In this document: in pieces, positions 1 through 64,000 of the stretch | Layout of the letters: each line of letters begins with the position of its first letter | Position numbering within the stretch: position 1 is the stretch's first letter | Assembly (NCBI GenBank): GCA_000806115.1 | Contig: JWKQ01000001.1 | Coordinates: forward strand, 368,915-432,914 | DNA: 64,000 nucleotides | Source: an archaeon GW2011_AR5 | GTDB taxonomy: Archaea; Aenigmatarchaeota; Aenigmatarchaeia; GW2011-AR5 | Direction: 5' to 3' | Program-made: the position numbers and the translations under genes | The notes under the pieces: generated by a model | Databases searched by the model: none | What the model saw: the letters and a program-made list of their open reading frames with translations, nothing else | Told to the model about the DNA's origin: nothing

Positions 1-36
1 GCCTAGCTTTTTAAGAGCATCTAAGATAGCTGAACT

Positions 37-504
37 ATGCAGAAAATAACAGCAGCAGGCAGGGAATACAGGTTCAATCCTCATGGGCTCTCTGAAGAGG
101 AACAGCAATGTGTCCGTGATGTAGCAGAAGAAACAATAAGAGAAACTGCAAAGATAAGCGGCGGATTTGTCGAAAGATGCCATTTTTTTAGCAGCGTTGG
201 CTACCGTTTCCTTTCAGCCGCTGTTGCGCGGACAGGGATGAGAAGCCCGAGAATATTGGGCGATGACGCCAATTGCTTTGACCAGCACTACTGGCTAGCG
301 TTCGATGTTCCTTCAGGACTTGTATATGTTGATCCCGTCGGGAGTTACGTCGGGCTGGGAGAGCATGCATCGGATGTCCTGAATACCGACTCAGAAAGGG
401 ATCGCATAATTGCCGGTTATTATATGAGAGGGCGGATAAGGGTTGTTGACCCGCACAAGACGAGGGACAAAGGCGGCGTGTTGCTCAATACAATGGGCAT
501 CTGA
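37..504 (+). CDS. hypothetical protein (155 aa)
   Basis: Complete ATG-to-stop ORF in track with host-like composition. No motif recognised. Confidence 0.45.
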   Translation: MQKITAAGREYRFNPHGLSEEEQQCVRDVAEETIRETAKISGGFVERCHFFSSVGYRFLSAAVARTGMRSPRILGDDANCFDQHYWLAFDVPSGLVYVDPVGSYVGLGEHASDVLNTDSERDRIIAGYYMRGRIRVVDPHKTRDKGGVLLNTMGI

Positions 505-523
505 AAGAGAGATATGGCTTTGT

Positions 524-775
524 TCAGCGATGAGGACAACCGGGCCAGCAACAAGGCCGGCGTTTTCCTTCAACAAGTTCCGCACACGCCCGTTCGATAT
601 GCTGTTTTCTTGTTTCCGGCTTCTTTACCGATGTAATCCAGCATATCCACTCATTGCGTGCAAGCGGTGTAAGGCTGTTCCAAGCTTTTCGCGCAAGCGG
701 TTTAGAAACAAGGGCTTTCTGCAAATCCGCGGGTACACTATGCGTCACGCCTGCTGAGATTTCTTTCTTTGTCAT
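524..775 (-). CDS. YdeI/OmpD-associated family protein
   Basis: The VPADLQKAL...WITSVKKPETRKQHIERA pattern is typical of the YdeI family. Start moved to the internal ATG (MTKKEIS) at 775 so it clears the upstream gene ending at 807. Confidence 0.55.
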   Translation of the reverse strand: MTKKEISAGVTHSVPADLQKALVSKPLARKAWNSLTPLARNEWICWITSVKKPETRKQHIERACAELVEGKRRPCCWPGCPHR

Positions 776-806
776 ATATTTTTCTCCAGCGACAGCTTGC
801 ACAGAA

Positions 807-1946
807 CTAGCGCTTCCTGTAGACAAGCTTGATAAGTATGGGGGCTATAATCGTGGTTGTGACTATTGCAAAAACCAGCGAGGTGTACACGGCGGTTGTT
901 ATCACCCCAAGAAGCAGGACTATCTGCAGTATGACTATGTTCTCGTCGCCCCTCGGCATCATTGACACGCCGATGAGCTTCATCTCGTCGCGGCTGGCGC
1001 CAATGAACCACGAAAAGAGCCCGCACCCGATGAGCTTCCCGAGGAGCGCGGCTATCATTATGGCCACCACGAGCATCACGTTCAGGTTGGCAAATATAAG
1101 CAGCGTGCCGATTGACGCGTAGAACAGCGGCACTAGGAACCCTTTTGCCATCACGTTCACCTTCTGCGTGATAATCGGCTCGGCGAACTGGCTGTTTGAC
1201 ATCGCCATGCCTGCCAGGAACGCGCCGGTTGCGACACTGAGCCCAAGGTTGTTGGTGACATAGGCAAGTATGAAGGCAATTGCTATGGGGACTGCGAACA
1301 ATACCTGCTCATCCCTGAACATGTTTATCTTGTCAAGGAATTTTCCTATCTTCTTCGCGCCGAACTCAAGAACCACGACGTAGAATCCTATGCTCACCAG
1401 GAAAATTATGAACATCTGCGAAAGCGCTATTGCCTGGTGGACATACATATTGAAGAATGAAAGCGCCAGTATCCCGACGATATCGTCAGCGATGGTTATG
1501 GCAATTATCATCTTTCCCGTGCGCGAATCGAACTCACCGCTTCGCATCAGCAAGAGGAACAGCGCGCCGTTGCTTGTTGATATCATGACGGTGCCGATTG
1601 CCATGGCTATCAGCATGCTGTTGAAGAAAACCATACCAACTATGAAGCCGAACAGGAAAGAGATAAGCCCGCCTGCTGCGGCAAGGAAACTGGCACGATA
1701 AGTATATTTCTTTATCTCCTCAAACTTCACCTCAAGCCCCGCTATGAAGAGCAGGAAGATGACGCCGAATGTCAAAAAACCCTGCAAAAAGTCGCCGATA
1801 ACCACCCACCCGAGCACTGGGCCGAGTATCATGCCCGCGGCTATCTCGCCGACAAGCGAAGCCACGCCGACGCGCTCCACAAGCTCGCCGAGCAGCTTCG
1901 CAACGAGAAGCATGACGCCCATGGCAAGAAGAATCTGTTCAACCAT
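807..1946 (-). CDS. cation:proton antiporter (CPA-type Na+/H+ or K+/H+ exchanger)
   Basis: 379 aa polytopic membrane protein. N-terminus LLGELVERVGVASLVGEIAAGMILGP is typical of Kef/NapA-type exchangers. Confidence 0.8.
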   Translation of the reverse strand: MVEQILLAMGVMLLVAKLLGELVERVGVASLVGEIAAGMILGPVLGWVVIGDFLQGFLTFGVIFLLFIAGLEVKFEEIKKYTYRASFLAAAGGLISFLFGFIVGMVFFNSMLIAMAIGTVMISTSNGALFLLLMRSGEFDSRTGKMIIAITIADDIVGILALSFFNMYVHQAIALSQMFIIFLVSIGFYVVVLEFGAKKIGKFLDKINMFRDEQVLFAVPIAIAFILAYVTNNLGLSVATGAFLAGMAMSNSQFAEPIITQKVNVMAKGFLVPLFYASIGTLLIFANLNVMLVVAIMIAALLGKLIGCGLFSWFIGASRDEMKLIGVSMMPRGDENIVILQIVLLLGVITTAVYTSLVFAIVTTTIIAPILIKLVYRKR

Positions 1947-2118
1947 ACGTATCCTTTTCTTGTAAGAAAAGCCTACGTATCACCAAAAGAACGAGTGATC
2001 TTGCAGGCTTGTCTTCAAGTATTACTTGAAACGGCTGAAAATAAAGATTTTGCCAATTACCAGAAGGCTACGAGATTTGAATTAAATAAATTTTGCACCC
2101 TTAATCTAATGGGTGTGT

Positions 2119-2382
2119 ATGCGTCCGGTGCTTATTGCTGTCGTGCTGATAGGACTTCTTGCGCTAGCCGGCACGTCGCATGCGTTCTATTTCAGCACAT
2201 TCGGCGGCTATGGAGGCTATAGCGGATACTCCTACAGCAATTACGGATATGGCTATTCCGGATATTCTAACAGCTTCTACTCGCCTGGCTTCAGGACGGG
2301 ATACTACTCGAACCCGTTCGGCTCGTACGGCGGTTACGGCTACTCAAGGAGCAGCGCGAGCTTCCTCTTCCGCAGCTGGTAG
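2119..2382 (+). CDS. small secreted Gly/Tyr/Ser-rich low-complexity protein
   Basis: Signal-peptide-like MRPVLIAVVLIGLLALAGTSHA is followed by about 65 aa made almost only of G, Y, S, F and N (GGYGGYSGYSYSNYGYGYSGYS...). ATG at 2119 lies inside track ORF 2113..2382. Confidence 0.5.
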   Translation: MRPVLIAVVLIGLLALAGTSHAFYFSTFGGYGGYSGYSYSNYGYGYSGYSNSFYSPGFRTGYYSNPFGSYGGYGYSRSSASFLFRSW

Positions 2383-2427
2383 TTCAATTTTTGCCCTAAA
2401 TTAAGTATAAAAGTCTAACTATGTATA

Positions 2428-2877
2428 TTGTCCGATATGTCTATAGAGCGACATACGCCTCACAGGTCTGCGCCGCCCTCGGAAAAGGAGATATTCGGCG
2501 AGCGCGAGTTCAGCGAGATAGAACTCGGGCTGCTCCAGATGCAAATTCTGTGGCTGCTTTCGCGGAAGAGCACGCACGGCTACGACATAATGAAGATGCT
2601 CGGCGAAATAAAAAAGACAAAAGTGACGCAGGGCACGCTCTACCCAACGCTGCAGTCCTTGGAAAAACGCGCCCTCATAAAGAGGCACGACGAGGACAGG
2701 AAAAGCGTGTACAGCATAACGCTCAAGGGGAGAAAAGTCATGAACGAGACATGCCTTGACTTTTCGCGCACATTCTTCGGAATATTCCAAAACTTCGTCT
2801 GCGAGAAATGCGTCGGGCACGACGAGCACGCGGACAAACACAGACACGACTTGGTGAACATAGGTGATAAAAAATGA
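2428..2877 (+). CDS. PadR-family transcriptional regulator
   Basis: Winged-helix signature [19 protein letters not shown]...[16 protein letters not shown]. Its stop overlaps the sufC start, so it leads the suf operon. Confidence 0.75.
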
Positions 2878-3629
2878 ACAAACTGGAAATTAAAAACCTG
2901 CACGTATCCATTGGAGAAAAGGAAATAATCAAGGGATTCAACCTCACCATAAAAGAAGGCGAAATCCACGCGGTGATGGGCCCCAACGGCTCCGGCAAGT
3001 CCACGCTGAGCTATGCCATAATGGGTCACCCGCGTTACACAGTAACAGAAGGCGAAATACTTTTCAACGACAAGAACATAAACGAGATGTCCACCGACGA
3101 GCGCGCAAAGCTCGGACTTTTCCTGTGTTTCCAGTATCCAATGGAGGTTCACGGCGTCCAGGTTTCCAATTTCCTGAGGCTTGCTTCCAACAGCGTGCAG
3201 GGAGCGGAGGAGCCCGTGAGCGAATTCAGAAAAAGGCTCAAGGAGAACATGGCTTCGTTGAAAATGAGCGACCAATTTGCAAGCCGCTACCTCAACGACG
3301 GATTTTCGGGGGGCGAAAAAAAGCGCGGAGAGATACTCCAGATGTCAGTTCTCAAGCCGAAATTTGCCATACTCGACGAGGCGGACTCGGGGCTTGACAT
3401 AGACGCGCTGAAAATAGTGGCGGAAGGCGTGAACAATTCAATGAATACAACGCCGCTCGGAGTCCTGATAATAACGCACTACCAGAGGATACTCAACTTC
3501 ATCAAGCCGAACTTCGTCCACATAGTGGTTGACGGAAAGATAGTGCAGTCCGGCGGACCCGAACTTGCCGAGCGTCTTGACGGAGAGGGATACGGCTGGG
3601 CTTACGAAAAAGAAGAAGCGGTGATATAA
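2874..3629 (+). CDS. sufC: Fe-S cluster assembly ATPase SufC
   Basis: Walker [13 protein letters not shown] signature FSGGEKKR, Walker [11 protein letters not shown]. Located upstream of sufB. Confidence 0.95.
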
Positions 3630-5057
3630 ATGACGGAACAAAAGACTGAACAAAACCAGCAGCTTCATGACATACGCTCGAACTATGACGAACAGTTCGG
3701 GTTCAATGTAGACACGCCTACAATCAGGCAGACAAAGAAAGGGCTTTCACCCGAGATAGTAAGAGAGATTTCTGAGCTGAAGGGCGAGCCTCAGTGGATG
3801 CTGGACTTCAGGCTGAAGGCGCTTGAAACTTTCATGAGAAAGCCCATGCCAAAATGGGGGCCTGACCTCAGCATAATTAATTTTGACAATATCACATACT
3901 ACCTTTCTGCATCAAAAAACAAGGCAAAGAGCTGGGACGACGTTCCGGAGGGAATCAAGAACACCTTCGACAGGCTCGGGATTCCCGAAGCCGAGAAGAA
4001 ATTCCTCGCAGGTGTGGAGGCGCAGTTCGATTCTGAAGTTGTTTACAGCAAAGTCAGGGAAGACCTGGAGAAACTGGGCGTCATATTCTGCTCGACAGAC
4101 CAGGCGCTGAAGGAGCATCCGGAACTGTTCAGGGAATTCTTCGGCACCGTCATACCGTCGGAGGACAACAAGTTTTCCGCTTTGAACAGCGCATTCTGGT
4201 CAGGCGGCTCTTTCGTTTATGTGCCGAAAGGCGTGGATGTTCCAATACCTTTGCAGGCGTACTTCAGGATAAACACAAAGGAACTCGGGCAGTTCGAGAG
4301 AACACTGATAATTGCAGACGAAGGCAGCAAGGTGCATTATATCGAGGGCTGTACCGCACCGAGCTATTCCACTGACAGTCTGCATGCGGCGGTTGTCGAA
4401 GTCATCGCAATGCCCGGCGCCCACGTGAGGTACACGACGCTGCAGAACTGGTCAAACAACGTCTACAACCTTGTCACGAAGCGCGCTTTTGCCCACAAGA
4501 ACGCCATAGTCGAATGGCTCGACGCCAACATAGGCAGCAAGATCACGATGAAGTTCCCGAGCGTCTACCTGCTCGGCGAGAATGCGAAAGCGGACATGAT
4601 GTCAATAGCTTTTGCCGGAAAAGGACAGCTGCAGGACACCGGTGCCAAGGCAGTTCACCTAGCGCCGAACACGACATCGAGCATAATAAGCAAGTCAATA
4701 AGCAAGGACGGCGGACGCACAACCTACAGGGGGCTTGTGCGCGTCAACAAAGGGTGCACGGGCGTGAAATCAAACGTGCGCTGCGACGCGCTCCTAATGG
4801 ACGACAAGTCGACGTCCGATACGGTGCCGTACATAGAGATTGACGAGAAAAAAGTGTCCATAGGGCACGAAGCATCCGTGGGAAAAATCGGCGAGGAACA
4901 GCTTTTCTATCTTATGTCGCGGGGACTTAGCGAGCAGGAGGCGACGGGACTGATAGTCCGCGGCTTCTTCGACTGCTTCACGAAACAGCTCCCGCTTGAG
5001 TATGCCGTTGAATTCAACCGACTCATCGAGATGGAGATGGAAGGAAGCGTCGGGTGA
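3630..5057 (+). CDS. sufB: Fe-S cluster assembly protein SufB
   Basis: 475 aa with a typical SufB C-terminus ([26 protein letters not shown]). Confidence 0.95.
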
Positions 5058-5061
5058 GAAA

Positions 5062-5265
5062 ATGTACGTTTCTGTCAATGCACAAACACGAAGAGAGGCA
5101 GCTCTAAGGGCTGAAAGCGCCGCCATTTCGAGAGGATATGACGGAGAGTCGCTAAGAGTGGAGCTTGGAGGACTGACAGCAAACGGCAGCGCCTATCGCA
5201 TTATGTCAGACCGTCCCGACAGCCATATTGTCCTGCGTGCAATCAAGGAAGCAATGGAGAGCTAA
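5062..5265 (+). CDS. small hypothetical protein (67 aa) inside the suf operon
   Basis: ATG at 5062, 4 nt after the sufB stop, in frame with track ORF 4996..5265. Ends 5 nt before sufD. Confidence 0.4.
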   Translation: MYVSVNAQTRREAALRAESAAISRGYDGESLRVELGGLTANGSAYRIMSDRPDSHIVLRAIKEAMES

Positions 5266-5270
5266 TAATT

Positions 5271-6365
5271 ATGCAATCAATGATACAGGAGCCAAACTGG
5301 CTTGAAGAAATAAGAAGAAACGCCCTGCAAAAGTTCTCGCAGCTACCGCTGCCCCAGGAAAGGGAAGAGGAATGGAGGTACACGGACCTGAGAAGCTTCG
5401 GCATAGAGTTCAAGTCGGGCGACAGCGAGATAGCGATGGACGGCAAAACGGACGGGATTTTCACTGACTTGATAAGCGCGGCAAGGAACCATCCCGACAT
5501 CCTCAGAAAACATCTCGGCACCGCCGTGAAGATAACGGACAAGTTCTCCGCTTTCCACTATGCGAACATAACCAACGGAATATTGATATATTTGCCGGAC
5601 AACAAGACTGCCAGGCTCAACTCGAAGATAACAGGCGGCGGACACACAATAATAATCACCGGCAGGAACAGCAGGCTTGACTACATGGAAGAATACGCCG
5701 GAGGCGGGATGAGCACGGATGCCCTTGAGATATTCGCAGGCGAGAACAGCATAATCAACATCGCGTCAGTGCAGAGGTGCAACCCGGACGCGAAAATATT
5801 CTCCTTCAAGGAAGCGGTACTTGACAAGAACGCGACAGTTAACATGATATTCGGCTCCTTCGGGGGCGGCTTCCACAGGCTCAAATCAGGAACATTCCTT
5901 GGCGGAGAAGGCGCGAGCAGCGAGGTGCTTTGCGGCTTCAAGGGAAAAAACAACCAGCACATCGATTTCACGGTCAACTGCAACCATGCCGTGCCGCACA
6001 CCAGAAACAATATTTTTGCCAAAGGCACCGTCACAGACGCCTCGACATCCGTATTCCGCGGCATGATAAAGGTTGAGAAAGACGCGCAGCAGACTGACTC
6101 GTACCTGTCGGACCATACTCTGATACTCAGCGACAATGCGCTCGCGAACAGCATTCCCGGGCTGCAGATAGAGGCGAATGACGTCAAGGCAAGCCACGGC
6201 GCCACCGTGGGGCAGATAGACGAGGAACAGCTTTTCTACCTCATGGCAAGGGGGCTCTCAAGAAGCGGGGCGGAACAGCTGATTGTGTCCGGATTTTTTG
6301 AGCAGCTTATTGAGAAGATTTCAGACGCCGAATACAAGGAGATGTTCAGGGCGGCAGTCCAGTAA
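5271..6365 (+). CDS. sufD: Fe-S cluster assembly protein SufD
   Basis: 364 aa. The SufB/D-family C-terminus ([22 protein letters not shown]) follows sufB. Confidence 0.85.
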   Translation: MQSMIQEPNWLEEIRRNALQKFSQLPLPQEREEEWRYTDLRSFGIEFKSGDSEIAMDGKTDGIFTDLISAARNHPDILRKHLGTAVKITDKFSAFHYANITNGILIYLPDNKTARLNSKITGGGHTIIITGRNSRLDYMEEYAGGGMSTDALEIFAGENSIINIASVQRCNPDAKIFSFKEAVLDKNATVNMIFGSFGGGFHRLKSGTFLGGEGASSEVLCGFKGKNNQHIDFTVNCNHAVPHTRNNIFAKGTVTDASTSVFRGMIKVEKDAQQTDSYLSDHTLILSDNALANSIPGLQIEANDVKASHGATVGQIDEEQLFYLMARGLSRSGAEQLIVSGFFEQLIEKISDAEYKEMFRAAVQ

Positions 6366-6379
6366 TTTTTTCTGAACAG

Positions 6380-7603
6380 GTGATTTATATAACAGATTTC
6401 AGCAAAATACGCAATGATTTTCCGATACTGAAAAGGAAGGTGAACGGGAAACAGCTGGTGTACCTGGACAACGCTGCAACCACGCAGAAGCCGAGGCAGG
6501 TTATAGACAGGATAACCGATTACTACATGAATCATAACGCCAATATACACCGCGGAATTCACAAGTTAAGCGAGGAAGCGACTGAAGAGTACGAAGGCGC
6601 AAGGGAGCGCACTGCAAAATTTATCAGCGCAAGCGCAAGGGAAATTATATTCACGAAGAACACCACGGAAAGCCTGAACATACTTGCCTACTGGGCGCTG
6701 CGCACGCTCGGCAAAGGCGACGAGGTTGTAGTGAGCGTCATGGAACACCACAGCAACATCGTGCCGTGGCAGATGCTTGTTGAGAAAGGAATCACACTGA
6801 AAATAGCGGGAATAAAAAAAGACGGCTCGCTTGACATGGATCATCTCAATAAATTAGTCACAAAAAAGACGAAAATCGTTTCCATAGCTCACGCGTCAAA
6901 TGTGCTCGGTACCATAAATCCGATAAAAGAAATAGCAAAGCTCGCGCACGACGCAGGCGCATTAATGATAGTTGATGGCGCGCAGAGCGTCCCGCATATG
7001 CCCGTTGACGTAAAAAATCTGGACGTCGATTTCCTCGCGTTTTCCAGCCACAAGATGCTGGGGCCGACGGGAATAGGCGTGCTCTTCGGAAAAGAGGAAC
7101 TGTTGAAGAAAGCAACGCCATTCCTGCGCGGCGGGGACATGATAAAGGAAGTTTTTCAGCAGACCGCCACATGGAATGAAATCCCGTGGAAATTCGAGGC
7201 AGGCACGCCGAACATTGCCGACGTCATCGGATTCGGCGCGGCGATAGACTACCTGAATAAAATCGGGATGAAGAACATCAGGGAGCATGAGATTGAACTT
7301 ACAAAATATGCGATGAAAAAACTCGGGGCGATGAAAGGCGTCACGCTCCACGGCACTGCCAAGGACAAAGGCGGCGCGGTTTCCTTCAGTATAGACGGCG
7401 TGCATCCCCATGACACGGCAACCATACTTGACAGCGAAGGCATAGCGATACGCTCCGGCCACCTTTGCGCGCAGCCGCTGATGGAGCGATTGGGCGTGCC
7501 GGCAGTGGGCAGGGCAAGCTTCTACGTCTACAACACAAAGGGAGAGGTAGACAAGCTCGTGGCTGGCGTGGAAAAAGTGAAAAAGACTTTCAAAGTCATT
7601 TAA
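6380..7603 (+). CDS. sufS: cysteine desulfurase SufS (class V aminotransferase)
   Basis: LDNAATTQKP, PLP-lysine region SSHKMLGPTGIG and active-site RSGHLCAQP. Confidence 0.9.
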   Translation: MIYITDFSKIRNDFPILKRKVNGKQLVYLDNAATTQKPRQVIDRITDYYMNHNANIHRGIHKLSEEATEEYEGARERTAKFISASAREIIFTKNTTESLNILAYWALRTLGKGDEVVVSVMEHHSNIVPWQMLVEKGITLKIAGIKKDGSLDMDHLNKLVTKKTKIVSIAHASNVLGTINPIKEIAKLAHDAGALMIVDGAQSVPHMPVDVKNLDVDFLAFSSHKMLGPTGIGVLFGKEELLKKATPFLRGGDMIKEVFQQTATWNEIPWKFEAGTPNIADVIGFGAAIDYLNKIGMKNIREHEIELTKYAMKKLGAMKGVTLHGTAKDKGGAVSFSIDGVHPHDTATILDSEGIAIRSGHLCAQPLMERLGVPAVGRASFYVYNTKGEVDKLVAGVEKVKKTFKVI

Positions 7604-7614
7604 CCGGTGATTGC

Positions 7615-8028
7615 ATGGACATGTACGCGGAGACGATACTGGAACACTACAGGCATCCGCATAATCATGGAAAGCTTGCAGGAAACGTCGAGCACAGGGA
7701 GAGCAACCCGCTTTGCGGCGACGTGATTACAATCTACCTCATGATAGAAAACAACAAGGTGAAAGACGTGAAATTCGTCGGCAAGGGATGCGCCATAAGC
7801 CAGGCGGCAACATCGCTGCTCACGGATGAGATAAAAGGCAAGTCGCTCGATGAGATAAAGAATCTTGACAAACAATTTGCCCTGGAGCTTCTTGGCGTGG
7901 AGATAAGCGCGGCACGCATGAAGTGCGCATTGCTCGGGATAAAGGCATTAAAGCTCACGGTTTATGATTATCTCACCAGGCAGGACAAAACATTGAAGGA
8001 GAAAGAGTTCGAGGTTGAAGACGCATAA
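7615..8028 (+). CDS. sufU: SufU/IscU-like Fe-S scaffold
   Basis: HYRHPHNHG, NPLCGD and GKGCAIS motifs. ATG at 7615 lies within track ORF 7465..8028, just after the sufS stop. Confidence 0.85.
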   Translation: MDMYAETILEHYRHPHNHGKLAGNVEHRESNPLCGDVITIYLMIENNKVKDVKFVGKGCAISQAATSLLTDEIKGKSLDEIKNLDKQFALELLGVEISAARMKCALLGIKALKLTVYDYLTRQDKTLKEKEFEVEDA

Positions 8029-8103
8029 TAATATGAAAAAGTCTAGTAATATTCCAAAGTTCTTTTGGGGTAAAACCTAGACCTTTTCTTTCAAGAAAAG
8101 GGA

Positions 8104-8409
8104 TTGGTAATGAACGTAGACGAACTTGACCAGGTAATCCGCGGGATGACAGGCAGCAAGGAGACGAAGCAGCCGATGCGCGTGATATCACACTGGATTA
8201 AGCGCATAAAAGATTCCAAGAACAGCGAGTACATAATGTACGACGAGGTTGAGTTGAACAGCCTGCTGAAGCTGCAGGAACTCAAGTTGATAACCATAAC
8301 AGAAGGCGGAAAGGACGAAAAGATAGGCGTAGTGCATGTCAAATTGACAGACTCGGGCAGTGAACTATACAAGGACTTCTTCAAGACGGGATATTTTTTG
8401 AAAGCGTGA
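8104..8409 (+). CDS. hypothetical protein (101 aa)
   Basis: Track ORF. Its stop overlaps the start of the next ORF. Confidence 0.45.
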   Translation: MVMNVDELDQVIRGMTGSKETKQPMRVISHWIKRIKDSKNSEYIMYDEVELNSLLKLQELKLITITEGGKDEKIGVVHVKLTDSGSELYKDFFKTGYFLKA

Positions 8410-8651
8410 ATATGACAGATATTGATTTTGAAAAAGAAGGCAGACAAATAAGCAATAAAGTCCAGTGCGCATATCTTGATGTCATATATGGAGGATTTGG
8501 GGATAAAATGTCTCTTCGGATGGAATGCCACAATCTTCTATGCGGCCCAATGCATGGCTGCTGTTTTTACGAAGAAGGGAAATGCGATTATCGTTCACAA
8601 GAGGCAAAACCTGAACTTACATATAATCCAGACGGGTGGTTGGACGAATGA
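8406..8651 (+). CDS. hypothetical Cys-rich protein (81 aa)
   Basis: Track ORF, coupled to flanking ORFs by 4-nt overlaps. Confidence 0.4.
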   Translation: MNMTDIDFEKEGRQISNKVQCAYLDVIYGGFGDKMSLRMECHNLLCGPMHGCCFYEEGKCDYRSQEAKPELTYNPDGWLDE

Positions 8652-8755
8652 AATGCGAAATCTGTCACAAGGAACTGACCAAGCAGAACACTACGATGAT
8701 GGAAGATGTCTGCGACGAATGCGCAGGCAGCCACGCTAAGTCTATGTTCTTCTAA
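8648..8755 (+). CDS. zinc-ribbon microprotein (35 aa)
   Basis: My own translation gives MKCEICHKELTKQNTTMMEDVCDECAGSHAKSMFF, with CxxC...CxxC. ATGA overlap with the upstream stop. Below the track length cutoff. Confidence 0.35.
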   Translation: MKCEICHKELTKQNTTMMEDVCDECAGSHAKSMFF

Positions 8756-9336
8756 TTCACTTTTCTCCAAATATCAAAATCACATTCTCCTACGGCGTTC
8801 TCTATGGCAGCTTGATACTCTTCAATGGTGCCGAACCTGAATGGCCTTCCTGTGGCTGTCTGATAGAAAAGGACGTTGCACCCGTGTAGCACTCCCAACA
8901 AGACCGCCGCGTCGTGCATCTCGTGATCTCTGTCACGGAACGTAACAACATCGCCTGGCATGGTTTCCCCACTGATTCTTGCAAAACTATTCCCGTACTG
9001 AAGAAAATCCTGCATAAATGCCGGGGACACAAAACCGGGACGATTTAATTCCAGCCGGGGAAAGGCAATATAACTTTCACCATCAGGGCTTTTTTGCCGG
9101 GCTCTTTCAGGGGTCCAATAATCCTTGATTCCGTCTTCCGTTCTGCTGACGTAGGCGATTGTTCCACAACAATTTGAAAAAGCGCCGCCTGAACGGTACC
9201 TATGTGTTGCATATCTAAAGGGCGGATCAAAGCATCTAACAGCCAGCAAAGGATTCCTGTCAAGTCTCAATATTGCTTCCGCATACGGCGTTTGTTCTGC
9301 AAGCCTCCTTCCTTCTGTCGTGCTTATGACTTTCAT
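8752..9336 (-). CDS. hypothetical protein, possible papain-fold (NlpC/P60-like) hydrolase
   Basis: 194 aa ORF. A Cys (NCCGTIAY) followed by PGDVVTF...HDAAVLLG resembles the NlpC/P60 Cys...GDxxxF...H order. Weak call. Confidence 0.5.
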   Translation of the reverse strand: MKVISTTEGRRLAEQTPYAEAILRLDRNPLLAVRCFDPPFRYATHRYRSGGAFSNCCGTIAYVSRTEDGIKDYWTPERARQKSPDGESYIAFPRLELNRPGFVSPAFMQDFLQYGNSFARISGETMPGDVVTFRDRDHEMHDAAVLLGVLHGCNVLFYQTATGRPFRFGTIEEYQAAIENAVGECDFDIWRKVN

Positions 9337-9397
9337 ATAGAAAAATTTTCAGGAATCTTTAAGAATCTCCAAGCATACCTAATTATCTGGTGTTCTA

Positions 9398-10504
9398 ATG
9401 GTGGAATTCGACGGCTTCGGACCCGAGAAAATAATACAGGTTTATCATCCCAAATCAGGAATGAAAGGGGTTCTCGTTATCGACTCGACGGCGCTCGGGC
9501 CGGGCAAGGGTGGCATAAGAATGACACCGTCGGTGAGCGTCGAGGAAGTTGCAAAACTGGCAAGGGCGATGACGTGGAAGAACGCAATGGCGGAGTTGCC
9601 TTTCGGCGGGGCGAAAGCCGGCATAATGGCAGATACTAAGAAACTATCCGAGCAGCACAAGAAGGAAATTGTTGCTGCATTCTCCGACGCGCTGCGCCCG
9701 GTTTGTCCCGACATGTACGTGGCTGCGCCGGACATGTACTTCGCCGAGGAAGAAGTGAGGACATTCGTCGAGACGAACGGCTCCATGAAGGCAGCCACAG
9801 GAAAGCCGAAAGACATGGGTGGGCTGCCCCACGAACTGGGTTCTACAGGGTTTGGCGTTTTTCATTCAGTCCTTGTTGCGGCGGAACACATAGGACTGGA
9901 AATAAAAGGCGCAACGTTCGCGGTTGAAGGATTCGGAAACGTCGGCGAGTTTGTGGCAAAATTCCTCACAGAAAGAGGAGCGAAGCTTGTGGGCGTCTCA
10001 GACTCAAAAGGGTGCCTGTACAACGAGGACGGAATCGGCTACCAGAAACTTGACGAGATAAAGAAAACTACCGGCTCCGTAACAAATTACCCCGGGAAGG
10101 TGCTTCCAAACAAGGACATCATAAAGCTTGACGCTGACATACTCATCCCCGCAGCCGTGCCGAACCTTATAATTGCCGGCGATATTGACAGCGTAAAAGC
10201 AAAACTTATAGTGGAAGGCTCGAACATACCAATGGACGCCCAAACCGAAACATTGTTGCACAGGAAAGGCGTCACTGTGATACCGGATTTTGTCGCCAAT
10301 GCAGGCGGCGTAATAAGCAGCTATATCGAGTACATAGGCGGAACCGAGAAGGAAATGTTCAGAATGGTGGAAGAAAAAATATCAAAGAACACGAAAATGA
10401 TTCTCAAGAAAAGCGGCAAAAGCAAGACCCCAAGGGACGCCGCGATGGAAACGGCGATGGAACGCGTTCTCAAGGAATGCAAAATCTGCAAGATTGACAA
10501 GTGA
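9398..10504 (+). CDS. Glu/Leu/Phe/Val-family amino-acid dehydrogenase (glutamate dehydrogenase-like)
   Basis: KGGIRM and catalytic GGAKAGI motifs. Rossmann GFGNVG. Confidence 0.85.
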   Translation: MVEFDGFGPEKIIQVYHPKSGMKGVLVIDSTALGPGKGGIRMTPSVSVEEVAKLARAMTWKNAMAELPFGGAKAGIMADTKKLSEQHKKEIVAAFSDALRPVCPDMYVAAPDMYFAEEEVRTFVETNGSMKAATGKPKDMGGLPHELGSTGFGVFHSVLVAAEHIGLEIKGATFAVEGFGNVGEFVAKFLTERGAKLVGVSDSKGCLYNEDGIGYQKLDEIKKTTGSVTNYPGKVLPNKDIIKLDADILIPAAVPNLIIAGDIDSVKAKLIVEGSNIPMDAQTETLLHRKGVTVIPDFVANAGGVISSYIEYIGGTEKEMFRMVEEKISKNTKMILKKSGKSKTPRDAAMETAMERVLKECKICKIDK

Positions 10505-10728
10505 TGCACACGAAACCGAACAGACAGAACGACATCGACAGGTACGTGGACAGCATAGTTGTTTACAGGGGACGTTCACGCTTCCTCAGGCACGACGAAG
10601 CGGGTTTTTACGTCGATGCAGCGCACCTAACCCGCAAAGGATATGCTCCAACAGGCGAAGTACACAGGCTTGCACCGGGCGACATGATAGTGGTGCACGG
10701 GAAGAAAACGCTGCATCTTAACGTATGA
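10501..10728 (+). CDS. hypothetical protein (75 aa)
   Basis: Track ORF, 4-nt overlap with the upstream stop. Confidence 0.4.
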   Translation: MMHTKPNRQNDIDRYVDSIVVYRGRSRFLRHDEAGFYVDAAHLTRKGYAPTGEVHRLAPGDMIVVHGKKTLHLNV

Positions 10729-10849
10729 AATTGGAGCAATTCGGGGAATATTTTTCCGCTTTCGCTATATATAAAACTTTCCCGCGCATGCAGCGGTTTT
10801 TTCGTTAATATACGGCTTCTCTGCATAGAAATTTCTGAGGTGACAACCG

Positions 10850-10984
10850 ATGAACAACCAGAGAGGAAAATTGTTTGAGTGCAAGAAGTGCACAAAGGAG
10901 CTGCTAATAACAAGAGAGGGAAAGAACCCCGGACCTCCGATGTGCTGCGGAAACACGATGTTCGAGATAAAAGCTCGGTTCTAA
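10850..10984 (+). CDS. desulforedoxin-like microprotein (44 aa)
   Basis: My own translation gives MNNQRGKLFECKKCTKELLITREGKNPGPPMCCGNTMFEIKARF. The CxxC...CC spacing matches desulforedoxin and the Dfx N-domain. GAGGTGA lies 6 nt upstream, with TATATATAAA further up. Confidence 0.55.
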   Translation: MNNQRGKLFECKKCTKELLITREGKNPGPPMCCGNTMFEIKARF

Positions 10985-10985
10985 A

Positions 10986-11011
10986 CTTCGTATTCGCATA
11001 ACGAATACGAA
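10986..11011 (+). terminator. hairpin immediately after the desulforedoxin-like ORF
   Basis: ttcgtattcg / cgaatacgaa forms a 10-bp stem with a 5-nt loop, followed by atttct. Confidence 0.4.
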
Positions 11012-11222
11012 TTTCTCAATGACTCATGAAATGTTCCTAATATCTCTGGACTAAAGCCCAGAGTATCATGGGAACATGGCATCCAGAATGCATACAGAAA
11101 ACAAAGTTTTCTGTAGCATCAGTTAGCTTCGCTAACTGCTTGCATTGAGTTTTATCTGCAACCTAAAGGTTGCAGTATTCAATGCATTCTTAGATAAATT
11201 TACATGTTAAGTCATTGAAATC
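11012..11222 (+). repeat. family-1 multi-hairpin intergenic element, copy A
   Basis: Outer stem tcaatgact (11016) / agtcattga (11210). P1 atgttcc/ggaacat. P2 atccagaatgca...tgcattcttagat. Inner hairpins at 11044-11063 and 11156-11175 carry TAAA loops. Two extra hairpins are inserted at 11089-11140. No ORF. Confidence 0.8.
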
Positions 11223-11296
11223 ACACACGTAATTCCTGCGAGATTCGTCGGATTTTCTGTTTTTCTTTTAATAGATGAATTTACAAGTACGGCTAA

Positions 11297-12700
11297 ATGA
11301 GACAAAAACTGGGTGTCGGAATAACTGTTTATGGCTCAAGAGAAGCCGCTGTTGTTGATGCACTCCTAAGAAGCCCTAATTATGATGTCTCTGTATTTGC
11401 AGCGGACAAACAGAGAAACCCTTTTGTTGAAAGGTATGCAAAAAAGCATGAAGTCGTAAAAGGTTTCGGCAAACCAGAGGGCATACCTCACATGGTCGAT
11501 TTCTTTCGGACTTATGAGGACAAAATAGACATTGTTCTCGCACCATGCGAGGGTCCTGTAATCAGCGGCTTAAGAAATGAACTGGAGAATCGGGGAACAA
11601 AAATCAAATATATTTTATGCCCGACATCCGAAGCGGCAATAGAATCAGACAAGATTGCACAACGACTGCTATTGCAGGCGTGCTACAGTCAGGCAAACCC
11701 GCGCTGGAGGTACTTTGACCCTGCGGATGGATCTGTCGAAACGCAGAGAAATAATGTCCATAGATGGTACGAAAAATTAACAGGCGGCGCTGTCGTGAAG
11801 CCCAGAGGCACGTCATTCGGGAAAGGCGTTGGCGTCGAAGGTGACCACTTCAACGGCTTTGACGAGATGTGGCCGTTTTTTGCATCGAATTTCGAATCCG
11901 GTCCTGTTATAATTGAAGAAAGAGAGAAAGGCGAGGAGTTCAGCACGCAGTATTTCTGGGACGGCGCCCATCTAGTATCTACAGGGGAGGTAAGGGATTA
12001 CAAGCGGGCAAGGCAAGGAGACAAGGGCAAAAATACGGGCGGCATAGGCAGCTATACTGACAGGCACGGCTCACTGCCGTTCCTGAATATAGGACATAAC
12101 GATGTCTGGGAAGCTGACTTCATAGCCAGACAGTTCTTTGAACAGATGAGACTCCAATACGGCAATCGCGCACTGCTTGGCATGCCTATGTATCAGGGCA
12201 TGATGGCAACAAAAAAAGGGGTGAAGCTGCTTGAGAACAATTCCAGGCCGGGCGACCCCGAGTTCATAAACGTCCTGGCAAGGACAATTGACTTTGCGGA
12301 TGTCTGCGTGAGAATGGCAGAGGGAAGACTGACTCGTATACCGATGAATGACAAAGCGGTTGTCCTTATCTACAAAGTCCCGCCGCATTACACCGAAGAG
12401 GGCCCTGAACCGGCTGACAAAACAGTGGATTTGAGCGGGGCTGAACGCCTCGTAGAAGCTTACAACGGAAGGCTTCTTGTATATCCGGGATCCATGGAAC
12501 TCAGGGATGGGAATACTTATTCGATGGGCTCAAGAACCGTATGCGCAGTTGGAATAGCTGACGACACAGAAGAGGCAAGATTGATAGCACAGGATGGGCT
12601 TCGCGTCATTAGAGGAGATCTCATACAACGTCCGGATATTGCAACAGAAGGGCATATCCATGCATCGGTTGAACACATGAAAAAACTTAGAACAGTCTAG
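11297..12700 (+). CDS. PurD-like ATP-grasp enzyme (phosphoribosylamine-glycine ligase family, divergent)
   Basis: GGIGSY and NSRPGDPEF resemble the PurD GGMGAY and NxRFGDPE motifs. N-terminal YGSREAAVVDALLRSP resembles GSGGREHAL. Confidence 0.6.
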   Translation: MRQKLGVGITVYGSREAAVVDALLRSPNYDVSVFAADKQRNPFVERYAKKHEVVKGFGKPEGIPHMVDFFRTYEDKIDIVLAPCEGPVISGLRNELENRGTKIKYILCPTSEAAIESDKIAQRLLLQACYSQANPRWRYFDPADGSVETQRNNVHRWYEKLTGGAVVKPRGTSFGKGVGVEGDHFNGFDEMWPFFASNFESGPVIIEEREKGEEFSTQYFWDGAHLVSTGEVRDYKRARQGDKGKNTGGIGSYTDRHGSLPFLNIGHNDVWEADFIARQFFEQMRLQYGNRALLGMPMYQGMMATKKGVKLLENNSRPGDPEFINVLARTIDFADVCVRMAEGRLTRIPMNDKAVVLIYKVPPHYTEEGPEPADKTVDLSGAERLVEAYNGRLLVYPGSMELRDGNTYSMGSRTVCAVGIADDTEEARLIAQDGLRVIRGDLIQRPDIATEGHIHASVEHMKKLRTV

Positions 12701-13671
12701 TTCCCGACTATCTTGGCAGCAAGCGCCTTGACCTCGCGCGGCGAGTACGCTCCCTGCACCAGCATCCTGTTTTTGAAGAGCGAAATCACATGTTTATTGT
12801 GGCTTATGCGAACCACATGCAACCCCTTTGTAACCTTGAAGTCCCTGTTCTTTTCGAGCCTTCCTGAAACCTCTGACAGGTTTATTTCCTTCCCGAACAG
12901 GAACTGGTGCGTGCCGCCGCAGAGTTCCGTTATTTTTTGGACAGGCTTTTCCAGAAACTCATATTTGCCTTTACATGCCGGGCAGTCCTTTTTTCCCGGT
13001 ATATCGATTGTTTCGTAAAGATTTTTGTAAATATCCATGTGAAGAATTTTTCCCTTTAATGTGTCTTTTCCAATAATGTGCTTGATCGCTTCTGCCGCGG
13101 ACAGCACCCCGACCATGCCGACAACAGGACCAAGCACGCCGGCTGTTTCGCAGGTGTCTTTGCCTGCGGAGTGCACAAAGCACCTGAGACAAGGCGTTTC
13201 GCCCGGGACTATCAAAGCAACCAGTCCCTCGCTCTTGACTGCTGCGGCGTACGTGAAAGGGATTCTGTTCTTGAGGCAGAAGTCGTTGAGGAGGAACCTT
13301 GTCTCCATGTTGTCGGTGCCGTCAAGTATGATGTCGGGCTCTGACAAAAGCTTTTCAATATTTGAGGAATTCAAATCTTCAGAAACGGCTTCTATCCGCG
13401 TTTCGCTGTTCGCCTCTTCAAGTCGCTCTTTCAGCGCCTCGGCTTTCGGCGTGCCAACGTCCTCTTCGCTGAACAGCTGGCGGTGAAGATTCGTCATGTC
13501 AACAATATCGCGGTCGACGAGCAGAAGGTTAACGCCGGCACGTACAAGATACTCGGCAGCCGCGCTTCCCGTGCCGCCGCAGCCAACGATTACGACAAGC
13601 GACTTCTTCAGGTGCTTCTGCGCCGCTTTTCCGATGAATGCTTCCTGTCTTGAGTAGCGCATATTAATCAA
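12697..13671 (-). CDS. ThiF/MoeB/HesA-family E1-like adenylyltransferase with C-terminal extension
   Basis: GCGGTGSAAAEYLVRAGV nucleotide loop. Two CxxC pairs (CLRC, CPAC). About 85 aa of extra C-terminal domain. Confidence 0.8.
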   Translation of the reverse strand: MINMRYSRQEAFIGKAAQKHLKKSLVVIVGCGGTGSAAAEYLVRAGVNLLLVDRDIVDMTNLHRQLFSEEDVGTPKAEALKERLEEANSETRIEAVSEDLNSSNIEKLLSEPDIILDGTDNMETRFLLNDFCLKNRIPFTYAAAVKSEGLVALIVPGETPCLRCFVHSAGKDTCETAGVLGPVVGMVGVLSAAEAIKHIIGKDTLKGKILHMDIYKNLYETIDIPGKKDCPACKGKYEFLEKPVQKITELCGGTHQFLFGKEINLSEVSGRLEKNRDFKVTKGLHVVRISHNKHVISLFKNRMLVQGAYSPREVKALAAKIVGN

Positions 13672-14329
13672 ACAAATTGCTGGCTGCTATGATATCGAAT
13701 GCCTCAACATCGGAGCCTGTTATCAGACCGCGGTATGCATTGAGCCCTCTGAAAGCCCTTTCGTAATCGACCTCACCTGCCTGTGACTTGTGCTGGCCTA
13801 GCGCTCTGTATTTTACATCCATAAATTCTGAAACATCCTCAAGATATGTCGGCGTCTGAATAAGCCCGCCAAGTTCGCCTGCAAGCGACATTCCTACTGT
13901 CCATTTTTGCCCGCCTGCACCGTGCGAATACGGCTCGGAAGCCCTAAACAGCGCTTCCTTTAATATTGCATTGGTTGCCCTGTGATCGGAATGCCTGTCT
14001 ACACCATAATGCGTGTAAACCACATTCGGCATGTAACGCCTTATCAGCCCGACGACGCGAGATATGCTACCCTGATCGCACACGAGTCCTCCGTCAGGAT
14101 ATCGAAGAAACCCAACGCTTGCAACACCCAGCACGGAGCCGCTATTCCTAGCTTCCAACTCCCTTATCTCGCGCATCTCTTCCGGAGACTGGGTAGTGCC
14201 GCCGGCTTCCCCTGAAGTCATGAAAAAAAGCATCACATCGTTTCCAAGGCTTGCATGCTTGGCCAGGCTGCCACCGGCAATAATTGCCTCGTCATCAGGA
14301 TGCGCAAAGAACCCGGCAACTCTTTTCAT
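13664..14329 (-). CDS. PIG-L/LmbE-family deacetylase
   Basis: AHPDDEAI and HSDH motifs. 8-nt overlap with the downstream thiF-like gene. Confidence 0.75.
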   Translation of the reverse strand: MKRVAGFFAHPDDEAIIAGGSLAKHASLGNDVMLFFMTSGEAGGTTQSPEEMREIRELEARNSGSVLGVASVGFLRYPDGGLVCDQGSISRVVGLIRRYMPNVVYTHYGVDRHSDHRATNAILKEALFRASEPYSHGAGGQKWTVGMSLAGELGGLIQTPTYLEDVSEFMDVKYRALGQHKSQAGEVDYERAFRGLNAYRGLITGSDVEAFDIIAASNLFD

Positions 14330-14362
14330 GAAAATAGGATATGAAAAATCTTTTTAAGAGCA

Positions 14363-15049
14363 TCACAGCCACTTAGCGCTGGTAGGTATCTCCCCGTAGC
14401 ATTTGTCGCGGTACTCGCAGTACTTGCACATCCACACTGTTTTCTTGTCTTCCCTCGCTTCGGGGTCCGGCGGCACTCCAGCTTTCAGGAACTTGTGCAG
14501 TGCCCTGAAACGGTTTATTATCTTGACGGCTTCTTCCTCGCTGTAGGGCACAGAAAACACCTTGCTCTTGAGATTGCGCTTGTCGACATAAAGCAGGATG
14601 CCGTTGTGAATGCCCGTGACGTGCATGTAGAGCTGCAGCTGCACCACGTTGTGCGGCATCGCGTCCTCGACGAAGTCAACGTTGCCTGTGGACTTCACCT
14701 CAACAAGGATGCTCTTGCCGCTGGCTTTCACAATTATGATGTTGTCAATCCTGCCTGAAACGAGAAAGTCGTCATATTCCTGCTTGAAAGGCAGCTCGGT
14801 GCTTACCAGTTCCACGTCCGGGTTCTTTTCGCTTTGCAGCACCTTCACGACAAAGTCATGGAGGATGTTGCCAAGCTCGAATATCTTGACAAGCTCGGGC
14901 GAGGTCTCCATGGGGAACTTGTACGAGTACCACACCTTCCGCAGGCAGCTCCCTATCTGGCTGGGATAATACCTGCCTATTTCCTTGGGCTTGTTCTCCT
15001 TGTAGAGGTGGTTGTCTATCATCTTGTCAAAGTCAATCATAAATTTCAC
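14363..15049 (-). CDS. Cas4/RecB-like PD-(D/E)xK nuclease with Fe-S cysteines
   Basis: N-terminal Cys (QIGSCLRK), RIDNIII...LVEVKST nuclease core and C-terminal CKYCEYRDKC. Confidence 0.7.
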   Translation of the reverse strand: MKFMIDFDKMIDNHLYKENKPKEIGRYYPSQIGSCLRKVWYSYKFPMETSPELVKIFELGNILHDFVVKVLQSEKNPDVELVSTELPFKQEYDDFLVSGRIDNIIIVKASGKSILVEVKSTGNVDFVEDAMPHNVVQLQLYMHVTGIHNGILLYVDKRNLKSKVFSVPYSEEEAVKIINRFRALHKFLKAGVPPDPEAREDKKTVWMCKYCEYRDKCYGEIPTSAKWL

Positions 15050-15108
15050 CTGACTTCGATTCTTGAAGAAGCTTTGCTTCTGTCAAGATGTCAAAATCAA
15101 TCATACAA

Positions 15109-15288
15109 TCAGTCCCTCACAAGCTCGAACGAATGCCGGGCTATCCTGAGCCTGCTCACGTCATTCACGCGTATCTCAAACGGGACGCCGCTGCCTATTG
15201 CTTCAGAATACCTTTTGACAGGTTCCGTGCTCATCCAGTAGAGTTCCAGAAGCTTCCTTAACTGTTCAGGATTCGAATAATCTTCCAT
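15109..15288 (-). CDS. hypothetical protein (59 aa; long version would start at 15363)
   Basis: Track ORF 15109..15363. I prefer the ATG at 15288 because the upstream 75 nt lie inside structured repeat H. Confidence 0.35.
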   Translation of the reverse strand: MEDYSNPEQLRKLLELYWMSTEPVKRYSEAIGSGVPFEIRVNDVSRLRIARHSFELVRD

Positions 15289-15319
15289 GAGTTTCACTTG
15301 ACTGCAAGAGGTTAAAAGT

Positions 15320-15421
15320 CTATATAATGAACCCACAAAAGATTTTCGCGCAAGTGAGTTCATAGATAGTGCACAAGGAAGTAATATTATTCAGATTATT
15401 TCCTTGTAGCACTATAAAAAC
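15320..15421 (+). repeat. family-2 two-hairpin element, copy H
   Basis: ctatataatgaacccac...gtgagttcat, then atagtgcacaagg...ccttgtagcactat, then aaaaac. Paralog of 56072-56176. Ends in a TATA-like CTATAAAAA about 27 nt upstream of the 15444 ATG. Confidence 0.7.
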
Positions 15422-15443
15422 TGCTCCCATGAATAAATAAAAT

Positions 15444-16151
15444 ATGTCCAAGCGTGAGAAACTTCACAAAGCCAGCAGCACAGGCAACAACCTGCGCGAC
15501 ATAATTCTCGGCGGACAGGACGGGCTGGTAAACGTGCTGGGCGTCATACTTGCCGTTGCCACCGCGGTCAGCGACGTGAGAGTCGTGCTCATCGCGGGAC
15601 TGGCAGCCACATTCGCCGAATCCATATCCATGGCGGCTGTTGCATATACGTCAACAAAGGCGGCGCGCGACTTCTACAAGGCAGAACTCCGAAGAGAGAA
15701 GAGAGAGATGAAGGACATACCTGACATGGAACGCAAAGAAATCAGGATGATATATGCGAGAAAAGGCTTCTCCGGCGCGCTCCTCAACTCGATTGTCAAA
15801 AAAATCACGTCCAACAAGAGGCTGTGGCTCAAGACAATGATGGAGGAGGAGCTTCACTTATACCCCGACGAGTACAATCACCCCGCCAAGGACGCCATAA
15901 TAGTCGGCATAGCTGCGCTGATAGGCTCGCTCGTGCCGCTTATATCATTCATTTTCCTGCCGATACAAACGGCGATAATCGGCTCGATAGTTCTGTCGGT
16001 TGCAGTGCTTTTCATAACAGGCTACATCAAGGGCATGCTCACCATAAATCCGCTGAGAAGCGGCATAGAAATAGCGGTCATCGGCATAACTGCAGCGCTG
16101 GTGGGATATGTCATCGGCGCCGTGCTCGGCGTTGCGCTTTACGCAGCCTAG
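15444..16151 (+). CDS. VIT1/CCC1-family iron/manganese transporter
   Basis: ILGGQDGLVNVLGVILAVA N-domain, central cytosolic helix region and C-terminal TM bundle. Confidence 0.75.
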   Translation: MSKREKLHKASSTGNNLRDIILGGQDGLVNVLGVILAVATAVSDVRVVLIAGLAATFAESISMAAVAYTSTKAARDFYKAELRREKREMKDIPDMERKEIRMIYARKGFSGALLNSIVKKITSNKRLWLKTMMEEELHLYPDEYNHPAKDAIIVGIAALIGSLVPLISFIFLPIQTAIIGSIVLSVAVLFITGYIKGMLTINPLRSGIEIAVIGITAALVGYVIGAVLGVALYAA

Positions 16152-16152
16152 T

Positions 16153-17025
16153 TCAGTAGACTATTGCCAGTGTGACGGCGCCAAGAAGTGCCAGCAGAAG
16201 ACCAAATTTCTGGTGCGTGAGCAGTTTCTCCTTATTGACTATTATGCCGAGAAGAGCCGCCAATGCTATGTAGCTTTCCGAGATGCCAACCGCTATCGCT
16301 ATTGGCGTCAGTGTGAGGGCGGCAGCAAAAAATATCCATGCAATATTATCAAAGATACTTACGGTAACGAGGAGTCTTTTGTTTTCGTTGAGATGCTGAA
16401 CGAGCTTGTGGGTGCGTTTATGCATTATTATGTAGAAGGCGCATACCAACGCTATGAAAAGGCTCATGAACCAGTTAGTTATAAGGAAGCTTGTCTCGCG
16501 AGACGCAATGCCAACCATGAAATTGGTGGTTCCCTGAAAAAGCGCGGCGAGAGCGGCGAGAGCGGCGCCTTTCTCGAGCCACACTCTCCTTGAAAAATGG
16601 CGGGATCTCATGGAAACCATAAGGATTCCTATCATCAGTGTCACAACCAGCGCAGTATGCAGCGGCTCAAGAACCTCGCCAATCACAACAAATGCAAGCA
16701 GGGCAGAAACCGGGACTTCCAGGGAATATACCGGCTCAACCACAGCTATTTTTCCTATTCTAAGCGCCTCGAAGTCTATTATTGCTGTCAGAAATATGAC
16801 GAAAGATGCACCAAGGAGCACCAAAAAACTGTAATCGCTTGCGAGAACAAGGCTGTGAATTTCCCCGTACACGAAAGGCGTCAGTGCCACGGCACCGAAA
16901 GCAGTTATTATGAGCAGCGGCTCCCAGTCTCCCAGTTTGCGAACCGAACGTTGTATAAGAAAGTCGCCGAAGCCCCAGCCAATAAGAGCACCGAGCGCGA
17001 AGAGCACCCCAATCTCAAATGCCAT
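16153..17025 (-). CDS. EamA/DMT-family transporter
   Basis: 290 aa, about 10 TM segments in two similar halves. Confidence 0.7.
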   Translation of the reverse strand: MAFEIGVLFALGALIGWGFGDFLIQRSVRKLGDWEPLLIITAFGAVALTPFVYGEIHSLVLASDYSFLVLLGASFVIFLTAIIDFEALRIGKIAVVEPVYSLEVPVSALLAFVVIGEVLEPLHTALVVTLMIGILMVSMRSRHFSRRVWLEKGAALAALAALFQGTTNFMVGIASRETSFLITNWFMSLFIALVCAFYIIMHKRTHKLVQHLNENKRLLVTVSIFDNIAWIFFAAALTLTPIAIAVGISESYIALAALLGIIVNKEKLLTHQKFGLLLALLGAVTLAIVY

Positions 17026-17095
17026 AAAACTATTTGTTTCCCTGTATAAAAACAGGCCAGAAATGCGGCAGATGCCCGCCGAATTATACGTTCAA

Positions 17096-17560
17096 TTATA
17101 TGTCAAGAACAACATGGCATTTCCAGTCCTTTGTCTTCTCCACTTTGAACAAGTGCCATGTCACAGCCTTGACGTCGACAAGCATATCGTGCTTCTTTGC
17201 GTCAATCTTGTCGCCCGAGAGTGTTGCTACCATTGAATAGGGCTGACCGGGCTTCTTTGGTTCCTTTATCTTCACGCCGACCTTCGAGAAAAGCAGCAAG
17301 TCCTTGTCCTTCCAGAAGACAAATTCCTGGAGGAAGTTGAAGAGCAGCTTCTCGACATCTTTATTCTCCAGCTTTATTGTTTTCCTTATTCCGGGCTTCA
17401 CCGACCTGAGATTCTTCACCATCACGTTTGTAACTGCCAGCCCCGCCGACTCGAACATCCCGTCAAGAGTTTTGCCTGTCGCCTCGAACGCCACGTCAGC
17501 AATCGACACGTCTTCAAGATATTTGTAAGCCACACCAGTCACATCCTGCCTATTTCGCAT
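17096..17560 (-). CDS. archease (RtcB activator)
   Basis: YKYLEDVSIADVAFEA N-terminus and HLFKVEKT...CHVVLDI C-terminus are typical of archease. rtcB lies 1.5 kb away. Confidence 0.75.
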   Translation of the reverse strand: MRNRQDVTGVAYKYLEDVSIADVAFEATGKTLDGMFESAGLAVTNVMVKNLRSVKPGIRKTIKLENKDVEKLLFNFLQEFVFWKDKDLLLFSKVGVKIKEPKKPGQPYSMVATLSGDKIDAKKHDMLVDVKAVTWHLFKVEKTKDWKCHVVLDI

Positions 17561-18441
17561 TTCCTCAGTTCATCCAATATCTTTTCATGCCGATCCATGT
17601 TCCTGCCTATGAACACCAGCTCGGTTTTTTCTGCCGAAAATTCCTCGAAATCAAACCTGCCAAAGACGAAATTCATCAGGAAGCTGCCTGACTCTGTTAC
17701 AACGAAGCCCTTGGCACGGACGATATCTGAAGGGAGGTTATAGAGCAGGTTTTCCAGCTTCTCCCTGTCCATGCTCCCGCCCCTGTAAACAAAGTGGCTG
17801 AGCTTGGATTCTTCTATGTGGTGATTGTGCTCCCGCTCCCCGACAACTTTTTCCACGTTCATATCCAGTATCAGCTCTGCATCCACCAGGCAGTTTGTCG
17901 TCCTGATTATTCCCGCCCTCGGGTTTATGCCCTTTATCAAGTTCTCTATTTTCGTGAGTTCCCCGTCGTCCACAAGGTCCGTCTTGTTCAGTATGATTGC
18001 ATCAGCCATTTCGATTTGCACGCGCCCAGTGAAGCCGAGTGAGGGGAACCTCTTCATCGCGTCGGCGTCAACCACGGTGACTGTTGCGTCAAGCCTCACG
18101 CCCTCGAGAGTCGACAGGTCGTCTATGATTGCATCGGGTTCTGCCACGCCCGTTGTTTCTATTATGATAAGCTCCGGGTCAATCTTTTCCTTTATCTCCT
18201 TTATTGCAGCCTCGAACTCTCCGGTGAGCGAACAGCATACGCACCCGCCCTTCAATTCAATCATGTCAACATTTTTGCCTTTGACAACTTTGCTGTCTAT
18301 AGCTATCTTGCCAAACTCGTTCATCAGCACCGCTATCTTCCTGTCTGCATTGTCAAGGATGTTGCGCAGCAGGGTGGTTTTGCCTGCTCCGAGATAGCCT
18401 GTGATAAGCGTAATTGGGGTTCTTGCTTTCATGAGAATCAC
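17539..18441 (-). CDS. CobW/COG0523-family metal-chaperone GTPase
   Basis: GYLGAGKTTLL P-loop, GCVCCS metal motif and C-terminal CobW_C-like domain. Confidence 0.85.
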   Translation of the reverse strand: MILMKARTPITLITGYLGAGKTTLLRNILDNADRKIAVLMNEFGKIAIDSKVVKGKNVDMIELKGGCVCCSLTGEFEAAIKEIKEKIDPELIIIETTGVAEPDAIIDDLSTLEGVRLDATVTVVDADAMKRFPSLGFTGRVQIEMADAIILNKTDLVDDGELTKIENLIKGINPRAGIIRTTNCLVDAELILDMNVEKVVGEREHNHHIEESKLSHFVYRGGSMDREKLENLLYNLPSDIVRAKGFVVTESGSFLMNFVFGRFDFEEFSAEKTELVFIGRNMDRHEKILDELRKCEIGRM

Positions 18442-18442
18442 T

Positions 18443-18664
18443 CTATAAGAGAATTTGGATTAAACCTGTTATGACAGCAACTATAATGCCTACTACAATA
18501 GTTAATTTTGTTAAAAAGCTATTTTCTTTTTGTTTTTTTTCATCTTGTACGTTTTTTTTGTAATTTTCAAAATCACACCTTAACTGATTTAATAGTGTCT
18601 CCAAACTTCTTATTCTTTCCTCATTTCTTACAGAAATTTCACGAGTAGAATCAAATTTAGCCAT
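18443..18664 (-). CDS. tail-anchored coiled-coil protein (73 aa)
   Basis: Track ORF. Charged heptad-like N-part plus one C-terminal TM (LTIVVGIIVAVITGLIQILL). Very AT-rich. Confidence 0.45.
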   Translation of the reverse strand: MAKFDSTREISVRNEERIRSLETLLNQLRCDFENYKKNVQDEKKQKENSFLTKLTIVVGIIVAVITGLIQILL

Positions 18665-18668
18665 AAAA

Positions 18669-19088
18669 TCATCTAATTGCTAGAGTTACATAAGATTCTA
18701 CAAAATTTAGTAAATCAAGAAATTCTTCATTTTTATTCGTGCTTATAACTGTTGTTAAATTAGGTATTTTCATAACAAACGTAACCTTAACATTTGTAGG
18801 TTTTCTTTCTACAATCGGTGTTCCCAAATCAGAAAGAGGTGTATAGTCATATCTTAAGGCATCTGAACCTACCTTTAATTCAATTAAAAATTTTGTAGTA
18901 ATAATATCAATTTGTATTGGTGTATCACTCCAAGCTCCATAATTTTCGTTTGTATATGAAATAAAAAAGTTAATAATTTTATTCTCATCAACTTTACTCT
19001 TTATAGTTTCCATAATTTCATTTATTCTTTGTTCTGTTATAGTAAAGTTTATTTTAGAAATTAGCTTTTGCCTTATCTTATCTAACAT
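18669..19088 (-). CDS. hypothetical protein (139 aa), AT-rich cassette
   Basis: Track ORF, 4 nt upstream of the 73-aa ORF. No motif recognised. Confidence 0.45.
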   Translation of the reverse strand: MLDKIRQKLISKINFTITEQRINEIMETIKSKVDENKIINFFISYTNENYGAWSDTPIQIDIITTKFLIELKVGSDALRYDYTPLSDLGTPIVERKPTNVKVTFVMKIPNLTTVISTNKNEEFLDLLNFVESYVTLAIR

Positions 19089-19117
19089 TCTGATACCTTA
19101 TAGATTATTTACTTAAA

Positions 19118-22027
19118 TCAACCTTTCACGTTGCCGACAGGAACGAATTTGCAGACTTTGCTGGATATACCTGCCTTGTGCACGGCGTCTATCACTTCGT
19201 CTATGTCCTTGTAGGCGCTTCCCGCTTCCTCTGCGAGCCCCGCGAAGCTTGTTGTGCGCACGTATATTCCGCGCTTCTCCATGTCGCGCTGAAGGCTGTC
19301 TCCCCTGTAAAGCTGCCTCGCCCTCGTGCGCGACATCGTCCTTCCCGAGCCGTGAGCGGTGCTGCCGAAGGTTTCCTTCATACCCTTTTCCGTTCCCACC
19401 AGCAAATATGAGCCTGTCTCCATCGAGCCGCCTATGATTACCGGCTGCCCTATGTCACGATATATTTTTGGCACTTCCTCGCGCCCGGGACCGAATGCAC
19501 GCGTTGCGCCTTTCCTGTGAACCAGCACCTGCTGCCTTTTCCCGTTGACATCATGCTCCTCAAGCTTCGCCGTGTTGTGTGCCACGTCATAGACGCAGTT
19601 CATCTCCATCGACTCTGCCGACTGCCCCATCACCTTTGAGAAGCACTCCCGTATCCTGTGTAATATAACCTGGCGGTTGGCAAAACTCATGTTGATGCCG
19701 CATTTCATCGCCGTGAAGTAATCCTGGCCCTCTTTGCTCTGGAAAGGCGCGCATGCAAGCTCGCGGTCCAGTATCTTTATTCCGTACTTGGATTCCATAA
19801 CTTCGAGGAAGACGTTGAGATAATCCGTGGCAACCTGGTGCCCGAAGCCGCGGCTCCCGCAGTGGAACATAACCACTACCTGGTTGGGAAAGATTCCCAT
19901 CCGTTTTGCGATTTCCTTATCGACTATGTTCTCAGGCTTCACCACCTGTATCTCAAGATAGTGGTTGCCGCTGCCGAGCGTCCCAATCTGGTCCATGCCG
20001 CGCTCGATTGCCTTTGAGCTGACTTTTGATGCGTCACCTTCCATCTTACCGTTCTCTTCTATCCGCTCGAGGTCCTCTTCCCAGCCGTAACCTTGCTTCA
20101 CAGCCCATTCCGCGCCGCCCACGATAGCCTCGCGGAAGGTATTCTTGTTAAGCTTGACAAACCCCTTGCTGCCCACACCGGCGGGGACGCGCTCGAACAA
20201 CAAATCCACAAGCTGCTTCAGCTTCGGCTTGACGTCCTTGTAGGTAAGATTGGTTGTCAGAAGGCGCATTCCGCAGTTATGAGAAACTATGCAATTCGCT
20301 ATGAAATTATGATGGCGGCTAGGCATTGTGAAATCATAGACATATCCGTCATATTCGATATTTTTAATTTCCGAAACCTCATCTTTGATAAACTCGGAAT
20401 TTGGAATCTCAACCGTTCTACAAAATTCTTGGAATGTGGGGAAACTCCCTGAAATTCTCACGCCTTTATAGGTCTTATATTTTCTTGCTCTTACTCTGCT
20501 CTTCATGTCTGAAATTTCAATTTCATTGCACTCGATCATCTTCTCCAGATTTTTCAGATATTCACGCTTGAAATTCAGATAAGAAAGCGCAAGCATGGAA
20601 AGCCTTCTCCGTTCTGCGCAATATTCATAGCCAATGTTACCCCATAATCTACTCAAATTTTCAGGCTTTGCTGATAATCTGAGTGCAAGCTTGTGGGTTG
20701 GCTCTCCGAATGTATTAATTGCAATCCTTTGCCTGTATATTTTATTGGCAACAACCCCAAATTCCAGAAGGAGATTTGTTATTTCCAGAATGAAGTTCAT
20801 ATTATCCTTTTCAAGACTGTCTATCTTGTTCTGGCTAAAACTAGGCTCAGTGAAGCTCGTCAATTCGCTCTTCCTCTGACATGGCTTATTAAGCTCTGCA
20901 CCAAAGAGCCCGGCAAGATAAAGCCTTTTTATCCACTTTGGAGCTTTTCCAATCCATTTCGGAACAGATGTTTTTGTCCGAGATTTATTGCCTTTTGGAA
21001 CACCAAGAGCATGGAGCAAAACACTCAATGCCTGGGAATTAATATGGTATTGCGTGCTTTTTCCTATTATTTCCTGTTTAGAGCCGGATCCAGTTGTGAT
21101 CGTGCTTGAATAATCCAATGTCCTGATATGTGTTGCCTTGAATCCAAGCTCGAAAATGTCCTCTTTAATTTCTTCAAGATCTTCCTGTTTTCCTATAATT
21201 CTAGTAGACCAAATATCCATGCTTCTTTTTTTGGAAAAGTATGATCCTACCCATCCATCGCCTGTTATGAAACCAACAAGCTTTGCCAATATAGGTAATT
21301 TTGCAGAATTGTATCTCAATGGCAGGAGAGATTTTTCTTTAAGCTCTTTCACTATATTTTCCCTATTGCCTACAATGGATCGAATAGCATTTTCATCTAA
21401 GATTATATCACTAGACGGCTCCTCATATTCTATCCCATTAAATGGATGAATAATGATTTTTTGACCCTCTCTCATTTCGCTTGCTTCTATGAACTCGCTG
21501 CCCGTATACAGAGGATGATCAGAAGAAAGGATGATTTCATGACCGGTTTTTGTAGTTATTTTCAGGACTGGCTTGTCTGATTCCTTTGCCAAAAATATTA
21601 CAGGCTTGTCATGCAGTTTATTGCTATTTTCAGTATCAATATAGCTAACTGTATCTGTGCATTTCTCCATTTCTTTTATTTTTCTGAAATATCCAAAGCG
21701 TGTAAGTATTCTTGTCTCCGGATGCAAGCAGTTGATGTCGAATCCTATTCCGCCGGGAGAAATGACGCCTTTCTCGACGTCCATCGCCGCGACGCCGCCT
21801 ATCGGAAATCCGTACCCGGAGTGCCCGTCAGACATGCAATAAGCATAATTGATGATACCCGGCAGCGTGGCTACATTGGTTATCTGGTCATAAACCTGCA
21901 TGTCCATCTGGGCGACTATTCCCTCGGTGCCTATAATCTTCGCAGGCACGTGCATGCCCGGCTTGTAAGTCTTCGGGATAACCCATTCAGTTTCGCTGAC
22001 TTTCTGCAAAAAGTTTGGTACTGCCAA
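19118..22027 (-). CDS. rtcB: RNA-splicing ligase RtcB, interrupted by an intein
   Basis: Exteins carry the RtcB motifs (GGIGFDIN | CGMRLL, GSGNHY, HCGSRGFGH, HGSGR). 969 aa, against about 480 for an intein-free RtcB. Confidence 0.95.
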   Translation of the reverse strand: MAVPNFLQKVSETEWVIPKTYKPGMHVPAKIIGTEGIVAQMDMQVYDQITNVATLPGIINYAYCMSDGHSGYGFPIGGVAAMDVEKGVISPGGIGFDINCLHPETRILTRFGYFRKIKEMEKCTDTVSYIDTENSNKLHDKPVIFLAKESDKPVLKITTKTGHEIILSSDHPLYTGSEFIEASEMREGQKIIIHPFNGIEYEEPSSDIILDENAIRSIVGNRENIVKELKEKSLLPLRYNSAKLPILAKLVGFITGDGWVGSYFSKKRSMDIWSTRIIGKQEDLEEIKEDIFELGFKATHIRTLDYSSTITTGSGSKQEIIGKSTQYHINSQALSVLLHALGVPKGNKSRTKTSVPKWIGKAPKWIKRLYLAGLFGAELNKPCQRKSELTSFTEPSFSQNKIDSLEKDNMNFILEITNLLLEFGVVANKIYRQRIAINTFGEPTHKLALRLSAKPENLSRLWGNIGYEYCAERRRLSMLALSYLNFKREYLKNLEKMIECNEIEISDMKSRVRARKYKTYKGVRISGSFPTFQEFCRTVEIPNSEFIKDEVSEIKNIEYDGYVYDFTMPSRHHNFIANCIVSHNCGMRLLTTNLTYKDVKPKLKQLVDLLFERVPAGVGSKGFVKLNKNTFREAIVGGAEWAVKQGYGWEEDLERIEENGKMEGDASKVSSKAIERGMDQIGTLGSGNHYLEIQVVKPENIVDKEIAKRMGIFPNQVVVMFHCGSRGFGHQVATDYLNVFLEVMESKYGIKILDRELACAPFQSKEGQDYFTAMKCGINMSFANRQVILHRIRECFSKVMGQSAESMEMNCVYDVAHNTAKLEEHDVNGKRQQVLVHRKGATRAFGPGREEVPKIYRDIGQPVIIGGSMETGSYLLVGTEKGMKETFGSTAHGSGRTMSRTRARQLYRGDSLQRDMEKRGIYVRTTSFAGLAEEAGSAYKDIDEVIDAVHKAGISSKVCKFVPVGNVKG
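20276..21730 (-). mobile_element. intein (485 aa) with LAGLIDADG homing-endonuclease domain
   Basis: Starts with Cys100 (CLHPETRIL) right after FDIN. Ends ...IVSHN, followed by the +1 Cys of CGMRLL. LAGLIDADG-type motifs LVGFITGDGW and YLAGLFGAEL. Confidence 0.85.
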
Positions 22028-22197
22028 GTTTCTTCACCTCCATTTTGTCTTACAGTTGTAAATCCTAAGCTATGATAATTATACTAACGGGCGAGAAAAA
22101 ATCTTCTTCTCACACACGCCTTTTATCTGTTGAAAGACTCTTACTTCTTCCAATCGTGACAGGCATGCATGTTTTAGTTACTTTAGAAACAGGCTAT

Positions 22198-22788
22198 TTA
22201 AAGTCGTTCTTTGACAGCTATCCTTATGCGCTGCAAAGCAGTTATGTTCGCAAGAACTGCCAGCAGGACAAGCACATAAGTCAGGTAAGCCGCATTGAAA
22301 TAAGCGAGCAGTATGCCGATGAACACAATAATCATCCTTTCAGGCCTCTCCAGCAAGCCGCCGCTTATCTCCCTGTTCAACTTTTCCTTGGCTGCGGCCT
22401 TGACATAAGTCACTGTCATCGAGCCGAAAAGGTACAGGGCTGCCCAGAAATAAGACGGCAGGTAGAATGGAGGAAGCGGAACCAGCAGGATAACAAGCGC
22501 GATTATACCTTCCATGTACCTGTCTGAAACCGTGTCAAAGTACGCGCCGCGTGCGCTGGCTGATTTCCTGTAACGCGCAACAGCGCCGTCCACAGCGTCA
22601 AGGAAGGCACCGGCAGCAAAAAATACGGCGGCGCAGATGAAGTTCTGAACCAGAAGAAAGTAAGCAGCAATGAACGCAGCCAGCAAAGCGAGGACTGTGT
22701 AGGCGTTTGCGCTGCCGAAACGTCCAAATGCTTTGCCTACAGATGCCGAAAAACCGGAGAATTTCTTGCGTCTCTTGTAAAGTGTCAT
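22198..22788 (-). CDS. CDP-alcohol phosphatidyltransferase
   Basis: DGAVARx8GAYFDTVSDRY matches DGxxARx8Gx3Dx3D. Multi-TM. Confidence 0.8.
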   Translation of the reverse strand: MTLYKRRKKFSGFSASVGKAFGRFGSANAYTVLALLAAFIAAYFLLVQNFICAAVFFAAGAFLDAVDGAVARYRKSASARGAYFDTVSDRYMEGIIALVILLVPLPPFYLPSYFWAALYLFGSMTVTYVKAAAKEKLNREISGGLLERPERMIIVFIGILLAYFNAAYLTYVLVLLAVLANITALQRIRIAVKERL

Positions 22789-22822
22789 TGAATAGAATTG
22801 AAAAATAACGCTTAAAAGCAGC

Positions 22823-22924
22823 TTACAGCTTGTTCCAGCCTTTTTTCTTGAACTTGCGGTGCACGCCCTTCTTGTAACCCTTGTACTTCTTCTTGTTGCG
22901 CTCGAACGATTCCACTTCCGCCAT
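22823..22924 (-). CDS. very basic microprotein (33 aa)
   Basis: My own translation gives MAEVESFERNKKKYKGYKKGVHRKFKKKGWNKL. Unannotated in the track (too short). Confidence 0.3.
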   Translation of the reverse strand: MAEVESFERNKKKYKGYKKGVHRKFKKKGWNKL

Positions 22925-22971
22925 GCCTGTCACCAAAAGTCATCTGCTATAATTATAATCCCGCTCCTGAT

Positions 22972-23352
22972 TTAAATCCAGCCGTCTATCGCGTGCCATT
23001 CCCTGTTGTCTCTGTCAAAAGCCCATCTTATCGTCTCATAAGCCGTCCGGTCGCCGCCATCCTGCGCTGCAGTCTGGAAGCCCTGCATGAAATATCTCAG
23101 TTTCCTCCGCGCGCCGGGCGGGTATCTTTCTTTCCACACGGTTTTTGCGGGGTTTTCCAGCTTGCCGGCGAACGCCAAAAATACCTGCAGCATTTTATCA
23201 TGTCCATACTGCTTAAAGCCCGGCGCCATTTCCCTGTACGTGGCGGCGCCAAGGCTCCTCAATGAATTTGCATCTCTCAGCAATGGCTCCAGTTGCCGGT
23301 CATTTTCAGGAAGCTCGATCTCTCTGTATCTTGTTTTGTACGGCATATTCAA
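22972..23352 (-). CDS. hypothetical protein (126 aa)
   Basis: Track ORF. No motif recognised. Confidence 0.5.
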   Translation of the reverse strand: MNMPYKTRYREIELPENDRQLEPLLRDANSLRSLGAATYREMAPGFKQYGHDKMLQVFLAFAGKLENPAKTVWKERYPPGARRKLRYFMQGFQTAAQDGGDRTAYETIRWAFDRDNREWHAIDGWI

Positions 23353-23380
23353 TCTATCAAGAAAAAGCTTAAGTTACGAA

Positions 23381-23479
23381 TCACAGGTCGCTGCAGTCGC
23401 GCTTGTATCCGCACGCTCTGCATATAAGCTTGCAGTGCTTCTCCTCAAGCATTGTTGAGCCGCAAACCTCGCACTGCAT
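23381..23479 (-). CDS. zinc-ribbon microprotein (32 aa)
   Basis: My own translation gives MQCEVCGSTMLEEKHCKLICRACGYKRDCSDL. Confidence 0.35.
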   Translation of the reverse strand: MQCEVCGSTMLEEKHCKLICRACGYKRDCSDL

Positions 23480-23488
23480 GAAAGAATT

Positions 23489-24361
23489 TTGGCTGTTCCA
23501 AGATATAATTCTTTAAATTCCTATAATTCAAGTAGTATAGTGAAAAGCAAAATTGACAGGCAGGTTAGAATGGAGGCTTTCGACGCGTTAGATAAGCTAA
23601 GAAAAGATAATCTACCAAGAAAGGAAATTATAGAAATAATAAACAAAAAGTTTGGCATACCTTCAGGAAACCTATATGATTGGTACAGTAACAAGCACAT
23701 TCCATATGGACGTAAAGGGAAGCTAAAAAATATCCCAGAGTTATTTTATGTAATTGGAGCACTTCTTGGTGATGGCTGTCTATACAGATGGAGGTTGACA
23801 AATAATTTTGTACTCTTAATGGGCGATAAAAGATTTGCAGAAAAATATGCAAGACTAGTTACGCTTTGCACAAATAAGAAATCAAAAGCCTACATAAACA
23901 GAAATCAGAACATATGGTTTGTCAAGTCCAACAATTTTGAATTGTATTCTTTCTTCAAGAAATCACGCGAAGATTTGAGTTATCTTACAAATTTATTAAA
24001 AAATAGTGACAGGAAATGCTCTATACTGTTTATCGAAGGGCTTTTTGATGCCGAAGGCTGTGTCAAAATTATTAAAGAAAAGGCGCGAAAAACTCCTAAG
24101 ATATGTTTAGATATAACAAACACAAATTTTGAACTTCTAGAAGTTTTTAAGAATTTGTTAAAAATCAGCTTTGAAATAGAAGCCAATTACTCAATCCAGA
24201 AGCCATTTGTTGGCAAAGACGGTTCAACAAGGAAAAAATCTTATCATCTTAGAATTTACAAAAAAGATGATATAAGAAAATTTCTAAAGAATATCAATAC
24301 AACAAAACTAAAAGAAGAAAAAATTCCTTACGTCAATAACTGGTTAAATAACGGCAAATAA
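23489..24361 (+). CDS. free-standing LAGLIDADG homing endonuclease (two-motif) with N-terminal HTH-like region
   Basis: VIGALLGDGCLY and FIEGLFDAEGCV motifs. The TTG start in the track is uncertain (alternative ATG near 23570). Stop abuts the sod stop with no spacer. Confidence 0.7.
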   Translation: MAVPRYNSLNSYNSSSIVKSKIDRQVRMEAFDALDKLRKDNLPRKEIIEIINKKFGIPSGNLYDWYSNKHIPYGRKGKLKNIPELFYVIGALLGDGCLYRWRLTNNFVLLMGDKRFAEKYARLVTLCTNKKSKAYINRNQNIWFVKSNNFELYSFFKKSREDLSYLTNLLKNSDRKCSILFIEGLFDAEGCVKIIKEKARKTPKICLDITNTNFELLEVFKNLLKISFEIEANYSIQKPFVGKDGSTRKKSYHLRIYKKDDIRKFLKNINTTKLKEEKIPYVNNWLNNGK

Positions 24362-24976
24362 CTATTTCATAGCAGCTCTGAAATGTCTATTGATTTCTTC
24401 CCAGTTGACAACATTCCACCAAGTTGCAATGTAATCGGTGCGCTTGTTTTGCCATTTTAAATAATAACTATGTTCCCACAAGTCGATACCAAGAACAGGA
24501 ATTCTGTGTTGGCTTATTGGATTATCCTGGTTCGGCGTAGTCATGATTTCCAGCTGGCCTTGATTCAACACCAGCCATGCCCAGCCACTGCCAAAATGAT
24601 TCGCAGCGGCTGCGGAGAACTGCTCCTTGAACTTGTCAAATGAGCCGAACTTTTCCTCAATTGCGCCGACAACCTCGCCTTCCGGGCTCGGCGCGTCCAT
24701 TATCATAAGCGGCCAGAAGAAGCTGTGATTCAAATGTCCGCCGCCGTGATTGCGCACCGCCGTGCGAATTGCGTCCGGCACACCGGCGAGATTAGTCAGA
24801 AGCTCCTCGACGCTCTTGCCGTGCAGCTCCTTGTGAGGCTCGAGCGCCGCGTTCAATTTGTCAACATATGCCTGGTGATGCTTCGTATGATGTATTTTCA
24901 TTGTCTGCTCGTCCATGTGCGGCTCGAGAGCGTTGTAATCATACGGAAGCTGCGGAAGTTTGAACGGGTACGTCAT
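24362..24976 (-). CDS. Fe/Mn superoxide dismutase
   Basis: [21 protein letters not shown] and DLWEHSYYL motifs. Confidence 0.95.
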
Positions 24977-24999
24977 TTTATCATCTCCTTCTCAGGTTT

Positions 25000-25212
25000 T
25001 TACTTAAGGCTTTCAACAAAAGCGAAGCCCAAGGCCGTGCCGACCCAAAGAGCATGCCATGCAAGATATGCACAGGCAGGTCCCGGTGTCTCGTATTTCT
25101 CCGTCTTTTTCCGGATGCTTTGTTCGGCGAAATCCATGCCGTTTCTGAAATCATACAAGAATGCACCCGGAATGAAATCCCTTGGCGTGAATCCGTTGTT
25201 CATGAATATCAT
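25000..25212 (-). CDS. hypothetical protein (70 aa) coupled to the peroxiredoxin gene
   Basis: Track ORF. ATGA overlap with the upstream stop, and 23 nt upstream of sod on the same strand. Confidence 0.45.
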   Translation of the reverse strand: MIFMNNGFTPRDFIPGAFLYDFRNGMDFAEQSIRKKTEKYETPGPACAYLAWHALWVGTALGFAFVESLK

Positions 25213-25658
25213 TTCAATTTCTCAACAGCTTCCAATATCTCGCTATTGTCAAGCTTCTCGGCGGGCTTCTGCATCACGTGCTTCCATGCTACCTTTCCAG
25301 TTTCGTCAATAAGCAGATAAGCGCGCTCGCTGAAGCCTTCCGGACGCAGCAGTCCGTAGCTGCGCGACACCTCACGGGAAAAATCGCTGAGTATAGGAAA
25401 ATCAATCCCAAGCTGCTGAGCCCATGCCTTATGGCTCCATATAGAATCGACGCTTATGCCAAGCACGTTGATGCCCAACCCTTTTAGCTCGCCCATATCG
25501 TCCTTGAAGCACGTCATCTCAGGACCGCAAACCGGGCTCCAGTCTGCAACGTAGAAAGCAAGGAGCACTTTTCTTCCCTGAAAATCGCTAAGGCGCACAT
25601 CATTGTCATGCTGGTCCTTCATAACGAAATCCGGCGCATGCTCTCCGACATTAATCAT
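25209..25658 (-). CDS. AhpC/TSA-family peroxiredoxin (Bcp-like)
   Basis: GEHAPDF...VLLAFYVADWSPVCGPE motif. Start set to ATG at 25658 (MINVGEH) inside track ORF 25209..25760. Confidence 0.8.
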   Translation of the reverse strand: MINVGEHAPDFVMKDQHDNDVRLSDFQGRKVLLAFYVADWSPVCGPEMTCFKDDMGELKGLGINVLGISVDSIWSHKAWAQQLGIDFPILSDFSREVSRSYGLLRPEGFSERAYLLIDETGKVAWKHVMQKPAEKLDNSEILEAVEKLK

Positions 25659-25833
25659 CTTAGGATACCACCTTAATGTGACAAAGGACACCAACTTGTG
25701 GTATCCTAGATCCCAACTGCTGCATTCATATAAACTATAGACAGCAGTTGTCGATAACATTGTAATAGGATGTTCATCTTTTTAAGCGCATGTGAAATAA
25801 ATCCTCAGAAACAGAAAGAAGCCAGAACATTCG

Positions 25834-26394
25834 CTATATTTTTCCGACCAAATCTAATCCTGGTTTGAGAGTCTTGCCGCCGGGCTTCCAGCTCGCGGGG
25901 CATACCATTCCCTTGTTCTCCGCAACGAATTTTGCAGCATGAACCTTCCTAAGAAGTTCGTGCGCGTTCCTTCCTATGTTGTTTGCATTTATCTCAACTG
26001 ACTGCAAGACGCCGTTGGGGTCTATTATGAAAGTGCCGCGCAGCGAGAGTCCCTCGCCTTCTATGTAGGTGTCGAATTCCCTGCAGAGATTTCCCGTCGG
26101 GTCGGCGAGCATCGGGAATTTTACCTTTTTTATCGCCGGCGAATTGTCATGCCACGCCTTGTGGACGAAGACTGTGTCGGTGCTCACCGACATCACTTCG
26201 GCACCGGCTTTGCCGAATTCCTCGTAAAGCTCAGCCGCTTCCTCAAGCTCCGTCGGGCAGATAAACGTGAAATCAGCAGGGTAGAAAATCAATACAAGCC
26301 ATTTGCCCGGCATCGGAATCCTGACGGTTTTTTCCTCGCCGTCGTGATATGCCTTCAGCGCAAAATCAGGAACCTTTTCGCCTATTCGTACCAT
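25834..26394 (-). CDS. 2-Cys peroxiredoxin
   Basis: FYPADFTFICPTE peroxidatic-Cys motif and resolving Cys region GMVCPASW. Confidence 0.9.
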   Translation of the reverse strand: MVRIGEKVPDFALKAYHDGEEKTVRIPMPGKWLVLIFYPADFTFICPTELEEAAELYEEFGKAGAEVMSVSTDTVFVHKAWHDNSPAIKKVKFPMLADPTGNLCREFDTYIEGEGLSLRGTFIIDPNGVLQSVEINANNIGRNAHELLRKVHAAKFVAENKGMVCPASWKPGGKTLKPGLDLVGKI

Positions 26395-26523
26395 AAAATC
26401 ACAGTACTATAGAAACAGCCATCTATAAAAACTCCTCCGGCGCGGCGGCGCCATTTTCGCGCCAAATCTTATATAAATATGACACGCCCAATTTATAATA
26501 AACACAAAACGGAGGATGAAAAA

Positions 26524-26694
26524 ATGGGACTAGTAGTTGCATCAGCTGCGAAAGACGTAATCAAGAAGGCGGAAATGAACTGCGGCGGCGACTTTGTGGA
26601 CGCTTTGGACAAGAAAGTCGAGGCTCTCATAAACGACGCCGTTGCGCGCGCAAAGAGCAATGATCGCAAGACAGTAAGATCTGGCGATCTGTAA
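26524..26694 (+). CDS. DUF1931-like histone-fold protein (56 aa)
   Basis: The pattern ...DALDKKVEALINDAVARAKSNDRKTV..GD resembles the DUF1931 histone-fold family. ATG at 26524 is preceded by GGAGGATGA. Confidence 0.5.
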   Translation: MGLVVASAAKDVIKKAEMNCGGDFVDALDKKVEALINDAVARAKSNDRKTVRSGDL

Positions 26695-26758
26695 AAGCGG
26701 TTTTCCGATTTTTTTAATTTAACAATTTACCTATTTTTTAAAAACAATCAGAAATCAG

Positions 26759-26976
26759 ATCTTCCTAATATCCCACGACTTTAGTTGTGGATTTGCAAGG
26801 ATGACTCAAAGAGTCATCCTGCACGGAAGGAACTTCGTTCCTTCCTGTGTTGGAAGATAGGATTCAGATTCATTGTGTTTCACAAGGACTTCGAAGAAAT
26901 CCTGTGCAGGAAAAGCAAAGCTTTTCCTCGCATCACGCGACTAAAGTCGCGTGTTTTCAATGAATCTAGAATAATC
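26759..26976 (+). repeat. family-1 multi-hairpin intergenic element, copy C
   Basis: P1 atcttcc (26759) / ggaagat (26852) encloses TAATA and three hairpins. P2 attcagattcattg (26862) / caatgaatctagaat (26958) encloses three hairpins, including 26934-26953 with a TAAA loop. Track ORF 26785..26982 lies wholly inside and is rejected. Confidence 0.8.
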
Positions 26977-27006
26977 AAATAAGAAAAAAAGAAAATAACA
27001 ATTTTC

Positions 27007-27168
27007 TCAGCCCTTGCTCGAGAGTTTCTTTCCTTTGACGAATGCCCACAATTTCTTGGTCATTTCGCTTGGTGCAATCGGCTTGCTTCCAAACACGTCT
27101 TCAACAGTTTCTTTCCTGCCTTTGAAGTTGATGGAATATCCGCCAAAAGCTGGTTTCTTTGCTGCCAT
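27007..27168 (-). CDS. SWIB/MDM2-like microprotein (53 aa)
   Basis: My own translation gives MAAKKPAFGGYSINFKGRKETVEDVFGSKPIAPSEMTKKLWAFVKGKKLSSKG. The ...MTKKLWAFVKGKKL segment resembles the SWIB helix xxxxLWxYIKxxxL. Confidence 0.35.
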   Translation of the reverse strand: MAAKKPAFGGYSINFKGRKETVEDVFGSKPIAPSEMTKKLWAFVKGKKLSSKG

Positions 27169-27186
27169 TTAATATTCCTCCTATAT

Positions 27187-27291
27187 TCACATCATGAATG
27201 CGAGAGAAATCCACGACTGCCCGAGAATTGCGCCGAAAGCCGAAGCAATCAATACCACAAGCCCAAGCAATGCCAAATCCCTGCTTTTCAT
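27187..27291 (-). CDS. possible single-TM micropeptide (34 aa)
   Basis: My own translation gives MKSRDLALLGLVVLIASAFGAILGQSWISLAFMM. No other support. Confidence 0.2.
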   Translation of the reverse strand: MKSRDLALLGLVVLIASAFGAILGQSWISLAFMM

Positions 27292-27397
27292 GCTATGTAT
27301 ACCTTGAATTAAGGCGATTTATATAGATTTTACGGAGAGAAGATTCACTCCTGAGTAGTCAAATTTTGCTTAAATAAACCATATTCAATGGGATAGC

Positions 27398-27724
27398 ATG
27401 TTTGATTTAAACTACAAAGGAATGAAGTGGGGATTTTACTCCTTGAAGACTGATTCAAGGCTGACTCCTGAACAAAGACTTGACATTTCATACAGGGCTA
27501 TAAGCATGCATCACATAACTGGTGAAACGTCCCGGAGTTTCGCAGACACTGAGCTGGAGTATGAAGGCAGAATAACAACAGGAGGCGAATTCGGTTCATT
27601 GGGCGGCGGGTTATGGGGACAGATATACGATGCAGAAGTTGATGCAAAATTTGGGAAAGCAAAGATAAGGTTCATGATAAGTGAGCAAACAATGGGCTCC
27701 AGAACTTCTGTATCCAACAATTGA
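27398..27724 (+). CDS. hypothetical protein (108 aa)
   Basis: Track ORF. No motif recognised. Confidence 0.45.
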   Translation: MFDLNYKGMKWGFYSLKTDSRLTPEQRLDISYRAISMHHITGETSRSFADTELEYEGRITTGGEFGSLGGGLWGQIYDAEVDAKFGKAKIRFMISEQTMGSRTSVSNN

Positions 27725-27726
27725 TT

Positions 27727-28098
27727 CTACGCAGTTCCCGCCGGTGCCGGAGCTTCGTCGCGGTTTATCTTCACCGAGGACGGCGTGATGAGAAGCCATT
27801 CGTCGCCAACGCCCGCCAGGTCGCCCTGAAAGACTGCCGCGGACGTCTTTATCTTGGAGATGCAGTGCTTGAGCTCGTCTACGTTCTGTTCCTTGAGCTC
27901 CTTTATCCTTGCAATTACAATGCTGCCGGTCCGGACCTTCTTTATTACTCGGTCGGCGTCCGACAAGCCCTCGATTTTCTCTATTATGACCTTCATCTTC
28001 TCCGAAGGCTCGACATCAATCGGCAATTCAGTGAAATCTTCCACTTTTTCCTCTATCATAGGCTGCCTTTTCCTGAAGAATCTGCTGAAAACTGACAT
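27727..28098 (-). CDS. sepF: cell-division protein SepF
   Basis: 123 aa. The central ...IEKIEGLSDADRVIKKVRTGSIVIARIKEL...DLAGVGDEWLLITP region is typical of the SepF (DUF552) fold. Confidence 0.7.
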   Translation of the reverse strand: MSVFSRFFRKRQPMIEEKVEDFTELPIDVEPSEKMKVIIEKIEGLSDADRVIKKVRTGSIVIARIKELKEQNVDELKHCISKIKTSAAVFQGDLAGVGDEWLLITPSSVKINRDEAPAPAGTA

Positions 28099-28331
28099 TT
28101 TATAGTCTCCCTTATTTTGTTAATCTTTCCCTGATCATTGAGGACTTTGAATAAAATATGCAATCCAAAGTCTTCTATTCTAGATAATAATTTCATCTAC
28201 TTAAAGCTTTCAAGAATTTTGCCGAATAATGGCGTAATTTTAACGTGATTGAAACGTGGTTGACAGTTTTGCATAAGAAAGAAAAATATCCGCAAAACAT
28301 CCTAAAGAAGTTTGCCCGTCATACTTGTCGC

Positions 28332-28454
28332 ATGGCAATTACAAACATCTCAGTCAAATCCGAGCAGAGAAAGTGCATAATGTGCGAAGGCAGCCTTGAA
28401 AAATCGAATATGGGCATGATATGCAACGACTGCAGGGACAAGATGAGGAAATAA
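28332..28454 (+). CDS. zinc-ribbon microprotein (40 aa)
   Basis: MAITNISVKSEQRKCIMCEGS...ICNDCRDKMRK (CxxC...CxxC). Internal ATG of track ORF 28245..28454. Confidence 0.35.
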   Translation: MAITNISVKSEQRKCIMCEGSLEKSNMGMICNDCRDKMRK

Positions 28455-28550
28455 TGCCGAGGAAGGAAAATGGCTGGCGAGCTTTGCTCGCATTCGGCTG
28501 CTTCCTAAGGCTTTACCATCCTTAGGTCGCTACGCCCCTTTTATAGCGAA

Positions 28551-28697
28551 CCAAGTTATGAAATGCTCCTAATAACCCGCACCTAAAGGTGCGGGTTTCA
28601 TGGGAGCATAGCATCCAGAATGCATTGAGTTTCATCTGCCGCATAAATGCGGCAGTTTTCAATGCATTCTCGGATAATATCCAGATTCTTTACTTGG
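28551..28697 (+). repeat. family-1 multi-hairpin intergenic element, copy B (minimal form)
   Basis: Outer stem ccaagt (28551) / acttgg (28692). P1 atgctcc (28563) / ggagcat (28603) around TAATA and hairpin 28575-28596. P2 atccagaatgcattga (28613) / tcaatgcattctcggat (28659) around hairpin 28636-28655. Confidence 0.8.
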
Positions 28698-28716
28698 TCA
28701 GCTATATTCAACTCTT

Positions 28717-29649
28717 CTAGAAAAAATTCAGCAGCAGCTTCGAGCGGCTGCGGCCGATGCCGAATTTTTCCTGCATATATTCGGCGCGTTTTTTCATCGC
28801 ATCCTCAGTCTTCCCTGTAATCAAGAGGAAAGCTGCATCGTTCCTGAGACTCTCCAAGTACTTTTCAAAATCATGCCTGCTGTGCGTCATGACAAAATGA
28901 ATCGCGCCTTTCAGCTGGCTGTCCGAAAGAAAGCCCTGGCTTCGCCACCGCTTGAACAGAAAGAGGGAATTCTTGCCCTTTTCATCCGTGAGATAATCCG
29001 TCTCGTCCTCGCTTTCAGCATTACTGATGTTTTCATCGAGTCCGTCCATTATAGCCGTCGCGCGCCTCTCGCCGAGCACCGAATTCAATAAGCTAAGCGC
29101 GTCGAACTCAAATATTTTCTCCTCGTCAGCTGACGCGTGGCGTTCTTGCTCCACCAGTCTCACGATTTTCACGTCAAGCCCGACAAGCCTGGAAAGGAGC
29201 AGGAACATTTTCTGGCTTGGCGAAAGTTCGTCATAAAGCACGTACGCCAGGTTCCACTTCCCGTTTTTCAGCAGCACCAGGTCAGGGAAGCCTGGGTCGC
29301 CGGTATACGAGCAGAACCTGCAGAGCGTCAGCAGAAGTTTCACGTCAGCTTCCGGAACGATACCGAGCAAGTCAGTGCAGTATTCGCGCTTCGCTTCGGT
29401 TATGACAGATTTTCCGAGCTTCACCTTGATGTACTCGTCGCAGAAGAGCCTGTCGGTGTCATAAAAAAACATGCAGAAATTATCCTCGAAATCCGCCCCC
29501 TCATAGACTGCAAAGCCGAGAGACTCGAAAGAGCGCTTCGCCAGTCGCACGGCTGAAAAAGCTGAGAAGTTGTCTATCAGTGTGATGTCCACCGAGGGCG
29601 TTATAGTTTTTACCGGAAAACAAAGCTTCTCCGTGAGACTGATTTCCAT
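28717..29649 (-). CDS. VRR-NUC-like domain protein (310 aa)
   Basis: GFPDLVLLKNGKWNLAYVLYDELSPSQKMFL resembles the VRR-NUC core (G.PDL...EVK...LS..Q), but the EVK triad is not conserved. Confidence 0.45.
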   Translation of the reverse strand: MEISLTEKLCFPVKTITPSVDITLIDNFSAFSAVRLAKRSFESLGFAVYEGADFEDNFCMFFYDTDRLFCDEYIKVKLGKSVITEAKREYCTDLLGIVPEADVKLLLTLCRFCSYTGDPGFPDLVLLKNGKWNLAYVLYDELSPSQKMFLLLSRLVGLDVKIVRLVEQERHASADEEKIFEFDALSLLNSVLGERRATAIMDGLDENISNAESEDETDYLTDEKGKNSLFLFKRWRSQGFLSDSQLKGAIHFVMTHSRHDFEKYLESLRNDAAFLLITGKTEDAMKKRAEYMQEKFGIGRSRSKLLLNFF

Positions 29650-29673
29650 ATGTGATTTTCTAAATTACAGTTT

Positions 29674-30171
29674 TTAATGCTTGACTCTGCGTCGCAATTC
29701 TCTTGCAAGTGCTGCAATCTCCGCCGGGGTTTTCACGGAGTCAATCAAAAAATTAATTCCTGTATCAGACGGCTGTTCCATCGCATAAACCCGGAGGTTT
29801 TTTCCGCAGGCGTATCCAATATCAATGGCGCTGTTTGTGCCGACATAACCCCCAGGATTCACCACGTAAGCAATATCAGCCATGGATATTCTGATAAGGT
29901 GTGTTTCTGTATTATGGCGCTCGCTGATATCTTGTGCACGCGTCTCCCAGAAAGCGTCGTAAAGCCTTGGATTGGCAGGGTCCCTGAAATAAGGCCATGG
30001 GACCAAACCATGCACATCGGACCTTCCAAATTCCTCATATATTTCGAGCATTTTTTCATAGAACCTTAAGCTACCTATCAGAACAACTTTTGTCCAACCG
30101 CTTCTGGAAACGGCTGTTTCTGCCAAATGTGGCGGTACATGACTTCCTGTCATAAAAGGCTTTTGATGCAA
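29674..30171 (-). CDS. nucleoside 2-deoxyribosyltransferase-like protein
   Basis: VVLIGS... and ADIAYVVNPGGYVGTNSAIDIGYACGKNLRVYA resemble the NDT-family core (D.GT..E.GYA..GK.V), with Asp in place of Glu. Confidence 0.5.
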   Translation of the reverse strand: MHQKPFMTGSHVPPHLAETAVSRSGWTKVVLIGSLRFYEKMLEIYEEFGRSDVHGLVPWPYFRDPANPRLYDAFWETRAQDISERHNTETHLIRISMADIAYVVNPGGYVGTNSAIDIGYACGKNLRVYAMEQPSDTGINFLIDSVKTPAEIAALARELRRRVKH

Positions 30172-30191
30172 AATTTCTTATAGACTCTGAC

Positions 30192-31784
30192 CTAGCTCTT
30201 CTTCAGCTTAATCCTGTATTCCAGCTTCTTCACGCTGCCTTCCAGCTCCTGCTTTACCTTCACAGGATACCTGAACGTGAAGAACAGCGTGTTTTTCACG
30301 CCGTGCGCAGGCTCCACCGCCATGCTCTGCCAGAAGACGTACCTGATGGGCGCGAGTGCCGTCTGCTTGACGTCGATTTCCCTTATCTTGGGCAGTATGG
30401 AAAGCACAGCCAGCCTCAGCAGGAAAGATATCAGGAACAAAATCTGCAGGCCTGTCAGCCATCCAAACTGCGCCGACACCAGGCTTTCCGCCAATACGCC
30501 CCCCGCAAGCGCGCCAAGGATTGTTCCCCAGCCGGCGAAGAAGTTGTTGTTCGCAACATACTGCGGCCTCTTGTTTGCGGGAGTTATGTCAAGAAGGTAG
30601 TTGAACACCACCAGGTCCATGCCCGCCCAGATGAACCCGTCGAACATCTTGAGCAGCGTTATCTGCCAGACGTTCGAGACAAAGAGCCAGAAAAGCGGGG
30701 TGAAGCATGCAAAGAATCCGGTTACGACAAGGATCTTCCTTGACCCGAACTTGTCGTTCAGGCGGCCCCAGTAGCGAAACGCGAATATGCGCGTGAGCGC
30801 GCCAATTACGGTTATGACTGCAAACCAGAAGTAGCTTATGTTGAGGTCCTTTAGCATGTATACTGTATAGAATGGCGACGCCACCTCGACGGCGAAGTTC
30901 ATGAAGAAAAGGTACACGGTGAATATTACCAGGGCCTTGTTCACTGAAAGCGACCGCCTCCATTCGCGGGGCTTGAGGTTGATTTCATGCCTGTAATGGA
31001 AAACCCCCCTGAACTGCGGCTCGTACATGCGGATGAAAAAAAAGACTGATATTATGCTCAGCAACACTGCCGCCGCGAAAATCACCGGAAACCCGTACTC
31101 GGCAACCATTATGCCCGCTACTATTGTGGCAGCTATTCCGGCGACGCCCGTTATCATGTTACGCATGCCAAAATATTTCCCGCGTATGCTGAGCGGCACA
31201 AGGTCGCCCATCAGGCTTGCCCATGCAGGCGAGCGGAGCCCTGAGAAAAAGGCGATGACTGCCATCAGAACAATTAGAACCGTCACAGGGCTGTCCAGCG
31301 GGAGAAATGGAAGGAAGATGATGGGCACCCACAATATAATCTTGCTCATCAGCTGCGAGAGCATCCAGATGCCCTTCCTGGAATAGCGTTCCGTCATGCG
31401 TGCGCCGGGAATCTGCGCCACCGTGTGCGCAAGGCTTTGCACGGCGGACAGCACGCCTATCTCCGAGTTTGTAGCTTTCAGCGCGAGCGCCAGCGGCGTC
31501 ACGAACGTGCTTGTTATGCTTGTTGAAGCGGCATTGAACATGCCTTCGCTGGTTGAAGCGCGAAGGCTTCTTGACACCAGCTTCTCATGAAGCTGTTTTT
31601 TTGAAATCCTGGGCTTTGCCGGCGGCTTTTTTGACAGTTTAGCCGATTTTGTGGGAAAATATGACTTGAAAGCAGGCTGCTTTGACGGCTGCGCCTTATG
31701 GGGCGATTTGGCAGCGAATCCCGGGGGCTTGATTATCAATCCAGTCTTCCTGTCGATGATTCGCTTGTCTTTCGTTTCTGCCAT
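30192..31784 (-). CDS. MFS transporter with about 80-aa basic N-terminal extension
   Basis: 530 aa, 12+ TM segments, MFS-like loop motifs (GRLNDKFGSRK). Confidence 0.75.
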   Translation of the reverse strand: MAETKDKRIIDRKTGLIIKPPGFAAKSPHKAQPSKQPAFKSYFPTKSAKLSKKPPAKPRISKKQLHEKLVSRSLRASTSEGMFNAASTSITSTFVTPLALALKATNSEIGVLSAVQSLAHTVAQIPGARMTERYSRKGIWMLSQLMSKIILWVPIIFLPFLPLDSPVTVLIVLMAVIAFFSGLRSPAWASLMGDLVPLSIRGKYFGMRNMITGVAGIAATIVAGIMVAEYGFPVIFAAAVLLSIISVFFFIRMYEPQFRGVFHYRHEINLKPREWRRSLSVNKALVIFTVYLFFMNFAVEVASPFYTVYMLKDLNISYFWFAVITVIGALTRIFAFRYWGRLNDKFGSRKILVVTGFFACFTPLFWLFVSNVWQITLLKMFDGFIWAGMDLVVFNYLLDITPANKRPQYVANNNFFAGWGTILGALAGGVLAESLVSAQFGWLTGLQILFLISFLLRLAVLSILPKIREIDVKQTALAPIRYVFWQSMAVEPAHGVKNTLFFTFRYPVKVKQELEGSVKKLEYRIKLKKS

Positions 31785-31837
31785 ACGAGGTTATAGATTA
31801 TTCCCGAGCTAATAAAGATTTGGAATTAATTAACTTT

Positions 31838-32149
31838 ATGCCTCTGATTTTTGTCTATGTCACAAACCCGAACAGGAAGGAAGCAAAAAAACTTGCAGTC
31901 CACCTGATAAAGAAAAAACTGGCGGCGTGCGCAAACATCTTTCCTATTGACAGCGTATATCCATGGAAGGGAAAAATAGCGGAAGAGAAGGAATTCGTTC
32001 TGGTTCTCAAGACGAAAAACAGAAACTATGCGAAGATTGCAAGGGAAGTCGAGAACATGCATTCTTACGACATTCCGTGCATCATCAAGATACCAATAAA
32101 AGCCAATAAAAAATACGGAGAATGGCTGGAAAGCTGTCTAAAGCAATAA
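31838..32149 (+). CDS. cutA: divalent-cation tolerance protein CutA
   Basis: IFVYVT.P...A..LA..L..KKLAACANI...SVY.WKGKI is the CutA1 signature. ATG at 31838 lies within the track ORF. Confidence 0.8.
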   Translation: MPLIFVYVTNPNRKEAKKLAVHLIKKKLAACANIFPIDSVYPWKGKIAEEKEFVLVLKTKNRNYAKIAREVENMHSYDIPCIIKIPIKANKKYGEWLESCLKQ

Positions 32150-32217
32150 ATATCCTGGGCTAAAGCTTGATGTATTTTGTGCGAAGCAATAAATAATAGC
32201 AAAACAAATAATCGACA

Positions 32218-33507
32218 ATGAAAATACTCCCAGTAGCGTTCGCTTTTATCCTTCTTTCATCCATGGCGCTTGCCCAGCAAGTCGACAAAGCCATCCTTGT
32301 TTCAGACACGACTTCTGCGGACATGCTCATCGCAAAAGTGGCAAGCCAGAAATCAGGCGCTCCGGTATTCGTGCTTGAGAACGGCACGCTTACAGACGAC
32401 GTCAGGACGGAGCTTGCCGGACTTGACATAAAAACCGTAATATTAATCGGCGGCCCGGCCGTAATCGGCAATTCAACTGAAGCGGAGCTTGAACGAACCT
32501 ACACTGTAATCAGGCTGTGGGGGCACGAAAGAACCGGAACTGCCGTGGAAGTCGCCAAATATTTCTGGACGGAAGCGCAATGCGCGGTCCTGGCTGACGA
32601 CACAAAAGACAGCGAGGCGGACACGGAGCTGCAGACAGATGCGGTGCAAATGGCTGTCACAGACGGCTGCATATTTATTCCGGTTCCAGCCGGAAGAATA
32701 CCGTCCGAAACCGCCGCGCTAATCGGCGACCTCGGGGTTGGCCGCGCGACGTTTGTCGGGCTCTCTAACAGCGAATTCAGGTCGAAATTCTCCCAGATGG
32801 AGAGAAGAGAAATAAGCGACAGGGCTGCGCGTCAGGCGGCGGTGCTTGAAAAGCTGAGAAACAAAACAACGGAGCTGCGGCTGATTATAATAGCAGCCCC
32901 TCACTGGAAGCATGTCTTGAGCTATGGAAGCGACGGGAAGCGGCATGCGCTAGTCCGTATCGTTTCATCGGAGAACACTCAGAATCTTGTTGAACTGATA
33001 AATGAACAGAACATCACGGATGTCCGCGTGCTCGGGCATCCCGCCCTTGCGGCATCAATAACTGCAAACCTGCAGGCAGCCGGCATTAATGCGACGAAGA
33101 TTTCAGGCGAGCGGGCGAGCGAGGTTGCGATAAACGCCACCAGGGAAAGCTGGAGCGAATGGCAGCAGCGAAGAAAAGAGGCTTTTGACAACGAGACAAA
33201 CGTGTTCGCAAAGAGCAAAATCAAAAGACAAGTCAACGCTTTGCTTACCAGGCTGGAGCGCGAACTGAACCGTCTTGAAGCAAACAACAACAGCGCGAAC
33301 CAGACGGCTGCGGCGCTGCTGCAAAAAAGGATAGACAGCGCACAGAGCCAATTAGGCGCGGTGCGCGATTACATAAACAATGATAATCTTGACACGGCAA
33401 AAAGAAGAATAGCAAGGCTTTACAGCGATGTCATGAAGATAAGATGGCTTTACAGGATGCAGCTGAACGTTGACTCGAGAAGCGAGGTTGCTGCAGAGGA
33501 AAGCTGA
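32218..33507 (+). CDS. secreted protein with three cell-wall-binding-repeat-2-like modules and a coiled-coil tail
   Basis: Signal peptide MKILPVAFAFILLSSMALAQQ. Repeats of the form ...ADMLIAKVASQKSGAPVFVL...VILIGGPAVIG resemble PF04122-type repeats. Confidence 0.6.
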   Translation: MKILPVAFAFILLSSMALAQQVDKAILVSDTTSADMLIAKVASQKSGAPVFVLENGTLTDDVRTELAGLDIKTVILIGGPAVIGNSTEAELERTYTVIRLWGHERTGTAVEVAKYFWTEAQCAVLADDTKDSEADTELQTDAVQMAVTDGCIFIPVPAGRIPSETAALIGDLGVGRATFVGLSNSEFRSKFSQMERREISDRAARQAAVLEKLRNKTTELRLIIIAAPHWKHVLSYGSDGKRHALVRIVSSENTQNLVELINEQNITDVRVLGHPALAASITANLQAAGINATKISGERASEVAINATRESWSEWQQRRKEAFDNETNVFAKSKIKRQVNALLTRLERELNRLEANNNSANQTAAALLQKRIDSAQSQLGAVRDYINNDNLDTAKRRIARLYSDVMKIRWLYRMQLNVDSRSEVAAEES

Positions 33508-33509
33508 AA

Positions 33510-33872
33510 CTATTTCTTATCGGGCTTTTCAGGGACAAAAGTGAACAGCACACAGTCCTTGCCGTGAGGCATCGCTTTTCCGTAGAATACTCCCGCAGGC
33601 TTATAGCCCATGTCCGCAAGCCTTGCCTCAACAAATGTTGCGTCAGAATATCTGCTTGGCATCCTGAGGTAAGTTTCTCCATCTATAATGTAAGGAGAGA
33701 AATCATCCGGTCTCTTATATTCTATAAAATCCTCAGGCTTCTCGAACACGAGAGCTACCGGTATCCTGCGCCTCCCGGAAGCCTGCACTATAGCGTCCAA
33801 AACTTCATCAGTGTCCGCAAGAATCCAATCTTCAATTATCACCGGATTTGCCTTAAGCCCGTCAGCATCCAT
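33510..33872 (-). CDS. hypothetical protein (120 aa)
   Basis: Track ORF. No motif recognised. Confidence 0.5.
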   Translation of the reverse strand: MDADGLKANPVIIEDWILADTDEVLDAIVQASGRRRIPVALVFEKPEDFIEYKRPDDFSPYIIDGETYLRMPSRYSDATFVEARLADMGYKPAGVFYGKAMPHGKDCVLFTFVPEKPDKK

Positions 33873-33939
33873 AGAGAAAATTTTGTCGTGAAGCTTAAAT
33901 GCTGCCGTCTGAAGACCGGTGTAATTATTTGCTTAAAAA

Positions 33940-34566
33940 CTATTTTCCAAGAACCCTTCTCGTGGTCCTGAAGTGGCGCTTCGCTACAAAATCGAGCACA
34001 TCCCCGCCGTGCTTTGCGACGAGATGCTTCGCCGACTCTTCCACATGAGTTGCGCCCTTCGGCAAAGAGTAGCCGATTTCCATCGACAGCATCTTGAGCG
34101 TGCGCAGGAATTCGGCTCTTGCCAGCACTGACGCTGCTGCCACAGCCGGGTCGCTTTCCGCGCGAATTTTCTGGATTATCTTCGCCTTTCTGCCGTTCTC
34201 GAAAAGCGTCTTCTTGAGGAAGCTTTCCTCGCCGAACTTGTCGGTCACCACGAAATCAACCCGGTTTTTTTGCAGCATGTTTTCTATCACCCTTGCATGG
34301 CCCCAGGCTAGCATCTTGTTCAGGCTCTTGAATTTCTTGTAGAGAGAATTGTATTTCTCGGGCGAGATTCTGACTATGTCGAACTTGCAGATTTTTTTAA
34401 TTTTTGTGGCGAGCCTGGCCGCTGCCGAATCTGATAAAACTTTCGAGTCCTTCACGCCAAGCTCCCTCAGCTTTGCCGCTGTCACGTCGTCAGCTATGAC
34501 CGCCGCGACCACGAGGTACCCGAAATAATCCCCCTTTCCGGACTCGTCAACGCCCATCCATTTCAT
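33940..34566 (-). CDS. RNase H, type 2, with RNase HIII-type motifs (no N-terminal domain)
   Basis: GVDESGKGDYFGYLVVAAV, GVKDSKVLSD, DKFG and RAESDPAVAAASVLARAEF match the RNase HIII catalytic-domain signatures. Confidence 0.75.
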   Translation of the reverse strand: MKWMGVDESGKGDYFGYLVVAAVIADDVTAAKLRELGVKDSKVLSDSAAARLATKIKKICKFDIVRISPEKYNSLYKKFKSLNKMLAWGHARVIENMLQKNRVDFVVTDKFGEESFLKKTLFENGRKAKIIQKIRAESDPAVAAASVLARAEFLRTLKMLSMEIGYSLPKGATHVEESAKHLVAKHGGDVLDFVAKRHFRTTRRVLGK

Positions 34567-34709
34567 AAATAATAATTGTGCATCTTACTACTAAAATCTG
34601 CCTGCGCCTGCACTTAATCCATCTGTTTCACACACAGATATGGCTAAATACAAGGCAAACACAACGTCTCCGTTCAACCTTTTTATTGTTCAAAGAAAAT
34701 AGCTTATCT

Positions 34710-35048
34710 ATGGGACTTGTTAATTTCATACTCAGGAGGCGCGACGCATACTCGCTGAGGAAAGAGTATGACAGGCTGAGGGAACACACCGACAAAATAC
34801 ACAAGATAGACCAGCGGCTTGAGATACTGCGTATGCTGGATCAGGTGGAGCCGTCGATAATATCCCTTGAGGAGCACCACATGTCCAATTACGAGAAGAA
34901 GAAAATCTTCAGCTATGTCAGCGCGCAGCTCAGGAAGGCAAAATTCATGATAAACGAGACGAAAAAATCAAAGCGACAAGACGCAGAGCGTCATTCACCA
35001 GATGAGTTTAAAAATTTTAAAGACGAAGAACATAGAAGTTTACATTGA
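34710..35048 (+). CDS. hypothetical charged/coiled-coil protein (112 aa)
   Basis: ATG at 34710 (MGLVNF...) inside track ORF 34578..35048. Confidence 0.4.
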   Translation: MGLVNFILRRRDAYSLRKEYDRLREHTDKIHKIDQRLEILRMLDQVEPSIISLEEHHMSNYEKKKIFSYVSAQLRKAKFMINETKKSKRQDAERHSPDEFKNFKDEEHRSLH

Positions 35049-35065
35049 TTTTTGTAACGTTAATA

Positions 35066-35182
35066 ATGATGAAGCTCCTCATAGGTCGCTGTTCCCAGTG
35101 CAAGAAGATAAGGCTGGTCGACAGGTCAAAGGGAAACAACGTCTGCTTTGCGTGCAAGCAGAAAAGAAAGAAGAAGGTATGA
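35066..35182 (+). CDS. zinc-ribbon microprotein (38 aa)
   Basis: My own translation gives MMKLLIGRCSQCKKIRLVDRSKGNNVCFACKQKRKKKV. Confidence 0.35.
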   Translation: MMKLLIGRCSQCKKIRLVDRSKGNNVCFACKQKRKKKV

Positions 35183-35184
35183 TT

Positions 35185-35403
35185 CTACGTGCGCGGTTCC
35201 TGATTTTTAGATGATGTTTTTACAGTTCGTCTGGTCTCGAAATTGTAAACGCGGTATTCATTGACGCCCCAGGGACCCCGTACCAGTTCCGCATCATAGG
35301 TTTTTGAGATGGCATTGATGTCGCTATCTGTCATGGGTGTGGTTTTTCTCATTACCATCTTTTTGTCGACATAAATGAGATTTACAAAATCCATCTTTAC
35401 CAA
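35185..35403 (-). CDS. hypothetical protein (72 aa)
   Basis: Track ORF. Confidence 0.4.
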   Translation of the reverse strand: MVKMDFVNLIYVDKKMVMRKTTPMTDSDINAISKTYDAELVRGPWGVNEYRVYNFETRRTVKTSSKNQEPRT

Positions 35404-35478
35404 TGTTTCATGTAAAACCCTCTATTTTAACATTTGCTTAGCTGTGTTATTGGGGATCACATTGTTATCTTGATATCA

Positions 35479-35621
35479 CATCTTCTTTGTTAGAAGATGG
35501 GACCCCGAATGCGCCTCTAATACATGATGAAGCTTCGCTTCACCTGTACAGAAAGAACTTCGTTCTTTCATGTGCATGCCGTCTAAAGACGGCAGTTTCA
35601 GGCACATTCAAGATAATTATC
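35479..35621 (+). repeat. family-1 multi-hairpin intergenic element, copy D
   Basis: P1 catcttc/gaagatg with loop tttgtta. P2 cgaatgcgcc (35506) / ggcacattc (35601) encloses TCTAATA and three hairpins (TTC, TTC and TAAA loops). Near-identical to copy E. Track ORF 35487..35681 lies inside and is rejected. Confidence 0.8.
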
Positions 35622-35662
35622 AGGGTCAAAATGTGCCACTTTAAAGTTATAAAAGTTTTTCG

Positions 35663-36793
35663 ATGTCAATTATTCTCATGAAAAAGCGAAATGTATGCAT
35701 CGGCACAACAGCCTTAATGGCAATGAGCCTTTTCTCACCAATTGTCGAGGCGCAAAACAGAGCACCTCAGGGACGTGCAGTACCTAGAGCAGGAAACGCG
35801 GCTGTACCGAGGACTGCACCGCCTGCTCAGCACGCAGTTCCAAGAAGCGGCTGGGAACGGTTTGCCGTTGATGCAGGTTCAAGGGAATTCCAGCTGCACG
35901 TACGCTACGAGCGCGGCATGCCTTATTTCAATAACACATGGGGATTTTTCTATTATTCCGGTCCTACAAGATTCTGGGTTCCAAACTGGTGCTTTCCGGG
36001 CATAAGCTATGGAGAGGCTGTATCCAGGCAGTTCGTAAACGTATCAAGGCGTGGATATCCGGTCGGCGCAGGAAAAATGCGCGTGCCGGGCGGGAGTTAT
36101 GTTTACAATGCATGGGGGCAGATGGTTCCGGCAGAGCCTGCAATACATGCGGGAGACCAGAGTCCGGTAAACAACAGCGGAACTGTCATTTACAACAATC
36201 TTGAGGAAACAGCGCGACTTAGCGGCGAGAACGAAACACTCAGGAGGGAAAACGCAGAACTGAGGGAAAAGGAAGCAGAACGCAGAGGGTACGAACTTGG
36301 ACTTGCTGAGTCGCAGCGTGGGGCGACAACACAGCAACCTCCTGTGACGCAACAGGCGCCGCCACAGGCAGCCGAACCGGTATCGCAACCAAAAAATACT
36401 GAGCAGAGAATTACCGTCAGTCAAAGGTACGGCGGAAAGATAGACAAAGGACAATATGATGATGAAGGAATTACCACACTGAACGGAATGTTTGATGCAA
36501 TGCGAATGCTTACGGACGGGCGGATCAACCTTTATCCTTTTGACATAGGCGGCGAACGGCTCGAAATAAGAGACGGAAACGACAAGTTTTCAAGGCGCGG
36601 TGTCATAGACATGTCAAGATATGCGAACTGCATGGAACCTTCATCACTCCAGAACCTTTTGTTCTCCGACTTGACAAGGGCGGTCGATATGAGCAACTAT
36701 CCCGGCATTGTAACAAGAGCAAGGGCGGCGCTTGATTTTCAAGTTGCAAGAGACAGCAACGGCAATGTATATACCGCCTCAACCTGCAGGTAA
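35663..36793 (+). CDS. secreted protein (376 aa) with central coiled-coil/Q-P-rich linker
   Basis: Signal-peptide-like MKKRNVCIGTTALMAMSLFSPIVEA. No catalytic motif recognised. Confidence 0.55.
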   Translation: MSIILMKKRNVCIGTTALMAMSLFSPIVEAQNRAPQGRAVPRAGNAAVPRTAPPAQHAVPRSGWERFAVDAGSREFQLHVRYERGMPYFNNTWGFFYYSGPTRFWVPNWCFPGISYGEAVSRQFVNVSRRGYPVGAGKMRVPGGSYVYNAWGQMVPAEPAIHAGDQSPVNNSGTVIYNNLEETARLSGENETLRRENAELREKEAERRGYELGLAESQRGATTQQPPVTQQAPPQAAEPVSQPKNTEQRITVSQRYGGKIDKGQYDDEGITTLNGMFDAMRMLTDGRINLYPFDIGGERLEIRDGNDKFSRRGVIDMSRYANCMEPSSLQNLLFSDLTRAVDMSNYPGIVTRARAALDFQVARDSNGNVYTASTCR

Positions 36794-36828
36794 TTATCAG
36801 AAATACGAATTGCTCGAGGATTTCATGT

Positions 36829-38802
36829 TCATGAAACAATCCTCGACACGTGCTCTTCCTTGTACACTTTTATGACATTGTCCACGAACGTGTCTATTTT
36901 CGGCTCGTGAGAGACAAGTATTATCTGCTTCAGCTGCAGCTCGGCTATTATGTCGCGTATCCTGTCAAGCTGCTCGCTGCTGAACCCGTCGGTAGGCTCG
37001 TCAAGTATAAGCATGTCCCTGGTCTTGATTGTTTCTATCATCGAGTTGATTACGCGGTTCAGCGCGAGACGGTAGGCAAGAGCCACGGCAGTTTTCTCGC
37101 CTCCTGAAAGATTAGTGTATTCAGTGACGTAGCCGTTCTGCTCTATCACCGGCGAGAAGTTCTCGTCGATGCGCACGGAAAACTGGTCACCCATTATTAT
37201 CCCGAACCATTTCTGGAAATAGTCATTAAAGGCGGACTGAAGAGCAGCCATTACATGCTTCTCGATTACGTCCATCAGGGCGGTGAAATATGAATCCATC
37301 CAGTTCATGAGCTCGTTTATGCAGAGAATCTTCTCCTTCGCTTTCCGCTTTTCCAGTATCTCGCGCTCTGCAGACTTGAGAAAGCCGTCTATATCATACA
37401 GCTGCTGCTCGCATCGCGCCTTCTCTTTTTCCGCGACAACCTTCGAGCGGTTTATGACCGATATCTCCTCCTGCACCCGCGAGAAAACTTTTGCAACCTC
37501 ATCCTCGCTGCCTGCCTGATTTGCAAGCATATCCAGTTCGCCGTGAAGGACGGCTATTTCGGAAGAAAGCGACTGCTTCTCGCCTTCCAGAGAAATCTGC
37601 TGGCGCCTGTACTCATCCAGCAAGCGGCGCTCGTACTGGAGCTTCTCGCCCCTTGACAGGTCGGACCTAAGCCCCGCCACGCTTGCAGTGATGAAATCCA
37701 TGTTCCTCTTCAGTTCCTGCATGACGCGCAAGCGCTCGTCAAGGCGCTTCTGGAAGTCGCCCTTTGAAACAGGCTGGTTGCAGAAGCTGCAAACCCCGTC
37801 CTTCATGATGCCTTCAAGACGGCGGAATTCGCTGGATACAACCGCATTTTCCCTGATAATTTTTTCCTTCTTCTCCTCCATCTCATCAATCCGGCGCTTC
37901 AGCGAAACGACGTCGACTGTTTCACCGCTCCCAGGAGCCGATGACATTTTTTCCGCTATGTCGGCAAGGTCGCGGACAACCTTTGCCTCCCTTTGCAGCT
38001 TGGCTTTCAATTCCGACTCAACCCGCGCAATCGCTTTCCGAACGGAACTAATCTCGTCCATCTTTTTTCTTACGTCCTCGAAATATTCCTGCTTCTCCGC
38101 AAGCGCCGCGTCAATCGCCGAAATATCAACAGACTGTTTGTCAAGCAGCACAAGCAACCGCTCTTTTTCCGTTTCCTTCTCCTCCTTCTCGGCAAGCTTA
38201 GCCTCGAGATCCCGGGAAACCGCTTCATTCTCCCGCTTCATGCTTCGAAGCTCCGTGACAAAAATTTTCGCATTCGACTTTATCACCCCGTATTTGTCCG
38301 TGGCAAATATTTTCCTGAGGGTGGAAAGCCTCGTGTCCGCATCAAACAATATGTCCTTCATCTTCTCCTGCGGCGTGTAAACGGTATAGCGGAAGATGGG
38401 GCGGTTTTTCTTGAGAATTTCCTGTGAATACCCGAACAGCTCGAGGATTTTCGACTTCAGTTCCACGGGCATCAATTCCTGAACCTTTCCGTCAATTATC
38501 AGGGTGCCGCTGTCCTGGCTCGCGGAGTCCTTGGTGCGCTTCAGCGTCCTCGTTATCTCAACCTCCCTGCCGTCAATCTCGAATATCAGCGTGACGCTCC
38601 CGCGGTCCTTGCCATGGCGCAGCAAATCAGTCCCTTCAAGCTCCCCCTTCCTCAAACCGAACAGCCCGAAGTCCATCGCAAGAAGTATTGTTGATTTTCC
38701 GCAGCCGACATCACCGGACAACAGCGTGCTGCCAAGAGGGAAGTCAATCTCCTGGTCAAGATAGCTCCTTATGTTCTGCAACCGTATTGATTTCAGCAGC
38801 AT
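36829..38802 (-). CDS. rad50: DNA double-strand-break repair ATPase Rad50 (short, 657 aa)
   Basis: Walker A GDVGCGKST, zinc hook CSFCNQP mid coiled-coil, signature LSGGEKTAVALA and Walker B MLILDEPT. Confidence 0.9.
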   Translation of the reverse strand: MLLKSIRLQNIRSYLDQEIDFPLGSTLLSGDVGCGKSTILLAMDFGLFGLRKGELEGTDLLRHGKDRGSVTLIFEIDGREVEITRTLKRTKDSASQDSGTLIIDGKVQELMPVELKSKILELFGYSQEILKKNRPIFRYTVYTPQEKMKDILFDADTRLSTLRKIFATDKYGVIKSNAKIFVTELRSMKRENEAVSRDLEAKLAEKEEKETEKERLLVLLDKQSVDISAIDAALAEKQEYFEDVRKKMDEISSVRKAIARVESELKAKLQREAKVVRDLADIAEKMSSAPGSGETVDVVSLKRRIDEMEEKKEKIIRENAVVSSEFRRLEGIMKDGVCSFCNQPVSKGDFQKRLDERLRVMQELKRNMDFITASVAGLRSDLSRGEKLQYERRLLDEYRRQQISLEGEKQSLSSEIAVLHGELDMLANQAGSEDEVAKVFSRVQEEISVINRSKVVAEKEKARCEQQLYDIDGFLKSAEREILEKRKAKEKILCINELMNWMDSYFTALMDVIEKHVMAALQSAFNDYFQKWFGIIMGDQFSVRIDENFSPVIEQNGYVTEYTNLSGGEKTAVALAYRLALNRVINSMIETIKTRDMLILDEPTDGFSSEQLDRIRDIIAELQLKQIILVSHEPKIDTFVDNVIKVYKEEHVSRIVS

Positions 38803-38810
38803 TTTTTCAC

Positions 38811-40004
38811 CTACAAATCAAGCAGCTTCTTCGCGTTCTCCCTGATTTTCTCCTCGAACGTGGCATTGGTTTCATCTTCCCCTTTTTCTTCTTTCAGGAC
38901 GTTCATAAGCGAGAATATCAGCCGTCCCATATCCTCACGGTTGAAAAGCTTCATGCGGTCGGCGTGCTTTGCTATGAGTTGCCTTTCCAGGTCGTCTATA
39001 TTCGTTATATTCTCCACCTGCGCCTCTTCCATCGACTCTGAAGAGAGCTTGCTTATATTCTTCTTCAGGCAGATGGCGCCCAGCGACTCGGCTTTTGCGG
39101 CAATCGATTTGAAGTCTATGTCGGACGGCTTTCCATTAAGCGTGCCGCGCAGACGCAGCAGAAGCGCGGTGTTTTCAAGGGATTCCGGCAGCATGTCCAT
39201 TATCATGTTCTCAACTTCCCCGGGCGTTTTTCCCGTAACCTCCCTGTCAACAAGAAGCGTCTCAAACATTTTCACAGGCACGTCCTTTATGCTGATTCCG
39301 CCGCCGCATTCCACAATATAGAATCCGCTGTCATAATGCTCCAGTTCGTCGAAGCTTGTGGGGAAGAGAGGACCTGGGAAGGCAACGCTCCCGCGAACTG
39401 TGTCATAAATGTGCCTCACATGTATGTGACCTGTCGCGTAGTAATCGAAGCCTTCCGGTAGGAGAGAGATTGGAACGGAACTCATGCCCTGCATGCTCCG
39501 GTGCTCGTCTATGCCGCAGTGGAACACAAAGATCTTAGTTCCATCCTCCTTCGGGATTTCAATGCGGGAGAAAGATTCCACCTCAAGCGAGCCTTTCCTG
39601 CCGAATATGCCTGCCAGTTTGCAGCCTGTCCTGGCGTCAACGGTGAATTCGAGCATAATGCGTCCATTATTCTCGGTGTATTTCGCAACGTCAACAATCA
39701 AGCCCGCATTCTCGAAGACAGAGAGCATAGTCTTGCCTGTCGGGGAGTAGTCGTGGGAGCCTGCGACCATGTAGACAGGCACTCCGGCTTCCCTGCATCG
39801 GCGAAAGCTGCTTACCGCGCGCTTGAGCACGTCTATGCCGGGCAGCGACGTGTCAAGCAGGTCGCCGGCAATGATTATGAAATCAACATTTTCAGAAAGG
39901 CAGCGGTCAATGGCAGTCTCGAAAGCGCGAATGGCGAACTCTTTCATCTCCGGATGATTGGACCAGCTTCCGAGATGGCAGTCGGACATGTGGGCGAAAC
40001 GCAT
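38811..40004 (-). CDS. mre11: DNA double-strand-break repair nuclease Mre11
   Basis: Phosphoesterase motifs MSDCHLG, AGDLLD, GSHDY and GHIH. Lies immediately upstream of rad50. Confidence 0.9.
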   Translation of the reverse strand: MRFAHMSDCHLGSWSNHPEMKEFAIRAFETAIDRCLSENVDFIIIAGDLLDTSLPGIDVLKRAVSSFRRCREAGVPVYMVAGSHDYSPTGKTMLSVFENAGLIVDVAKYTENNGRIMLEFTVDARTGCKLAGIFGRKGSLEVESFSRIEIPKEDGTKIFVFHCGIDEHRSMQGMSSVPISLLPEGFDYYATGHIHVRHIYDTVRGSVAFPGPLFPTSFDELEHYDSGFYIVECGGGISIKDVPVKMFETLLVDREVTGKTPGEVENMIMDMLPESLENTALLLRLRGTLNGKPSDIDFKSIAAKAESLGAICLKKNISKLSSESMEEAQVENITNIDDLERQLIAKHADRMKLFNREDMGRLIFSLMNVLKEEKGEDETNATFEEKIRENAKKLLDL

Positions 40005-40273
40005 GGGTAGGATATGTAATGAATTTATTTATTGCAATGAATCAGGCAGTCTAAAAGACAAACGCCAGAATATGCAGCGATTACTGCCATTTTTTCCTAT
40101 TTGGCGTTTTATGGCGGTATTTTTGTCATTTTAAAGGGATAAAAATTGGCGTCACAGGCTATTTAAGAATCGCTTCTTATTCACTTCCTACGGTATCTTG
40201 TGTTGTCTTGCGATACTACAGCTTTAAATATTAATTGTTACTACTATATAGTAACTTAATTAAAGGTGTTGTT

Positions 40274-40849
40274 ATGCCATACGAACCAGCTGAAAAGAAG
40301 AACAAGGAGAAATACGGGGCATCTTCCATAGACTCCAGAAGCTACAGGGAAAAAACCGGCTACAAAGAAGAAAGGGAGCCGCTGTCACATCACCTGAAAG
40401 ACACGAGAGCCGACTACAGTCCTCTCCGCGTGAAGGAAGAGACAGTCATCTCATCCCGCCTTGTGCCGCGCGTAGAGGATGACAAGATAAAGCCGCTACG
40501 CCTGGTTAGCAGCGAAGTTATAGGTGGAATATTCGACCGTGTGCATTTCCTTGAAAAGAGAATCAGCGAGCTTAGGGAAAACGTAAGTCTCCGCACGACA
40601 ATCCACGACCAGATATCAGCGGAAATCGAAAAAGACATAGAGGACAGGATGCAGTTCCTTCTCGCGATTTCTGACATTAATGAGCGGCGTAATCTTAAGC
40701 TGGACATTTCCGTGCTCAGGAAAGAAAGGCGCGGCGAGAACGTGCAGTACTGGCGCGATTTGGTGGAGCTGAACACGGAACTTCGAAAGCTGGAAGAGGA
40801 ACATGAAATCGAGAAGAAGATTGCAGGAATATTCGGGGATGGTAACTGA
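40274..40849 (+). CDS. coiled-coil protein (191 aa), first gene of the HerA-like operon
   Basis: ATG at 40274 after AAAGGTG. Charged heptad-rich C-half. Confidence 0.5.
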   Translation: MPYEPAEKKNKEKYGASSIDSRSYREKTGYKEEREPLSHHLKDTRADYSPLRVKEETVISSRLVPRVEDDKIKPLRLVSSEVIGGIFDRVHFLEKRISELRENVSLRTTIHDQISAEIEKDIEDRMQFLLAISDINERRNLKLDISVLRKERRGENVQYWRDLVELNTELRKLEEEHEIEKKIAGIFGDGN

Positions 40850-41103
40850 TGGTGCACACTCACTTCGTATATAACACCGGAACGCTCAACACACTCATAG
40901 AAAAGGACAGGGTGAAAGCGATACTTCTGCACGAATTCAGCAGGTATTCTCCCGTACAGACGGCAATATCCCTTTACCTGGCTGAATATTTACCCCGGAA
41001 AATAACAAAAGACCCCGAATGGAGCAGGGATCATGCAATTATACACAGATGCGTAGACGACTTTCACGACGAAAATTACTGGAGATTTCAAGGGACAAAT
41101 TAG
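40849..41103 (+). CDS. hypothetical protein (84 aa)
   Basis: Track ORF. Its start overlaps the upstream stop (TGATG). Confidence 0.45.
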   Translation: MVHTHFVYNTGTLNTLIEKDRVKAILLHEFSRYSPVQTAISLYLAEYLPRKITKDPEWSRDHAIIHRCVDDFHDENYWRFQGTN

Positions 41104-41111
41104 GCGATAAT

Positions 41112-41408
41112 ATGAAATTATACTGGGCTGCCGCAGTAAACTTCGGGAACAGAGTTGAACTCTACAAAGAGCGGGTCAACTCGAATGATTTCAGCAGACA
41201 TTCGGACACGTTTGCAATCCGTCCATTTTACAGCGACGGCGCTCCTGGATACGTGAGCCACATGGCATTCGGCAGAACGGAAGAAGATGCGGCAAGAAAT
41301 CTTGACAATCTAAATTGGCGGGAATATGCTGCAGATGTGAGGGACAGCAAGTATCGCGCAGAAACAATTCGCAGCAGCACACAAAGAGCCCGCCAGGTAA
41401 AAAGGTGA
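41112..41408 (+). CDS. hypothetical protein (98 aa)
   Basis: ATG at 41112 (MKLYWAAAV...) inside track ORF 41019..41408. Confidence 0.45.
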   Translation: MKLYWAAAVNFGNRVELYKERVNSNDFSRHSDTFAIRPFYSDGAPGYVSHMAFGRTEEDAARNLDNLNWREYAADVRDSKYRAETIRSSTQRARQVKR

Positions 41409-41413
41409 CAATA

Positions 41414-43348
41414 ATGATAGAGATAAAAGAAAGAATCTTCACGGACGAGATAAAACGGCTGTCCCCGATACTCAGCAAGCAGACAGCCGAACGGCTTTCG
41501 AAAGCTTACCTGCTCGGCGACGAGACTACAAGGAAGCGCATCATAGAGATGCTCGACATCATGAAGGCTTCCGTGCTTGCGGATCCCGAGCTTTCCGGGG
41601 CACCGCTCCTTGAGCCGCCTTCGGTGGACGGGGATATTGAGATAGGCAGCATGCTGTACGGCCGCAAGAACGTCGGACCGCTTCTCTGGGACAAGAACAG
41701 CTTCATGACGCACGTCGGCATATTTGGCTCAAGCGGGTATGGAAAAACAAACCTCTCCTACCTGATGATAAAATCCCTTTCCGACAAGGGCGTGCCCGTC
41801 GTGATTTTTGACTTTTCCAAAAAGAACTACCGCGATTTGATGCAGACGGATTTGCGCGACAGAGTTACCGTGTACACCGTCGGCAGCAACGTCTCGCCGC
41901 TGCGGTTCAATCCGCTGAAGCCGCCCGTCGGCGTCAGCAAGACGCAATGGGCGAAAGAGTTCGCGGAAATATTCGACCACGCATACTGGCTGCTCGGAGG
42001 AGGAAGACATATCATAATGAAGGCGCTTGGAGAACTGTACGAGACAAGCGACAAGCCGATACTGGACGACCTGAAGAAATACATAGAGGCGATGTCGTCG
42101 GGCACTTCGCGCGAGCGCAACTGGGTATCAACGTCAATGCGTCCGTTAGAAAGCCTTTGCATGAAGGAAACCGGCGAGATATTCTCGCTGGCTGACGGCG
42201 TGAAGCCTTCGGCGTTCTTCGAGCCGGGGAGAATCACCGTGCTTGAGATGGACACGCTGTCAACAAACGACAAAACATTCTTCATAGAGATAACGCTCCA
42301 GTGGGTACGCGACTGGCTGCTCATAAACGGAACAAGGGAGGAGCTTCACGGAGTAATCATACTGGAAGAAGCTCACCACATACTCAACAGGGAGAAGTCA
42401 AAGAAAATCGGGAGCGAAACTGTCATGGATCTCGTGTTCAGGGAGATGAGAGAGCTCGGGCTTGGAATAGTTTACCTGGATCAGCATCCCTCGATGATGT
42501 CTTATCCGGCGCTCGGCAACACGTCGACGCATATATACATGAACCTGGGTCTTGACACGCGCTACAGCAGCGACGTGCAGGACGCTGTGAGCATGCTGGG
42601 ATTGGACGACGACTACAAGGATCACATGAGGCAGTTACCGGTCGGGCACGCGCTCGTGCTTATGAGGCGCTCGGCATGGACGAAACCGTTCTCCGCAAGC
42701 TTTCCGCTTATTGAGATAAAGAAAGGGACGACGAAGGACGCCGACGTAAGCCGCATCATGAACCAGAAGATCGGAATAGTCACTGAAGACCCACAGGAAC
42801 TTGACGACGTCCAGCTGGAAATAATAAACTCAATCGGCTCAGGCAAAGGCGTGTTCACGTCGCAGCTCTACAAGCCGCTGAAGCTCTCGGGCACGGCGTT
42901 CAAGGAGAAGATGTCGACGCTGCTCCGCAACGGGACAATCGGCGTGCGCGAGGTTCGCATAGAAAAGACAAAAGCGAATTACTATTATCTGACTGCAAAG
43001 GGCGAAAAAATATTCTCTGAAAAATTCGGGTTGAAGAGCAAAAGATTTGACATAGAGAACAAGGCAAAAAGCGTATTCGGTTCTCTCGGATGGAAATACA
43101 GGCAGGACAAAAACGAGTTCATAATAGACAACGGAAAAAACATACGGCTCGTGCTGCTGCAGAACCTTGACAGGAATGAAATAGAAAGCCTGGTGAACGG
43201 CGAGACATACTATCTTTGCGCGACGCCTGAAATCAGAAATATTCTTCTTCAGAGCGCGGCAAAACTTCTTGATTCAAAAATAACCAAGATTTCCGTGGCG
43301 ATGTTCGATAGCTTTCCGGAGTCCGGCTTCATGGACTTTGTTTTCTGA
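41414..43348 (+). CDS. HerA/FtsK-superfamily (DUF87-like) P-loop ATPase with C-terminal wHTH-like and nuclease-like tail
   Basis: Walker A GIFGSSGYGKTN and Walker B VIILEEAHHIL. ATG at 41414 after AAAGGTGA. C-terminal about 170 aa looks like a winged helix (GVFTSQLYKPLKLSGTAFKEKMSTLLRNGTI) plus a small extra domain. Confidence 0.75.
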   Translation: MIEIKERIFTDEIKRLSPILSKQTAERLSKAYLLGDETTRKRIIEMLDIMKASVLADPELSGAPLLEPPSVDGDIEIGSMLYGRKNVGPLLWDKNSFMTHVGIFGSSGYGKTNLSYLMIKSLSDKGVPVVIFDFSKKNYRDLMQTDLRDRVTVYTVGSNVSPLRFNPLKPPVGVSKTQWAKEFAEIFDHAYWLLGGGRHIIMKALGELYETSDKPILDDLKKYIEAMSSGTSRERNWVSTSMRPLESLCMKETGEIFSLADGVKPSAFFEPGRITVLEMDTLSTNDKTFFIEITLQWVRDWLLINGTREELHGVIILEEAHHILNREKSKKIGSETVMDLVFREMRELGLGIVYLDQHPSMMSYPALGNTSTHIYMNLGLDTRYSSDVQDAVSMLGLDDDYKDHMRQLPVGHALVLMRRSAWTKPFSASFPLIEIKKGTTKDADVSRIMNQKIGIVTEDPQELDDVQLEIINSIGSGKGVFTSQLYKPLKLSGTAFKEKMSTLLRNGTIGVREVRIEKTKANYYYLTAKGEKIFSEKFGLKSKRFDIENKAKSVFGSLGWKYRQDKNEFIIDNGKNIRLVLLQNLDRNEIESLVNGETYYLCATPEIRNILLQSAAKLLDSKITKISVAMFDSFPESGFMDFVF

Positions 43349-43357
43349 GGCGGTAGC

Positions 43358-44452
43358 ATGAAACAAGATATAATCAGCCGAAGGGATTTCTTCAAAAGAA
43401 CCGGAGCGGCAGGAATTGCAATTGCATCCTTCACTGCAGGAGTTGATGCACATTCCTTCATAACATATTTATTCTCTGAGCAACGGGCGCCTGCATCAGA
43501 CACTTACGCAAACACATGGTTTGACGCATTTCCCGATTCGCTGCCGGGCGCGTACAAGATAGAAAAATCTGCAAGGACGCCCGGCGCAACATACGCCCTC
43601 GTGCATGTCAGGCAAAGGCATTACAGACCTGAAGCAACCGAGGCAGATCTGGCGAAAATACAGGAAGTGCAGGATGACATTTACAAAACACTATCAAGCC
43701 TCCTGGAAAAAGGCCTGATCAAGGGCGTTTATGACGAAGGCACTGAACCATTTGGCGCACAGATGATGAAAGAAATGAGAGACTTAAGGAAAAGACTGAA
43801 AACGGACATGCAAAGGTTCGAGAGAGAGCCTTTTGATGTCTATGGCATGATGATTAATTCCCAAAGGGAAATGATAGAGAGATACAGGGCAATGCTTAAG
43901 GACGAAAAGGACCCAGTACGCATAGACAGAATAAAAGAAGAAATCAGGAAAGTAGAGGCAAACATATCTGAAGGCGAAAAACTGAGAGAGCAGCAAATTG
44001 AGCTGCAGGCCAGAACAAAAGAAACAACTCAAAAGATACAGCGCGATATGGAAAAGATGGACCGGGAATCGGAGCGCACAGGCGGCGCAGTGGCAAAACT
44101 TCACAATGAAGGAAGGGTGGAAGTTTTTGCGGCAGAAACCTACGAGGCCAATCTCAGGGCGCAAATAGCAAGCAACAGGCAGTTTATAGAATTATACAAC
44201 CAGGCAATGGCGGGCGGACAGATTCCATCTGAGATACAGCTGCCGCCGGAAGTTACAGAGATGAGGGAAGACATCCTGCTTGATTTTGTTCACAAAGCTG
44301 AAGACAGAACAGCAGTGACCGTCTATGGCGGAGCGCACGACTGGGTAAACAATGTGAAACAATGGAATGGCAAAAACCCGAATGACAAATTCTCGCTCAT
44401 AGTTATAACGCCCGATGCGTATGAACGCCTGGAAAGGGAGAAGAGGCGATAA
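43358..44452 (+). CDS. Tat-signal exported protein (364 aa), possible TraB/PrgY/TIKI-like fold
   Basis: Twin-arginine motif SRRDFFKRTGAAGIAIA. ALVHVRQRH and TVYGGAHDW loosely resemble the two GxxH motifs of the TraB/TIKI family (weak). Confidence 0.55.
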   Translation: MKQDIISRRDFFKRTGAAGIAIASFTAGVDAHSFITYLFSEQRAPASDTYANTWFDAFPDSLPGAYKIEKSARTPGATYALVHVRQRHYRPEATEADLAKIQEVQDDIYKTLSSLLEKGLIKGVYDEGTEPFGAQMMKEMRDLRKRLKTDMQRFEREPFDVYGMMINSQREMIERYRAMLKDEKDPVRIDRIKEEIRKVEANISEGEKLREQQIELQARTKETTQKIQRDMEKMDRESERTGGAVAKLHNEGRVEVFAAETYEANLRAQIASNRQFIELYNQAMAGGQIPSEIQLPPEVTEMREDILLDFVHKAEDRTAVTVYGGAHDWVNNVKQWNGKNPNDKFSLIVITPDAYERLEREKRR

Positions 44453-44454
44453 AT

Positions 44455-44946
44455 ATGGTGTTCTACAATCCGTTCACGACCAGAATTTCCGGCATTAGCA
44501 ACGAGCCTATCCCGGCGATAGTTTATCCAAGCCTAGGCGCAGAAAAGGTTTTCAGCCGCAAAGAAAGAGGATGCCTGGAGAGGTACCTTCAGCAGGCGCT
44601 TGTCATCAACAAACAAAACGTTCCTTCAGACACAGAATACATGATAAGCGTTTTGTGGGAAGACAATAATAGCAAGATGGCAGATGTCAGGCTGAGCCGA
44701 CAGGTGCAAAGCTACGGATTCGGGCCGCTAAACTTCATCGCTCTTTTCAGGAATCTTGAGCCGTACACGCCTGACCCAACCAAGCCCGAGGGTCATACGT
44801 GCGGCAACGAAGATGTGATAATCGGCCGCGAGGAAGAACACAGAGTGCGTGCGGGAGAAGACAACCTTCAGGAATACCTTTTCGGCAGGCGCCCCGCGCT
44901 TCCTAAAAGGCTAAGAGTCGGAAAAAGCTTCTATCTTGTTCGATGA
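44455..44946 (+). CDS. hypothetical protein (163 aa), last gene of the HerA-like operon
   Basis: Track ORF, 2 nt after the upstream stop. Confidence 0.5.
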   Translation: MVFYNPFTTRISGISNEPIPAIVYPSLGAEKVFSRKERGCLERYLQQALVINKQNVPSDTEYMISVLWEDNNSKMADVRLSRQVQSYGFGPLNFIALFRNLEPYTPDPTKPEGHTCGNEDVIIGREEEHRVRAGEDNLQEYLFGRRPALPKRLRVGKSFYLVR

Positions 44947-45216
44947 TTACCCGAACCTTCTCACCCATTTGATGATAGTCCATCTTGAAACTTTCACCCC
45001 GCGCGACTCGAGCTGGCGTTTTACTTTTGAAGACGAAGAGCCGGACTTGTAAAGCCTCACAGCGTGCATGACGTCGCTTCGGTGAAAGCGCATCTTCGGC
45101 CAGTCTGTCGTGAATTTGCGCCCGCATTTTGTGCAAAGGTAAAGCTGCTTTTTTCCAAGGTTCGTGCGTCGAAGTCCGCGCTTCACGCCTCGTCCCGTGC
45201 AATGGGGGCATTTCAT
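44947..45216 (-). CDS. transposase N-terminal fragment (zinc ribbon + HTH, IS6/IS1-like), no catalytic domain
   Basis: MKCPHCTG...YLCTKCGRKF zinc ribbon, then an HTH-like ...VRLYKSG.S..KV...L...GVKVSRWTIIKWVRRFG. Only 89 aa, so the DDE part is absent. Confidence 0.55.
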   Translation of the reverse strand: MKCPHCTGRGVKRGLRRTNLGKKQLYLCTKCGRKFTTDWPKMRFHRSDVMHAVRLYKSGSSSSKVKRQLESRGVKVSRWTIIKWVRRFG

Positions 45217-45279
45217 AGATATGTATTTGGAGCGGCACTATTAATTTTTATACGTGCGCATCATTGTAAAATTTCATCA

Positions 45280-45453
45280 CATCTTCTTTGTATACCCACG
45301 ACTTTAGTCGTGGGTTTGTTAGAAGATGGGATCCCGAATGCGCCTCTAATTAAACATGATGAAGCTTCGCTTCACCTGTACAGAAAGAACTTCGTTCTTT
45401 CATGTACATGCCGTCTAAAGACGGCAGTTTCAGGCACATTCAAGATGAGAATC
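45280..45453 (+). repeat. family-1 multi-hairpin intergenic element, copy E
   Basis: Same as copy D apart from two substitutions, a 3-nt indel and a 28-nt hairpin insertion (45292-45319) in the P1 loop. Confidence 0.8.
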
Positions 45454-45786
45454 AGCACGAAAGGCCTCAGGAAAGAGGAAGGCTACAGCTTCGAAGATGT
45501 CAGGCGCGCGCTGATAGACTGGCACATACCTTACGAGGTTACGCGCCGCCCGGCAAGAGCGGACACGTATTTCAGGAGCTCGGCAGTGATCCTTTGCGAA
45601 AGCGACCCTGAGAAAAGGCAGGGGCACATATCGAGGGTGATGGAAAGGTTCAATGCGCGTCAATCGGACGGCTATCTTTCATGCCATGCGTACTACAGAA
45701 TTACGCCAGAGTTTGACTTATCCGTGCTGAACGGGCATCCAAAATTCTTGAATGGCATGCTTGTCGAAATTACATTAATAGGATGA
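45445..45786 (+). CDS. hypothetical protein (113 aa)
   Basis: ATG at 45445 lies in the tail of repeat E. In frame with track ORF 45064..45786, whose upstream part runs through the repeat and antisense to the transposase fragment. Confidence 0.35.
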   Translation: MRISTKGLRKEEGYSFEDVRRALIDWHIPYEVTRRPARADTYFRSSAVILCESDPEKRQGHISRVMERFNARQSDGYLSCHAYYRITPEFDLSVLNGHPKFLNGMLVEITLIG

Positions 45787-46369
45787 TGGAATCTGAGCCC
45801 GTCAAGTAACTTTCGTCACTTGTAACAGATCGAAGACCTGTAATCCAGAGGCAGAGCCTCAAGTCTGGGATGCTCTTCCATACGATATCCTATGTGTGCC
45901 GGATTACTAAAATTTATCCTAAAACGCCAAATTCTGCATTTAAAACCTCTCTCTACAGAGAATTCCTAGTTCTTAAGCGACATCACATATCGAAATGCTT
46001 TAAAAGCTTTCTATAATTACCACTTGTTGATAGTGACAAATAATATACTGTAAGTGATGCCTGAGCACCACGGAAGTAAAGGAACGGTAATATTCAACCC
46101 TACAAACATCACAGCGACAATTTTGCTTCCGCAAAATTGCACAAAAGCGTCCACGCGATGCAACAAGCTGCTCCAGCTCCATGCAAAACCTCCCGGCAAG
46201 CCCGCGAGGAATGGAGAGTCCACGAGGACAGGAACGGCTAGAAAGCTGTCTGCGCATGCATAGCGTGAGCTTTATTCAGCTGTGATTTTTCTTCAAACTC
46301 AATTCTTCCGCAAGTCTCGCACGACTTGCGTTCGTCAACCTAGACAGCCATTCCATTGGAGGACGTGCC

Positions 46370-47233
46370 ATGTGGATACTCTGGTCAACGCTGGCTGGCA
46401 TGTTCCTCGTGCCATTCTATATCAGCACACGTAAGCTGATGTGGAGCCACAATCTCGACTACGGACTGTTCATGATGAACAGGTTCCTGTTTACGCTCCC
46501 GTTCGCGGTAGTCTTCGTCGCCACTTACCCTGCTACCGGCATCGAATGGTTCGTGGTTGCCACTGGATGCCTGTACGGTTTCTCCGGAATACCCTTCCAG
46601 ATGAGCTACAAGTACACCACCGAGTTCGTCGCGGCGGTGGCGAGCGAGATGATCCCGGTTTTCGCCGCGATCATCGGATGGTTGGCGCTGAATGAACGCA
46701 TGACTCCCGGAGAAATCATTGCGTTCGTTACGGTGCTGACGGGCTCGGCGTTCGTCGTGATGAGCACATCGAACGGCAGGAAGAACGCCCTCAACGGCTA
46801 CGGACTTTTCCTGCTCGCGACAATGATGGCGGGTGCGTACAACGCTGGAACGAAGTACGCGAAGAATCTTGCCGATTTCAGCGGCTTCGAACTCCTTGTG
46901 CTCCATCGCACAGGCGTGTTCATCTCAATGATCGCGCTGCTCGCGACACCGCTGAGAAAACGCATGCTACGATTCTTCACTCTCCCAGGCGCCGAGAAAC
47001 TGAAGTTCGCGCGCAACGAACTGGTTTTCCTCGGATTCGCCGCCTCATTCGCGCTTGCGATGGCGATGCAACCGCAGGCGAGAAGCAATGGATTGATAGG
47101 CGTGATTTACTTCGGCGTGCTGCAGATAGGGCTTTTCTTGCGCGCCGTGGCAATCAGCGAAAAACACCTAGCGCGCAAGGCAGTCGGCGCCATAATCGCG
47201 TCAGCGGGACTCGTTTATCTCGCTACGCACTGA
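46370..47233 (+). CDS. EamA/DMT-family transporter
   Basis: 287 aa, about 10 TM segments. GGAGGA lies 7 nt upstream of the ATG. Confidence 0.65.
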   Translation: MWILWSTLAGMFLVPFYISTRKLMWSHNLDYGLFMMNRFLFTLPFAVVFVATYPATGIEWFVVATGCLYGFSGIPFQMSYKYTTEFVAAVASEMIPVFAAIIGWLALNERMTPGEIIAFVTVLTGSAFVVMSTSNGRKNALNGYGLFLLATMMAGAYNAGTKYAKNLADFSGFELLVLHRTGVFISMIALLATPLRKRMLRFFTLPGAEKLKFARNELVFLGFAASFALAMAMQPQARSNGLIGVIYFGVLQIGLFLRAVAISEKHLARKAVGAIIASAGLVYLATH

Positions 47234-47242
47234 GGAGATGAG

Positions 47243-47659
47243 ATGAATCCGAAAACCGCACTTATCGTAATTGTTCTCGGTATGCTCGCTCTCGGAGCAT
47301 GGGTCGCACGGCGGGGAGAAAAGCGACGGGGAGCAAAGGTCAGCGCACAGGCGCGCTTCCAGACACGGAATCCCCAAACAGCAGCGATGCTCGGTCCGTT
47401 GTTCCCGAAGAGTTCGCTGCGCATCGATGAAGGAAAGATACTCTTCGGCATCTACATCATCGCCGCCGGTACGTACACCTTGTTGTCGGTGATGCTGCCG
47501 CAGGACACCATCTGGCTGCTCGTCTTCGGCGCACTGACATTCTGCGGCGTCGGGATCTCAATCATAGGACCTGACAAGGAATCGGACTTTGTGGGTCTGA
47601 TGCTTGCAACGATGGGTGCCGCAACTGTGCTCGCAACGCTAGCCGGAATCTTTCCATAA
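47243..47659 (+). CDS. membrane protein (138 aa)
   Basis: Track ORF after GAGGAGA. One N-terminal and three C-terminal TM segments. Confidence 0.5.
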   Translation: MNPKTALIVIVLGMLALGAWVARRGEKRRGAKVSAQARFQTRNPQTAAMLGPLFPKSSLRIDEGKILFGIYIIAAGTYTLLSVMLPQDTIWLLVFGALTFCGVGISIIGPDKESDFVGLMLATMGAATVLATLAGIFP

Positions 47660-47736
47660 ATAACATTACCATTTTCGTCAACTCGGAAACATGCAGCGCA
47701 CTGACGCTTGCATTAACGGAAGGAGAAGGTTCCACA

Positions 47737-48117
47737 ATGAGTAGGAGAAGAAACCGTCTGCCGCGTACAATGGGGAAGCGATACGTGCCGCGGGCCGACA
47801 GAATCGGGCTTACGATTGGCGACAGGTCGTGGACATGGCGTCAGCTCGGCGACATGGACATCTACAACCCCCGGGCGCCATGGCTTCTTGAGTTCACGCT
47901 TGACAGGCTGGGTGTCGACACGTTCGGAAAGTTCATCCGAATGGATCCGGTGGAAATCTCGATGTACGCCGGCGATGAAACAGGCTTCGTCGCAATGATG
48001 GTGTACATGCACACGACCCACAAGGACCCGGACGACTGGGTCTCCAGAGAAGAGAAACCTGTCAGGTGGAGCACTCACAAACGCCGCCTGAAGAAGAGGA
48101 AGAGACAGCAACGCTAA
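47737..48117 (+). CDS. hypothetical basic protein (126 aa)
   Basis: Track ORF after GGAAGGAGAAGG. Arg/Lys-rich termini. Confidence 0.5.
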   Translation: MSRRRNRLPRTMGKRYVPRADRIGLTIGDRSWTWRQLGDMDIYNPRAPWLLEFTLDRLGVDTFGKFIRMDPVEISMYAGDETGFVAMMVYMHTTHKDPDDWVSREEKPVRWSTHKRRLKKRKRQQR

Positions 48118-48182
48118 CCAGCATCAGGGGGAACAGAGAATTATGGAGCCTCCGCACCGCAATACAAAGAAAGGAGACGGCT

Positions 48183-48989
48183 GTGTATACAGAACAGGAA
48201 GTCAGGACAATCGCCGTGTTCGCGCTGCTGGCGATCGTCATTGGCAGGAACGCGCGTTCGCGCGCGGCGTTCTTCACGCTTGCCATGTTCGGCGGCGTCA
48301 TGACATTCAGTGCCCTGATGAACGCCATCGTGCCGGTGCTCAACAAGACTCTGGACAGGGACGCCATGGGAATCACAGCGCTGCTCGCTGCATTCGTCCT
48401 CTCGATGCTGCTCGCTGTCGCAACTCTGTATGCGAGCATGCGCAGCAAGGTCCCGAAGGAACCATCCCGCAACTCCGGCGCATGGACTGCGTTCGCCGTA
48501 ACGCTCATCATCGTCGGCGCCGTCGCGAACATGTACAGCGCCGTTCTCGCAAGAGTGCTGATGGCGCTCGGCGTCTGCGTCTTCTTCGGAAGGCAGCTGA
48601 TGAAAAGGGGTGCAGTCATCCTGCTTGCGGTCCTGATGTCAGGGTGCAGCGGCAACGGTGATAGTTCGCTCTGGGCAGTCGTCCTGCTGGGAGTGTTTGC
48701 CCTGCTTCGTGCGCTCTCGCCCGGAATTGTCGGCGCAGCAACGGGAGAACGCAGTGTCGACGAAGACGACGGCGCGCACTGCACGGACTGCAACGCCTAC
48801 TCTTCGAAGTCCTGCGCCAAGTGCAGCACGCCGTTCTGTGAGAACTGCGCGAAGCGCACGCTGAACAATCAGCACATGTGCGCACAGTGTTCGGGTGAAG
48901 CGGAAGTCGCTTGCCCGAGGTGCGGATACGCGACGACGATCTCGCACATGGAGGACGTCTGTCCGGTGTGTGCAGGGAGTGAACCGTGA
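48183..48989 (+). CDS. multi-TM protein with C-terminal multiple zinc-ribbon (CxxC x5-6) domain
   Basis: Same frame as track ORF 48066..48989. I prefer the GTG at 48183, preceded by AAAGGAGA. C-terminus HCTDCN...CAKCS..FCENC...CAQC...CPRCG...CPVC. Confidence 0.55.
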   Translation: MYTEQEVRTIAVFALLAIVIGRNARSRAAFFTLAMFGGVMTFSALMNAIVPVLNKTLDRDAMGITALLAAFVLSMLLAVATLYASMRSKVPKEPSRNSGAWTAFAVTLIIVGAVANMYSAVLARVLMALGVCVFFGRQLMKRGAVILLAVLMSGCSGNGDSSLWAVVLLGVFALLRALSPGIVGAATGERSVDEDDGAHCTDCNAYSSKSCAKCSTPFCENCAKRTLNNQHMCAQCSGEAEVACPRCGYATTISHMEDVCPVCAGSEP

Positions 48990-49228
48990 GAACATTTCTC
49001 GTTGTCGTTGTCATCGCGCTGGTGCTGGACTTCGTACTTTTCGGCGGCGCGTTCACGATGCTCGTCATCGGGTTCGGCATCACACTGGTGGCGCTGCTCT
49101 TCGGGTTCGCAACCGGAATCGTCAAGCTCGTGCTGGGCACGGCTGCGATGTTACTTGGCATGGCGATTCCATTAGCTGCGCTGCTCGTCGTCGGGTTCGC
49201 GATTTGGTTTTTCGTTTTTCGCCGTTAA
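48986..49228 (+). CDS. small two/three-TM membrane protein (80 aa)
   Basis: Track ORF. GTGA overlap with the upstream stop. Confidence 0.45.
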   Translation: MRTFLVVVVIALVLDFVLFGGAFTMLVIGFGITLVALLFGFATGIVKLVLGTAAMLLGMAIPLAALLVVGFAIWFFVFRR

Positions 49229-49252
49229 CGCGCTATGCGCAAAGGAGACTCT

Positions 49253-50461
49253 ATGATCTGGTGGTTCACTCTCGCTCTGCTCGTCGGGGTCGGCATGTTC
49301 ACGTTCGCGAAGTGGAACGTCCTCTCGGACAACAACAGGAAGACGGCACTCGTTGGTGACGCAGTCCTATTGATTGCGCTGTTCACCGGCAGTTTGCTCT
49401 GGTGGCTCTGGCTCGTGGCGTTCGTGTTCAGCGCCGTGCATCTCGGAGTCAACTGGAAGAGGATGTCGTTTGACGGCAGGCTCGGCGCGTGCATCCTGCT
49501 GGCCGTCCTCGCGATGTTGCTGTTTGCCACCAAGGGCTTCTACTGGTGGCTGGCGCTCGTCGTGCTGATCATCACCGGCATCGTCGGCGCGTTCGTCTGG
49601 CGCGGAGCATCGCCCCGATCCCGCGCGGGACTTGCCGGAGTCGCCGCCCTGCTCTTGCTGCTGCTATTCCTGCTGTACGACGCGAAGCAGCCGCTGAACT
49701 TCATGGGCGGCGAAGCCCAGGCTGCACCGACAACGCTCGGCGACCAGGCGCAGCACACCGTCGTGCGTGGCGACTGGCTGCGGAACATCGCGCCGCGCTA
49801 CAAGAACGTCGGGTGGGAATCCCTGCTGCTGCGCAACGAGCCGTTCCTGCAGGCGAAGTACGAAGAAGTCTGCGGGAAGCTGAACGAGCGGTACACGAAC
49901 AACCCGAAGCGTCACGGCACGTTCTGCAACGAACGGTACAACCGCCCGTACGGCAACACGCTCGTGCCGGGATGGGTGCTGGCGATTCCGTCGGGCAGTG
50001 CGCCGCAGCAAATTCAGGACGCTGTCATCACGTCGACAGGGCAGAAGGTTGCGCTTGTCATTGACGACAGCGGGTCGATGAACGATGATCGCACGCGCGT
50101 TGCGTTGATGTACGACGCCGCGCTGCGGAAGCACGGCAAGAACCTCATCGGCGTGTGGCTGTACGCCGACGGCCAGGTTCGTCACTACAGCGAGGGCAAT
50201 GTGGAGCTGCACACCACCGGTAACGTCGAGAACACGTGGAATGCGTTATCCGAGGCGGCGAAGGAGAAGCCCGACACCATCATCCTCGTCACGGATGAGG
50301 TCGGCGACGACTGGCCGGCTGACCTCAAGAAGGCGGGCACCGGCTGGTTCACAAAGATGCCGCCCGTCGTGGCAACGTGCCTGCCGCCGTACGAGTGTGA
50401 AGTGACGCTCAACGCGCTCGTCAACGCGTTCGGCGGGAAGTACGTCCGGTACGGGCAGTAG
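49253..50461 (+). CDS. membrane-anchored LysM-like + von Willebrand factor A (vWA) domain protein
   Basis: N-terminal TM bundle. HTVVRGDWLRNIAPRY...LVPGWVLAIP is LysM-like with an insert. vWA MIDAS VALVIDDSGSM plus ...IILVTDE. ATG at 49253 after AAAGGAGA. Confidence 0.7.
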   Translation: MIWWFTLALLVGVGMFTFAKWNVLSDNNRKTALVGDAVLLIALFTGSLLWWLWLVAFVFSAVHLGVNWKRMSFDGRLGACILLAVLAMLLFATKGFYWWLALVVLIITGIVGAFVWRGASPRSRAGLAGVAALLLLLLFLLYDAKQPLNFMGGEAQAAPTTLGDQAQHTVVRGDWLRNIAPRYKNVGWESLLLRNEPFLQAKYEEVCGKLNERYTNNPKRHGTFCNERYNRPYGNTLVPGWVLAIPSGSAPQQIQDAVITSTGQKVALVIDDSGSMNDDRTRVALMYDAALRKHGKNLIGVWLYADGQVRHYSEGNVELHTTGNVENTWNALSEAAKEKPDTIILVTDEVGDDWPADLKKAGTGWFTKMPPVVATCLPPYECEVTLNALVNAFGGKYVRYGQ

Positions 50462-50588
50462 AAGTTCACCGGGCCGTGTTGTAAAGAACACGTGTAGTGT
50501 TCTTACACAGGGCATGCCGGATAACTCAAAGGTATGCCCTTGTGTCAACACGGTCCACAATATCAACAACTTTTCAGGAGACAAAGCG

Positions 50589-51350
50589 ATGAAGCGAATC
50601 CTCATCATGCTCGCGCTGCTCGTTGCGGCAAGCGCGTGCAGCAACAAGAAAGAAGAACCGCAGCAAGCCCGGCAGTCACCTCAGGCACAACCCACGCAGA
50701 CAGCGGTGGCACAGCCTGAGACGCCAAAACAACTCGCGCCCGCGAAGACTGAAGAAGACGTGATGAAGGAGTGGCGCGATGAGAAGGGCATCCCGACGCT
50801 CGACTCCATCACCATCGAGAGCGTGCGGCAGCTCGCTAATACGGTAATGGAGAAGGATCCGTACAGCGAACACTTCACTATCGACGGCCATGTCAGTGAG
50901 GGTTTCGGAAACGGCGTCGATACGCTCTTCGTCGCGCAGCTGATCGCGCGCCAGAACCGTTACCTCGAAAGTGTGTTCAACAAGATGCCGGTGCTGCAAC
51001 GCCGTGAAGTCGTCCAGCAGGCGGCGAACATCGTTGCGTCGCATGCTACCAGCTACCTGCACCCGAACGACCTGCGTGCGTGGCTGGTGAACTACGAATG
51101 GAAGCGCGACATCGAGCCGGTCAATCCCGACTGGTATCAGGGCACGAAATGGCCGGAGAATCGTCTCGAGCCCGTGGAGCCCACGCTGAGCAGTGACAAC
51201 GAGAGCGGGCGCATCAAGGATCCGAAGGCGAAGGGTTTCAAGCTCTCGAAGGTGGATCTCTGGTGGCGGATGTTCTGGAAGCGCCGCGGGGAAATCATCT
51301 TCAACGCAGCGAAGTCGGCTGCTGCTGCGGAGCTCGCGAAGAAGCGATGA
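50589..51350 (+). CDS. putative lipoprotein (253 aa)
   Basis: MKRILIMLALLVAASAC has a lipobox-like signal. ATG at 50589 after CAGGAGA, inside track ORF 50514..51350. Confidence 0.55.
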   Translation: MKRILIMLALLVAASACSNKKEEPQQARQSPQAQPTQTAVAQPETPKQLAPAKTEEDVMKEWRDEKGIPTLDSITIESVRQLANTVMEKDPYSEHFTIDGHVSEGFGNGVDTLFVAQLIARQNRYLESVFNKMPVLQRREVVQQAANIVASHATSYLHPNDLRAWLVNYEWKRDIEPVNPDWYQGTKWPENRLEPVEPTLSSDNESGRIKDPKAKGFKLSKVDLWWRMFWKRRGEIIFNAAKSAAAAELAKKR

Positions 51351-51433
51351 ACAACAAGAAAGGCAAACCAGGCAGGGCGAAGCGAAGCCTTTCCGCTGCA
51401 AGAAGTCCTGTAAAATCAGAGAGGGTGCCATGA
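51347..51433 (+). CDS. possible basic micropeptide (28 aa)
   Basis: My own translation gives MNNKKGKPGRAKRSLSAARSPVKSERVP. ATGA overlaps at both ends are the only support. Confidence 0.2.
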   Translation: MNNKKGKPGRAKRSLSAARSPVKSERVP

Positions 51434-51765
51434 AGATTGAGGGGTTCGATTCGGAAGTAATAAGGGAGCTTGTCAGGCGGGGTGTAGAAGCCCGGCTTCA
51501 CGAGCTGAAGAGTGTGCTGGCCGAGGTGGAGAAGATTCGCCGCCTCTTTCCAGACATCTATCAGCGAGTCGTCAACGAACCGAGCGTGCCGTTGAAGACG
51601 AGCGGCAAGAAGCGCACAAGTGGAGCGAAGCCGCGGAAGGACATCGGGGTTCCGCAGAAGAAGCGCGGCAGTAAGCGGCGCGGAATGTCGGCGGCTGAGC
51701 GCAAGGCGGTCGGGGAGCGCATGAGGAAGTACTGGGCGGAGCGGCGCAAGGAGAAGGAAAAGTAG
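51430..51765 (+). CDS. basic protein (111 aa) with C-terminal SAAxRKAxxxRMRKYWAERR motif
   Basis: ATG at 51430 inside track ORF 51193..51765. The C-terminal motif resembles one common in small bacterial DNA-binding-like proteins (recollection only). Confidence 0.45.
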   Translation: MKIEGFDSEVIRELVRRGVEARLHELKSVLAEVEKIRRLFPDIYQRVVNEPSVPLKTSGKKRTSGAKPRKDIGVPQKKRGSKRRGMSAAERKAVGERMRKYWAERRKEKEK

Positions 51766-51804
51766 CGTCAGGACAGGGCGCGGCTCTACAGCGCGGCGAA
51801 GGCC

Positions 51805-52095
51805 ATGAAGAAGGGACTCGTCTGGGACTTCGTCTGTTCACAGAGGGGTTTCTGCGTGGCGATGAACGTGCCGCCAAGCTTCTACACCAACTCGAAGGTG
51901 TCGTCGGCGCCGACCCTCGAGCTCCCGTCCATCGGCGAACTGGCGATGGCGCTCGAAGAGGAATTCGACGTCGAGATATATGAGGACGAGGCGGAGAAGA
52001 TGACGAGAGTCAAGGACGCCGTCGAACTCGTCGAACGAAAGCTTCGCGAGAAGAAGAGCAGCGAGGCACCGAAGCGCCGCGAAGACGAGGAGTGA
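51805..52095 (+). CDS. acyl-carrier-protein-like protein with atypical N-terminus
   Basis: LPSIGELAMALEEEFDVEIYEDEAEKMTRVKDAVELV resembles the ACP helix II-IV region ([28 protein letters not shown]). The Ser context is PSI rather than DSL. Confidence 0.45.
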   Translation: MKKGLVWDFVCSQRGFCVAMNVPPSFYTNSKVSSAPTLELPSIGELAMALEEEFDVEIYEDEAEKMTRVKDAVELVERKLREKKSSEAPKRREDEE

Positions 52096-52097
52096 AC

Positions 52098-52256
52098 ATG
52101 AGAGTACTGATTCTCATTGCAGGATTCCTGATTGCGTTCGCTGCGGGCTTCACGGTACACACATTCTTTCCTGACAAGCCGTTCTGGAACGCAGGACTCC
52201 AGCTCGGCATCGGGATGGTATTCGTGTACTGGGCCGGGCGCGCGTCGAAGAAGTAG
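52098..52256 (+). CDS. two-TM micropeptide (52 aa)
   Basis: My own translation gives MRVLILIAGFLIAFAAGFTVHTFFPDKPFWNAGLQLGIGMVFVYWAGRASKK. Starts 2 nt after the upstream stop. Confidence 0.35.
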   Translation: MRVLILIAGFLIAFAAGFTVHTFFPDKPFWNAGLQLGIGMVFVYWAGRASKK

Positions 52257-52393
52257 CACGAAAAAAGAAAAGGGGACGCAATGGCTGACGCTACGCGGCA
52301 GAACTCCTTTTCTTTTTGTTCGTCTTGTCAACTTATAGGGATACATTAAATAAATCGTCATGCTACTTAACCATTCGCCTTCAATCTCATTTC

Positions 52394-53047
52394 ATGACCG
52401 CTGAAAAAGAAATGTCATTCGTTATAGGGACATTGAAAAAACATCGCAGCGAATTCGTTGCGCCGGCTCTCACCGAGATAGCAAAGGAGCGAAATCCCTA
52501 CAAGGTTCTTATATCATGCATACTTTCCCTTCGGACACGCGACGAGACTACGGCGCGCGTGAGCGAGTCTCTCTACAAAGTTGCCGACAATCCCAAAGAT
52601 ATTGCAAACCTCCCACTCAAAAAATTATCAGCTATCATCCGTCCCGTCAACTATTACAAGACCAAGGCGGTGCGTATCAGGGAAATGTCAAGAATAATAC
52701 ATGGAAATAGCGATAAGGTGCCGGACACTATGGAAGGGCTGCTTGCATTGAAAGGCGTCGGAAGGAAAACGGCAAACATCGTTCTTGTTTACGGCTTCAA
52801 TTATCACGGCATTCCCGTCGATACCCACGTGCACCGCGTGAGCAACCGCCTTGGATGGACAACCACCAAGACGCCTGAGAAAACAGAAGCTGAACTCAGG
52901 AGAATTCTTCCAAAAAAATACTGGATGGACCTGAACGATCTGTTCGTGCAGTTCGGACAAAACATATGCGCGCCGCAGCGCCCGAAATGCGAGAAGTGCC
53001 CGCTCACCAAGCATTGCAAATACTACAAATACAAAAATAAACGATGA
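52394..53047 (+). CDS. nth: endonuclease III (HhH-GPD DNA glycosylase with 4Fe-4S)
   Basis: LLALKGVGRKTANIVL hairpin-helix-hairpin, DTHVHRV, and C-terminal CxxxxxxCxxCxxxxxC (CAPQRPKCEKCPLTKHC). ATG at 52394. Confidence 0.9.
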   Translation: MTAEKEMSFVIGTLKKHRSEFVAPALTEIAKERNPYKVLISCILSLRTRDETTARVSESLYKVADNPKDIANLPLKKLSAIIRPVNYYKTKAVRIREMSRIIHGNSDKVPDTMEGLLALKGVGRKTANIVLVYGFNYHGIPVDTHVHRVSNRLGWTTTKTPEKTEAELRRILPKKYWMDLNDLFVQFGQNICAPQRPKCEKCPLTKHCKYYKYKNKR

Positions 53048-53472
53048 TTATGTTTCCTATCAAATCAGTTTCCGACCTTGAAAAGATATCTGCCGCTGTC
53101 AAGTGGCAGTATTTCGAGAAGCTTACGGCGTTCATCTTCGAGGAGAACGGCTTCGACGCAAAACAGAACGTAATAGTCAAGGACGAGCATTACAAGCGCC
53201 AGTTCGACGTAATCGCGAAGCGCTTTGATGCAACATGGCTCGTCGAATGCAAGAAATGGAAAAGCAGAAAACAGCGGGCCGGCGCGATGAAGAGCGCCGC
53301 AGCAAAGCATCTTGAAAGATGCGCACTGTACGAAACGGTTGCAAAGCCCGGGCGCATAATGCCCCTCATCGTCACGCTTATTGAAGAGGAAGTCGTGCAG
53401 CACGACGGGATTTTCATAGTCCCCGTCACGAAACTGAACTGGTTCGTAAACAATTTCGAGTCGTTCGAATAA
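53044..53472 (+). CDS. PD-(D/E)xK restriction-endonuclease-fold protein (Mrr/Hjc-like)
   Basis: FEENGFDA...QFDVIAK...WLVECKKWK gives a D...ExK core. ATGA overlap with the nth stop. Confidence 0.55.
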   Translation: MIMFPIKSVSDLEKISAAVKWQYFEKLTAFIFEENGFDAKQNVIVKDEHYKRQFDVIAKRFDATWLVECKKWKSRKQRAGAMKSAAAKHLERCALYETVAKPGRIMPLIVTLIEEEVVQHDGIFIVPVTKLNWFVNNFESFE

Positions 53473-53507
53473 CGGAAACTGAAGTAAAAACAAAAAGAAA
53501 GGATGGA

Positions 53508-53645
53508 CTAGACAATTTTTATCATGCCTGCCGTGTAACACAGCGGACATTTCATGGTCCTGTAAGACCATTCAAACGAACAGTCCTTGCATTTCCATGT
53601 TTCTATGTGCGTTTTTACGTACTTGCTCTTCTTTTTTCTTGCCAC
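53508..53645 (-). CDS. zinc-ribbon microprotein (45 aa, GTG start)
   Basis: My own translation gives (M)ARKKKSKYVKTHIETWKCKDCSFEWSYRTMKCPLCYTAGMIKIV. Confidence 0.3.
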   Translation of the reverse strand: MARKKKSKYVKTHIETWKCKDCSFEWSYRTMKCPLCYTAGMIKIV

Positions 53646-53945
53646 TTTTTACAAACCTCGTAAAGAAATCAATTCAGTAATCTATTATATATGTTGAAGT
53701 AGTATATATAGCTTTACCGTATTTTTCAAGAGACAAAAGTATCTGCAAATCGGAAGAAAGAAGATATTTTTCACTCACTGTTGGGTATACACTAATTAAT
53801 CCACTGTGATATTAATAGATTTTTTCAAAAAGCGCGCAAAAAATGCTTTTATATTTTGGCATGTACTTGTTGAGTCAATGAATAAACATCTGCAATATAC
53901 TTCTTCTTTCCTTATTCTCAAATCTCGCAAAAATTGTGGTGAACC

Positions 53946-55670
53946 ATGAAAGTAATAGTGGTAGTCGGCGGAGTAATATCGGGCGTCGGAAAGGGAATAG
54001 TCACCGCATCAATCGGCAAGATACTGCAGCAGTACGGATTCACGACCACGGCTGTCAAGATCGACCCTTACATAAACGTGGACGCCGGAACTCTGAGACC
54101 GACGGAGCATGGCGAGGTGTGGGTAACAGACGACGGCGGCGAGATAGACCAGGACCTCGGAAACTACGAAAGGTTTCTGGGATATGACATCCCGAAAAGA
54201 AACAACATGACAACCGGGCAGATTTACAAGGAACTCATCGACAAGGAAAGGCGGGGGGAATTCCTGGGGCAGACGGTGGAAGTCATTCCTGAAGTGCCAA
54301 ATGAAATAAAGCGCAGGATAAGGGAAGCCTCCAAAAAACCGGACGGAAGCGAGTATGATTTTGTTCTTGTCGAGGTGGGAGGCACCATAGGCGACTACCA
54401 GAACATGCCATATCTCTTCGCCACAAAGAGCCTTGAGATAGAGATGGGGTGGGAGAATGTCGCGCACGTTCTTGTCACGTACCTTCCCGTGCCTGACAAC
54501 ATAGGCGAGATGAAGACAAAGCCGACTCAGCAGGCGATACACATGCTCAACGAAACCGGAATATTCCCCGACTTCGTGCTCTGCCGCGCAATCAAGCCGT
54601 TGGACGAGCCAAGAAAGCGAAAGATACAGCAGAACGCGAACGTCGACGCCGACAATATAATATCGGCGCCGGACATCAAGACAATCTACCGCGTCCCGCT
54701 TAACCTTGAGCGCGACGACCTGGGGAAGAAAATACTCCATAGGATGAAGATGCAGCCGAAGAAAACTCCGGACTGGACAAAGTGGAAAAACCTTGTGGAG
54801 AAGATAGAATCACCGGCGAGGGAAATAAAAGTGGCGATGGTTGGCAAGTACGTCGACATCGGGGATTTCTCGCTGACCGACTCGTACATTTCCGTAAACG
54901 AGGCTCTGAAGCACGCCGGCGCGCACAACAACGCAAGCGTGAAGATAGAATGGATCGACTCAAAGCAGTTCGAAAAAGATTCCTCAAGCCTTGAGAAACT
55001 CTCGGGATACAGCGGCATAATAGTCCCGGGGGGCTTCGGCTCGAGCGGCATAGAAGGGAAGATTTCTGCGATAAAGTACGCAAGGGAGAACAAGATCCCT
55101 TTCCTTGGATTATGTTATGGACTGCAGCTTGCAGTCGTTGAATACGCGAGGCATGTATGCAAACTGCAGGATGCCAACTCAACAGAAGTCAATCCGCAAA
55201 CCAAGAATCCCGTGATAGACATTATAATCACACAGAAGGAGATACTCGAGAAAGGGCAATACGGAGGCACTATGAGGCTCGGGGCGTATGCGGCGGTGCT
55301 CAGGGAAAACACAAAAGTCCTGGAGCTTTACAAACGCACGGGAAGGATGGAGAAGGACAGGGCGAAGATGAGCAGCCTGAAGGATTTCCAGAAAGGCGTG
55401 CTGCACGGGAGCAACCTTGTACTTGAAAGACATCGCCATCGCTTCGAGGTAAACCCGAGATTCGTGGAACAGATTGAAACGGCGGGTTTTGTTTTCTCCG
55501 GTCACCATGAAAGGCTGGACGGTACCATGCTGATGGAATTCGGCGAACTTCCCGGCCACCCGTTCTTCGTCGGCACGCAGGCTCATCCCGAATTCAAGAG
55601 CAGCCTTGAAGACCCGAGCCCGCTTTTCTTCGGATTCATCGAGGCGTGCGCCAGGCGCGCCGGGGCGTAA
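53946..55670 (+). CDS. pyrG: CTP synthase
   Basis: VVGGVISGVGKG N-terminus, glutamine amidotransferase GLCYGLQ and HRHRFEVN motifs. Confidence 0.95.
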   Translation: MKVIVVVGGVISGVGKGIVTASIGKILQQYGFTTTAVKIDPYINVDAGTLRPTEHGEVWVTDDGGEIDQDLGNYERFLGYDIPKRNNMTTGQIYKELIDKERRGEFLGQTVEVIPEVPNEIKRRIREASKKPDGSEYDFVLVEVGGTIGDYQNMPYLFATKSLEIEMGWENVAHVLVTYLPVPDNIGEMKTKPTQQAIHMLNETGIFPDFVLCRAIKPLDEPRKRKIQQNANVDADNIISAPDIKTIYRVPLNLERDDLGKKILHRMKMQPKKTPDWTKWKNLVEKIESPAREIKVAMVGKYVDIGDFSLTDSYISVNEALKHAGAHNNASVKIEWIDSKQFEKDSSSLEKLSGYSGIIVPGGFGSSGIEGKISAIKYARENKIPFLGLCYGLQLAVVEYARHVCKLQDANSTEVNPQTKNPVIDIIITQKEILEKGQYGGTMRLGAYAAVLRENTKVLELYKRTGRMEKDRAKMSSLKDFQKGVLHGSNLVLERHRHRFEVNPRFVEQIETAGFVFSGHHERLDGTMLMEFGELPGHPFFVGTQAHPEFKSSLEDPSPLFFGFIEACARRAGA

Positions 55671-55808
55671 TGCATTCCGGCACTTCTGGCTAACTTTAAA
55701 TACTTGCCGTTTGGAATGAAGAAACAAGAAATCAGATGCGCGAACGGTAAACGCCAGGTGCGTTATGCACTGTTGCGCCCAAGTTAACGTTAAAGAGAGG
55801 TGAAAACC

Positions 55809-55913
55809 GTGAGACAATGGTACGGAGATGACGAAGAAGACGACGAAGACGACGAATGGGAAGACGACGAGGATGAAGAAGGCGGAGACGGCGACGGCGA
55901 TTGGGACGAATAG
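55809..55913 (+). CDS. possible hyper-acidic microprotein (34 aa, GTG start)
   Basis: My own translation gives (M)RQWYGDDEEDDEDDEWEDDEDEEGGDGDGDWDE. GAGAGGTGA lies 5 nt upstream. Confidence 0.25.
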   Translation: MRQWYGDDEEDDEDDEWEDDEDEEGGDGDGDWDE

Positions 55914-56071
55914 ATCCCATCAGCATTTCATACCCAACTAAATAAAATAAATTTTTCCATCGGCTGCTTCTATTTTTTATTCCCACTGATTACGAGCGCG
56001 CAAACGAATTTTTCCTGTAAAAATTTCGGGCAGTAATTCATGAAAGAAAACACCGTTATCATAGCATCAAC

Positions 56072-56176
56072 CTATATAGTGAACCCACAAAAGAATCTGG
56101 ATGTGTTTGTGGGTTCACAAATAGCTCACAAGTAAGTAATTATATCCGGATTGTTTTCTTGTAGAGCTATAAATAC
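56072..56176 (+). repeat. family-2 two-hairpin element, copy I
   Basis: 13-bp stem gtgaacccacaaa (56079) / tttgtgggttcac (56106). Second stem atagctcacaag (56121) / cttgtagagctat (56158). Ends CTATAAATA. Confidence 0.7.
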
Positions 56177-56240
56177 AGTGAAGGTCAAAAATGATTTGAA
56201 AAATAACCCGGGCTTCTCGCCGCCTGAAAAGTGACCGATT

Positions 56241-56369
56241 ATGAAAATAAAGTCAAGATGCCAGAGGTGTGGATTCGAAAAACAGTCGAACTATGACAAC
56301 GAGAAGTGCCCGACGTGCGGCGCTTTCCTGCGCGCGGTGCCCGTAGTAATAAACGGGAAATATTTCTAG
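56241..56369 (+). CDS. zinc-ribbon microprotein (42 aa)
   Basis: My own translation gives MKIKSRCQRCGFEKQSNYDNEKCPTCGAFLRAVPVVINGKYF. Confidence 0.4.
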   Translation: MKIKSRCQRCGFEKQSNYDNEKCPTCGAFLRAVPVVINGKYF

Positions 56370-56427
56370 CAGCGCCGTGAGTTAACTTTATATACTACTT
56401 TAGAGTAACTAATTATAAGGTGTGAAT

Positions 56428-57009
56428 ATGTATAGTCAACCGACACGCAGGGATATATACCTCGCAGGCAGCTCCCAAGGCGGACGCCCGTCCAGGATTT
56501 CAAAGCCGCGATATGCAAACCTTGTAGCAGAAAAAATAGCAGCCGAATATTCTGATTCATTTTGCGGACTTCAGAAATCCAGCATTGCAAGAGCAATAGC
56601 CGAAGGTGAAAATTTGTCAGGATGTTTCACCTCCGTCGAAGACGCTATATTCGGTATGCTGAGGAAGCTTGAAAGAACTTTTACAAAAGACGAGCTTCAT
56701 TACATGACAAAGATGAGAAAATACACCACGCAGAGGCGAGTATTTGATGATTTGCCAGACAGAGTACGACAAAATACAACTCATCCTCATGAAACTCGGT
56801 ATGACGACTCCGACACCACAGAGAGGAAAAGACACGAACTTGCCGTATATTTTGCAGAAAGACGTGCGACAAGACTGAACGGGAGAGAAGATGTCACAAC
56901 TACAGTAAATAATGAGATACGTGCGATGCGCACGAAAACGTCAGAACAAGTACTGGCAATGTATAAAAAATATTTCGGATCACCATCAGGCACGCTGCTG
57001 CTGTTTTAA
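56428..57009 (+). CDS. hypothetical protein (193 aa)
   Basis: ATG at 56428 after AAGGTG, within track ORF 56422..57009. Confidence 0.5.
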   Translation: MYSQPTRRDIYLAGSSQGGRPSRISKPRYANLVAEKIAAEYSDSFCGLQKSSIARAIAEGENLSGCFTSVEDAIFGMLRKLERTFTKDELHYMTKMRKYTTQRRVFDDLPDRVRQNTTHPHETRYDDSDTTERKRHELAVYFAERRATRLNGREDVTTTVNNEIRAMRTKTSEQVLAMYKKYFGSPSGTLLLF

Positions 57010-57033
57010 ATAATTTCAATCTATTTTTCAAGC

Positions 57034-57366
57034 ATGGAAGAATTTCGCTACAAAAGGCTCCCTGCCGCCCTGAAAGCCATAGCTGGCATAAACCCCGAAA
57101 AAGACGTGCGTGTGCGCATACTCGGCAAGATAGTGGACAGGCAGGACGGCATGATAATAGTTGACGACGGCACAACAACTGCGCAGATAATCACCGACGC
57201 AGGAGCAATTGACGCCAAAGGCGCCGTAAGCCCTTGCGAGACTGGCGACCTCGTCTGCGTGTTCGCCCGCGTGCTGCCTCTCGAGGACGGCTACGAACTC
57301 CGCGGGGAGATAGTGCAGAACAAGAACGGCATGGACATGAATCTTCACAAGAAAATCTACGGGTAA
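57034..57366 (+). CDS. OB-fold nucleic-acid-binding protein (RPA small-subunit-like)
   Basis: 110 aa. VRVRILGKIVDRQDGMIIVDDGTT...DLVCVFARV fits an OB-barrel pattern. Lies upstream of PCNA. Confidence 0.5.
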   Translation: MEEFRYKRLPAALKAIAGINPEKDVRVRILGKIVDRQDGMIIVDDGTTTAQIITDAGAIDAKGAVSPCETGDLVCVFARVLPLEDGYELRGEIVQNKNGMDMNLHKKIYG

Positions 57367-57508
57367 TCTTATTAGGAATGCGACGCAACGCTTCACATGC
57401 CCGGCACACGAGTTTATATTTTTAACAGGGATGGTATTTGCAGAGGCTTGATGCCGGCACAGACAATCCCACAGGAACGGCTGAAACGGAACGTAAACGG
57501 TGCAAAAC

Positions 57509-58255
57509 ATGTTCGAAGCAAAGCTTGACGACATTTCTCTTCTCAGGGACAGCATAGCCACCGTGGCGGAGCTTATTGACGAGACAGAACTTCACATTAA
57601 AGAATATGGAATCCAGCTTATCGCCTCGGACCGCGCCGTCGTCGTGGTGGTGGACTTCTACCTTGCCCGTGACGTCTTCACGGAATACAAGTACACAGAC
57701 GACGCGCGCATTGGCATAAACCTCCAAAACCTGCTCCAGATACTGAAGAGGGCGGGCGAAGGCGACTCGCTCACCATAAAAATGGCGGATGGAAAGCTCG
57801 ACCTGACGCTGAAGGGTGTTTCAACGAGAAAGTTCGTGCTCCCGCTGATAGACATCTCGAGGGAAGAAACGCCGCCGATAGACAAGCTTGACTTCTCCAG
57901 CTCGCTCACGGTGGACAGCGAAATCCTGAGCAGCGGCATCGAGGACGCGGAACTAATCACCGATTCCGTAATATTTACCGTAAGAAAGGACCAGCTAACC
58001 ATGAAGGGCGAGTCCGACTCCTCATTCACGCAGCTAGATTTGATGAAAGGCGACGGAAATCTTCGCATAACGGACATGAACGAGCCTGTGAGGGCAAGAT
58101 ATTCTCTCGACTATTTGAAGAAAATCATAAAGGCGAAGAAGCTGTCACCTTCTGCGAAGATATCGATGTCCAACGACTATCCGATGAAGATACAGTTCGA
58201 GGTGCCCGGCAAGATGCAGCTCGGATTCATACTCGCGCCGCGCGTTGAAGAGTGA
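57509..58255 (+). CDS. pcn: DNA polymerase sliding clamp PCNA
   Basis: 248 aa. MFEAKLDD...LRDSIATVAELIDE N-terminus and two-domain repeat are typical of archaeal PCNA. Confidence 0.9.
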   Translation: MFEAKLDDISLLRDSIATVAELIDETELHIKEYGIQLIASDRAVVVVVDFYLARDVFTEYKYTDDARIGINLQNLLQILKRAGEGDSLTIKMADGKLDLTLKGVSTRKFVLPLIDISREETPPIDKLDFSSSLTVDSEILSSGIEDAELITDSVIFTVRKDQLTMKGESDSSFTQLDLMKGDGNLRITDMNEPVRARYSLDYLKKIIKAKKLSPSAKISMSNDYPMKIQFEVPGKMQLGFILAPRVEE

Positions 58256-58259
58256 TAAA

Positions 58260-58472
58260 ATGACGCTGCCTGAAGACATACTGAACAGGATTCATCTTGC
58301 AAGAGAACTGCTTAGCGGGGTTCCCGTGCGCGATATTCGCGAATACGAAGCCTACATAGGCGGCTGCGTCCCGAAAACGTACCGTCCCATAGACCAAAGG
58401 CTATCGGGATATACGCCGGCAGAGAAATCTGTACTTGTAAGAGAGATGCTCCAAGCGAATGAATGGCAATAA
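58260..58472 (+). CDS. hypothetical protein (70 aa) directly downstream of PCNA
   Basis: ATG at 58260 inside track ORF 58245..58472. Confidence 0.4.
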   Translation: MTLPEDILNRIHLARELLSGVPVRDIREYEAYIGGCVPKTYRPIDQRLSGYTPAEKSVLVREMLQANEWQ

Positions 58473-58541
58473 AACGGATTTTTGCCCATTTTTCCGCAGT
58501 TTATTTATCTATAATTTTATTACACGGACAGCAGGCAATAG

Positions 58542-58826
58542 ATGATGCTAATGGCACAAATAATCAATATGCCCAATTACAAGAAGCATGACACAGTTGA
58601 AAAACACGGCCCTGCACGGGTTTATTCGTTCGAAACATTTGAGAATTACAGGACATTCAGGCAGCCGACAGAAAGCTCAAGAAGGAAATTAAGCACCATG
58701 CTTGGCACCGCTGCGGCGGCCGTTCTCATATCCATAGGGCCCGCGTATTACCACATGCCCTTCATCAGGAGCAGAACTCCGTATGAGGACATGCCCGCAA
58801 CTACTTACGCGTCCGGAAGCTGTTGA
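58542..58826 (+). CDS. hypothetical protein with one TM segment (94 aa)
   Basis: Track ORF. Confidence 0.4.
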   Translation: MMLMAQIINMPNYKKHDTVEKHGPARVYSFETFENYRTFRQPTESSRRKLSTMLGTAAAAVLISIGPAYYHMPFIRSRTPYEDMPATTYASGSC

Positions 58827-58944
58827 ATTACATTTTTTGACAGGTCGAACCTTTATTTACCCGAAAAATCAATTAATCAGCAAGGACGCATCATCTAAAT
58901 CCTCAATTGTGCGTCGGCATATCATATTAAATGGAGGTGCAGAA

Positions 58945-59214
58945 ATGGCAGCAGCTAAATCGGCAGCAAGACCGGCATCGAAATCTGGCAAATGCAATTG
59001 CAACCTGGGCCTTATGGTAGTGGCCTGGATCCTGTTCGCGCTCGGGCTTTGGGCACTCGTGGGCGGATTCGCAACGCAGTTTGCAAGCGGAATGCCTACG
59101 GCAATCAACGGTGCAGTGCTCGGCTGGTACTTCCTTGGCATCCTGCTCGTCGGAGTGGGAAAAATGGTCAAGTGGAAGTCGTGCGGGAATTGCACAGTTC
59201 ACACGATGAGATAA
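58945..59214 (+). CDS. membrane protein (89 aa) with CxC and CxxC pairs flanking two TM segments
   Basis: ATG at 58945 after GGAGGTG, inside track ORF 58783..59214. Confidence 0.5.
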   Translation: MAAAKSAARPASKSGKCNCNLGLMVVAWILFALGLWALVGGFATQFASGMPTAINGAVLGWYFLGILLVGVGKMVKWKSCGNCTVHTMR

Positions 59215-59417
59215 GGCATATCAGCTTTTGATGCCGCTTGGTTTTTGCGGCACATTCTTTTCTTTTTCACAACATGCAACTGTCAATGACCACCGCATTT
59301 ATGCGGTGGCTTGCTGAAATTGGCAAATCATTGAGCAATTCGCATTCATTGCTTTTGAATAATTTCTTGAAGGCAATGGAATGCGAAGTTTTAAGGTTGT
59401 CATGACAAATCTATTTT

Positions 59418-60746
59418 ATGAAATTGCTTCTTGCGGCATTCGCCCTGTTGCTGCTGCTCGGGCTTGCCGGCGCAATGACAACCCAGTGCAGCCAGTTCAC
59501 GTCCGAAACAGGCTGCGAGAACTCGGGATGCTCATGGTGCGACAGGTGCGTCGGAAAGGAAATCAATCCCTACGGCTGGGACAGGTGCGTGGAGAGCAGC
59601 CTCAGCTGTACATACAACTGCTCGCGCACATGCGGAGCCAACTGCACTGCAGACAACGACTGTTCAGTCAACCTGACAGACACGACATGCTTCTACGCCG
59701 GCACGTGCGGAGCGTGCAGCTGCAATTACCGGAATGCCACATGCCCGCAGAACGGCACCATTATCGAACAGTACGGAGATCAGGTATGCTACTTCGGGGC
59801 GCGCTACTGCACGTCGGGGGGCTGCTCTATCAATAGCTGTGTCCTACGGACAAACACAATCTGCGACCCGGTTGATGGCTGCGTTTCCTGCCAGGATGAC
59901 TGCAAACAGAATGACGCTTCAGCGTCGTACAGCTCCGACGAGTACATAATCGATAAAAAATGTCAGGACGGCGACGTATTCGGCAGGCAGGTAACCTATG
60001 ACTGCACATACAACGGCCAATGCAATGTGACGAGGACAGATGTGCTTGTCGAAAAGTGCAAGGCGGACTGTTCCGAGACATTCGTCAACGGAATCAATCG
60101 CCCCAAATGCAACGACGAGCTATGCAATATAGACGGTTTAAAGGTGGATTGCAACCGCTACGACGGCTTCTACGGGGACAGCTACTGCGCGGGCAACGAC
60201 ATATACCAGGGATACAGGGATTACAAGTGCGGCAACAACGAGTGCGCCTACGATAACATGCCCACAAAGAAGGGTTCCTGCAACAAAAGCGGCACGACGC
60301 CTTCGGCGTCAGTCAGTTTGTGCCAGAACGGGAGGTGCCATGATTCAGGAACCGTAATAATTGTGAATAGAAGCGAAAGCCCCGGCGGGCAAGAGCCGGC
60401 GCCGCCTTCGGCAAACGTCCTGACAAACATGACTGTGGCGGGCGGGCGGGTATACAGCGGGGTTCTTTTTGGACAAAATGACATAACAGTGCCGGCAAAC
60501 GGGAGAAGCGGGAAGATAAGCTTCAGAATTACGAGGACTAACGGGCTGGGAACGCTTACAATAAATCAAGAAACGACCAACACTTTGCGTCATACATATA
60601 GCCAAACCGTATTCAGCACCAGAAGCGCCGGGAGCTACGAGGTTTCCTTCAACGGCAGCCTCAGGATGCAGACGACAGGTTCAGGCTGGCTGTTCTTTAT
60701 GCCCGCTGTCTACGACGTTGGCACGATTCTGGTACTGTACGATTAA
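59418..60746 (+). CDS. secreted cysteine-rich protein (442 aa)
   Basis: Signal peptide MKLLLAAFALLLLLGLAGA. More than 40 Cys in the N-terminal 300 aa, with a beta-rich C-terminal domain. Confidence 0.65.
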   Translation: MKLLLAAFALLLLLGLAGAMTTQCSQFTSETGCENSGCSWCDRCVGKEINPYGWDRCVESSLSCTYNCSRTCGANCTADNDCSVNLTDTTCFYAGTCGACSCNYRNATCPQNGTIIEQYGDQVCYFGARYCTSGGCSINSCVLRTNTICDPVDGCVSCQDDCKQNDASASYSSDEYIIDKKCQDGDVFGRQVTYDCTYNGQCNVTRTDVLVEKCKADCSETFVNGINRPKCNDELCNIDGLKVDCNRYDGFYGDSYCAGNDIYQGYRDYKCGNNECAYDNMPTKKGSCNKSGTTPSASVSLCQNGRCHDSGTVIIVNRSESPGGQEPAPPSANVLTNMTVAGGRVYSGVLFGQNDITVPANGRSGKISFRITRTNGLGTLTINQETTNTLRHTYSQTVFSTRSAGSYEVSFNGSLRMQTTGSGWLFFMPAVYDVGTILVLYD

Positions 60747-60752
60747 CCTATC

Positions 60753-60763
60753 TTTTTATTTAT
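60753..60763 (+). promoter_or_regulatory. TATA-box-like element upstream of tRNA-Trp
   Basis: TTTTTATTTAT is centred about 30 nt upstream of the tRNA 5' end. Confidence 0.35.
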
Positions 60764-60788
60764 GCCAAGTTACTTTATTCAGAAAACA

Positions 60789-60885
60789 GGGGTCATAGTA
60801 TAAAGAGCTCCAGTAAAGCTCGTAAAACCTGGTAGAACGTCAGTCTCCAAAACTGATTATGGGGGTTCGAATCCCTCTGACCCCA
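60789..60885 (+). tRNA. tRNA-Trp (anticodon CCA) with a 23-nt insertion in the D-arm
   Basis: Acceptor ggggtca/tgacccc + A. Anticodon arm tcagt-ctCCAaa-actga (CCA at 60847-60849). T-arm ggggg-ttcgaat-ccctc. 97 nt in total. Removing 60805-60827 leaves a 74-nt cloverleaf. Confidence 0.7.
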
Positions 60886-60893
60886 TCAGGATT
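60870..60893 (+). repeat. direct repeat copy 1 (tRNA-Trp 3' end + trailer)
   Basis: AATCCCTCTGACCCCATcaGGATT. 17/17 identical, then 22/24 overall, to 61016-61039. Confidence 0.85.
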
Positions 60894-61015
60894 GCTTCGA
60901 TTAAGTTTTGCTTAATCGAGCCGCCAGTTGAACTACGTTCAACTGAGCGCGAACCTTGGGTTCGTCTGCGAATGAACTTTGTTCATTCGAGAGCTCAGTG
61001 TCAAGAAACTGCAGC
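60894..61015 (+). repeat. tandem-hairpin cassette between the tRNA-Trp 3'-end duplicates
   Basis: Four consecutive hairpins: tcgattaag/cttaatcga, cagttgaac/gttcaactg, cgaacc/ggttcg and cgaatgaac/gttcattcg. No ORF. Confidence 0.7.
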
Positions 61016-61039
61016 AATCCCTCTGACCCCATTGGGATT
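61016..61039 (+). repeat. direct repeat copy 2 (duplicate of tRNA-Trp 3' end)
   Basis: AATCCCTCTGACCCCATtgGGATT. Confidence 0.85.
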
Positions 61040-61045
61040 TTATGT

Positions 61046-61594
61046 TCAGAAAAAGTTCTGGGTTATGTGTGCAAAATCCCCGGCAAATGTCACGCCGATG
61101 CCTTCCCTCTGGTAATGCCTTCTCAGGATATTTTCCCTGTGCCCCGGACTGTTCATCCAGCCCCCGACTGTCTTGGCTGCCAGCTCCTGCTGGGTGTACC
61201 AGCTGTATTCCCTTCTCCTGCCTGTAACCTGCCTAATGCCGCCGGGATACTCTATGAAGCTCGTAACCTCCCTGCAAGACTCGTGAAGCGGTATTTTAGC
61301 GATATTTTCGCCTATTCCTTCATAAATTGCGCTTCCTACAGTCTTTCTGACCGGATACCCTGCAATCCTTGCCCTGTCTACCGGCATCCTGCCCTCGGGC
61401 GTGCCGTGACTGAAGTATCCCCTGAATGTCATGTCGCTGCTGTGGTAGCGGGCTACGCCGGACAAAGCGGGGTCTAATCCGAGCTCGGGAAGCGCATATG
61501 TACGCCTTTGGGCGTTTATCATCTCATGGATGGAACGCTCCAAAGACACGGGAATTATGAGAGGTTTGGCGTCCTGGGGCATAGAAATCATCAT
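61046..61594 (-). CDS. CAP/SCP (YkwD-like) domain protein
   Basis: HSSDM...YFSH, GENIA and WMNSPGHRENIL motifs of the CAP superfamily. Confidence 0.75.
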   Translation of the reverse strand: MMISMPQDAKPLIIPVSLERSIHEMINAQRRTYALPELGLDPALSGVARYHSSDMTFRGYFSHGTPEGRMPVDRARIAGYPVRKTVGSAIYEGIGENIAKIPLHESCREVTSFIEYPGGIRQVTGRRREYSWYTQQELAAKTVGGWMNSPGHRENILRRHYQREGIGVTFAGDFAHITQNFF

Positions 61595-61704
61595 AAATTG
61601 TTATTACTATCCAGTGATTGCCTTCCAAAACATACTTAAAGCTATGCTTCGGACGTAATGCTTATATACTACCGGAAAACTAAGGTTGGTTAGGGTGTAA
61701 CAAA

Positions 61705-62082
61705 ATGAAAAGTTCAAAAGCGGGAGAATGGGCATATCTAGTGTCCGTTGTCATCGCAGTATTGGCAGGTATTGCCGCTGCTGCGGGCTTCGGAGCATCC
61801 AGCTGGGTAGCTGTGTTGCTTGTAATACTAGGTGCTGTTGTCGGTCTCCTGAACATTTCCGAGAAAGAAACTACGGCTTTCTTGGTTGCCACAGTAGCTT
61901 TGGTAGTTGCCAGCTTGGGCGCTAACGTATCGGGCACTGCAGGCACATTCAGCGTGCTGAATGTCGTTCCTGGCCTCGGTACATTGATTAACGCCATAGT
62001 TGCCAACATAGCGATATTCGCCGCTCCGGCTGCGATAATCGTCGCTGTCAAGGCTATTATGAACTTGGCAGGCAAGAAGTAA
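61705..62082 (+). CDS. membrane protein (125 aa, 4 TM, Ala/Gly/Val-rich)
   Basis: Track ORF, followed by hairpin cccgc-ttag-gcggg (62093-62106). Confidence 0.55.
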   Translation: MKSSKAGEWAYLVSVVIAVLAGIAAAAGFGASSWVAVLLVILGAVVGLLNISEKETTAFLVATVALVVASLGANVSGTAGTFSVLNVVPGLGTLINAIVANIAIFAAPAAIIVAVKAIMNLAGKK

Positions 62083-62209
62083 GCTCTTCAGTCCCGCTTA
62101 GGCGGGCGGAAGCGGTTTACGGAATGCTGATGTCAGACCGATAATTTAGTCCTATTTCTTTTTTCTTTCTCTATCATTTTCACTTCTCTGTTGTTTTGTA
62201 GGTTAATTA

Positions 62210-62300
62210 CATCTTCTTGTGTAAGAAGATGGAATCCAGAACTCATCCCTTCATCCCATGGCTAAAGCCATGGGTTTTCAGATGAATTCTTAGATAATTC
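62210..62300 (+). repeat. family-1 multi-hairpin intergenic element, copy F (short form)
   Basis: P1 catcttct/agaagatg. P2 atccagaactcatc (62234) / gatgaattcttagat (62281) around hairpin 62255-62274 (TAAA loop). Tail ATAATT. Confidence 0.75.
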
Positions 62301-62486
62301 CAAAATTTTGGGAAATTATAGTATCGGACAATCCTATTTGGGAATATTATTGGTTGTCCGTACTACAAGGTTGAGCGCAGCTCAACCTGTACAGGTGAGA
62401 CGAAGTTTCACCTTGTATATGTGAAGACATAATCATAATATCACTCTAAATTGTTATGTCTTGCACTATATTCCAATTCCGGAATT

Positions 62487-63662
62487 CTATTTGTAGAATA
62501 AGCGCGTGGCTACGGTTGTATAGAGCACAGTACCCAGTATGACTATGAACACAAGGTCGGAAAATATCGCCGCATCCGGTATGCCGTAAGCCACAGGGAG
62601 CTGGGCGAGCACCGCAGCTGCCAGTCCGCGCGGCACCATGGTGCGCATCATGTTCTTCTCCGAGCCTGTTAGGTGCATCTTGTACATGGTTATCTGGGCT
62701 GCCACAAGGCGCGCCAGTATAAGGGCGCCGCAAATCGCAAGCCCGTATATCAGGTAGGTCGTGTTGACGCTGACGATTATGCCCAGATAGACGAAGAAAA
62801 ACGCCCGGATAAAGAAGGACACCTCGTTCTGGAAGGTGCGAAGCAGCTTGGAGAAGCCGAATCGCCTCTTCATGCGGAGCATCGTGGAGAAAGCGCCGCC
62901 GTTGCCAAGCACCAAGCCGAAGGCGAGGGCTGCTATGGCTCCGCTTCCCGAGGCTGATTCCACGAAAACATAAAGCAGGAAAAGCACCGCCAAGGTGAGC
63001 ATATAGTCGAACGGCCTGCCCTTGAGCTTGTCAAGCACGAAAAGCCATATCAGTCCCGCGATCAGTCCGATGACTGCGCCGATGGAGAAAGCGGAAAGAA
63101 CGCCCTGAACCGGCGAGATTTGCGCGGCGCTGTGAGAGATGAGGTTGAGCATCACGATGGCACCGACAATCACAAGCGGGTCGGTGAGTATGGATTCTAG
63201 GGTGACTATCATCTTGGGGCTTTCGCGCATGTGCAGCCTCTTGACTATCGTTATGGCTATCTCGGACGAGGTGCTGCCGACTATGATTCCCAGCAATACA
63301 GAGTAGAGGAGGCTCAGCCCTATGAAATAATACGACACGGCGGCAACCGCAGTCACGGAAATCGCTATTCCGACAACGGCAAGCGCGATGCTCCGGGGGA
63401 AGGAGCGCAGCATCTTGTAGAAATCCATGTTTATGCCGGCGTCGAACAATATAATGAGCAAAGCCAGCGCGGCGAGAAAGGGGGATATGGACACGAAAAG
63501 CGCCCGGTCGACGAGGTTGAACACGGGCCCTATAAGCAGCCCGAATATTATTAGCCAGAAAACATCGGGTATCCGGGTTTTGTCAAAGAACAGGTAGCCG
63601 ACGTAGCCGACTATTATGGTGATGCCGAACAAAGCCAGAATGCTAAAAGAGTCCAGAACCAT
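62487..63662 (-). CDS. cation:proton antiporter (Na+/H+ exchanger family)
   Basis: 391 aa, 11-12 TM segments, with a typical FDAGI...motif region (LFDAGINMDF). Confidence 0.8.
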   Translation of the reverse strand: MVLDSFSILALFGITIIVGYVGYLFFDKTRIPDVFWLIIFGLLIGPVFNLVDRALFVSISPFLAALALLIILFDAGINMDFYKMLRSFPRSIALAVVGIAISVTAVAAVSYYFIGLSLLYSVLLGIIVGSTSSEIAITIVKRLHMRESPKMIVTLESILTDPLVIVGAIVMLNLISHSAAQISPVQGVLSAFSIGAVIGLIAGLIWLFVLDKLKGRPFDYMLTLAVLFLLYVFVESASGSGAIAALAFGLVLGNGGAFSTMLRMKRRFGFSKLLRTFQNEVSFFIRAFFFVYLGIIVSVNTTYLIYGLAICGALILARLVAAQITMYKMHLTGSEKNMMRTMVPRGLAAAVLAQLPVAYGIPDAAIFSDLVFIVILGTVLYTTVATRLFYK

Positions 63663-63747
63663 GACTTAATTTGGCTCCACTCAGTATATATTATTTTGGT
63701 AAAATTTTTAGGAAAGGCGGAAAGAAAATCCGGGCATTGGACATAAC

Positions 63748-63754
63748 TTTTTAA
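63748..63754 (+). promoter_or_regulatory. TATA-box-like element upstream of the interrupted tRNA
   Basis: TTTTTAA is centred about 30 nt upstream of 63781. Confidence 0.35.
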
Positions 63755-63780
63755 GTTGCCGCGAGAAAACACTTCAGGCT

Positions 63781-63951
63781 GCCAACGTAGCTCAATCTGG
63801 CAGAGCATCTCACAGCCCTTTTCTCGCTTCGCTCCAAAAGCGCTGGCGGAAAAGAACGAGAAATTGTATCTCATCTTTAGAGACGCGCCTTCGGCGCCGT
63901 CAGTGATAGAAAGAGATGAGAAGGTTGGGGGTTCGATTCCTCCCGTTGGCT
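63781..63951 (+). tRNA. tRNA gene interrupted by about 97 nt in the anticodon region (anticodon not assignable by eye)
   Basis: Acceptor gccaacg/cgttggc. D-arm gctc-aatctggca-gagc. Anticodon-stem strands tctca (63808) / tgaga (63917). Variable loop aggtt. T-arm ggggg-ttcgatt-cctcc. 171 nt in total. Confidence 0.6.
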
Positions 63952-64000
63952 TTCATTTGCAGTAATCACTGTTCTTGCCGGACACTCCGTCAGTTGCCGG

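Follow-up and report, generated by a model that had tools for sequence, protein, structure and literature searches.

The window, by which we mean the whole stretch of 64,000 nucleotides analysed here, is archaeal in gene content and encodes RtcB with an intein, Rad50, Mre11 and HerA. The closest genomes are Candidatus Aenigmatarchaeota metagenome-assembled genomes (MAGs) from the Rifle aquifer, with a Rad50 78% identical to that of RIFCSPLOWO2_01_FULL_48_10, and the proteins of the window recur in groundwater metagenomes. By a hairpin scan and a repeat search, we found six related elements in the window, named A to F, all of which lie on the + strand in the largest intergenic gaps. Together with their relatives in other metagenome and MAG loci (numbered with an L), we call them family 1. 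RNA folding of the window copies beats shuffled sequences, with z-scores from -7.3 to -10.6.

Copy E (45280-45448; 81.7 bits, E 1e-13) runs from CATCTTCT to CAAGATGA behind the tetranucleotide ATCA (45276-45279). Its left hairpin domain (P1), which holds one inner hairpin, is joined by a GGGATCC linker to a right hairpin domain (P2) that holds three. The inner hairpin of its P1 (P1i, 45294-45315) reads ACCCACGAC-TTTA-GTCGTGGGT, is preceded by ata, and lies between two TTTGT motifs at 45287-45291 and 45315-45319. This is the canonical P1 inner hairpin, and its TTTA loop is the flipped form of the usual TAAA. The 5' TTTGT is part of a conserved P1 loop flank, T(G/A)TATA, and the 3' TTTGT represents the conserved P1 loop flank TTTGT(G/T). 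P2 of copy E also contains an extra block of 52 nt (45359-45410) with two hairpins, bounded by ACATG repeats, and its equivalent in copy D lies at 35527-35578.

Copy D (35479-35616, behind ATCA 35475-35478) belongs to the sub-lineage of E, with 139 of 143 aligned bases identical, and has no P1i. In copy C (26758-26974; 36.2 bits; ATCA 26754-26757), the P1 stem GATCTTCC/GGAAGAT encloses three hairpins, the first of which is P1i (26772-26790, CCCACGAC-TTTA-GTTGTGG), and the P2 stem AGATTCATTG/CAATGAATCT encloses three more. Copy A (11030-11197, AATGTTCC to TTCTTAGATAA) follows ATGA at 11026-11029 and occupies the loop of the host hairpin TCAATGACT/AGTCATTGA. Copy B (28562-28677, AATGCTCC to TTCTCGGATAA; 115.5 bits) follows ATGA at 28558-28561. 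Copy F (62210-62297; 72.5 bits), behind ATTA at 62206-62209, is minimal, with a P1 lacking the inner hairpin and a P2 with one. Close to F lies an element of a second family (family 2, 62318-62469, + strand), which has four hairpins and the core GGTTGAGC-gca-GCTCAACC TGTACA GGTGAgacgaagtTTCACC, and which is absent in L055 and L057. A homologue of this element is found in the sister-species locus L071 at 9772-9915.

Architecture and distribution of family 1

All copies are 67-220 nt long and follow one plan, P1, a GGATCC-like linker and P2. The outer stem of P1 is ATCTTCT/AGAAGAT or ATGYTCC/GGRRCAT, and P1 and P2 each normally hold one GC-rich inner hairpin with a TAAA loop. In the window, P1 holds no inner hairpin in D and F, one in A, B and E, and three in C, and P2 holds one in B and F and three in A, C, D and E. 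The GGATCC-like motif of the linker is followed by CC(A/C)GAA, and the 3' end of the element is a conserved (A/G)GAT(A/G/C)A, within TTCTTAGATAA or TTCAAGAT(A/G)A.

One metagenome scan with the pattern ATCTTCT-N{5,35}-AGAAGATGGRAYCCMGAA returned 17 loci, and in 13 of them a hairpin occupies the P1 loop at the same place as in E, giving the general form atcAC-ATCTTCT-T(G/A)TATA-(8-9 bp stem with a TAAA or TTTA loop)-TTTG(T/C)G-AGAAGATGGGATCC. With a covariance model built from ten copies, A to F were all recovered on the + strand, and another 21 copies came from metagenome and MAG loci, three of these being Aenigmatarchaeota MAG loci (L010, L011, L012). Over 27 copies, 97.1% of the cells pair and 31 of 40 pairs have changed on both sides; this level of pairing was reached by 0 of 500 shuffles, and controls with slid partners were 35-48% paired. 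The stems contain 41 G.T against 11 A.C combinations, as expected if one strand folds.

In Rfam, the window gave only a tRNA hit. For the element loci nothing reached the gathering score; weak hits of a generic-hairpin kind came up, the best being psRNA14 at 35.7 bits, with the gathering score set at 60. Conservation ends sharply at the ATNA tetranucleotide, and no shared promoter was found upstream of the elements. The orientation of the elements relative to neighbouring genes is mixed, with no clear rule. The P1 loop carries a T(T/G)TATA that resembles an archaeal TATA box and is lost in D and F. When viral contigs were scanned with the P1-linker 18-mer, one chance match inside a coding sequence was obtained. 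A closing stem formed by the flanks (P0) seemed convincing in A, B, D, E and L029 and was rejected across 28 copies, in which flank complementarity was a mean of -10.7 kcal/mol for a copy's own flanks and -10.5 kcal/mol for mismatched pairs (p = 0.36). The P0-like stems of A and B go back to a hairpin that already existed when the element entered its loop.

The difference between copies D and E

The sequence-only reading of this DNA had reported a 28-nt indel between D and E, bracketed by TTTGT in E, and direct reading bears this out. E (45280-45448) reads catcttc-TTTGT-ata-CCCACGAC-ttta-GTCGTGGG-TTTGT-tagaagatg, and D (35479-35616) reads catcttc-TTTGT-tagaagatg with its single TTTGT at 35486-35490. 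Where two substitutions and a 3-nt indel had been noted by eye, the global alignment of D (35475-35617) with E (45276-45449) gives 139 matches, 4 mismatches, and gaps of 28 nt and 3 nt. The sequences flanking D and E are unrelated to each other. E with the hairpin is found in four independent metagenome assemblies (L001-L004), and D without the hairpin in four others (L032, L034-L036).

The near-identical hairpin that had been noticed in copy C (26772-26790) was confirmed, as the 20-mer CCCACGACTTTAGTCGTGGG has its second match at 26772-26791 with 2 mismatches, where 100 shuffles gave an expectation of 0. On the other hand, the claim that position and context differ in C was not confirmed: the hairpin occupies the homologous position of the P1 loop in C, E and 19 other copies. 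In C, P1i is the first hairpin of the P1 loop, 6 nt past the 5' arm of P1 (GATCTTCC-taatat-CCCACGAC), and E reads CATCTTCT-ttgtata-CCCACGAC at the same place. In total, 21 of 28 copies, C counted, hold a P1 inner hairpin at this one position, including the divergent subfamily of A and B with its ATGYTCC-type P1. The stems of P1i covary between copies (CCACCGAC, CCCACGGC, CCTGCGGT, TCACGGAC, CCACCGGT, CCCGCACC, CCCACACC, CTCTGG..), and the flanks of the hairpin are conserved as cTT-T(G/A)TATA on the 5' side and TTTGT(G/T) on the 3' side.

The pair of TTTGT motifs occurs in seven copies (E, L016, L021, L023, L026, L027, L028), which sit at unrelated loci, also in other organisms, around different stems. 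A real target-site duplication would vary between sites; the pair is constant across them, and accordingly it is not a target-site duplication. In its P1 flanks and P2, E is closest to L016, whose hairpin shows the TTTA loop already and departs from that of E in a single compensatory pair. The simple copy of C type in L031 (567-685) reads ATCTTCC-ttatat-CCCACGAC-TAAA-GTCGTGGG-tttgtt-GGAAGAT. The sequence-only reading had suggested a search for the hairpin elsewhere; among 73 loci, the 18-mer was confined to the orthologues of E and C and to the L031 copy, always at this position.

What D lacks is exactly one TTTGT and the 23 intervening nucleotides, and it is otherwise 97% identical to E. The homologous position of the hairpin, its conserved flanks and the matches in C, L031 and L016 indicate that the hairpin was inherited and that the state of D is derived, and we consider it highly likely that D is a deletion derivative of an E-like copy. 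Seven copies have no P1 inner hairpin (F, L031b, L010, two in L012, L024 and D), and a hairpin-less P1 could be the older form for the family as a whole, which leaves the polarity between D and E unaffected. A hairpin with two short direct repeats at its foot is a classic substrate of slippage deletion. In D, a 28-nt deletion would have occurred between the TTTGT repeats by slipped-strand or repeat-mediated loss across the hairpin. Repeat-mediated deletions of the core have been described in the archaeal palindrome-associated elements known as PATEs (PMC3119063). What looked like an insertion with target duplication is then an ordinary repeat-mediated deletion, and conserved loop flanks can mimic a target-site duplication.

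Empty sites and mobility

Two of the window copies have a clean empty site in another genome. At F, the strain variants L055 and L057 read ggttaATTA-TTCCAAAATTTTGGAAAAT-cattcc and the window reads ggttaATTA-(F)-TTCCAAAATTTTGGGAAATT-(152-nt second element)-attcc; ATTA is thus joined directly to TTCCAAAATTTTGG in L055 and L057, and to F followed by TTCCAAAATTTTGG in the window. These loci are 99.6% identical to the window over 60661-62209 and 95.6% over 62470-62652. At A, locus L071 of the sister species, whose PurD is 85% identical to that of the window, reads aatgactcATAA-ATTTACATGTTA, where the window reads ATGA-(A)-ATTTACATGTTA. The junctions are ambiguous by 1-2 nt: at A the sister sequence is matched perfectly in a frame moved by 2 nt, and at F only shifts of 0 or -1 are compatible.

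No match to family 1 was found in 73 kb of sister-species contigs covering the sites of A, B, C and D. The B, C and D sites hold a 131-aa ORF, a PIN/UPF0175 cassette and 20 unalignable nucleotides; they show absence of the elements with no clean junctions. D is also missing at the syntenic site in two more distant relatives, and relatives with 62-78% Rad50 identity have few members of the family and none at syntenic sites. Near-identical 119-nt copies occur in L026, L027 and L028 with different flanks, and L058 diverges from the window exactly after AGATAA.

At the two empty sites, F and A, there is no target duplication. The elements have no terminal inverted repeats, the 5' end CATCTTCT being unlike the reverse-complemented 3' end, TTATCTAAGAA. 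Hairpins lie near both termini: the 5' boundary is 1 nt from the start of P1, and about 4-7 nt separate the end of P2 from the 3' boundary. With 67-220 nt, they are too short for a transposase gene. A classical MITE is ruled out, since both terminal inverted repeats and target-site duplication are lacking. Based on these results, family 1 is very likely mobile DNA.

Target, strand and possible mechanism

An ATNA-like tetranucleotide precedes each of 27 copies: ATCA in 19, ATGA in three, ATCG in two, and ATTA, ATGG and ATCT in one each. It is kept at both empty sites and therefore belongs to the target sequence, not to the element. The ATNA motifs on the left and right are identical in only 1 of 27 copies, which again argues against a target duplication. 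The third base of the tetranucleotide pairs with the linker base before AT, as C:G in 21 copies, G:C in four and U:A in one. Accordingly, ATC goes with GAT 21 times, ATG with CAT four times and ATT with AAT once (in F), and L010 is the exception. An overlapping ATC in this linker is the complement of the GAT found at the 3' end of the element.

The six window copies are co-oriented (+) across about 80 kb; in L026 and in L027 all three strong matches are on one strand, and L031 is mixed. The GC skew of the window tracks the gene strand. No transposase gene with family-1 ends was found in the window or in the 8.8 kb and 7.4 kb past its ends. A regular expression for the IS200 TnpA motif, run over all loci, matched only an element in the relative L012 (19775-20180), whose IS200-type tnpA has an in-frame stop and whose hairpin ends, of the GAATTCCGC type, are unrelated to P1 and P2. 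Pairing the left-end, linker and right-end motifs over about 400 kb of loci returned compact copies only and no split copy carrying a gene.

The element inserts or excises precisely, 3' of ATNA, and often lies within the loops of other hairpins. From these features, we propose that this may be a single-strand 'peel-and-paste' movement like that of IS200/IS605 elements and PATEs, with a transposase acting in trans. By analogy, we would give such an IS200/IS605-like transposition mechanism an even chance.

Nested hairpins and loop inversions

The hairpin that holds copy B in its loop, GAACCAAGTT-atga-(B)-tatccagattcttt-ACTTGGTCAGCTATA (ACCAAGT/ACTTGGT), is homologous to hairpin 4 of family 2, for which L071 reads GACCAACTT-gtgtaatatccagaatatt-AAGTTGGTCAGCTATAA. 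Copy A also sits in the loop of its host hairpin, and in the sister species the same loop has a family-2 element 12 nt away. The 52-nt block in P2 of D and E is missing from the otherwise near-identical P2 of L016, L026, L027 and L028, and it aligns with the family-2 core as ACATG-GTTAAGCttcGCTTAACC-TGTACA-GGTGAAACttcGTTTCACC. Nested insertion of hairpin elements into hairpin loops thus occurs, as seen in B, in A and in the P2 block of D and E. In L053 (198-314), two extra hairpins lie inside the TAAA loop of P1i, and A and L015 have a two-hairpin block in common, with compensatory changes, on different backbones. Such extra hairpin blocks may have arrived by insertion or may have been lost elsewhere by deletion, as the repeats alone fit both.

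The loop of the P1 inner hairpin is TAAA in 12 copies and TTTA in five, and identical stems carry opposite loops in L026 and L028 versus L027, in L023 versus L016, and in L031 versus C. This implies that the P1 inner loop flipped independently at least four times. Every aligned P2 inner hairpin has TAAA or TGAA, with no flips, which points to a strand-specific constraint on orientation for the P2 inner loop alone. A flip is also seen in family 2, where the window reads ACGAAGT and the sister species L071 reads ACTTCGT (TTC to GAA or the reverse). Such flipped loops on identical stems are the mark of an inversion that happened in the DNA with the stem as template. Hairpin-loop inversions, or template-switch mutations, are known from chloroplast non-coding DNA and from replication template switching; the changes between TAAA and TTTA are the expected product of such an inversion, and they differ from hairpin-loop inversions in general in that those of family 1 are confined to the P1 inner hairpin.

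Discussion

We have described family 1 as an undescribed, recently active, hairpin-ended and non-autonomous element of Aenigmatarchaeota. The explanation that best covers the results as a whole, with a probability of about 0.7, is a mobile non-autonomous family in which the hairpin in E is the normal P1i, D arose by deletion, and movement resembles peel-and-paste.

The sequence-only reading had taken E as the derived copy, with a free 22-nt hairpin module inserted into its P1 loop under TTTGT duplication and, independently, into C. A perfect 5-nt direct repeat does bound the 28-nt indel, C and E share the same stem and the flipped TTTA loop within one genome, a P1 without hairpin exists in F, L024, L031b, L010 and L012, and hairpin blocks do enter loops elsewhere, as in L053 (198-314). 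However, the TTTGT pair is a conserved loop flank that stands at the same position around different, covarying stems at unrelated loci, the position in C is homologous, the divergent A/B subfamily has the hairpin at the same place, the 18-mer never leaves this position in 73 loci, and the hairpin of E with its flanks matches L016 save for one compensatory pair. We consequently regard an inserted module as very unlikely, and neither the duplication nor the insertion that had been proposed is upheld, as the hairpin is a standard part of the family. The wider idea that single hairpins are mobile or recombining units draws no support from the E/D indel and the C match cited for it, but gain, loss and reuse of hairpins are supported by the precise insertion of whole elements, by the position of A and B in hairpin loops, and by the P2 block of D and E. 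Recombination without mobility, in which a short gene-conversion tract between the paralogues E and C supplied the hairpin, would account for the shared stem CCCACGAC and TTTA loop in copies whose P2 domains are of different sub-lineages; contigs L033 and L037 join the left half of E to the right flank of D at two different crossover points, perhaps through recombination between copies, and clustered substitutions are present in P1i of A in strain L063. We nevertheless consider this quite unlikely, as the loop flanks of E (TTGTATA and TTTGTT-AGAAGATGG) are of the L016 type rather than the C type (TAATAT and GGAAGAT), L016 has TTTA and is one compensatory pair from E, so that common descent suffices, and the chimeric contigs could be assembly artefacts. 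An assembly or sequencing artefact behind the D/E difference had also been raised, and in its favour are the repeated nature of the elements and the chimeric contigs (L033, L037, L058). It is practically excluded, as each state recurs with its correct unique flanks in four independent assemblies, which come from different samples.

The elements could also be primarily genes for structured small RNAs, present as several paralogues under selection for RNA structure, with the indel as variation in a dispensable arm. The covariation is very strong, the fold z-scores range from -7 to -10.6, G.U pairs far exceed A.C, the TAAA/TGAA loops are conserved, with a P2 inner loop that never flips against a P1 loop that flipped at least four times, and PATEs can encode guide-RNA scaffolds (PMC10055086). 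Against this, upstream promoter conservation is missing as similarity ends at ATNA, the elements are missing at orthologous sites in the sister species and a sister strain, near-identical copies lie at different loci, no Rfam family matches at the gathering score, and the orientation to neighbouring genes is mixed. Accordingly, a primarily RNA-based nature appears rather unlikely, and RNA function and mobility of family 1 may well be compatible.

Going further, family 1 might represent an undescribed single-strand transposon family of DPANN archaea, in which the GGATCC linker reads both the target ATC and the GAT of its own right end, landing in loops builds nested arrays, and the elements possibly act in trans as structured RNAs. 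We put this forward as a tentative proposal that could well prove wrong. If it holds, target choice would be encoded in the DNA of the element itself, and landing in hairpin loops, of its own kind and of family 2, would explain the hairpin-within-hairpin arrays of these small genomes. In that case, transcribed elements may also serve in trans like the guide-RNA scaffolds of PATEs. To our knowledge, the mobile DNA of DPANN archaea is almost undescribed. Family 1 offers two clean empty sites, covariation between target and linker, recurrent loop inversions and nesting in loops. It could mark strain-level variation in groundwater Aenigmatarchaeota, and could point the way to a guide-RNA system of this group or to a transposase that recognises hairpins.

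Comparison with known systems

Several known systems share part of this organisation. The pneumococcal BOX elements (boxA-boxB(n)-boxC; PMC3049150) are likewise modular and strongly folded, with variable internal hairpins between conserved ends, but they are bacterial, have different sequences, and come without evidence of an ATNA target or a single-strand mechanism. The REP/BIME-RAYT system (PMC3333891, PMC3733652) also comprises short intergenic hairpins, mosaics of variable units and compensatory stem changes, and a Y1 enzyme in trans is believed to move them. REPs have a GTAG/CGTC tag and are near-identical within a genome, and in family 1 the mobile unit is the whole two-domain element. 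We rejected membership in REP/RAYT, as the inner hairpins of family 1 start with (A)CC.. or CTG.., are tagless, and have stems that vary between copies.

IS608 and ISDra2, members of the IS200/IS605 family that move as single strands with a Y1 HUH TnpA (PMC3201880, PMC5027513), resemble family 1 in their subterminal hairpins at both ends, a tetranucleotide kept at the empty site, precision, target bases complementary to internal bases, co-orientation of neighbouring copies, and probably strand specificity. In IS608, base pairing with the DNA of the element serves to read the tetranucleotide, on whose 3' side insertion takes place; the donor joint is restored with nothing gained or lost, and the reaction is specific for the top strand (PMC3201880). 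Unlike IS608 and ISDra2, family 1 has neither tnpA nor tnpB, and its P1 and P2 are mutually dissimilar. In IS608, 19 nt separate the cleavage site from the left hairpin and the guide lies 5' of the hairpin foot; in family 1, P1 begins 1 nt after the tetranucleotide, and it is on the 3' side of P1 that the complementary triplet is found.

Family 1 would work most like a PATE, and we file it so by analogy, not as a proven member, given that no cognate transposase was found and that the target-hairpin spacing is unlike that of IS608. PATEs are gene-less derivatives of IS200/IS605-type transposons in haloarchaea (Dyall-Smith et al. 2011, PMC3119063), defined by near-terminal palindromes, a length that leaves them transposase-less, and the lack of inverted terminal repeats and target duplication (PMC3119063). 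On the one hand, both are archaeal and protein-less, without terminal inverted repeats or target duplications, with palindromes near both ends and a conserved short oligonucleotide at the 5' terminus or target. Both also form heterogeneous families with a few near-identical, 'homogeneous' copies, and both show repeat-mediated internal deletions and nested small elements. On the other hand, in the family-1 loci we found no IS605-type transposon with matching ends, and the host is a DPANN lineage, Aenigmatarchaeota, from groundwater. Family 1 is further set apart by a left hairpin that abuts the target tetranucleotide, by a central GGATCC-like linker between its two domains, and by the covarying inner hairpins with TAAA loops that these domains carry.

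Variation of the elements among related organisms

In the family-1 element, a P1 domain and a P2 domain are joined by a GGATCC-like linker. Strain L063 has four substitutions relative to the window, at 11050, 11051, 11057 and 11070, which cluster within 11045-11070 in and beside the inner hairpin of copy A (11030-11197); its contig is otherwise 99.8% identical to the window. At the site of copy C (26758-26974), the flanks are conserved between the window and a sister-species contig, L067, but the sister species carries a PIN-domain/UPF0175 toxin-antitoxin pair in place of the copy (L067 6331-7284 against window 26697-26981).

Two contigs of separate samples, L033 and L037, join the left flank and 5' half of copy E (45280-45448) to the 3' half and right flank of copy D (35479-35616), such that the equivalent of 45276-45446 is fused to that of 35486-36828, and the crossover point differs between the two contigs. 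Such a junction is expected if the 9.8-kb segment with Rad50, Mre11 and HerA forms a circle or is duplicated in tandem, or if the contigs are assembly chimeras.

Gene content also differs. In the sister species, a methyltransferase and HinfI-like restriction gene pair, which the window lacks, adjoins the 313-aa gene. An intein is present in the window RtcB (19118-22027, minus strand), and the sister-species SufB (L071 674-3247) is interrupted by a LAGLIDADG-containing intein, which the SufB of the window (3630-5057) does not have.

Other hairpin-bearing sequences

A second family comprises elements of four hairpins and about 150 nt with the core GGTTRAGC..GCTYAACC TGTACA GGTGA..TCACC, found at window 62318-62469, at L071 9772-9915 in a sister species and at window ~28456-28716, where copy B (28562-28677) sits in one loop. 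The presence of these elements differs among strains and species.

At 60789-61032, we observed a tRNA-Trp(CCA)-like gene with a hairpin cluster. The gene has an Rfam tRNA match at 60822-60877 and none was reported by ARAGORN; an additional hairpin in its D-arm region (~60800-60826) suggests a non-canonical intron. After the gene, four hairpins form a cluster 130 nt long (60887-61015), with GGATTGC/GCAATCC as its outer stem. The last 17 nt of the tRNA-like sequence, AATCCCTCTGACCCCAT, occur as direct repeats on the two sides of this cluster (60870-60886 and 61016-61032).

Within 59215-59417, a solitary hairpin, CCACCGCA-ttta-TGCGGTGG (59290-59309), is enclosed by an outer stem CAATGA/TCATTG. 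This region gave no match to the covariance model; it possibly represents a decayed element of the minus strand.

An IS200-type element and a TATA-like loop flank

An Aenigmatarchaeota MAG locus (L012) contains an IS200-type element (19660-20215) with tnpA. Both ends of the element begin with GAATTCCGC, after which come hairpins whose loops are TTCA and TTTA. Its tnpA encodes FHIVFVPKYRK and NHVHM motifs, with an in-frame stop ahead of the catalytic-tyrosine region.

In family 1, a same-strand gene lies at most ~130 nt downstream of 12 of 19 copies, which is not significant. The P1 loops have a conserved 5' flank, T(T/G)TATA(C), as at 1029-1036 of locus L018 and at window 45287-45294. By its sequence, this flank resembles an archaeal TATA box, which would be directed at P2 and the downstream gene.

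What the first reader, a model, noticed from the sequence alone, without database searches (positions are those of the whole stretch)
60789..61039. tRNA-Trp carries a D-arm hairpin insertion, and its 3' end is duplicated around a 122-nt tandem-hairpin cassette
There are two separate oddities. (a) The gene is 97 nt. A 17-nt hairpin (gagct-ccagtaa-agctc, 60805-60821) sits in the D-loop between imperfect repeats GTATAAA (60798-60804) and GTAAAA (60822-60827). Removing 60805-60827 gives a 74-nt cloverleaf with D-stem gtat/gaac (one A-A mismatch) and D-loop aaacctggta. This is a non-canonical position for an archaeal tRNA intron, and I cannot draw a clean bulge-helix-bulge. (b) The last 16 nt of the tRNA plus trailer (AATCCCTCTGACCCCAT..GGATT, 60870-60893) recur at 61016-61039 with 22/24 identity, the first 17 perfect. 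The repeats bracket a cassette of four consecutive 6-9 bp hairpins and no ORF. This resembles attL/attR left by tRNA-targeted integration, but the cargo is only hairpins.
Basis: partly seen in the sequence, partly recalled or inferred. Interest (0 to 1): 0.75.

Follow-up and report, generated by a model that had tools for sequence, protein, structure and literature searches.

The report
Interrupted tRNA-Trp gene with integration scar
A tryptophan tRNA gene of an uncultured DPANN archaeon (Aenigmarchaeota) carries a recently gained 24-base intron at an unusual place in its D-loop, and its 3' end is repeated after a 122-base block of hairpins, which is most likely the scar of a mobile element that once integrated there; both are known kinds of events.

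Summary
Both observations are real. Removing them gives a 73-nt tRNA whose D-arm matches the uninterrupted orthologues of close relatives. The insert has the geometry of a relaxed bulge-helix-bulge (HBh') splice motif. Only 5 of 20000 shuffles match it. A sister species lacks this insert. It has a 21-nt intron at position 3/4 with a perfect strict BHB. Another relative has a 41-nt D-loop intron, two have no intron, and more distant ones have the canonical 37/38 intron. Five stem pairs covary, so the gene is under selection. (b) The 24-nt repeat (22/24) starts in the T-loop and runs 8 nt past the tRNA end. The two uninterrupted orthologues have no cassette, and one of them has no repeat at all (an empty site). 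The sister species has three repeat copies. Two relatives have orphan 3'-end copies 1.7-2.5 kb downstream, across small gene islets. The best reading is an attL/attR-type integration scar whose cargo is now only hairpins. Perfect hairpins like these are about eightfold over-represented across this window. No integrase or attP donor was found. The cassette's function is unknown. These are new members of known kinds, and interest is moderate.

The parts
60789..60885 (+). tRNA-Trp(CCA) gene, 97 nt including the intron
   Evidence: Sequence read. Rfam tRNA model matches 60822-60877. ARAGORN calls the spliced form tRNA-Trp(cca), 73 nt, and finds nothing in the unspliced form.
60789..60803 (+). Exon 1: acceptor 5' strand GGGGTCA, U8 A9, D-stem 5' strand GUAU, A14 A15
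   Evidence: Alignment with the uninterrupted orthologues in L030, L031 and L023, which all read GTATAACCTGG.
60804..60827 (+). 24-nt non-canonical intron AGAGCTCCAGTAAAGCTCGTAAAA between tRNA positions 15 and 16
   Evidence: Absent from all orthologues. The BHB geometry places both splice sites exactly at these boundaries. Shuffle test: 5 of 20000 reach the observed values.
60805..60821 (+). Inner helix h' of the splice motif: GAGCU/AGCUC, 5 bp, 7-nt loop
   Evidence: Predicted in the minimum-free-energy fold of the pre-tRNA.
60798..60801 (+). H helix 5' strand (the D-stem 5' strand GUAU). It pairs with 60822-60825 (GUAA): U11-A, A12-U, U13.G paired, G10.A mismatched. The 5' bulge AA|A follows at 60802-60804.
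   Evidence: Read directly from the sequence. My BHB script scores H = 3 of 4, h = 0, h' = 5.
60828..60885 (+). Exon 2: rest of the D-loop, D-stem 3' strand GAAC, anticodon arm (CCA at 60847-60849), 4-nt variable loop, T-arm, acceptor 3' strand and discriminator A
60753..60764 (+). A/T-rich TATA-like stretch (TTTTTATTTAT) about 25-35 nt upstream of the tRNA
   Evidence: Read. Assigning it as the archaeal promoter is inference only.
60870..60893 (+). Repeat copy R1, AATCCCTCTGACCCCATCAGGATT: from T-loop position 58 to 8 nt past the tRNA 3' end (attL-like)
60894..61015 (+). 122-nt spacer ('cassette') with four perfect hairpins: H1 60897-60919, H2 60925-60945, H3 60950-60964, H4 60969-60989. It is closed by GGATTGC (60889-60895) pairing with GCAATCC (61014-61020). 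No credible ORF.
   Evidence: Within the window only the repeat itself recurs. In JGI metagenomes H1 was found only at the same locus of the sister species.
61016..61039 (+). Repeat copy R2, AATCCCTCTGACCCCATTGGGATT (attR-like). It is followed by a run of four T and, 6 nt on, by the stop codon of the convergent CAP-domain gene.
61046..61594 (-). Neighbouring CAP-domain (PF00188) gene, convergent with the tRNA. It is context, not part of the feature.
59418..60746 (+). Upstream Cys-rich 442-aa gene with no family match. Its homologue lies upstream of tRNA-Trp in all the close relatives examined, immediately so in L030 and L031. It is context.

Best explanation
The locus is the tRNA-Trp(CCA) gene of an Aenigmarchaeota (DPANN) archaeon. 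It carries two separate marks of recent DNA rearrangement.

(1) Intron. A 24-nt intron (60804-60827) sits between tRNA positions 15 and 16.
- In the precursor, the D-stem 5' strand GUAU would pair with the intron's GUAA. That gives a 3-bp central helix, U-A, A-U and U.G.
- A 3-nt bulge AA|A would hold the 5' splice site.
- The GAGCU/AGCUC hairpin would be the inner helix.
- The 3' splice site would lie two bases after the central helix, in AA|C.
- There is no outer helix. This is the relaxed HBh' form of the bulge-helix-bulge motif.
- The archaeal splicing endonuclease would cut both sites. RtcB, which this window encodes, would join the exons into a 73-nt tRNA.
- This clade lost the canonical 37/38 intron of tRNA-Trp. 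Different lineages then gained short introns at different places.

(2) Repeat and cassette. The repeat pair R1/R2 is the footprint of site-specific recombination at the T-loop and 3' end of the tRNA gene, equivalent to attL and attR.
- The DNA between the repeats has decayed to, or been replaced by, 122 nt of perfect hairpins. Perfect hairpins are common in this genome's intergenic DNA.
- In the sister species, unequal crossing-over between the repeats duplicated the 146-nt unit, and deletions followed.

Shown here: the sequences, the motif geometry, the presence/absence pattern among relatives, and the covariation.

Inferred: that splicing happens, that an integrase made the repeat, and what the hairpins do. 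They may end or stabilise the two converging transcripts, but nothing tests that.
For: Intron.
- Removing 60804-60827 gives GTATAA|CCTGG, identical to the D-arm of orthologues without the insert in L023, L030 and L031.
- ARAGORN then calls a 73-nt tRNA-Trp.
- The BHB geometry puts both splice sites exactly on the insert boundaries. Only 5 of 20000 shuffles of the insert reach H >= 3 and h' >= 5 at a boundary that restores the tRNA.
- Positive control: the same geometry finds the 37/38 sites in 9 of 11 canonical DPANN tRNA-Trp introns, mostly with H at 3 of 4. L009 and L012 fitted poorly (H 2 and 1).
- The sister species has a 21-nt intron at 3/4 with a perfect strict BHB (H 4, h 3, h' 5-6; 0 of 20000 shuffles). 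L034 has a 41-nt D-loop intron (H 4, h' 8; 0 of 20000).
- Five stem pairs show changes on both sides across the clade, including 7-66: A-U here and G-C in the others.
- The locus is identical in five further contigs from five other assemblies.
- RtcB is encoded at 19118-22027.
- DPANN endonucleases carrying an extra loop (L3) are reported to go with more disrupted tRNA genes (PMC5829648). HBh'/hBH sites and position 3/4 are known in other archaea (PMC4090602).

Repeat.
- It is significant: 2 matches observed, 0.11 expected.
- L030 has no cassette and no repeat, and L031 has no cassette. In both the tRNA is followed directly by a run of T.
- Three R copies separated by homologous cassette pieces occur in L023, L025-L027 and L036.
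- Orphan 3'-end copies lie 2.5 kb downstream in L031, across an islet with Fic, VapB-like and ParE genes. In L032 one lies 1.7 kb downstream and matches the window's R at 16 of 16 bases.
- R, and the L032 orphan, begin in the 3' half of the T-loop. From my own knowledge, this is a classic crossover place for tRNA-targeting integrases (Williams 2002). PMC3293823 describes reconstituted tRNA genes plus direct repeats at integration borders.
Against: - No RNA data, so splicing is not shown.
- The central helix has only 3 pairs, one of them G.U, and there is no outer helix. This is weaker than textbook HBh'.
- The endonuclease of this organism was not found or typed.
- No integrase, attP-bearing element or excised form was found.
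- 146 bp is too small to be a plausible free circle, so later deletion has to be assumed.
- One strain contig (L001) has two SNPs, both in R1. One of them makes an A7.C66 mismatch in the acceptor stem.
- A 64-kb window cannot show whether a second, intact tRNA-Trp gene exists elsewhere in the genome.
- The orphan copy in L031 is short (13 of 15) and only modestly significant.
Confidence: 0.66

Rival explanations
1. The D-loop insert is a disabling insertion. This copy would be a tRNA-Trp pseudogene, and a working gene would lie elsewhere in the genome.
For: ARAGORN does not call the gene and Rfam scores it only 31.5 bits. The BHB is weak: H is 3 of 4 and there is no outer helix. Strain contig L001 has an A7.C66 mismatch. 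A hairpin-rich element near 62210 is present in the window but absent from a strain contig.
Against: The insert has exact splice-motif geometry (5 of 20000 shuffles). The orthologous gene in three relatives carries other inserts or none, and two of those inserts are unmistakable BHB introns. All stems stay paired, with five compensatory pairs, one of them specific to this lineage. The locus is identical in five further contigs from other assemblies. From my own knowledge, archaeal genomes usually carry a single tRNA-Trp gene.
Confidence: 0.12
2. The repeat arose with no integrase, by local tandem duplication such as replication slippage or template switching at the palindromes. Deletions then followed. 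The hairpins would be ordinary intergenic palindromes.
For: The sister species shows that the 146-nt unit does duplicate in tandem and suffer deletions. No integrase or attP donor was found. The cassette occurs only at this locus. From general knowledge, palindromes promote replication errors.
Against: The repeat starts in the T-loop and covers exactly the tRNA 3' part plus 8 nt, as att cores do. Two other relatives have orphan tRNA-Trp 3' ends kilobases downstream with genes in between, including toxin-antitoxin genes. Slippage does not explain that. The gene content on both sides of this tRNA differs between close relatives.
Confidence: 0.22
3. R plus cassette is itself a small non-autonomous mobile unit, moved in trans by an integrase encoded elsewhere. 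This would resemble the cis-mobilisable elements (CIMEs) flanked by att sites in bacteria.
For: It is flanked by att-like repeats and has no genes. The copy number differs between sister species, one unit against two. It has terminal inverted repeats, GGATTGC and GCAATCC.
Against: No copy was found at any other locus or in any other context. The two units in the sister species share derived changes, which fits local duplication better than repeated integration. A 146-bp circle is implausibly small.
Confidence: 0.07
4. The 146 nt from R1 to R2 is a T-arm intron, and the second repeat copy supplies the real tRNA 3' end.
For: The repeat would allow an in-register excision. In L001 the first copy has the mismatch and the second does not.
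Against: No in-register pair of sites between 60862 and 60895 has a BHB. Where the excision would restore the tRNA (sites inside the shared repeat), H is at most 2 of 4. The first copy completes a perfect cloverleaf in the window.
Confidence: 0.01
5. The mature tRNA keeps the extra hairpin as an enlarged D-loop.
For: The minimum-free-energy fold keeps the other three arms and adds the hairpin.
Against: The insert splits the conserved A14-A15/C16-C17-U-G18-G19 D-loop that every orthologue has intact. From general knowledge, no such tRNA is known.
Confidence: 0.02

Closest known systems
Non-canonical archaeal tRNA introns with relaxed BHB (hBH / HBh') motifs, as catalogued by Marck & Grosjean 2003 and Sugahara et al. 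2008 and reviewed in PMC4090602
   Same: A short intron outside position 37/38. The splice sites are set by a 3-nt bulge next to a 4-position helix and an inner hairpin. Excision restores a normal cloverleaf. The sister species' 3/4 position is also reported in Thermoproteales.
   Different: The host is an Aenigmarchaeota (DPANN) archaeon, not a crenarchaeote. The central helix has only 3 pairs and there is no outer helix. Position 15/16 is not in the list of positions quoted in PMC4090602; I did not see the full catalogue.
Intron gain and 'transposition' among tRNA genes of Thermoproteales (Fujishima et al. 2010, as cited in PMC4090602)
   Same: Close relatives differ in whether and where the same tRNA gene is interrupted: 15/16, 3/4, about 20/21, none, or 37/38. 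There are hints of related intron sequence at different positions. The first 8 nt, AGAGCTCC, equal the start of the canonical introns in L008 and L013. A local match to the L034 intron was reached by 32 of 5000 shuffles.
   Different: Here one gene (tRNA-Trp) changes across lineages, rather than many genes within one genome. The sequence similarity is short and was noticed after the fact.
tRNA-Thr(GGU) locus heterogeneity in Caldiarchaeum subterraneum (Sugahara et al. 2012, PMC3293823)
   Same: Intron gain and a duplicated tRNA fragment occur at the same locus within a short evolutionary span. [quoted passage not shown]
   Different: There the fragment is a 5' piece, the 1.8-kb insert encodes a recombinase, and the intron lies in the att region. 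Here the fragment is a 3' piece, the insert is 122 nt of hairpins with no gene, and the intron lies in the other half of the tRNA.
attL/attR repeats left by integrase-mediated insertion into tRNA 3' ends (SSV1 and pNOB8-type elements, described in PMC3293823; T-loop sublocation class of Williams 2002, from my own knowledge)
   Same: [quoted passage not shown] The tRNA gene is reconstituted at one border and a partial copy sits at the other.
   Different: No integrase gene, whole or split, and no cargo genes lie between the repeats. The spacing is only 146 nt.
Cis-mobilisable elements (CIMEs), the att-flanked remnants of integrative elements in streptococci (from my own knowledge)
   Same: DNA bounded by att sites that has lost its recombination genes and can sit in tandem at the same tRNA-type site.
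   Different: CIMEs are kilobases long and bacterial. Mobilisation of the present unit has not been shown.

Membership tests
Archaeal BHB-type tRNA intron | Removing it restores a standard cloverleaf with conserved D-loop and T-loop residues | tested here: met
   The spliced sequence is called tRNA-Trp(cca), 73 nt, by ARAGORN. Its D-arm is identical to the uninterrupted orthologues.
Archaeal BHB-type tRNA intron | Central 4-bp helix H between the end of exon 1 and the 3' part of the intron | tested here: inconclusive
   3 of 4 positions pair (U-A, A-U, U.G) and the outer position is G.A. The canonical DPANN tRNA-Trp introns used as controls mostly also have 3 of 4.
Archaeal BHB-type tRNA intron | Two 3-nt bulges flanking H, each cut after its second base | tested here: met
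   The 5' bulge AA|A lies between H and h'. The 3' site AA|C lies directly after H. Both fall on the insert boundaries defined by orthologues. The 3' bulge is not closed by a helix.
Archaeal BHB-type tRNA intron | Strict form hBHBh': outer helix h of at least 2 bp | tested here: not met
   h = 0. It therefore qualifies only as the relaxed HBh' form. The sister species' 3/4 intron does meet the strict form.
Archaeal BHB-type tRNA intron | Inner helix h' of at least 2-3 bp | tested here: met
   GAGCU/AGCUC, 5 bp, present in the minimum-free-energy fold.
Archaeal BHB-type tRNA intron | Excision by the splicing endonuclease and ligation by RtcB in vivo | not testable with these tools
   An intein-containing RtcB is encoded at 19118-22027. 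The endonuclease was not located, and there are no RNA data.
Integrase att-site duplication at a tRNA gene | Direct repeat of the tRNA 3' part, with an intact tRNA at one border | tested here: met
   R1 60870-60893 and R2 61016-61039, 22/24 identical with the first 17 exact. Two matches observed, 0.11 expected.
Integrase att-site duplication at a tRNA gene | Relatives with an empty site | tested here: met
   In L030 and L031 the tRNA is followed directly by a T-run with no cassette. L030 has no second copy anywhere in its contig.
Integrase att-site duplication at a tRNA gene | Integrase gene, whole or partitioned, at or near a border | tested here: not met
   None lies between or beside the repeats in the window, L023, L031 or L032.
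Integrase att-site duplication at a tRNA gene | A mobile element carrying the matching attP | tested here: not met
   Three IMG/VR scans gave only chance hits inside coding DNA of unrelated contigs. Plasmid and archaeal virus sampling for this lineage is thin, so absence here is weak evidence.
MITE-like dispersed repeat | Multiple copies at different loci | tested here: not met
   In the window only R recurs. In JGI metagenomes, hairpin H1 was found only at the same locus of the sister species.

The most novel reading that the evidence does not exclude
The short tRNA introns of this clade and the hairpin modules that fill its intergenic DNA could come from one process: small palindromic DNA modules that insert with a short duplication of the target. 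When such a module lands in a tRNA gene, the hairpin supplies the inner helix. A partly self-complementary target duplication (GTATAA ... GTAAAA here) supplies the central helix. The result would be a spliceable relaxed-BHB intron from the moment of insertion. That would be a concrete DNA-level mechanism for archaeal tRNA intron gain, which is still an open question. What is in hand:
- the imperfect direct repeats flanking the intron hairpin;
- a hairpin inserted into another element's loop with a TTGT duplication, 45294-45315 compared with the copy at 35479;
- presence/absence of hairpin-rich elements between strains.
Against it: the introns of L023 and L034 show no such flanking repeats, and the intron hairpin (5-bp stem, 7-nt loop) is unlike the 8-10-bp, 3-4-nt-loop modules.
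Probability: 0.12. Interest if true: 0.75.

Novelty: new member of a known kind. Interest (0 to 1): 0.42.

Why it matters
When and how archaeal tRNA genes gain introns is unresolved. Most evidence comes from Thermoproteales and from one Caldiarchaeum population.

This clade offers a compact natural series. One tRNA gene has the canonical 37/38 intron in distant relatives. Two close relatives have no intron. Three other close lineages each have a different short intron, at 15/16, 3/4 and about 20/21.

The same gene is also a recombination hot spot. Its 3' end is duplicated, the gene content on both sides varies between relatives, and there are orphan 3' fragments. Together these make the proposed link between mobile-element integration and tRNA gene disruption testable in DPANN archaea.

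There is also a practical point. Standard tRNA finders miss this gene, so genomes of this group would be scored as lacking tRNA-Trp.

Tried and rejected
- A hand search and a script search for a strict BHB around the insert found none. A relaxed one appeared only after the hairpin was taken as the inner helix h'.
- Reading R1-cassette-R2 as a T-arm intron was rejected. There is no in-register BHB.
- A scan of GTDB genomes for the T-arm/acceptor sequence returned only 12 DPANN tRNA-Trp genes with canonical introns. None is a close relative. They served as controls.
- The first JGI metagenome scan, for an intron-less anticodon-to-3'-end pattern, found nothing.
- The second JGI scan, for hairpin H1, found only the sister species locus.
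- Three IMG/VR scans for R variants gave chance matches in phage or high-GC coding DNA.
- Rfam at a permissive threshold found nothing credible in the cassette. The best hit was a C/D snoRNA model at 22.8 bits against a gathering score of 50. By eye there is no C box and no guide complementary to the anticodon loop.
- I looked for integrases among neighbours of the tRNA in L023, L031 and L032 with Pfam, PHROGs and PDB sequences. None was found.
- Cluster look-up gave no organism names. The taxonomy rests on names attached to PCNA homologues.
- P0078's contig could not be fetched. L033 ends inside its tRNA-Trp.
Full report
**What is in the sequence**

The stretch 60789-60885 reads as a tRNA.
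- The acceptor stem is GGGGTCA/TGACCCC.
- The anticodon arm is TCAGT-CTCCAAA-ACTGA, with anticodon CCA (Trp).
- The T-arm is GGGGG-TTCGAAT-CCCTC, and the discriminator is A.
- Extra sequence sits between the D-stem 5' strand and the D-loop, including the hairpin GAGCT-CCAGTAA-AGCTC at 60805-60821.

ARAGORN finds no tRNA in the window. Rfam's tRNA model matches only 60822-60877, at 31.5 bits.

The 17-mer AATCCCTCTGACCCCAT occurs at 60870 and 61016 and nowhere else. About 0.11 matches are expected, and none of 100 shuffles gave two. The repeat extends to 22 of 24 bases.

The 122 nt between the copies fold into four perfect hairpins, with z = -6.5 against shuffles.

**Whose genome it is**

The window encodes archaeal PCNA, an intein-containing RtcB, SufB, CTP synthase and a Rad50/SMC-like protein. 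PCNA homologues at 60-86% identity that carry a source name are labelled Candidatus Aenigmarchaeota or Aenigmatarchaeota. Contigs of the same species come from aquifer metagenome assemblies. The organism is therefore a DPANN archaeon.

**Relatives of the locus**

I used the neighbouring CAP-domain protein and PCNA as handles and fetched syntenic contigs.

| Locus | Relation to the window | tRNA-Trp gene | Downstream of the tRNA |
|---|---|---|---|
| L017-L020, L022 | same species, five other assemblies | identical over 60700-61100 | identical |
| L001 | strain variant, 99.6% | two SNPs, both in repeat copy 1 | cassette identical |
| L023, L025-L027, L036 | sister species (CAP 87% identical) | no D-loop insert; 21-nt intron at 3/4 | three repeat copies |
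| L030 | PCNA 93% | uninterrupted, 73 nt | run of T, no cassette, no repeat |
| L031 | PCNA 87% | uninterrupted, 73 nt | run of T, no cassette; orphan 3' end 2.5 kb on |
| L034/L035 | PCNA 86% | 41-nt insert after U20 in the D-loop | no repeat |
| L032 | PCNA 79% | long canonical 37/38 intron | orphan 3' end 1.7 kb on |
| L007, L008, L013, L016 | labelled Aenigmatarchaeota | long canonical 37/38 intron | not examined further |

**The D-loop insert is a relaxed-BHB intron**

L023, L030 and L031 all read GTATAACCTGG across the site. The window's insert is therefore the 24 nt AGAGCTCCAGTAAAGCTCGTAAAA (60804-60827), between positions 15 and 16.

I used the standard BHB geometry:
- a 4-position central helix H;
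- a 3-nt bulge on the 3' side of each H strand;
- a cut after the second bulge base.

PMC4090602 states that the first two anticodon bases lie in H for canonical introns, which agrees with this geometry.

Taking the hairpin at 60805-60821 as the inner helix h' gives the following.
- The 5' bulge is A14 A15 | A.
- H pairs GUAU (60798-60801) with GUAA (60822-60825). The pairs are U-A, A-U and U.G, with a G.A mismatch at the outer end.
- The 3' site is AA|C at 60827|60828.

These are exactly the boundaries required by the orthologues. There is no outer helix, so this is the relaxed HBh' form and not the strict form.

In a shuffle test of the insert, 5 of 20000 shuffles reached H >= 3 and h' >= 5 at a boundary that restores the tRNA.

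As a positive control, I applied the same geometry to 11 canonical DPANN tRNA-Trp introns. It recovers the 37/38 sites in 9 of them, mostly with H at only 3 of 4. L009 and L012 fitted poorly (H 2 and 1). A 3-of-4 helix is therefore normal for this phylum.

ARAGORN calls the spliced sequence tRNA-Trp(cca), 73 nt.

**Support from the other lineages**

- The sister species' 21-nt insert ACAAACTTAGGTTTGCACAAA, between positions 3 and 4, forms a perfect strict motif. H is UGUG/CACA, the outer helix is CGA/UCG and the inner helix is CAAAC/GUUUG. The 5' leader supplies part of it. None of 20000 shuffles matched.
- L034's 41-nt insert has H of 4 bp and an inner helix of 8 bp. None of 20000 shuffles matched.
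- Across the five clade sequences, every stem pair stays paired except the third D-stem pair.
- Five pairs change on both sides: acceptor 4, 6 and 7, anticodon stem 1, and T stem 4. Pair 7-66 is A-U in the window and G-C in the others.

These genes are under selection as tRNAs, which argues against a pseudogene.

PMC5829648 reports that DPANN endonucleases with an added loop (L3) go with more disrupted tRNA genes. PMC4090602 reports hBH/HBh' sites and a 3/4 intron in other archaea.

What remains unshown: splicing itself, the type of endonuclease in this organism, and whether this is the only tRNA-Trp gene.

**Possible common origin of the introns**

The first 8 nt of the window's intron, AGAGCTCC, are identical to the first 8 nt of the canonical introns in L008 and L013. 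The intron also aligns locally with the 5' part of the L034 intron (score 20, reached by 32 of 5000 shuffles). This hints at relocation of a related intron. It is short and was noticed after the fact.

**The repeat and the cassette**

R covers T-loop position 58 through the discriminator, plus 8 nt of trailer. Each copy contains the inverted pair AATCC...GGATT.

In the sister species the order is:
- tRNA with R1 (AATCCCTCCGACCCCATTAGGATT);
- hairpins H3 and H4', and the tail;
- R2, identical to R1;
- H1, H2, H3 and the 5' arm of H4;
- a degenerate R3 (TCCTCTGACCCCATT), directly followed by the stop codon of an FHA-domain gene.

Both units share the derived GAATGAG in H4. The unit was therefore duplicated within that lineage and then trimmed by deletions. 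Unequal crossing-over between R copies would do this.

L030 is an empty site. In L031 an orphan ATTCCTCCGACCCCA lies 2.5 kb downstream. The islet between it and the tRNA holds Fic, VapB-like and ParE genes. In L032 an orphan TCCCTCTGACCCCATT lies 1.7 kb downstream. It matches the window's R at 16 of 16 bases, and the interval holds a TrmB-family gene and two unknown genes.

The genes on either side of tRNA-Trp also differ between close relatives.

This pattern fits site-specific integration at the T-loop and 3' end of the tRNA, followed by decay. PMC3293823 describes the same border structure for archaeal elements.

What argues against this reading:
- No integrase gene was found near any of these loci.
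- No element carrying a matching attP was found in IMG/VR.
- 146 bp is too small to have been a free element.

I rate the att-scar reading as more likely than plain local duplication, but not by a wide margin.

R1-cassette-R2 is not an intron. No in-register BHB exists.

**Why the 'cargo' is only hairpins**

The window holds 25 perfect hairpins with a stem of at least 8 bp and a loop of 3-5 nt. Shuffles give 3.2. They cluster in intergenic DNA at 10987-11175, 26798-26953, 28574-28655, 35479-35600, 45294-45430, 46118-46330 and 62210-62388.

Hairpins H2 and H4 share the tip GAAC-NNN-GTTC with hairpins at 26825, 35551 and 45383.

Strain contig L001 lacks two hairpin-rich elements that are present at about 62210-62297 and 62320-62464. 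DNA of this kind therefore comes and goes.

The cassette as a whole is not a dispersed repeat. Its function is unknown. It lies between two converging genes, so a role at transcript 3' ends is possible but untested.

**Verdict**

Both parts belong to known kinds: a non-canonical archaeal tRNA intron, and a duplicated tRNA 3' end at a recombination hot spot. The interest lies in the comparative series. One tRNA gene shows five different intron states among relatives, in a phylum where tRNA gene disruption has been little studied.

Noticed in passing
window 10987-11175, 26798-26953, 28574-28655, 35479-35600, 45294-45430, 46118-46330, 62210-62388: Intergenic clusters of perfect palindromic hairpins: 25 with a stem of at least 8 bp and a loop of 3-5 nt, against 3.2 in shuffles. 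Stems vary but tips recur (C-TAAA-G, GAAC-NNN-GTTC). Some belong to repeat families: 35486-35623 and 45315-45455 are 94% identical, and 11026-11197 and 28558-28677 are about 80% identical.
   Followed up: partly
window 62210-62297 and about 62320-62464, compared with L001: Two hairpin-rich elements present in the window are absent from a 99.6%-identical strain contig. The second has TATAGT...ACTATA ends. They look like small mobile (MITE-like) insertions with little or no target duplication.
   Followed up: partly
window 45294-45315 compared with 35479-35499: One copy of a repeat family has an extra 9-bp-stem hairpin (ACCCACGACTTTAGTCGTGGGT) inserted into the loop of another hairpin, flanked by a TTGT duplication. 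Hairpin modules therefore nest inside one another.
   Followed up: no
L001 (rc), matching window 60878 and 60887: The only two SNPs in 440 nt between a strain contig and the window both fall in repeat copy R1. They make R1 identical to the sister species' R1 and create an A7.C66 mismatch in the acceptor stem. This could reflect recombination at R or an assembly effect.
   Followed up: no
L023 (rc) about 3170-3130, just upstream of the tRNA: The 5' leader of the sister species' tRNA keeps AAAACAGGGGTTG. This is the same upstream context and 7-nt acceptor strand as the uninterrupted L030-type gene. It lies 8 nt before the real 5' end, as if the intron arrived together with a duplicated piece of exon 1.
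   Followed up: no
L033 5375-5417 (contig end): A further relative (PCNA 91%) has a tRNA-Trp-like start, GGGGCCA, followed by a different hairpin (CTAAG-CTTTT-CTTAG) before AACCTTGG. This may be yet another D-arm insert, but the contig stops there.
   Followed up: no
window 19118-22027 (-): RtcB RNA ligase interrupted by an intein (NCBIfam RtcB_rel_intein, 1121.7 bits against a curated cut-off of 1150).
   Followed up: no
window 15320-15421 and 56072-56176: Two copies, 75% identical, of a roughly 100-nt intergenic element with nested inverted repeats (TGAACCCAC...GTGGGTTCA and CACAAGGAAGTAAT...ATTATTTCCTTGTAG). It has no Rfam match at gathering score. It could be a small RNA gene or another repeat element.
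   Followed up: no
L008 and L013 tRNA-Trp introns; window 60804-60811: The canonical 37/38 introns of two Aenigmatarchaeota tRNA-Trp genes begin with AGAGCTCC, the same 8 nt that begin the window's D-loop intron.
   Followed up: partly
window 59418-60746 (+): A Cys-rich, probably secreted, 442-aa protein with no Pfam or NCBIfam match. Its homologue lies upstream of tRNA-Trp in all the close relatives examined, immediately so in L030 and L031.
   Followed up: no

Follow-up and report, generated by a model that had tools for sequence, protein, structure and literature searches.

The plus-strand tRNA locus at 63781-63951 raises the question of whether a gene whose anticodon arm is interrupted by a long insertion can still yield a tRNA, and which codon that tRNA would read. 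We studied it within a 64,000-nucleotide stretch of DNA (the window, C1:368915-432914) taken from an assembly of 858 kb in 3 contigs that is 87.6% complete. The acceptor stem, D-arm, variable loop and T-arm are all canonical, with acceptor strands GCCAACG (63781-87) and CGTTGGC (63944-50), a discriminator T at 63951, a GCTC/GAGC D-arm and a T-arm of the form GGGGG-TTCGATT-CCTCC. The anticodon-stem strands TCTCA (63808-12) and TGAGA (63917-21) are separated by a gap of 104 nt. The initial annotation of this DNA had described these arms and this gap, and in addition two copies of ATCTCA (63807-12 and 63868-73, with 55 nt between them), a 10-bp helix of TCTCATCTTT (63869-78) with AGAGATGAGA (63912-21), a pairing of TTTCTCG (63820-26) with CGAGAAA (63857-63) and a hairpin at 63882-63901; we found each of these features in place. 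It left the anticodon unnamed and considered two splicing events, an unusual loop or an inactivated gene. We hold, with a probability of roughly 88%, that the sequence represents a functional gene for tRNA-Thr(UGU) with two introns removed by protein splicing, the first of which would be a recently gained copy of a structured element.

The gene escapes standard searches. Default ARAGORN called no tRNA anywhere in the 64-kb window, and Rfam at its gathering score returned a neighboring tRNA-Trp only, its tRNA model missing the gene at 63781-63951. Genome-wide, a search that disallowed introns recovered only 12 tRNA genes from the whole assembly, which holds about 35 in all, with interrupted anticodon arms in about 15. 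A further tRNA-like gene outside the window (C2:185435-185610, minus strand, in the same genome, G000) has an acceptor stem GGGAAUG/CAUUCCC with A73 and carries about 150 nt of extra sequence between its D-arm and T-arm; it adjoins a tRNA-Asn(GUU) with a D-loop intron.

Once we had deleted 63814-63863, ARAGORN recognized 63869-63915 as a canonical intron of 47 nt within a tRNA-Thr(TGT), and deletion of both introns in silico left a clean 74-nt cloverleaf with the loop CUUGUAA (Table 1). This loop has 7 nt, U33, the anticodon UGU and a purine, A37. It is pieced together from C63813, which abuts the 5' stem strand, UUGUA (63864-68), and A63916, which abuts the 3' strand. The intron boundaries are unique, in that shifting either intron alters the product, and exon 3 encodes no CCA. 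The anticodon can be named after all, with the micro-exon UUGUA supplying the predicted UGU, and the two splicing events envisaged in the initial annotation agree both with this 74-nt product and with a relative that lacks exactly intron 1 (see below). An upstream A/T-rich box is a putative archaeal promoter, its spacing being suited to an archaeal TATA box plus a short leader.

Table 1. Features of the interrupted tRNA-Thr(UGU) locus, in window coordinates.
Feature	Positions	Strand	Basis or remark
TATA-like box, A/T-rich, CTTTTTAAG	63747..63755	+	Sequence reading; ~30 nt upstream of mature 5' end
Exon 1, tRNA positions 1-32 (acceptor 5' strand, D-arm, A26, UCUCA, C32)	63781..63813	+	Identical to G008 orthologue
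Conserved element core, hairpin CAGC-C-CUUUU...AAAAG-C-GCUG followed by purine tail GCGGAAAA	63812..63853	+	Model R1, 60.4 bits; overlaps exon bases A31 and C32
Intron 1 5' bulge, A C / A	63812..63814	+	MFE fold and geometry rule; predicted cut after C63813
Intron 1, 50 nt, non-canonical position 32/33	63814..63863	+	ARAGORN after removal; G008 lacks exactly these bases; MFE hBHBh' motif
Intron 1 3' adapter GAACGAGAAA, site-specific	63854..63863	+	GAGA 63858-61 pairs with exon UCUC 63808-11 in a 4-bp central helix
Intron 1 3' bulge, A A / U	63862..63864	+	MFE fold; predicted cut after A63863
Micro-exon UUGUA, positions 33-37 (U33, UGU, A37)	63864..63868	+	ARAGORN model, orthologues
Intron 2, 47 nt, canonical position 37/38	63869..63915	+	ARAGORN once intron 1 is removed; homologous to G008 intron
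Mimic of anticodon-stem 5' strand at start of intron 2	63869..63878	+	10 bp with 63912-63921; forms second ATCTCA together with A37
Intron 2 internal hairpin, best drawn GAC-GCGCC-UUC-GGCGC-c-GUC	63882..63901	+	Sequence and fold; G008 keeps a GAGACG...CGUC frame with a different top
Exon 3, positions 38-73 (A38, UGAGA, variable loop AGGUU, T-arm, acceptor 3' strand, U73)	63916..63951	+	Sequence and ARAGORN

The body of the tRNA agrees with a threonine identity. G1-C72, C2-G71 and U73, which we take to be the identity set of ThrRS, are as in the intron-less tRNA-Thr(CGU) of the same genome and in the intron-less Thr(UGU) genes of two relatives (G004 and G005). A U73 discriminator is found in three genes only, namely the present one, Cys(GCA) and Thr(CGU). 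Among the codons of 286 long ORFs, ACA has a frequency of 18.3 per 1000. Across the whole assembly, we found no further T-arm preceded by a contiguous anticodon arm that has UGU in its loop, and a BLAST search of it with the mature Thr(UGU) sequence returned no paralogue; the locus is thus the only gene found for a threonine tRNA reading ACA in a genome that is 87.6% complete, where the missing part may contain a second Thr(UGU) copy. The inventory of isoacceptors suggested in the initial annotation speaks for a needed gene as far as the UGU arms of this assembly go, and is to be read with some 15 of about 35 tRNA genes having interrupted anticodon arms. A tRNA-Thr(GGU) with intact T-arm and acceptor was not found genome-wide either; that gene either is split in the T-arm or acceptor or belongs to the 12% that the assembly lacks.

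We searched 60 related genomes and extracted their Thr(UGU) genes. In G008, a member of the same genus, the exons are identical at 74/74 positions and the gene reads CAC|UUGUA, without exactly the 50 nt of intron 1. Its 37/38 intron is homologous to intron 2, yet only 34/51 positions are identical, which argues that the exons are under purifying selection. Other relatives contain no intron at all (G004, G005), a D-loop intron only (G006, G022), a 37/38 intron only (G057, G020), or a 37/38 intron combined with one in the D-loop (G008, G037) or the D-arm (G035). Introns at 30/31 and 37/38 leave a 7-nt micro-exon, ACUUGUA, in G050, G051, G043 and G059, and G039 matches our gene in having introns at 32/33 and 37/38. 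The sequence (C)UUGUA is kept in every Thr(UGU) orthologue with an interrupted loop. The upstream gene is shared with G005 and G006 and the downstream gene with G008, and these common neighbors support orthology at one and the same locus. Across these orthologues, the exons are conserved, and introns are gained and lost.

Intron 1 contains a structured core that recurs in other genomes. Positions 63812-63854 (43 nt) are 100% identical to a sequence in G053, which belongs to a different family, and 63813-63854 (42 nt) to a tRNA of G004. The G053 copy is the canonical 37/38 intron of tRNA-Ala(GGC); the identity spans 41 nt of intron 1, and its adapter is different, CCGAAA, pairing with UUGG in its own exon. 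A covariance model of the core (R1) detected copies in 50/69 genomes of the order, up to 37 per genome, and intron 1 at 60.4 bits is among the three best copies found. The copies reside in introns of tRNA genes (position 37/38, D-loop and T-loop) and of rRNA genes, and at some sites after genes or between them, in at least 26 genera; deletion enumeration and ARAGORN with introns proved too permissive for assigning these contexts, and only cases also picked by the rule for bulge-helix-bulge (BHB) motifs were used. Six copies are located in a single 16S rRNA gene and two in a 23S rRNA gene of G044. That rRNA operon (L074, G044:C4:146000-161000) is swollen by introns, with a 16S gene of 2152 nt compared to a 1478-nt model and a 23S gene of 3676 nt compared to 2987, and it has further copies in the spacer and in neighboring tRNAs. 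In G000, intron 1 is the one strong copy (60.4 bits), followed by copies of 27.5 and 23.9 bits. The weak copies (24-28 bits) lie at C1:330109-330150 and C2:28455-28517, the first starting directly at a gene's stop codon. The element is nearly absent from G000 and abundant (12-37 copies) in 7/9 genomes of the same genus.

The hairpin of the core is paired in 99.2% of cells across 41 distinct copies (alignment A2), with 29 double-changed cells, a level reached by 0/500 shuffles in an alignment that was itself fitted to the hairpin and consists of related copies. RNAfold favors a helix between the U-tract and the tail in this copy; we rejected it, since it lacks covariation and is 94.2% paired versus 94.0% in shuffled alignments. 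The tail GCGGAAAA instead covaries with the hairpin in a mirror register (108 distinct copies, alignment A3), and the mutual information is specific to those positions. Pair 4:32 is G-C together with a tail G35 in 97 copies and A-U together with A in 6 (p=2.5e-10 in a Fisher test that ignores the kinship of the copies), and pair 11:25 is U-A with A42 in 74 copies and C-G with G in 14 (p=1e-7, likewise ignoring kinship). This is the pattern that G.G-C and A.A-U base triples would give, read from an alignment fitted to the hairpin. Rfam 15 contains no family matching the element, an E-value scan of 63700-64000 gave matches at chance level only, and our literature search found no description of the motif, just unrelated primer sequences. 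The core is thus a candidate for a new RNA structural family.

The same core is found in different tRNA species and at different positions, and its presence differs between close relatives, as in proliferating introns. The orthologue in G006 (L015, G006:C12) has a D-loop intron made of one full copy of the element plus a second tail motif, and the G008 orthologue (L002, G008:C40) has one copy in its D-loop. With copies in the D-loop there and at 32/33 here, the same gene would have been struck by the same element at different sites. We tentatively entertain the possibility that intron 1 is a recent, perhaps horizontal, copy of a mobile intron cassette, in which a hairpin clasped by its tail through base triples spreads in tRNA and rRNA genes throughout Aenigmatarchaeota and takes on an adapter suited to each site. 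If so, the gene catches intron gain in the act, with one strong copy in this genome and a sister species that has identical exons and the cassette elsewhere.

The initial annotation had taken the two ATCTCA copies as the signature of an inserted 55-nt unit. The real unit has 50 nt (63814-63863), and the comparison of the empty site of G008, CAC|TTGTATCTGA, with the filled site, CAC[50 nt]TTGTATCTCA, reveals no duplicated base at its boundaries. The second ATCTCA consists of A37 and the first five bases of intron 2. In G008, where intron 1 is absent, ATCTGA is found at this site, so that the second copy is part of intron 2 and was there before the insertion. A target-site duplication by a transposon or MITE was thus rejected, the boundaries having no direct repeat and the second copy being older than the insertion. 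Removal of the 61-nt unit that the repeat would define leaves UCUCA-UCUUUAG..., without an acceptable loop; the best remaining option, Lys(UUU) with C33, clashes with the acceptor and discriminator, and Lys genes are present elsewhere. The pairing of TTTCTCG with CGAGAAA is in part a side effect, because UCUC occurs both in the exon (positions 27-30), where the adapter's GAGA has to pair with it, and in the core.

The repeat reflects a property of the canonical intron, which opens with a copy of the 5' strand of the anticodon stem in 8/10 of the Thr(UGU) genes that we compared, a deviating first base setting G050 and G043 apart. The copy follows the stem, being UCUCA here, UCUGA in most genes and UUUGA in G057 and G037, with the exception of G008, where the copy is UCUGA and the stem UCUCA. 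In 6/10 genes, a helix of 9-11 bp joins it to positions 43 to 38 and to the final intron bases. Such a copy could hold the 3' strand of the stem while the intron 1 motif borrows positions 27-30, or it could be a relic of how the intron originated.

We weighed two readings in which the locus is not a two-intron Thr gene. One is a single long intron of about 94-104 nt with an unusual loop or another identity. ARAGORN with introns indeed reports a tRNA-Ser(AGA) with a 94-nt intron; this solution is forced, as the stem consumes A26 and leaves no position 26, there is no long variable arm, and Ser misfits the U73, G1-C72 and C2-G71 shared with Thr genes. UUGUA would moreover be conserved inside the supposed intron in all orthologues, and no single deletion, as checked by hand, yields a 7-nt loop with U33. 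The initial annotation was right that a single junction cannot produce such a loop, and the intron-aware predictor it proposed gives a sound answer, Thr(TGT), only once 63814-63863 has been removed. We find a single intron hardly credible. The other reading is a pseudogene, inactivated by a small mobile element that inserted into the anticodon arm with ATCTCA as target-site duplication. The repeat itself, the membership of the inserted sequence in a dispersed family and the failure of standard finders could be taken this way. The true insertion is the 50-nt unit without flanking repeat, however, and the second copy is ATCTGA in the insertion-free G008 and a stem copy in orthologues across several families. 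The exons have remained 100% identical to those of G008 although intron 2 has diverged, the boundaries of the insertion coincide exactly with a BHB motif, and the assembly yielded no other source of UGU for ACA, a common codon. Inactivation is very unlikely on these grounds, and we retain the functional two-intron gene.

We compared the intron boundaries with archaeal splicing motifs. For an intron of n bases inserted after exon position p, BHB geometry has exon bases p-5 to p-2 pair with intron bases n-5 to n-2, flanked by the bulges (p-1, p | i1) and (n-1, n | p+1), in agreement with the anticodon-intron pair between position 32 and the third base from the intron end. We verified this rule on at least 10 copies of the intron family. 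The minimum free energy fold of 63803-63870 has the arrangement h(3 bp)-bulge(3)-H(4 bp)-bulge(3)-h', a textbook BHB for intron 1, where h is GCA/UGU, H is the UCUC/GAGA helix of Table 1 and h' begins with G63815-C63857. Forcing this motif in the precursor yields -39.7 kcal/mol compared to -40.5 unconstrained, a difference of 0.8, and the remainder folds into the mimic helix of intron 2. Two D-stem bases are taken up by the outer helix, which shrinks to 1 bp once the D-arm is folded. In intron 2, the anticodon stem of 5 bp is followed by a 3-nt 3' bulge, AGA (63914-16), and by a central helix in which C32-U33-U34 makes 3 pairs with AAG, in addition to a G.A mismatch. All orthologues compared (10/10) have the C32-G(n-2) pair. 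A forced splice-competent fold has the 5' site in a larger loop and lies 4.9 kcal/mol above the optimum of the intermediate, and the 3' splice site of intron 2 is hidden within the 10-bp mimic helix. The search for BHB motifs called for in the initial annotation hence recovers a full hBHBh' motif for intron 1, and what folding predicts for intron 2 is a relaxed, hBH-like one.

The genome encodes both enzymes that such splicing would require. EndA is a 224-aa ORF (C2:183233-183511) of the single-unit type with an N-terminal and a catalytic domain (PF01974 and PF02778), and its closest relatives are all MAGs named Candidatus Aenigmatarchaeota. Single-unit (alpha4-type) EndA has classically been held to require strict motifs. 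A loop-bearing alpha4-type EndA in DPANN lineages goes along with increased disruption of tRNA genes (PMC5829648). RtcB is encoded on the minus strand at C1:388035-390800 (window 19121-21886). It is one open frame of 971 aa that matches Pfam in two pieces, with about 1.4 kb between profile positions 1-50 and 49-426, and the insertion looks intein-sized.

These elements suggest the following pathway. GAGA, close to where intron 1 ends, would base-pair with UCUC (exon bases 27-30) and generate the 4-bp helix and its two 3-nt bulges, while the start of intron 2 would engage the anticodon stem's 3' strand, which is then free. EndA would cut both bulges and RtcB would join the ends. The real anticodon stem could then form and C32-U33-U34 pair with an AAG located shortly before intron 2 ends; a second round of cutting and joining would produce the loop CUUGUAA. 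Intron 1 is probably removed first, since C32 adjoins U33 only after its removal, and since a simultaneous cut at the four sites would set a 5-nt exon loose, which points to an ordered reaction. The two introns might also be spliced in the reverse order or independently, or intron 2 might be cut in the mimic fold by an enzyme of relaxed specificity. M. kandleri pre-tRNA-Glu is reported to lose its canonical intron earlier than its non-canonical one (PMC5829648), and the conserved mimic helix presumably matters in the precursor. The central helix of intron 2, however, needs C32 beside U33, which holds only without intron 1, the mimic fold places the 3' splice site inside a continuous 10-bp helix, and simultaneous cutting again would liberate the 5-nt exon. 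We thus consider these variants unlikely and favor removal of intron 1 before intron 2. The 5-nt exon and the stem copy together predict an ordered splicing pathway in which RNA structures are switched.

For genome annotation, a gene of this kind is invisible to default tRNA finders, and annotation of such archaea would wrongly declare ACA undecodable; finders would have to recognize micro-exons of 5-7 nt between two introns of the anticodon arm. Relatives with zero, one or two introns in one syntenic gene, on the other hand, offer a natural series on archaeal intron gain.

We compared our gene to other archaeal tRNA genes with introns. Multi-intron tRNA genes and near-identical introns across different tRNAs are established in Thermoproteales, according to PMC4033280 and PMC4090602. 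As reviewed there, the genes of Thermoproteales and other archaea (Sugahara et al. 2008) likewise combine a canonical 37/38 intron with a non-canonical one, have BHB or relaxed motifs at the boundaries, are spliced by EndA and RtcB and are missed by standard finders. Here, the host is an uncultured DPANN archaeon (Aenigmatarchaeota) with a single-unit EndA rather than an (alpha-beta)2 enzyme, and just 5 nt separate the two introns, both of which lie within the anticodon loop. PMC4090602 exemplifies non-canonical positions in a list that ends in 'etc.'; 32/33 is absent from it. The transposed tRNA introns of Thermoproteales (Fujishima et al. 2010, as summarized in PMC4033280 and PMC4090602) similarly differ in gain and loss between close relatives. 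In contrast to them, the shared part is here a structured core, a hairpin whose purine tail covaries with it in mirror register, the 3' adapter is specific to the site of each copy, and the element also occurs in rRNA introns and at some intergenic sites, in at least 26 genera of the order. In ARMAN-2 (Ca. Micrarchaeum; PMC3488258, PMC5829648), we again find a DPANN host, heavily disrupted tRNA genes and relaxed motifs; its epsilon2 EndA has a three-unit architecture, whereas the enzyme here has one N-terminal and one catalytic domain. As in the eukaryotic and archaeal A-I pair, position 32 pairs with the base three nt before the 3' splice site in 10/10 orthologues. Our intron in addition opens with a copy of the anticodon-stem 5' strand that is able to displace the real stem, a feature of canonical introns for which our literature search found no description. 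The gene at 63781-63951 is a further case of a multi-intron tRNA gene, in a DPANN host, and the kind itself is already known. What is unusual is the spacing of the two introns, 5 nt apart in the anticodon loop, the conserved stem copy, and an intron 1 built from a structured core and a site-specific adapter.
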